The notes under the pieces: generated by a model
What the model was told of the DNA's origin: nothing
The model's database searches: none
What the model saw: only the letters and a program-made list of their open reading frames with translations
Part shown: positions 1 through 7,884 of the stretch, piece by piece
Layout: each line of letters begins with the position of its first letter
How positions within the stretch are numbered: position 1 is the first letter of the stretch
Position numbers and translations under genes: made by a program
NCBI GenBank assembly: GCA_028693335.1
Contig: JAQUVR010000027.1
Coordinates: forward strand, 1-7,884
Direction: 5' to 3'
DNA length: 7,884 nt
Source of the DNA: Candidatus Iainarchaeum sp.
GTDB lineage: Archaea; Iainarchaeota; Iainarchaeia; Iainarchaeales; CSSED10-239

Positions 1-1
1 T

Positions 2-430
2 TTAGTTGTTGTTTCTGTGATAATTATTTTAATAATTTTAAATATAAATAAAAAGCTTGCAAATGAAAAATTATCACAAGCAGTTGGAATTGTAGATGTT
101 ACAAAAAATATATCAAGAGAAAGTCATAACTTTGTAGTAACAAATTTAACTGGTAAAAAGGTAATTATAAAAAACATGAGTTCTAGTTATAGTCCAACAA
201 TAACCGGTTATATAATAAGTAGTACAAAAGATCAATTTCCTTATAATTGTATAATAACATTAGAAGAAAGCTTAACAATTCCGTCTAGTAGTATAATGCC
301 ACTAGAAATAGAATGTGTTCCTAAGCCAGAAGGAACTAGAAATTTTAAATTAAGCTTAATTACAGAAGAAAGCACCTTTATAAATCTCTTTGTTCCAGCA
401 AATCCAAGTGCAGAAAATTGTGATGAATAG
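2..430 (+). CDS. Archaeal pilin-like (class III signal peptide type) surface protein, 5'-partial; true start lies upstream of the window
   Basis: The frame is open from the first bases of the window (codons from nt 2 read LVVVSVIIILIIL...). The GTG at 17 used by the ORF track therefore sits inside a hydrophobic helix and is unlikely to be the start. The helix resembles LIVVSVIIIVVVL of the gene at 6464. The following Asn/Ser/Thr-rich segment (NFVVTNLTGKKVII ... ITLEESLTIPSSS) parallels 6611-6895 (KLTFRNSSNQNIVVL ... LLEESILVNNGG). N-x-S/T sequons are present (NIS, NLT, NMS). TAG stop at 428-430. Confidence 0.6.
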   Translation, partial: LVVVSVIIILIILNINKKLANEKLSQAVGIVDVTKNISRESHNFVVTNLTGKKVIIKNMSSSYSPTITGYIISSTKDQFPYNCIITLEESLTIPSSSIMPLEIECVPKPEGTRNFKLSLITEESTFINLFVPANPSAENCDE

Positions 431-442
431 GAAATAATAATG

Positions 443-451
443 TTTATAAAT
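443..451 (+). promoter_or_regulatory. Candidate archaeal TATA box upstream of the thioredoxin-like gene
   Basis: TTTATAAAT lies about 55 nt upstream of the ATG at 505. That would give a ~30-nt leader containing the SD-like AGAGGT. TATA-like strings are common by chance in DNA this AT-rich. Confidence 0.25.
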
Positions 452-490
452 CAAAGCATCTTTTATTCTTTTAAGTTAATACAAAAAACA

Positions 491-496
491 AGAGGT
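491..496 (+). promoter_or_regulatory. Shine-Dalgarno-like ribosome binding site
   Basis: AGAGGT (core GAGGT, complementary to the conserved 16S 3' end) with 8-nt spacing to the ATG at 505. Confidence 0.4.
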
Positions 497-504
497 TATA
501 GAAG

Positions 505-837
505 ATGTCAGTTATATTAGTAAATAGACATAATTTTGAAGAAGAAGTAATTGAAAGTGATATACCAGTAGTTGTTGATTTTTGGGAAAAGAGTTCAAAT
601 CAATGTAGGTTATTAAATCCTATTTTTGAAGAAGTTAGTCTTGAAAAAGAATACAGAAATAAAATAAAGTTTGTAAAAATAAACAGTGAAGAAAATAAAC
701 CAATTTCTACAAAATATAATGTAGAAGATGTCCCTTGTGTTGTTGTATTTGTTAAAGGAAAAGAAATTGGAAGAATTCCTGGTTTTGAACCAAAATCAGT
801 TTTACAACAAAAACTAAACTATATTTTAAGAATTTAG
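505..837 (+). CDS. Thioredoxin-fold protein with a degenerate (SNQC) active site
   Basis: 110-aa ORF with an SD-like site upstream and an oligo-T tract right after the stop. Thioredoxin landmarks by eye: VVVDFW-x6-C-RLLNPIFEE (compare VDFWAEWCGPCKxxAPxxEE), KFVKIN, and the cis-Pro loop VPCVVVF followed by GKEIGR. The active-site position reads S31-N32-Q33-C34 (595-606) instead of C-G-P-C. Confidence 0.8.
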   Translation: MSVILVNRHNFEEEVIESDIPVVVDFWEKSSNQCRLLNPIFEEVSLEKEYRNKIKFVKINSEENKPISTKYNVEDVPCVVVFVKGKEIGRIPGFEPKSVLQQKLNYILRI

Positions 838-857
838 TTTTTTTCTATTTTTTTTTT
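838..857 (+). terminator. Oligo-T tract, candidate archaeal intrinsic terminator
   Basis: T7-C-T-A-T10 immediately follows the TAG stop of the thioredoxin-like gene. Archaeal RNA polymerase terminates at oligo-T runs. Confidence 0.45.
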
Positions 858-907
858 AAATAAATAAAAGTTATACCTTTTTATTTAGTTTGGAACATAT
901 AATATAT

Positions 908-1171
908 ATGATCAAATCAAAAAAGAGATCAAAATTAGAAAAAATATTATCAAAAGAATGGTATTTAGATCTTTTTTCTTGGAAATATATTAATGATCAT
1001 CTATTAAGTAGCACATTTATTTATGTGGTTTTAATAATTATTATCTATGCCCTAGTTATGGAAATAACTAAATTTAATAAAATAAATTTTTTAATATTTT
1101 TATTAAAGGCGATCTTTATGATATTAATTTTAATATATGTAAAACATTTTGGTGAAATTACAAAAAAATGA
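908..1171 (+). CDS. Small hypothetical membrane protein (2 predicted TM helices)
   Basis: The frame is open over 890-1171 (TTG start in the ORF track). The first ATG at 908 gives MIKSKKRSKLEK... (87 aa). A basic N-terminus is followed by two hydrophobic stretches (FIYVVLIIIIYALV and INFLIFLLKAIFMILILIYV). The TGA stop lies 6 nt before the gltX ATG. I recognise no family. Confidence 0.5.
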   Translation: MIKSKKRSKLEKILSKEWYLDLFSWKYINDHLLSSTFIYVVLIIIIYALVMEITKFNKINFLIFLLKAIFMILILIYVKHFGEITKK

Positions 1172-1177
1172 TATTTT

Positions 1178-2881
1178 ATGGATAATCAATTAGAATTAAA
1201 AAAAATAGTTTTAGAAAATGCAGTTAAGTATAATGGTAAAGCAGATCAAAAAAGTGTTTTTGCAGTAATTCTTGGACAGATTCCTGAATATCGAACAAAA
1301 ATTAAAGAACTTCAAGAAATCTTGCCAAAAATGATCTTAGAGATCAATAATTTAAATATTGATTTACAAAAAGAAGAATTGTTAAAATTAAATCCAGATT
1401 TTTTCAATAAAACTGAAGAAAAAAAAGAAAGAAATATTTTTAATTTTTTAAATATAAAAAAAGATCAAAAAATAATTAGTTGTTTTCCGCCAGGCCCAGA
1501 AAAATATTTTCATATTGGTCATTCAAAAGCAATTTTTTTAAATTATTTACTTGCAGAAGAATATGGTGGAGAATTTTATTTAAGATTTGAAGACACAAAC
1601 CCAAAATTAGTAAAACCAGAATTTTATGAAATAATGCAAGAAGATATTTCTTGGCTTGGAATTACTCCAAAAAAAGTTGTTTATGCTTCAGATTATATAG
1701 ATCTCTTAAAAGAAATGGCAATAAAGTTAATTAAAAAAGATAAAGCATATGTTTGTTTTTGTGATAGTGAAACAATTAGTAAAAACAGAGAAGAAAAGAT
1801 GTGCTGTTCTTGTAGAAATAATAACATAGAAGAAAATTTAAAAAATTTTGCTGATATGGAAAAATTTCCAGAAGGAAAAGCAACCTTAAGATTAAAAATA
1901 GACCTTTCTCATAAAAACACCAGAATGAGAGATCCATCCATTTTTAGAGTAATTGATACAGAGCACCCAAGAATTGGAAATAAACATAGAAATTATCCAA
2001 CATATGATTTTCAAAATGCAGTGTTAGATGGATATTTTAATACCACTCACAGATTTAGAACTGTAGAATTTGAAATGGCTAGTGAATTGCATCATTATAT
2101 TAGAAAAGAACTTGGTCTATTTGACACATATACCTATGAATTTGCAAGATTTAATTTAAAAGGAATGGAGTCCTCTGGAAGAGTGATAAGAGAAAAAGTA
2201 AACTCCGGAGAATTGATTGGATGGGATGATCCATCACTACCAACATTAAGAGCATTAAAGAGAAGAGGTTTTACCCCAGACGCCATAAAACAATTAGTAA
2301 TAGAATCAGGTATTACTAAAAATAGTGGAACAGAGATAACTTGGGACACATTAATTAAATATAATAAAAGAGTACTTAATGATAGTTCTAAAAGATACTT
2401 CTTTATAAAAGATCCAATAGAAATAGAAGTTATTAATGATCCAAAACAAAAATATTCTTTAAAAATACATCCAAATTTAGATCTTGGTATTAGAAATTTT
2501 ATTTCCAATGGCAGATATTATCTAGAAAAAGAAGATGTTGATCAATTTAAGGAAAATGACTTAATAAGATTAATGGATAATATTAATTTTAGATATTTAA
2601 AAAATAATTATGAATATGTAAGTACAGATTATCTTGATTTTAAAAAAGAAAATTCACAAAATAAAAAAATAATTCATTTTTTACCAGCAGATGATTCTCA
2701 ATTAATAACTGTAACAATATTTACCCCAGATCATAAATTAATCAAAGGAATTGCAGAAAAGAATATTGAAAATCTAATAATCGGAGATATTATTCAGTTT
2801 GAGAGATTTGGTTTTTGTAGATTAGATTCTATAACCGAAGAAAATAAAAATAAGGTTTATAATTTTTGGTTCACCCATTAA
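1178..2881 (+). CDS. gltX: Glutamyl-tRNA synthetase, archaeal type
   Basis: 567-aa ORF. Motifs seen: class I HIGH signature FHIGH (1508-1522); YLRFEDTNP; Cys knuckle CFC-x13-CCSC; GWDDPSLPTLRALKRRG; C-terminal QFERFGFCRLD. The ~100-aa N-terminal extension (LENAVKYNGKADQKSV...PEYR) and the overall colinearity match archaeal GluRS as I remember it (e.g. the Methanothermobacter enzyme). Confidence 0.95.
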   Translation: MDNQLELKKIVLENAVKYNGKADQKSVFAVILGQIPEYRTKIKELQEILPKMILEINNLNIDLQKEELLKLNPDFFNKTEEKKERNIFNFLNIKKDQKIISCFPPGPEKYFHIGHSKAIFLNYLLAEEYGGEFYLRFEDTNPKLVKPEFYEIMQEDISWLGITPKKVVYASDYIDLLKEMAIKLIKKDKAYVCFCDSETISKNREEKMCCSCRNNNIEENLKNFADMEKFPEGKATLRLKIDLSHKNTRMRDPSIFRVIDTEHPRIGNKHRNYPTYDFQNAVLDGYFNTTHRFRTVEFEMASELHHYIRKELGLFDTYTYEFARFNLKGMESSGRVIREKVNSGELIGWDDPSLPTLRALKRRGFTPDAIKQLVIESGITKNSGTEITWDTLIKYNKRVLNDSSKRYFFIKDPIEIEVINDPKQKYSLKIHPNLDLGIRNFISNGRYYLEKEDVDQFKENDLIRLMDNINFRYLKNNYEYVSTDYLDFKKENSQNKKIIHFLPADDSQLITVTIFTPDHKLIKGIAEKNIENLIIGDIIQFERFGFCRLDSITEENKNKVYNFWFTH

Positions 2882-2906
2882 AAATGATCAAATAAAAATT
2901 AGCATA

Positions 2907-2914
2907 AAGGAGAG
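2907..2914 (+). promoter_or_regulatory. Shine-Dalgarno-like ribosome binding site
   Basis: AAGGAGAG (core AGGAG) about 10 nt upstream of the ATG at 2923. There is no T-tract between gltX and this gene, so co-transcription with gltX is plausible. Confidence 0.45.
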
Positions 2915-2922
2915 CAAATAAA

Positions 2923-3486
2923 ATGATTCAAAAAATAACTAATGATGTATATAAAATAACTTTATCATCAAATATCTATTGTATAATTTCTGAAAAACTA
3001 TTAATAGATACAGGAAATTATTTAGATAAAAATCTTGTTGAAAAAGAGTTAAGTCAAATAATTGATTTAAGTGAAATAAAAAAAGTAATATTTACTCACC
3101 TTCATTTTGATCATATAGGAAACTTTAATTTATTTCCTAATGCTAAATTTTATGTAAGCAATCAAGAACTATTGGATTTTAAAAAAAATAAATATGAAGC
3201 AATTTTAAATCCAGTAATTGCTAAAAAATTTAATGCAAATTTATTTGATGTTTTTAGAATGAAATTACCTGCAAATTATAAAATAATTGCAACACCTGGT
3301 CACACTAGAGGCAGTATTGCAATTTACGATTCAAAGAATAAAATATTATTTTCAGGAGATACATTGTTTTTTGATGGATTTGGTAGAGTTGATATGCCAA
3401 CATCAGACCCAAAGAAAATGGAAAAATCTTTAATGCTTTTAGAAGATCTTGATTTTGAGATTCTGTGTCCTGGGCATGATTATTAA
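2923..3486 (+). CDS. Metallo-beta-lactamase (MBL) fold hydrolase
   Basis: 187-aa ORF with the full MBL ligand set: THLHFDHIGN (HxHxDH), TPGHTRGS (His), SGDTLF (Asp), CPGHDY (terminal His). Substrate unknown. Confidence 0.85.
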   Translation: MIQKITNDVYKITLSSNIYCIISEKLLIDTGNYLDKNLVEKELSQIIDLSEIKKVIFTHLHFDHIGNFNLFPNAKFYVSNQELLDFKKNKYEAILNPVIAKKFNANLFDVFRMKLPANYKIIATPGHTRGSIAIYDSKNKILFSGDTLFFDGFGRVDMPTSDPKKMEKSLMLLEDLDFEILCPGHDY

Positions 3487-3529
3487 TAATGAAAGAAAAT
3501 ATCATATTAATAAATCAGTAAAATAGATA

Positions 3530-3552
3530 TTTATTTTTTCCATTCTTTTTTT
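3530..3552 (+). terminator. Oligo-T tracts, candidate terminator in a convergent intergenic region
   Basis: TTTATTTTTT (3530-3539) and T7 (3546-3552) lie downstream of the MBL stop, in the gap between the convergent MBL and HAD genes. Confidence 0.4.
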
Positions 3553-3611
3553 CTATAAAAATATTTGTTGGTCTGTTAAAATCAGAATTGCCAAGATTTT
3601 AATAATAATTT

Positions 3612-4247
3612 TTATTTAATAATAATTTTAAACTTTTTTAGATCTTTTTTTAATTTCTCATAATCGCCAGTAAACTCAATAGCATTTATTCCCATATTTA
3701 TTGCAGGATAGACATCATCTAAAGGATTATCTCCAATCATTATCATCTCTTCTGGTTTTACTTTTGATCTCTTTAACATTTCTTCATAGATCTTTGGATC
3801 TGGTTTAATGGTTTTAACATCAAATGAAAATAAAGGATAATCTATGTAATTAAAGAGATCTGTTTTTTTCTTAACATTTTTTATAACAAAAACAGAGCTA
3901 TTAGAGATTAATCCTGTTTTTATGTTTAGATCTTTTATTTGTTTTAATAAAGAAATAGTAAAATCATATAACACAACATTATACTCAGAATCCTCTCTAA
4001 TTTTTATTGCTTTCATGACATTAGAAAATGTTGGTTTAATTTTAAAATGTAATAAAAATTTGGAATATGCTTCAAATTCATTACTCCATTCTTTTGTTTG
4101 AATAATACTTTCAAAAGCTTTAACCACTTTTTTATGATCTTCCTTAATATTAAAAGCAATCTCTAATTCTCTAACAGAACTGGTTAAAGGAGATTTTTTT
4201 CTTGTTGCAAGAGTATTCCAAAGATCAAAACATATTAATTTTATCAT
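3612..4247 (-). CDS. HAD-superfamily hydrolase (subfamily IA-like), motif I variant D-x-W-x-T
   Basis: 211-aa ORF on the - strand. HAD motifs: motif I FDLWNTL (residues 7-13), motif II LISNSS, conserved Lys in KPDPKIY, motif IV IGDNPLDDV. Confidence 0.85.
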   Translation of the reverse strand: MIKLICFDLWNTLATRKKSPLTSSVRELEIAFNIKEDHKKVVKAFESIIQTKEWSNEFEAYSKFLLHFKIKPTFSNVMKAIKIREDSEYNVVLYDFTISLLKQIKDLNIKTGLISNSSVFVIKNVKKKTDLFNYIDYPLFSFDVKTIKPDPKIYEEMLKRSKVKPEEMIMIGDNPLDDVYPAINMGINAIEFTGDYEKLKKDLKKFKIIIK

Positions 4248-4330
4248 TTTATCACAGTTTTATTATTAATTTGTAAAACAATACAATTAAAATGATTATT
4301 TTCTTCAACTATTTTTATAGTGAGTAAAAT

Positions 4331-4906
4331 ATGGATCTAAAATATACACAAATAGATATATTAAATAAAAAACAGTTTAATGATTTTTTAAAAAATGAAG
4401 AATTACTTTTTCAATTGTATACCTTATATTCAGAAAAAGACAGATCTGGTTTTTCTTTGGTACATAAATCATTTGAAGAATTCAGATTAGGTTATCAAGA
4501 ATATAAAAACACTCACACACATCTTTTTTTAGTATTTGATGGTAAAGACCTTGTTGGTGCAATAACTAGTCATAGAGAAGATAGAAACACAGCTTATATT
4601 TCTAGATTTGCGGTTAGAACAAAATATCAAGGTAATGACATTGGAAGAATTTTAATGATTAAAGCATATGGTTCTCTTTTAAAAAAATTTAAATATAAGC
4701 AAATAGAGATGACTGCAAGAGCAGGAGCACAAATAATTAATAAACTTCTTTGTGGGGTTACAAAAATTGGTCTTAAAAAAAGACAATTTAATGGAGAATA
4801 TAGATATAGCTTAAATCCAAAAACAACAGTTAAAGACAATAAATCAGAATATGTAACCATAAAACTAAAAAAACAAACTCCAAAAATAAAACCCAAAGTT
4901 ATTTAG
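4331..4906 (+). CDS. GNAT-family N-acetyltransferase
   Basis: 191-aa ORF. GNAT motif A is ISRFAVRTKYQGNDIGRILM, with the acetyl-CoA loop Q-x-x-G-x-G-like YQGNDIG. Lys-rich C-terminal tail KLKKQTPKIKPKVI. Substrate unknown. Confidence 0.75.
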   Translation: MDLKYTQIDILNKKQFNDFLKNEELLFQLYTLYSEKDRSGFSLVHKSFEEFRLGYQEYKNTHTHLFLVFDGKDLVGAITSHREDRNTAYISRFAVRTKYQGNDIGRILMIKAYGSLLKKFKYKQIEMTARAGAQIINKLLCGVTKIGLKKRQFNGEYRYSLNPKTTVKDNKSEYVTIKLKKQTPKIKPKVI

Positions 4907-4960
4907 TTAAAAATATCTTGTTTTCTTATTAGATTTGTTATTAAACATTTCTGTAATTTA

Positions 4961-4970
4961 TTTATAATAT
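4961..4970 (+). promoter_or_regulatory. Candidate archaeal TATA box upstream of disA
   Basis: TTTATAATAT is centred about 39 nt upstream of the ATG at 5004, implying a short leader. The AT-rich background makes chance matches likely. Confidence 0.25.
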
Positions 4971-5003
4971 TTAAAAAAACTAATTTTATAAGAAAGAATA
5001 TAT

Positions 5004-6161
5004 ATGCCCACAAAAATAAGAAAAGAGATATTAGAAAGTACTTGGCAAGAAGATCTACTTAGATTAATATATAGTGGGCAAATAGAAAATATTACAGAAA
5101 TATTACCATTAATTACCCCTGGAGAGAATATAAGAGCAGCTCTTGACAATATTTTAGATGGACAAACTGGCGCTATTATTATTCTTGGGACTAATGAAAA
5201 GTTAGATGATATTGTTAAAGGAGGCATGAAACTAGATGTTCCATTTACTCCAAGTAGATTATTTGAATTATCTAAAATGGATGGTGCAATAATTCTTTCA
5301 AATGATCTAAAAACTATTCTACATGCTAATGCTCATTTGATGCCAGATAGAGACGTTTCTTCAAAGGAAACTGGTATAAGACATAGAAGTTCTGAACAAA
5401 CAGCAAAACAAACAGGCTTACCTGTTATTACAATATCAAAAAGAAGAAATATTATTTCATTATTTTTTAAAGATCAAAAATATGTTTTGCAAGATCTAAG
5501 TCTATTAATTGTAAAAGCAAATCACGGAATTAACACTCTTAGAAGATATAGGGAAAGAGTTGATCAGGCATTAGATCAATTAACATACAATGAATTAAAT
5601 AACCAGTCTTCTCTTTCAGAAGATGCTATATCAATTATTCAAAAAATATTATATTTTTATGTACATAGTTTTGAATTAGATAACTTGATTATAGAACTTG
5701 GAAATCAAGGAAGAGAAGTTGTTCAAAGCATGTATGAATATGCATTTGGTTTAGATGATGTTTTGTCTTTGATATTACAAGACTATTGTGAGCCAGAAAT
5801 AAATAAAGAAGAAGCAGATATTTTAGTTAAAAAAATAAAACTATTAGATCTTAGAAAAATAACAGATCCTAAAAAAATATCCGAAATTTGCTCTATTCCT
5901 TTAGATATAATAGATCATAATCTTAATAATGAAATAATCTATAAATATCCAAGAGGATATAGGATATTATCATTAATACCAAAAGTAAAAAAGAAAACTA
6001 TTGAAAAAATAATATATAATAAGAAAAATATCTATAATATTCTAAACACAACACCAGAAGAAATGTCAAAAATTACAGATCAAGATATAAATTTTTCAAA
6101 TTATTTAAAAAGAAAGCTTGACGAATTGGTTGAAAAATCAATAGATTTTGTTGGGTTATAA
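5004..6161 (+). CDS. disA: DisA-type diadenylate cyclase (c-di-AMP synthase; DAC domain + helical linker + C-terminal HhH-like region)
   Basis: 385-aa ORF. The catalytic DGA (5280-5288) and RHR (5379-5387) motifs occur in the contexts ELSKMDGAIILS, ETGIRHRSSEQTAKQTG and ISKRRNIISLF. A long helical linker (LIVKANHGINTLRRYRE...) and a C-terminal PRGYRILSLIP segment follow. This is colinear with bacterial DisA (Thermotoga/Bacillus) as I recall them. Confidence 0.9.
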   Translation: MPTKIRKEILESTWQEDLLRLIYSGQIENITEILPLITPGENIRAALDNILDGQTGAIIILGTNEKLDDIVKGGMKLDVPFTPSRLFELSKMDGAIILSNDLKTILHANAHLMPDRDVSSKETGIRHRSSEQTAKQTGLPVITISKRRNIISLFFKDQKYVLQDLSLLIVKANHGINTLRRYRERVDQALDQLTYNELNNQSSLSEDAISIIQKILYFYVHSFELDNLIIELGNQGREVVQSMYEYAFGLDDVLSLILQDYCEPEINKEEADILVKKIKLLDLRKITDPKKISEICSIPLDIIDHNLNNEIIYKYPRGYRILSLIPKVKKKTIEKIIYNKKNIYNILNTTPEEMSKITDQDINFSNYLKRKLDELVEKSIDFVGL

Positions 6162-6166
6162 TTACC

Positions 6167-6176
6167 TTTATAAATA
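6167..6176 (+). promoter_or_regulatory. Candidate archaeal TATA box upstream of the 73-aa ORF
   Basis: TTTATAAATA sits just after the disA stop and about 45 nt before the ATG at 6221. A T6 run at 6188-6193 lies between them. Weak evidence in AT-rich DNA. Confidence 0.25.
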
Positions 6177-6220
6177 ATTTGGTTATCTTTTTTAATATAC
6201 TAACTATAGAGAAATAATTT

Positions 6221-6442
6221 ATGAAAAAAACAACTTTTCTGTTAATAATTGTTTTAATAATTATAATAATATTTTTTATTTTTGCAAACTACAAAACAAT
6301 TAAACAATCAGAAACAGAAATCTCTAAAGATATTTTAGAATATCAGAATGGGTTGATTAAAGCAAGTAATTTATCAACAGTAATTATTCTAGGAATCATT
6401 GTTGTTATATTTTTTATATTTTGGAAATTGTTTTTCAGATAG
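6221..6442 (+). CDS. Small hypothetical membrane protein (2 predicted TM helices)
   Basis: 73-aa ORF. MKKTT is followed by the hydrophobic FLLIIVLIIIIIFFIFA, a ~35-aa polar loop, then the hydrophobic VIILGIIVVIFFIFW. It lies 59 nt after disA and 21 nt before the pilin-like ATG at 6464. I recognise no family. Confidence 0.5.
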   Translation: MKKTTFLLIIVLIIIIIFFIFANYKTIKQSETEISKDILEYQNGLIKASNLSTVIILGIIVVIFFIFWKLFFR

Positions 6443-6463
6443 TTTTATTAAAAAAGATCAGAT

Positions 6464-6610
6464 ATGTTAAATAAAAAAGCAATAAGCCCAATTATTGCAT
6501 CAACTTTGTTAATCGTAGTTTCAGTAATTATTATTGTTGTTGTTTTAACTTTTGGAACAGATTTTACAAAAAAAGGAACAATACAAGTAGATAATGTCTT
6601 TGGAAATTAG
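6464..6610 (+). CDS. Archaeal class III (prepilin-type) signal peptide segment, 48 codons ending at an in-frame TAG; probably the 5' part of one gene with 6611-7884
   Basis: Hand codon walk: ATG at 6464, TAG at 6608-6610. MLNKKAISPIIASTLLIVVSVIIIVVVLTFG has a short basic n-region, an A-ISP motif and a ~20-residue hydrophobic helix. This is typical of archaeal prepilin/preflagellin-type N-termini. It is apparently too short to appear in the ORF track. Confidence 0.6.
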   Translation: MLNKKAISPIIASTLLIVVSVIIIVVVLTFGTDFTKKGTIQVDNVFGN

Positions 6611-7884
6611 AAAGAAACTGTTGATATATCTTTATTTCCAAGAAACTATGCTAATGGCAAATTAACTTTTAGAAATTCAAGTAATCAAAATATAGTTGTC
6701 TTAGGATATAAGATATTTGATGAAAACACAAGTGCTGGAGCACAAGATCTAATATTGTTAGAAGAATCTATTTTGGTAAATAATGGTGGACAATCAACCA
6801 TTGAATTTAGTAGGTTGCCTGTTGGATCTAAATTTTCTGTTCAATTATATTTAGAAAATGAAGTTTATGTAACATTAAAAAATATTTCAATTTTTCCACC
6901 AAATAATCCAGAAGAAACAGATCCACCAATAGATCCACCAGAAGAAACCTGTTTATTTGATAATTTTGATCCACAGTTATTTTTAACAAATTGGGATTTT
7001 TCTAAACTTGATAAAGGTGTGGTTGGTAATAGTTATAACTCAACAACAGATTGTCAATTAATTGCTGGAGAAGAAGGCACATATCTTGCTGTTGTAGATT
7101 ATGGTCATTTTTCTGGAAATGAAATATTAAATTGTAGTAATGATTCAACATTAAATATTGATGATAGTTTTAGTATTGAAATGATTTTAAATACTAATTA
7201 TGAAGTGCCCAATATTATAAAAATGGCAATAGGAAAAGAACACAGTTGTTTTTTATTAAATTCTAAATCTGTTGAATGTTTTGGAAATAATGCGTATGGT
7301 CAATTGGGAGATGGCAAGGAAGCATCTAGACTACACCCAAGGCCAATTGAAACAAAAGTTCCAGAACTAGAAAACATTATAGATATTGGTGCTGGAGATA
7401 ATTTTTCTTGTGCACTTACTGGAGATGGAAATATCTATTGTTGGGGTATTGGAGAAAGTGGGAGATTAGGTATTGGTTCTGAAGAGACGGCGCTATCACC
7501 TAAAAAAATAATAGAAGGAGATAAAGATATAAACTTTGTAAAATTAAGTGTTGGTGGAAGACATGCCTGTGCTGTTAGTGATGAAAAAGGAATAAAAAGT
7601 CTATATTGTTGGGGAGCTAATGATTTTGGTCAATTAGGTGTTGGATCAGAGGACCCATTCATATCAAAAATTATTCTAGTTGATCTTAAAGGAATTGTGG
7701 CAACAGATCTTAATGTGGTTAGTGGATATGCTCATACTTGTTTAAATACAATTAATGATAAAAAAGAACAAGAGTTTTTTTGTTGGGGTGATAACAGTAG
7801 GGGACAAGTTGGTATTAATTCTTTAGAACCTAAATTTAATGGACTTCAGTCACATAATAACAATAAAGTTGTAGATGTGTTTTC
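6611..7884 (+). CDS. RCC1-repeat beta-propeller surface protein body, 3'-partial, with no start codon of its own near its 5' end (continuation of 6464-6610 across the TAG; possibly a pseudogene)
   Basis: The same frame as 6464 stays open for 424 codons to the window end. Base composition predicts roughly one stop per 12 codons by chance. Modules: an Asn/Ser/Thr-rich beta-type segment (6611-6895), a PEETDPPIDPPEET hinge (6896-6949), a module with 3 Cys (6950-7210), then RCC1-like blades. The first in-frame start candidates are only TTG 6755, GTG 7019 and ATG 7181. Confidence 0.85.
7211..7884 (+). repeat. Tandem RCC1-like blade repeats (protein level, 54-58 codons each; at least 4, continuing beyond the window)
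   Basis: The signature recurs as ECFGNNAYGQLG (7274-7309), YCWGIGESGRLG (7436-7471), YCWGANDFGQLG (7604-7639) and FCWGDNSRGQVG (7778-7813). Each is preceded by a (G)xxH/FSCAL-type strand (KEHSCFL, DNFSCAL, GRHACAV, YAHTCLN). Confidence 0.75.

Follow-up and report, generated by a model that had tools for sequence, protein, structure and literature searches.

We propose that the gene at the downstream end of the window, the complete 7884-bp MAG contig of the DPANN archaeon Candidatus Iainarchaeum sp. analysed here, probably codes for a modular type IV pilin-like protein of the archaeal kind, whose LamG-RCC1 cargo would serve as a filament-displayed adhesin, and that the copy in the window has been truncated by a TAC to TAG change. 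The protein is built from a signal peptide and pilin module, a flexible linker and a cargo of ~65 kDa, read as a LamG domain with an inserted propeller. Its reading frame occupies 6464-7884 on the plus strand, with an ATG at 6464 followed by MLNKKAISPIIASTLLIVVSVIIIVVVLTFG, and runs off the contig end at 7884. The features of the window are:

1..430, plus strand: cargo-less 165-aa pilin of the same family, 5'-truncated gene (pilin-module HMM)
6221..6442, plus strand: 73-aa two-helix membrane protein (ORF list), with 21 nt between its end and the pilin gene that follows
6464..6481, plus strand: class III (prepilin-type) signal peptide leader MLNKKA (family profile alignment, shared motif)
6485..6592, plus strand: pilin alpha-1 helix, residues 8-43 (AF2); the hydrophobic half is residues 7-30
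6608..6610, plus strand: in-frame TAG at codon 49, read as a TAC to TAG nonsense mutation specific to this strain
6632..6889, plus strand: seven-stranded beta-sandwich, residues 57-142, with a conserved GYKI motif (AF2, HMM, Foldseek)
6896..6949, plus strand: Pro/Glu/Asp/Thr-rich linker PPNNPEETDPPIDPPEET, residues 145-162 (sequence), joining the pilin module to the cargo
6950..7213, plus strand: probable LamG / concanavalin A-like jelly roll, N-terminal portion (formerly the "3-Cys module"), with DDSFSIEMILNTNY as its last strand (Pfam, alignment)
7214..7884, plus strand: RCC1 beta-propeller, first four and a half of seven blades (Pfam, AF2, Foldseek)

As the sequence-only reading had expected, the gene continues past the window: its C-terminus lies on a separate contig of the same MAG (P0122, PHU47_03175), and four intact alleles from near-identical strains encode proteins of 738 (P0001), 739 (P0002), 743 (P0126) and 747 aa (P0128). 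Each of the four is one ORF, and the split of helix and propeller into separate genes that had been named beforehand as evidence against a fusion was seen in none of them. GenBank divides the window gene into a 48-aa peptide (PHU47_01835) and a partial RCC1 protein (PHU47_01840); we correct this database annotation and treat the two entries as a single interrupted gene.

The N-terminus had been taken for an archaeal class III signal peptide, and the family alignment bears this out. A basic leader precedes a hydrophobic stretch (MLNKKA followed by ISPIIASTLLIVVSVIIIVVVLTF), with the [KR][GAS] end and the ~20 or more hydrophobic residues of that class, and cleavage is predicted after Ala6 (KKA↓ISP). 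Position 7 of the family profile (Ile7) aligns with residue 1 of mature 8rey_M (VSPIIATILL), of Iho670 (5kyh) and of 3j1r, and the motif K-[AS]-[IV]-S-P-[IL]-I-A is common to the paralogues, which are nearly invariant over residues 7-34 and otherwise 20-35% identical.

An HMM made from the pilin modules of the paralogues gives 68-71 bits on the intact alleles. When the family profile was compared with PDB sequences, the matches were almost solely archaeal type IV filament subunits: the best was 8fk7_A (E 3.4e-8 over 113 residues), and 8rey_M (1.6e-4), 9myg, 8fj5, Iho670 5kyh, 8gi2 and 3j1r were also matched. An AF2 run on residues 1-160, with a 50-sequence alignment, reached a pLDDT of 83.7 overall, 96 over residues 11-30 and mostly 77-97 over the beta-sandwich; among 350,542 PDB chains the top two Foldseek hits to it were the Pyrobaculum type IV pili 8fk7 and 6w8u, with low TM-scores of 0.40-0.46. 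The ready-made N-terminal models that had been put forward for this region were less responsive: no NCBIfam archaeal pilin/flagellin model matched the protein, and Pfam Pilin_N (PF07790) gave a weak but consistent signal on the N-terminus, 15.1-15.6 bits, below its gathering score of 25.2 (15.8-22.5 bits for the paralogues). On the profile matches, residues 1-145 share homology with archaeal type IV pilins of solved structure, and the model predicts that they fold like them. With 8fk7 (P. calidifontis), 6w8u (P. arsenaticum), 8fj5 (Haloferax volcanii) and 5kyh (Ignicoccus Iho670) the homology extends over helix and beta domain, and the model has the fold of these structures, an alpha-1 helix and an Ig-like sandwich; however, those pilins are filament subunits of 130-300 aa without grafted enzymatic or binding domains, whereas here ~590 cargo residues are added. 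The ~95-codon Asn/Ser/Thr-rich stretch behind the helix does carry the sequons NSS, NTS and NIS reported for it (residues 71, 88 and 140), but it is the pilin's own beta-sandwich and not the separate module it had been thought to be.

The Pro/Glu/Asp/Thr hinge noticed earlier is present at residues 145-162; its length varies between alleles, that of L001 being four residues shorter, and its AF2 pLDDT is low. Behind it, the ~87-codon module with three cysteines keeps its cysteines (residues 163, 197 and 224) but loses its standing as a module of its own, since it is probably the N-terminal portion of a LamG domain that the sequence-only reading had missed. This segment aligns convincingly with 16 LamG domains of the family, and the C-terminal part of the domain would correspond to residues 618-738 of the intact alleles, past the propeller and outside the window. 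In the native protein, Laminin_G_3 (PF13385) scores 17.6-22 bits, the 17.6-bit match covering profile positions 40-150 only; when the propeller was excised in silico, the score was 28.3 bits (cut-off 27.6), with profile positions 10-150 aligned across the junction. On this alignment evidence, the seven-bladed propeller appears to be inserted into a loop of the LamG jelly roll, a domain-insertion architecture with RCC1 inside LamG. Because the LamG portions were modelled with pLDDT below 50 (full protein, RCC1-only alignment depth), the insertion rests on sequence evidence; the pilin part of that model is of low confidence too.

The propeller itself is well defined. The window holds the four RCC1-like blades described before, with the signatures CFGNNAYGQLG, CWGIGESGRLG, CWGANDFGQLG and CWGDNSRGQVG at residues 272, 326, 382 and 440, spaced by 54, 56 and 58 codons. 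Pfam RCC1 (PF00415) scores 116.5 bits (cut-off 21.7) and RCC1_2 (PF13540) 99.3 bits on the window sequence; on the intact alleles, where the propeller spans residues 244-617 and seven C[WF]G motifs are found, the values are 151.9 and 147.8 bits, with 210.8 bits for WD40_RLD. The AF2 pLDDT of this part is ~90, and Foldseek matches it to UVR8, RPGR and RCC1 with target TM-scores of 0.84-0.88. The structure prediction and blade count that had been called for yield a propeller that we model with confidence as a seven-bladed RCC1 fold. Recent shared ancestry with the propellers of other archaeal pilin-RCC1 proteins was considered and rejected. Because the propeller is no closer to these than to bacterial RCC1 proteins, the pattern of similarity suggests that RCC1 has been grafted onto pilins repeatedly.

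At least eight other archaeal proteins that combine the pilin module with RCC1 are present in public data, and the protein described here is a member of a large family of modular pilins in archaea. A word-indexed homology search from which RCC1 had been left out returned nothing but one fragment, and a full-length homology search was swamped by RCC1 proteins; the family was revealed by a full HMMER scan with the pilin-module profile, which gave 550 clusters (50% identity) with the module at the N-terminus. Cargo domains include Laminin_G_3 (23 of 96), GLUG (17 of 96), RCC1 (7 of 96), Peptidase_M26_N (6 of 96) and also Kelch. This family appears not to have been surveyed before. In a keyword search, a 2026 archaeal TFF survey was found to mention adhesin-like proteins, and the term "modular" did not come up.

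The window opens with a fragment of a further member. Its complete gene, at 4931-5428 of L001, begins MRSKKDKKKIKKKSVSSIIIVTLLVVVSVIIIL and encodes a cargo-less protein of 165 aa; the pilin-module HMM scores 95.5 bits on this full copy and 79.7 bits on the window fragment, and the protein is a candidate structural pilin. L001 holds three pilin-family genes inside 21 kb. The gene of the 73-aa protein just upstream of the pilin-RCC1 gene is possibly co-transcribed with it. Profile searches of Pfam and NCBIfam gave no significant family match for this protein, and a sister species has its C-terminal half conserved in the syntenic position.

That sister species (~80% nucleotide identity) is without the pilin-RCC1 gene, as the comparison of the syntenic site shows, and carries assembly machinery together with family pilins: a Fer4-T2SSE ATPase gene and two T2SSF genes (a split platform), with three family genes upstream of the locus and one, with a DUF5018 gene, downstream. 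The same ATPase-platform locus occurs in four other Iainarchaeia lineages. When a type IV ATPase from the same species as the window was sought through P0147, P0148, P0170 and P0188, the loci obtained were from related lineages only; P0148 derives from a run adjacent to the run that holds allele P0002, which is suggestive and not proof. Of the peptidase and assembly genes for which a search had been called for, T2SSE and T2SSF were recovered beside family pilins in the sister species, and no prepilin peptidase (A24/GxGD-type polytopic) turned up in ~200 kb of retrieved loci, searched by regex only.

We infer the processing, filament incorporation, adhesin role and ligand of the pilin-RCC1 protein as follows. 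The leader would be removed by a prepilin peptidase, and the T2SSE ATPase and split T2SSF platform would feed the hydrophobic helix into the core of a type IV filament. This filament would probably consist mainly of short cargo-less pilins, such as the 165-aa pilin at the start of the window, and the bulky cargo would be shown at its tip or sparsely along its length, where it could be the adhesin that holds a host cell or a surface, perhaps by binding glycans.

A less probable reading, to which we give about one chance in five, is that the protein is a surface-tethered binding protein, in which the class III N-terminus would only be a membrane anchor or enter a bindosome-like assembly, and the cargo would be exposed on the cell itself, with no filament to carry it. 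It is established that archaea put class III signal peptides on proteins other than pilins: the sugar-binding proteins of the Sulfolobus bindosome carry such peptides and rely on an assembly system that resembles that of type IV pili (PMC3047682). However, these proteins lack a conserved pilin beta-sandwich, their cargo consists of ABC-transporter solute-binding proteins, and no long filament is formed. The cargo described here is ~4 times the size of the pilin module, and a subunit burdened with 65 kDa might be membrane-tethered and not polymerised; in L001 the gene also lies ~6 kb from the other family genes with no ATPase or platform gene adjoining it, which counts against the pilus route, as do the lack of the gene in the sister species and the peptidase search of the retrieved loci. 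Against tethering, the conserved part that is homologous to polymerising pilins is the full 145-residue module and extends beyond the hydrophobic helix, the near-invariance of the helix in divergent paralogues is what is expected of subunits sharing one filament core, the paralogues of the sister species cluster round filament machinery, and bacterial modular pilins with bulky modules do enter pili (PMC8179133). We therefore keep display on a filament as the preferred reading.

Those bacterial proteins follow the same design. Raynaud et al. [quoted passage not shown] PF13385 (Laminin_G_3) ranks with the modules most often grafted, peptidase modules of the M26 type are found too, and a position at the filament tip with a role in adhesion has been proposed (PMC8179133). 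In our protein, pilin (1-145), linker and LamG/RCC1 follow in the same order, and the archaeal family displays the same cargo spectrum. The differences are an archaeal-type module (KKA↓ISP, beta-sandwich) and a nested two-domain cargo. The bacterial family is defined by the IPR012902 N-methylation motif (G↓FxxxE), the only one used in that survey, which did not extend to archaea (PMC8179133); this motif (G↓F/M-x-x-x-E) is absent from the N-terminus of the pilin-RCC1 protein. One bacterial RCC1 match, P0068, does carry GFxxxE.

The sequence-only reading knew of no characterised pilin-RCC1 fusion, but one has been described. PilX2 of TM7x, an ultrasmall Saccharibacteria episymbiont, begins with a pilin-like helix and ends in a heptabladed RCC1 propeller; its deletion roughly halves host binding while filaments persist, it is proposed to be the adhesin of the thin T4P-2 pilus, and its sister protein PilX1 carries a beta-jelly roll (PMC11623550). 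With its pilin helix and seven-bladed RCC1 propeller, PilX2 is the closest characterised analogue of the protein described here. It is bacterial, however, its N-terminus is not a predicted PilD substrate and no LamG surrounds its propeller, and the resemblance in architecture most likely reflects convergent domain grafting. The bacterial tip adhesins PilY1/PilC likewise use a seven-bladed beta-propeller for adhesion at the pilus tip, but PilY1 is not a pilin and has a propeller of another family (IPR008707); Pfam PilC/PilY1 (PF05567) gave no match to our protein at E values up to 1.

The frame of the window copy is interrupted by the TAG at codon 49. The DNA of L001 and L023 reads TAC (Tyr) here, and the residue is Tyr in all four intact alleles, P0126 and P0128 included. 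Because the intact alleles have Tyr/TAC at this position, we read the TAG as a nonsense mutation and not as recoding. The change would cut the product down to leader and helix, and the window strain probably does not make the full-length protein; because of this truncation the adhesin has most likely been switched off or lost in the window population, while sister strains keep an intact copy. The exposed binding module on a pilin anchor that had been postulated from the sequence has thus gained partial support: for the gene it is backed by the single ORF, the pilin homology, the propeller fold and the filament locus of the sister species, but the copy in the window is stopped by the TAG. In practical terms, this strain is one in which the gene has probably lost its activity, its TAG being a genuine nonsense codon where L001 and L023 have TAC.

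That the TAG does not terminate, being read through or recoded or else a sequencing or assembly error, so that full-length protein is still made, we consider improbable, at roughly one chance in ten. Past the TAG, 425 codons run without a stop up to the end of the contig, whereas stops abound in the two other frames; these 425 codons are nearly identical to the functional alleles, hold no more disruptions and have a dN/dS of 0.36-0.58 relative to those alleles. Furthermore, no in-frame ATG follows until about residue 240, deep in the LamG part, and translation could restart earliest at TTG codons, near residues 98 and 105. An intact frame is, however, equally expected after a very recent mutation. 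TAG is a normal stop in the window, because it ends 5 of the 10 ORFs, two of them with further stops close behind; the relatives have at codon 49 an ordinary Tyr codon, TAC, one transversion away; and the same TAG is found in a second assembly, L002, which differs from the window at two other codons. Readthrough or recoding was accordingly set aside for a point mutation, in view of the TAC of the relatives and the use of TAG by half of the window ORFs.

Very unlikely indeed is the GenBank view of two independent genes, a 48-aa membrane peptide and a cytoplasmic RCC1 protein with an internal TTG start, which is the output of the NCBI pipeline for this contig but conflicts with four alleles that are each a single ORF, with a pilin-module HMM whose matches on either side of the TAG are collinear and make up one domain (66 bits upstream, 63.6 downstream), and with the annotated start of PHU47_01840, which falls in the middle of the beta-sandwich.

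For the recognition of hosts and surfaces by ultrasmall DPANN archaea, and for their attachment, the locus offers a concrete and testable candidate class: type IV pilins of archaea onto which binding modules have been grafted. These parallel both the bacterial modular pilins and the RCC1-propeller pilin with which Saccharibacteria bind their hosts. We advance more tentatively, as a possibility we hold at well under even odds, that rapidly diversifying modular pilins provide the Iainarchaeia with interchangeable host- or surface-recognition heads on one filament, that the RCC1 member is convergent with PilX2, that the variation between strains reflects host-range selection, and that RCC1-in-LamG is an undescribed composite module. 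Under this proposal the heads would comprise LamG, GLUG, RCC1, Kelch, M26-peptidase and pretoxin-HINT cargo. The variation in question takes the form of presence or absence of the gene between sister species, mosaic alleles, a hinge of variable length and the nonsense allele of the window.

The pilin-RCC1 frame opens with an ATG at 6464 (N-terminus MLNKKAISPIIASTLLIVVSVIIIVVVLTFG...), contains a single TAG at 6608-6610 (codon 49) and then continues for 425 open codons up to the window end; the remaining two frames across 6464-7884 are stop-rich. The window makes up a complete 7884-bp contig of a DPANN MAG. GenBank annotates the pilin-RCC1 site as PHU47_01835 (48 aa) and PHU47_01840 (partial, 371 aa), and the last 265 aa of the gene are on another contig of the window's MAG. 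The other window genes encode an archaeal-type GluRS, thioredoxin, an MBL hydrolase, HAD and GNAT proteins and DisA. The features needed here are:

1-430, + strand (5'-truncated by the contig end; complete at 4931-5428 in L001, the locus of a near-identical strain): cargo-less pilin gene, 165 aa, starting MRSKKDKKKIKKKSVSSIIIVTLLVVVSVIIIL...; family HMM 95.5 bits
5004-6161: DisA diadenylate cyclase, bacterial-type (NF010009, 319 bits)
6221-6442, + strand: 73-aa protein with two hydrophobic helices; 21 nt separate its end from the start codon of the pilin gene
6464-7884, + strand: pilin-RCC1 gene

The sequons, the hinge (residues 145-162) and the three Cys (163, 197, 224) described in the sequence-only reading are all present in the window frame, as are its four C(W/F)G-x4-G-(Q/R)-(L/V)-G signatures (residues 272, 326, 382, 440; spacing 54, 56, 58). 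Its RCC1 assignment was borne out by Pfam (RCC1 116.5 bits; RCC1_2 99.3 bits); for the proposed pilin-type N-terminus, Pilin_N did match residues 5-34, but weakly, at 15.6 bits against a cut-off of 25.2.

In L001 (117-kb contig, GCA_030154545.1) the gene is one 738-aa ORF with TAC at codon 49; a third DNA allele, L023, likewise has TAC, and protein alleles of 743 and 747 aa have Tyr. The same TAG is found in a second assembly (L002), which is distinct from the window at two further codons, and TAG is the stop of 5 of the window's 10 sizeable ORFs. Downstream of the TAG the frame is undamaged, with dN/dS between alleles of 0.36-0.58. The simplest reading is that TAC-to-TAG at codon 49 is a real, recent nonsense mutation in the window's population. 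The hinge is polymorphic in length, alleles differing by a 4-residue indel. Compared with L001 and L023, the window hinge (6896-6949) agrees with the 739-aa allele P0002 (PPIDPP insertion), and the window agrees with the 738-aa allele P0001 near residues 240-250 and 370-430; this mosaic pattern suggests recombination between strains. TAG stops are this frequent in the window despite a genome G+C of only ~25%, at which TAA is expected as the prevailing stop.

A 409-aa paralogue (P0143), 4 kb downstream of the pilin-RCC1 gene in L001, shares 66% identity across the first 35 residues and combines a weak Pilin_N with Laminin_G_3. Scanning GTDB species representatives with the module led to one MAG, GCA_964586355.1, with at least 12 family genes, often in tandem, that have in common a ~150-residue module and the N-terminus M..K[KR]S[VI]SPLIATILLIVVSVILITVVLTWG; behind the module, most have Laminin_G_3 (up to 96.7 bits). 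An HMM built on these paralogues gives 68-71 bits on the intact alleles (residues 1-145) and spans the window's TAG, both sides matching as a single collinear domain. Modelled by AF2 on an input of 50 family sequences, residues 1-160 are predicted (pLDDT 83.7) to form a helix (8-43) and seven strands within 57-142. In Foldseek searches of the PDB the top two matches were type IV pili, those of Pyrobaculum calidifontis and P. arsenaticum, with a pilus of Haloferax and the AAP filament of Sulfolobus lower down; TM-scores reach only 0.40-0.46. The family profile matched, among PDB sequences, nearly exclusively archaeal type IV filament subunits: 8fk7_A (E 3.4e-8, 113 residues), 8rey_M (E 1.6e-4), 9myg, 8fj5, Iho670 (5kyh), 8gi2 and 3j1r. 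Ile7 aligned with the first residue of these subunits in their mature form, so that the predicted cleavage is KKA|ISP. By homology and fold, the pilin-RCC1 protein is a member of an archaeal pilin lineage. The 165-aa cargo-less member is a candidate for the major or structural pilin; the GTG at 17, listed as the start of this first window ORF, is a contig-edge artefact.

When the module profile was run with HMMER against all 1.84 billion representatives, it returned 550 clusters, 128 of them at E<=1e-10, and the module was N-terminal in 149 of the best 150 of the 550. The domains that follow the module are counted below.

Cargo domains among 96 longer family representatives
Laminin_G_3: 23/96
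GLUG: 17/96
RCC1: 7/96
Lcl_C: 6/96
Peptidase_M26_N: 6/96
DUF5122 propeller: 6/96
CHB_HEX_C_1: 5/96
Kelch: 2/96
PT-HINT: 2/96

Some members (among P0271-P0419) carry pretoxin-HINT (PT-HINT), Kelch propellers, DUF285 or FGE-sulfatase, and pilins may therefore present toxins or enzymes besides adhesins. Eight proteins combining the pilin module with RCC1 were seen, their named sources labelled 'archaeon'. The propeller directly follows the module in some and stands behind CHB_HEX_C_1 domains in others, and in one there is a C-terminal piece of LamG as in the window gene's protein. The propeller of the latter scores 106-135 bits against archaeal pilin-RCC1 proteins and 160-180 bits against bacterial RCC1 proteins; since the archaeal propellers are no closer than the bacterial ones, repeated grafting is suggested.

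Pfam places six to seven RCC1 repeats on the intact allele at residues 245-615, with a partial Laminin_G_3 at 628-728 (profile positions 40-150 only, 17.6 bits). AF2 models the propeller at pLDDT ~90, it has seven C[WF]G motifs, and Foldseek matches it to UVR8, RPGR, HERC2 and RCC1 (target TM-scores up to 0.88). The LamG parts of the intact protein are of low confidence in AF2. The C-terminal piece by itself scores 22 bits for Laminin_G_3; when residues 244-617 were excised in silico the score rose to 28.3 bits (cut-off 27.6), covering profile positions 10-150 across the junction. Aligned with 16 family LamG domains, the excised sequence places HFSG...DDSFSIEMILNTNY on the canonical '...FDG...FTIxxWv' strands and LLKSAKIYDYSFTDENI on '...IDDVRIYNRALTxxEI'. 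The score gain and the alignment argue that the '3-Cys module', parsed at first as a unit of its own, is the putative first third of a LamG jelly roll, and that the RCC1 propeller would be inserted into a LamG loop.

Bacterial modular pilins, composed of pilin module, linker and functional module, are established, and their frequent architectures include PF13385 lectin and M26 peptidase modules (PMC8179133); LamG (PF13385) and M26 cargo thus occur in both the bacterial pilins and the archaeal family. That survey, for which the bacterial IPR012902 motif was the criterion, makes no mention of archaea. The sequence-only reading knew of no characterised pilin-RCC1 fusion, but PilX2 of the Saccharibacteria member TM7x is one: like the window gene's protein it joins a pilin-like part to a heptabladed RCC1 propeller, although PilX2 is bacterial and the window gene archaeal. 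When PilX2 is deleted, host binding falls from ~10.6% to 4.6% but the filaments remain, and the adjoining PilX1 carries a jelly roll (PMC11623550). In archaea, class III signal peptides on proteins other than pilins are known from the Sulfolobus bindosome (PMC3047682). By these precedents the intact protein would work like a modular pilin adhesin, for which we infer processing, filament incorporation and a ligand. The initial picture of a pilin-mounted binding propeller is therefore largely right, except that the window copy is a nonsense allele, that its modules had been divided wrongly and that a characterised bacterial analogue already exists. New are the archaeal (DPANN) setting, how large the archaeal pilin-module family is and how wide its cargo range, and the predicted propeller-in-LamG nesting.

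Between L001 and a sister species (L005, ~80% nucleotide identity), synteny is kept from GluRS through the 409-aa paralogue. At the RCC1-pilin site only 142 bp are present in the sister species, so the gene is a species-level indel; DisA is also missing from the otherwise syntenic region, and the two absences therefore represent two adjacent species-specific indels. The small membrane-protein gene between them (6221-6442) is kept; domain searches gave its 73-aa product no family assignment. Because it is preceded by a TATA-like TTTATAAATA, this gene may be co-transcribed with the pilin gene.

The sister species encodes a Fer4-fused T2SSE ATPase, two T2SSF platform genes and a VTT protein, with three family genes 3.4 kb upstream and, downstream, a DUF5018 gene followed by one family gene (363-aa LamG pilin). 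The same T2SSE/T2SSF locus occurs in four more Iainarchaeia lineages. A split platform is described, in a preprint, as typical of archaeal 'System 1' filaments of methanogens and DPANN (bioRxiv 10.64898/2026.04.22.720090). A regex search for an A24-type peptidase motif found none in any locus examined (~200 kb). The ATPase of these Iainarchaeia (L009 7090-8790; also loci L010, L014 and L022) has an N-terminal 4Fe-4S ferredoxin domain, with Fer4 families fused to T2SSE, and is followed by two short T2SSF genes and, in some lineages, an uncharacterised 327-383-aa ORF. Upstream of the ATPase locus, one lineage (L010-L013, ~5130-8250) has a 1029-1039-aa ORF without a Pfam match; in the L013 assembly it is broken into three ORFs of 326, 312 and 359 aa, possibly another strain-level disruption of a large surface-protein gene.

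Follow-up and report, generated by a model that had tools for sequence, protein, structure and literature searches.

The locus and its interrupted reading frame

The window (the whole stretch of DNA analyzed, 7,884 nucleotides) has a GC content of ∼25% (base composition: A, 0.41; T, 0.34; G, 0.14; C, 0.11). It carries genes for a thioredoxin, an archaeal-type glutamyl-tRNA synthetase (GluRS; TIGR00463, 474 bits, above the cut-off), a metallo-β-lactamase-fold protein, a HAD hydrolase, a GNAT acetyltransferase, a DisA-type diadenylate cyclase, and a 73-amino-acid (aa) membrane protein. The closest GluRS sequences among the GTDB species representatives shared 47 to 51% identity with that of the window and were from MAGs labeled Candidatus Woesearchaeota or "uncultured Methanosarcinales." These matches tentatively place the organism as an uncultured archaeon, probably of a DPANN/Woesearchaeota type, that lacks a close relative among the representative genomes. 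At the right end of the window lies the 5′ part of a further gene, predicted to encode a pilin-like surface protein with an RCC1 propeller, in which the reading frame is interrupted by a TAG. The features of this gene and of two related or adjoining genes are as follows.

2 to 430, + strand: 3′ part of the gene for a small (165-aa) pilin-like protein, possibly a distant paralog of the N-terminal module of the interrupted gene; the full protein is found in contig L017 at 9429 to 9926.
6221 to 6442, + strand: conserved upstream gene for the 73-aa membrane protein, which has two helices; 21 nt separate its genuine TAG stop from the pilin-like gene, and 10 contigs encode an identical protein, each with the same TAG stop.
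6464 to 6610, + strand: 48 codons and a TAG, which form the truncated 5′ part of the putative pilin-like/RCC1 surface-protein gene; the same 48-aa open reading frame (ORF) was called in contig L002.
6476 to 6589, + strand: likely archaeal type IV pilin-like N-terminus (class III signal), residues 5 to 42, KKA/ISPIIASTLLIVVSVIIIVVVL; based on PF07790, the UpsB model, and the motif read from the sequence.
6608 to 6610, + strand: derived nonsense codon TAG, with a C-to-G change at 6610 from the common and ancestral state TAC (Tyr49); TAC in 13 contigs, TAG in the window and L002 only. The codon falls within the short linker that follows the helix.
6611 to 6895, + strand: short linker, then a putative small β-rich domain (KLTFRNSS...VTLKNISIF), severed from the N-terminal helix by the TAG; based on the open frame and low-confidence AlphaFold2 strands, with boundaries that are likewise putative.
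6896 to 6949, + strand: proline-rich linker PPNNPEETDPPIDPPEET, strain variable and with an in-frame indel; mismatches and the indel cluster at 6886 to 6979 in comparison with L005 and L017.
6950 to 7204, + strand: region leading from the linker to the propeller, possibly the N-terminal half of a LamG/concanavalin-like domain, the C-terminal half of which would lie beyond the window, after the propeller.
7205 to 7884, + strand: RCC1-repeat β-propeller running past the window end (intact gene, 738 to 743 aa); based on PF00415, PF13540, and a PDB sequence search.

When codons are counted from the ATG at 6464, codon 49 is TAG (6608 to 6610), and a further 424 codons remain open in the same frame up to the window end. 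Both observations of the original prediction were reproduced from the window sequence, and the positions it gave for the earliest downstream in-frame TTG (6755), GTG (7019), and ATG (7181) were verified. At the base composition of the window, a random codon would be a stop with a probability of 0.097, and 424 open codons would occur by chance with a probability of ∼1.7e−19; the frame after the TAG is therefore certainly real coding sequence. The TAG is surrounded by nonrepetitive sequence, GGAAATTA[C/G]AAAGAA, and lies outside any homopolymer or repeat, a context in which the C-to-G substitution bears no mark of simple-sequence slippage.

The protein encoded at 2 to 430 had been put forward as a paralog of the interrupted one. 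The full 165-aa protein, taken from a sister contig, matches the target in architecture and has a comparable N-terminal helix (KKKSVSSIIIVTLLVVVSVIII versus KKAISPIIASTLLIVVSVIII), whereas a BLASTP comparison of the 2 to 430 protein with the target did not reach significance (E value, 7.2; 24% identity over 137 aa).

Architecture of the encoded protein

Class III signals have a basic N-terminus, then a small residue where cleavage is presumed to occur, and then a hydrophobic helix 20 or more residues long, and all three can be read in MLNKKA/ISPIIASTLLIVVSVIIIVVVLTF, the start of the interrupted gene product. The Pfam family PF07790 (Pilin_N) matched this region over profile positions 1 to 40 with an E value of 4.4e−4, and the score of 21.5 bits lies under the gathering score of 25.2. 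A weak match to the UpsB pilin model was also obtained (E value, 0.023). Membership in the archaeal type IV pilin-like class is thus likely, not proven, and the helix, described in the original prediction as a plain signal peptide, is better regarded as a putative archaeal pilin-type signal. In this class, the prepilin peptidase cuts N-terminal to the hydrophobic helix, which is kept on the mature protein (PMC6098224); the helix would therefore serve as an anchor or assembly element rather than as a disposable signal peptide. The short basic stretch, the KKA, the sequence ISPIIASTLL, and the ∼25 hydrophobic residues are shared with archaeal type IV pilins. The protein differs from them in the PF07790 score below threshold and in carrying, in place of a small pilin globular domain, an RCC1-propeller passenger of ∼700 aa. 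Processing and pilus assembly are putative for this protein; genes for PibD/EppA and PilB/PilC were absent from the ∼28 kb of genome examined.

The strands of the β-rich domain come from a single-sequence AlphaFold2 model and are of low confidence (pLDDT, 51 to 66). The model of the downstream body as a whole was poor (mean pLDDT, 44) and was used neither for a fold search nor for domain claims. The propeller is far better defined. PF00415 scored 117.4 bits (cut-off, 21.7) and PF13540 scored 100.1 bits (cut-off, 22), with multiple repeats detected, and a PDB sequence search matched the propellers of UVR8, HERC2, and RCC1 (E value, 1e−45), with the match to UVR8 at this E value spanning residues ∼250 to 640 of the intact allele. 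The C-terminal ∼100 residues of the intact allele gave a weak match to PF13385 (Laminin_G_3; E value, 0.018), which is below threshold, and the propeller may be inserted in a LamG-like domain. The likeness to the seven-bladed propellers of UVR8, the HERC2 RLD, and RCC1 thus consists of a strong sequence match and RCC1/RCC1_2 Pfam scores above threshold. In contrast to those proteins, the propeller here is predicted to be extracellular, carried on a pilin-like anchor and perhaps within a LamG-like domain, and there are no grounds to expect the GEF or photoreceptor function of RCC1 or UVR8. The protein as a whole is predicted to be located at the cell surface.

The N-terminal 250 residues of the intact allele appear to be essentially without detectable homologs outside the species. 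A search of a collection of 5.8 billion proteins with this query returned one fragmentary match (P0001; 84% identity over 35% of the query), and the same query found nothing in the GTDB representative genomes. A homolog of the target gene was likewise absent from the fetched flanks of the relatives whose GluRS shared 47 to 51% identity. With one fragmentary match only, there are therefore no orthologs beyond the species to compare at codon 49, and the comparison was made among strains.

Codon 49 among strains and the decoding of TAG

Same-species contigs were found through exact protein identity of neighboring genes and one DNA pattern scan. They came from a municipal landfill leachate cistern (JGI 3300014203 and a Ga0172377 contig; PMC9723747), from a high-solids anaerobic digester (GenBank JASEYN; PMC10793357), and from several SRA runs assembled by Logan. 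Fourteen distinct contigs spanned codon 49 (15 with the window), sharing 96.6 to 99.9% DNA identity with the window. In 13 of them (L001, L003 to L010, L016, L017, L019, and L020) codon 49 is TAC (Tyr), and TAG was found in only two of the 15, the window and L002. The JGI metagenome pattern scan, in which any base was permitted at the third codon position, identified two contigs only, both with TAC, and searches with the 48-aa product and with DisA identified no TAG-carrying contig besides L002.

Three of the TAC contigs carry the whole gene as one uninterrupted ORF, of 743 aa in L016, 738 aa in L017, and 739 aa in L019. L017 belongs to a 117-kb contig and shares 98.66% identity with the window across all 7,884 bases. 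Together with L005, it represents the closest TAC haplotypes; between 6397 and 6698, position 6610 is the sole difference of these two contigs from the window. TAC in 13 contigs and 6610 as the only difference on the closest haplotypes identify TAC as the ancestral codon and the TAG as a single-base change that arose in one strain lineage. TAC is otherwise rare in the genes of the window (6 TAC versus 86 TAT among Tyr codons). Allelic copies with a sense codon in one continuous ORF are what defines a nonsense allele, and they bear out the proposal that the stop falls inside a normally continuous protein; the check suggested with it, of a sense codon in relatives, returned Tyr.

An assembly or sequencing artifact, or the consensus of a minority variant, is very unlikely to account for the TAG, which would mean that the organism carries TAC and an intact gene. 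The change is a single base, and all other strains have TAC, as an artifact would predict. The same TAG was recovered in two separately assembled contigs, the window and L002, which might share the same or sibling samples and hence a minority-allele consensus. However, L002 (the Logan assembly of SRR22315505) was assembled independently and, at 99.87% identity, differs from the window at five other positions, none of them 6610, which makes an assembly error unlikely, and the nonrepetitive site context also argues against one. Of the suggestion that the TAG was either an assembly or sequencing error or a population polymorphism, the second half holds.

The gene caller applied to L002 gave the 48-aa ORF and a separate 353-aa ORF from the TTG equivalent to 6755 of the window, as if the locus comprised two genuine genes, one for a 48-aa membrane peptide and one for an RCC1 protein with its own start. 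Such an arrangement is next to impossible, as every other strain has one continuous ORF, and the TTG, at codon 98, lies inside the putative β-rich domain and would yield a product without an export or anchor signal. The intact alleles refute it.

This organism reads TAG as a stop codon. Over 20 kb of L017, the stops of 19 genes were TAA (n = 12), TAG (n = 6; 32%), and TGA (n = 1), and none of the 19 genes contains an in-frame TAG. As noted in the original prediction, TAG is also the stop of the window ORFs that end at 430, 837, 4906, and 6442. In the GNAT gene and the 73-aa gene, the TAG stop is kept in every sister contig spanning it. Read-through of the GNAT-gene TAG would run 51 codons into the next gene, and that of the small pilin-like gene would likewise run 29 codons into the gene after it. 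The thioredoxin Pfam match stops six residues short of the TAG of that gene. On this stop-codon usage, a global reassignment of TAG is rejected; the original prediction had also considered it unlikely.

A more local form of decoding, by programmed read-through, a suppressor tRNA, or pyrrolysine, with the full-length protein made at a low or regulated level, is highly improbable. It would suit the perfectly intact downstream frame, but such a frame is also expected after a recent mutation. An A follows this TAG, versus T, G, or C after the genuine TAG stops, in a very small sample. Set against these points, the codon is TAC in 13 sister contigs, and its flanks are identical in the TAC and TAG alleles, so no dedicated recoding signal has evolved around it. 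The fold of 6599 to 6700 revealed no 3′ RNA structure at the TAG (z = 0.15; 114 of 200 shuffled sequences folded as well or better), an Rfam scan of the window matched no family, and neither a stimulatory structure nor a conserved 3′ context of the kind associated with read-through was found. A tRNA scan detected none in the window and only a tRNA-Asn in 20 kb of L017, with no tRNA-CUA across the 28 kb examined. A suppressor tRNA may be encoded elsewhere in the genome, of which ∼20 kb was sampled in L017. Low-level near-cognate read-through of the UAG, which would restore Tyr, may in principle occur. The only likeness to known UAG recoding, as in pyrrolysine or suppressor-tRNA codes, is an in-frame TAG ahead of a long open frame. 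Where recoding is marked by a conserved in-frame TAG and depletion of TAG as a terminator, this locus differs in having TAC in relatives, TAG as a frequent genuine stop, and no machinery seen in ∼28 kb. The earlier suggestion of read-through or suppression is therefore not supported by the identical flanks, the z score, or the ordinary use of TAG as a stop.

Probable consequences of the nonsense allele

The most probable explanation by a wide measure is that the TAG is a recent, strain-level nonsense allele of an otherwise intact surface-protein gene. A C-to-G transversion at 6610 in one strain lineage would have converted the Tyr49 codon from TAC to TAG in a gene for a putative cell-surface protein of 738 to 743 aa, comprising a pilin-like helix, a small β-rich domain, a proline-rich linker, and an RCC1 β-propeller. 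Because the organism reads TAG as a stop, a product of 48 residues is expected, which would comprise the pilin-like helix and ∼17 further residues. The extracellular body would then be missing or, at best, translated from an internal start with no export or anchor signal, as with a restart at the TTG of 6755. This expected termination, together with a restart lacking an export signal, argues that the gene is most likely nonfunctional in the TAG lineage. It would then be a young pseudogene, with the loss-of-function allele segregating within the species.

No decay is visible after the TAG, which fits a recent lesion. The downstream frame is intact, and within the gene the window and L002 differ at only two sites (one synonymous, one nonsynonymous). 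The original prediction had listed a recent nonsense mutation, an error or polymorphism, and recoding without choosing among them. The first gains support from TAC in 13 contigs and the single C-to-G change at 6610, and it describes the TAG together with the polymorphism, while recoding is set aside.

Across strains, dN/dS was 0.16 to 0.58 for the target gene, 0 to 0.02 for DisA, and 0.14 for the GNAT gene. The nonsynonymous rate of the target gene was 10 to 30 times that of DisA, with hypervariable patches and indels in the linker. The gene is fast evolving yet under purifying selection and, given these dN/dS values, is therefore functional in the species; the rate pattern is as expected of an exposed surface protein.

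The nonsense allele could also be one case of a recurrent, selectively favored loss of pilin-like surface proteins, in the form of on/off variation for virus escape or host attachment, for example. The fast evolution of the gene and disruptions in two other contigs would be in keeping with this: in L003 the target gene is frameshifted near codon 390 by an A5-to-A4 change, and in L021 the small pilin-like neighbor gene is frameshifted by an A10-to-A9 change in a poly-A tract encoding its Lys-rich N-terminus. These two cases hint weakly at recurrent surface-protein loss, and the TAG lineage itself comprises two distinguishable genotypes. Selectively favored loss is nevertheless unlikely, because both frameshifts fall in homopolymers, which are prone to assembly errors. 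That the TAG is one of several independent knock-outs, with loss or switching recurrently selected under viral pressure or a change of host, for example, is likewise unlikely. The TAG is a plain point mutation and not a reversible repeat-tract switch, three events in ∼20 contigs are compatible with neutral turnover of dispensable genes, and dN/dS is below 1. Selection for loss would add to the nonsense allele as an explanation and does not exclude it.

The nonsense allele shares with other cases of point-nonsense pseudogenization of surface-protein genes an early single-base stop in one lineage, with the downstream frame and the orthologs intact. Nothing is unusual in kind here, although the gene belongs to an uncharacterized family and its host, an archaeon not yet cultured, is probably DPANN-like; the TAG is a new instance of a well-known type of event and not a new mechanism. 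As it is not a case of recoding, this in-frame TAG should not be taken to indicate an alternative genetic code or pyrrolysine use in the lineage. Annotations should merge the 48-aa ORF with the downstream ORF and mark the two as a single disrupted gene. A fast-evolving, species-restricted protein with a putative pilin-type anchor and an RCC1 propeller, of which sister strains carry likely loss-of-function variants, is a candidate cell-surface interaction protein, and its gene is worth including in population-genomic studies of such archaea.

Strain variation, a possible second lesion and a possible host domain in the pilin-like/RCC1 gene

Differences between strains in the pilin-like/RCC1 surface-protein gene fell mainly into two clusters, at window positions 6886-6979 and 7186-7218. 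The first is the proline-rich linker, which carries an in-frame indel in the same-species contigs L005 and L017, and a single 500-bp bin holds 33 of the 106 mismatches. The second is a short patch directly before the first RCC1 blade, where NTNYEVPNIIKM stands against NLNYTPTEITKM in L001 and L019, also from the same species. Both look like hypervariable or recombined segments.

A 1-base deletion in an A5 run disrupts the gene in L003, a contig of another strain (Logan SRR34069004), and the gene caller divided it there into two ORFs of 390 and 330 amino acids.

Window 7594-7598 (L003 ~2270-2285): A5 tract of the pilin-like/RCC1 gene, in GGAATAAAAAGTC

This deletion either disrupts the gene a second time, independently of the TAG, or reflects an assembly error in the homopolymer. 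Across the window and L017, the base following TAG was T, G or C at genuine stops (10 of 10 cases) and A at the premature TAG, and TAC was rare among tyrosine codons (TAC versus TAT, 6 versus 86 in the window and 31 versus 238 in L017); in both comparisons the numbers are too low to support an interpretation.

On sequence similarity, a LamG/concanavalin-like domain may harbor the RCC1 propeller as an insertion. The stretch before the propeller is similar to the opening half of a domain of this kind, and the C-terminal ~100 residues of the intact allele gave a weak match to Laminin_G_3 (E = 0.018).

Window 6950-7204: putative first half of the LamG/concanavalin-like domain
L016 (same-species contig) 1488-1800, minus strand: intact-allele C terminus, putative other half

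Neighboring genes and relatives of the GluRS

Window 5004-6161: full-length DisA-type diadenylate cyclase (NF010009, 319 bits)
Window 890-1171: hydrophobic ORF of 93 amino acids, TTG start, between the thioredoxin and GluRS genes

The organism encoding this complete DisA is a DPANN-like archaeon. In the longer comparisons across strains, DisA showed 0 to 3 nonsynonymous versus 15 to 30 synonymous differences, and, judging by these sequences, purifying selection on it among strains is very strong. The status of the hydrophobic ORF as a gene is uncertain: a gene of 87 amino acids was called in the sister contig L021, with no call in L017, L018 or L019.

The GluRS genes of the GTDB representatives CAYLII01 and CAZOPU01 shared 47 to 49% identity with that of the window, about as close as those of Woesearchaeota MAGs (48 to 51%). 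Both representatives are MAGs titled "uncultured Methanosarcinales archaeon," labels that may be unreliable.

Poly-A tracts in the small pilin-like gene

Window 2-430 (L017 9429-9926; L021 ~1186-1230): upstream gene for a small pilin-like protein of 165 amino acids

Poly-A tracts encode the Lys-rich N terminus of this protein, arranged as A10-T-A10 in L017 and as A7-T-A10 in L018 to L020, L022 and L024. The second tract of L021 is A9, which puts the gene out of frame. The poly-A tract at the 5′ end of this small surface-protein gene could be slippage prone.
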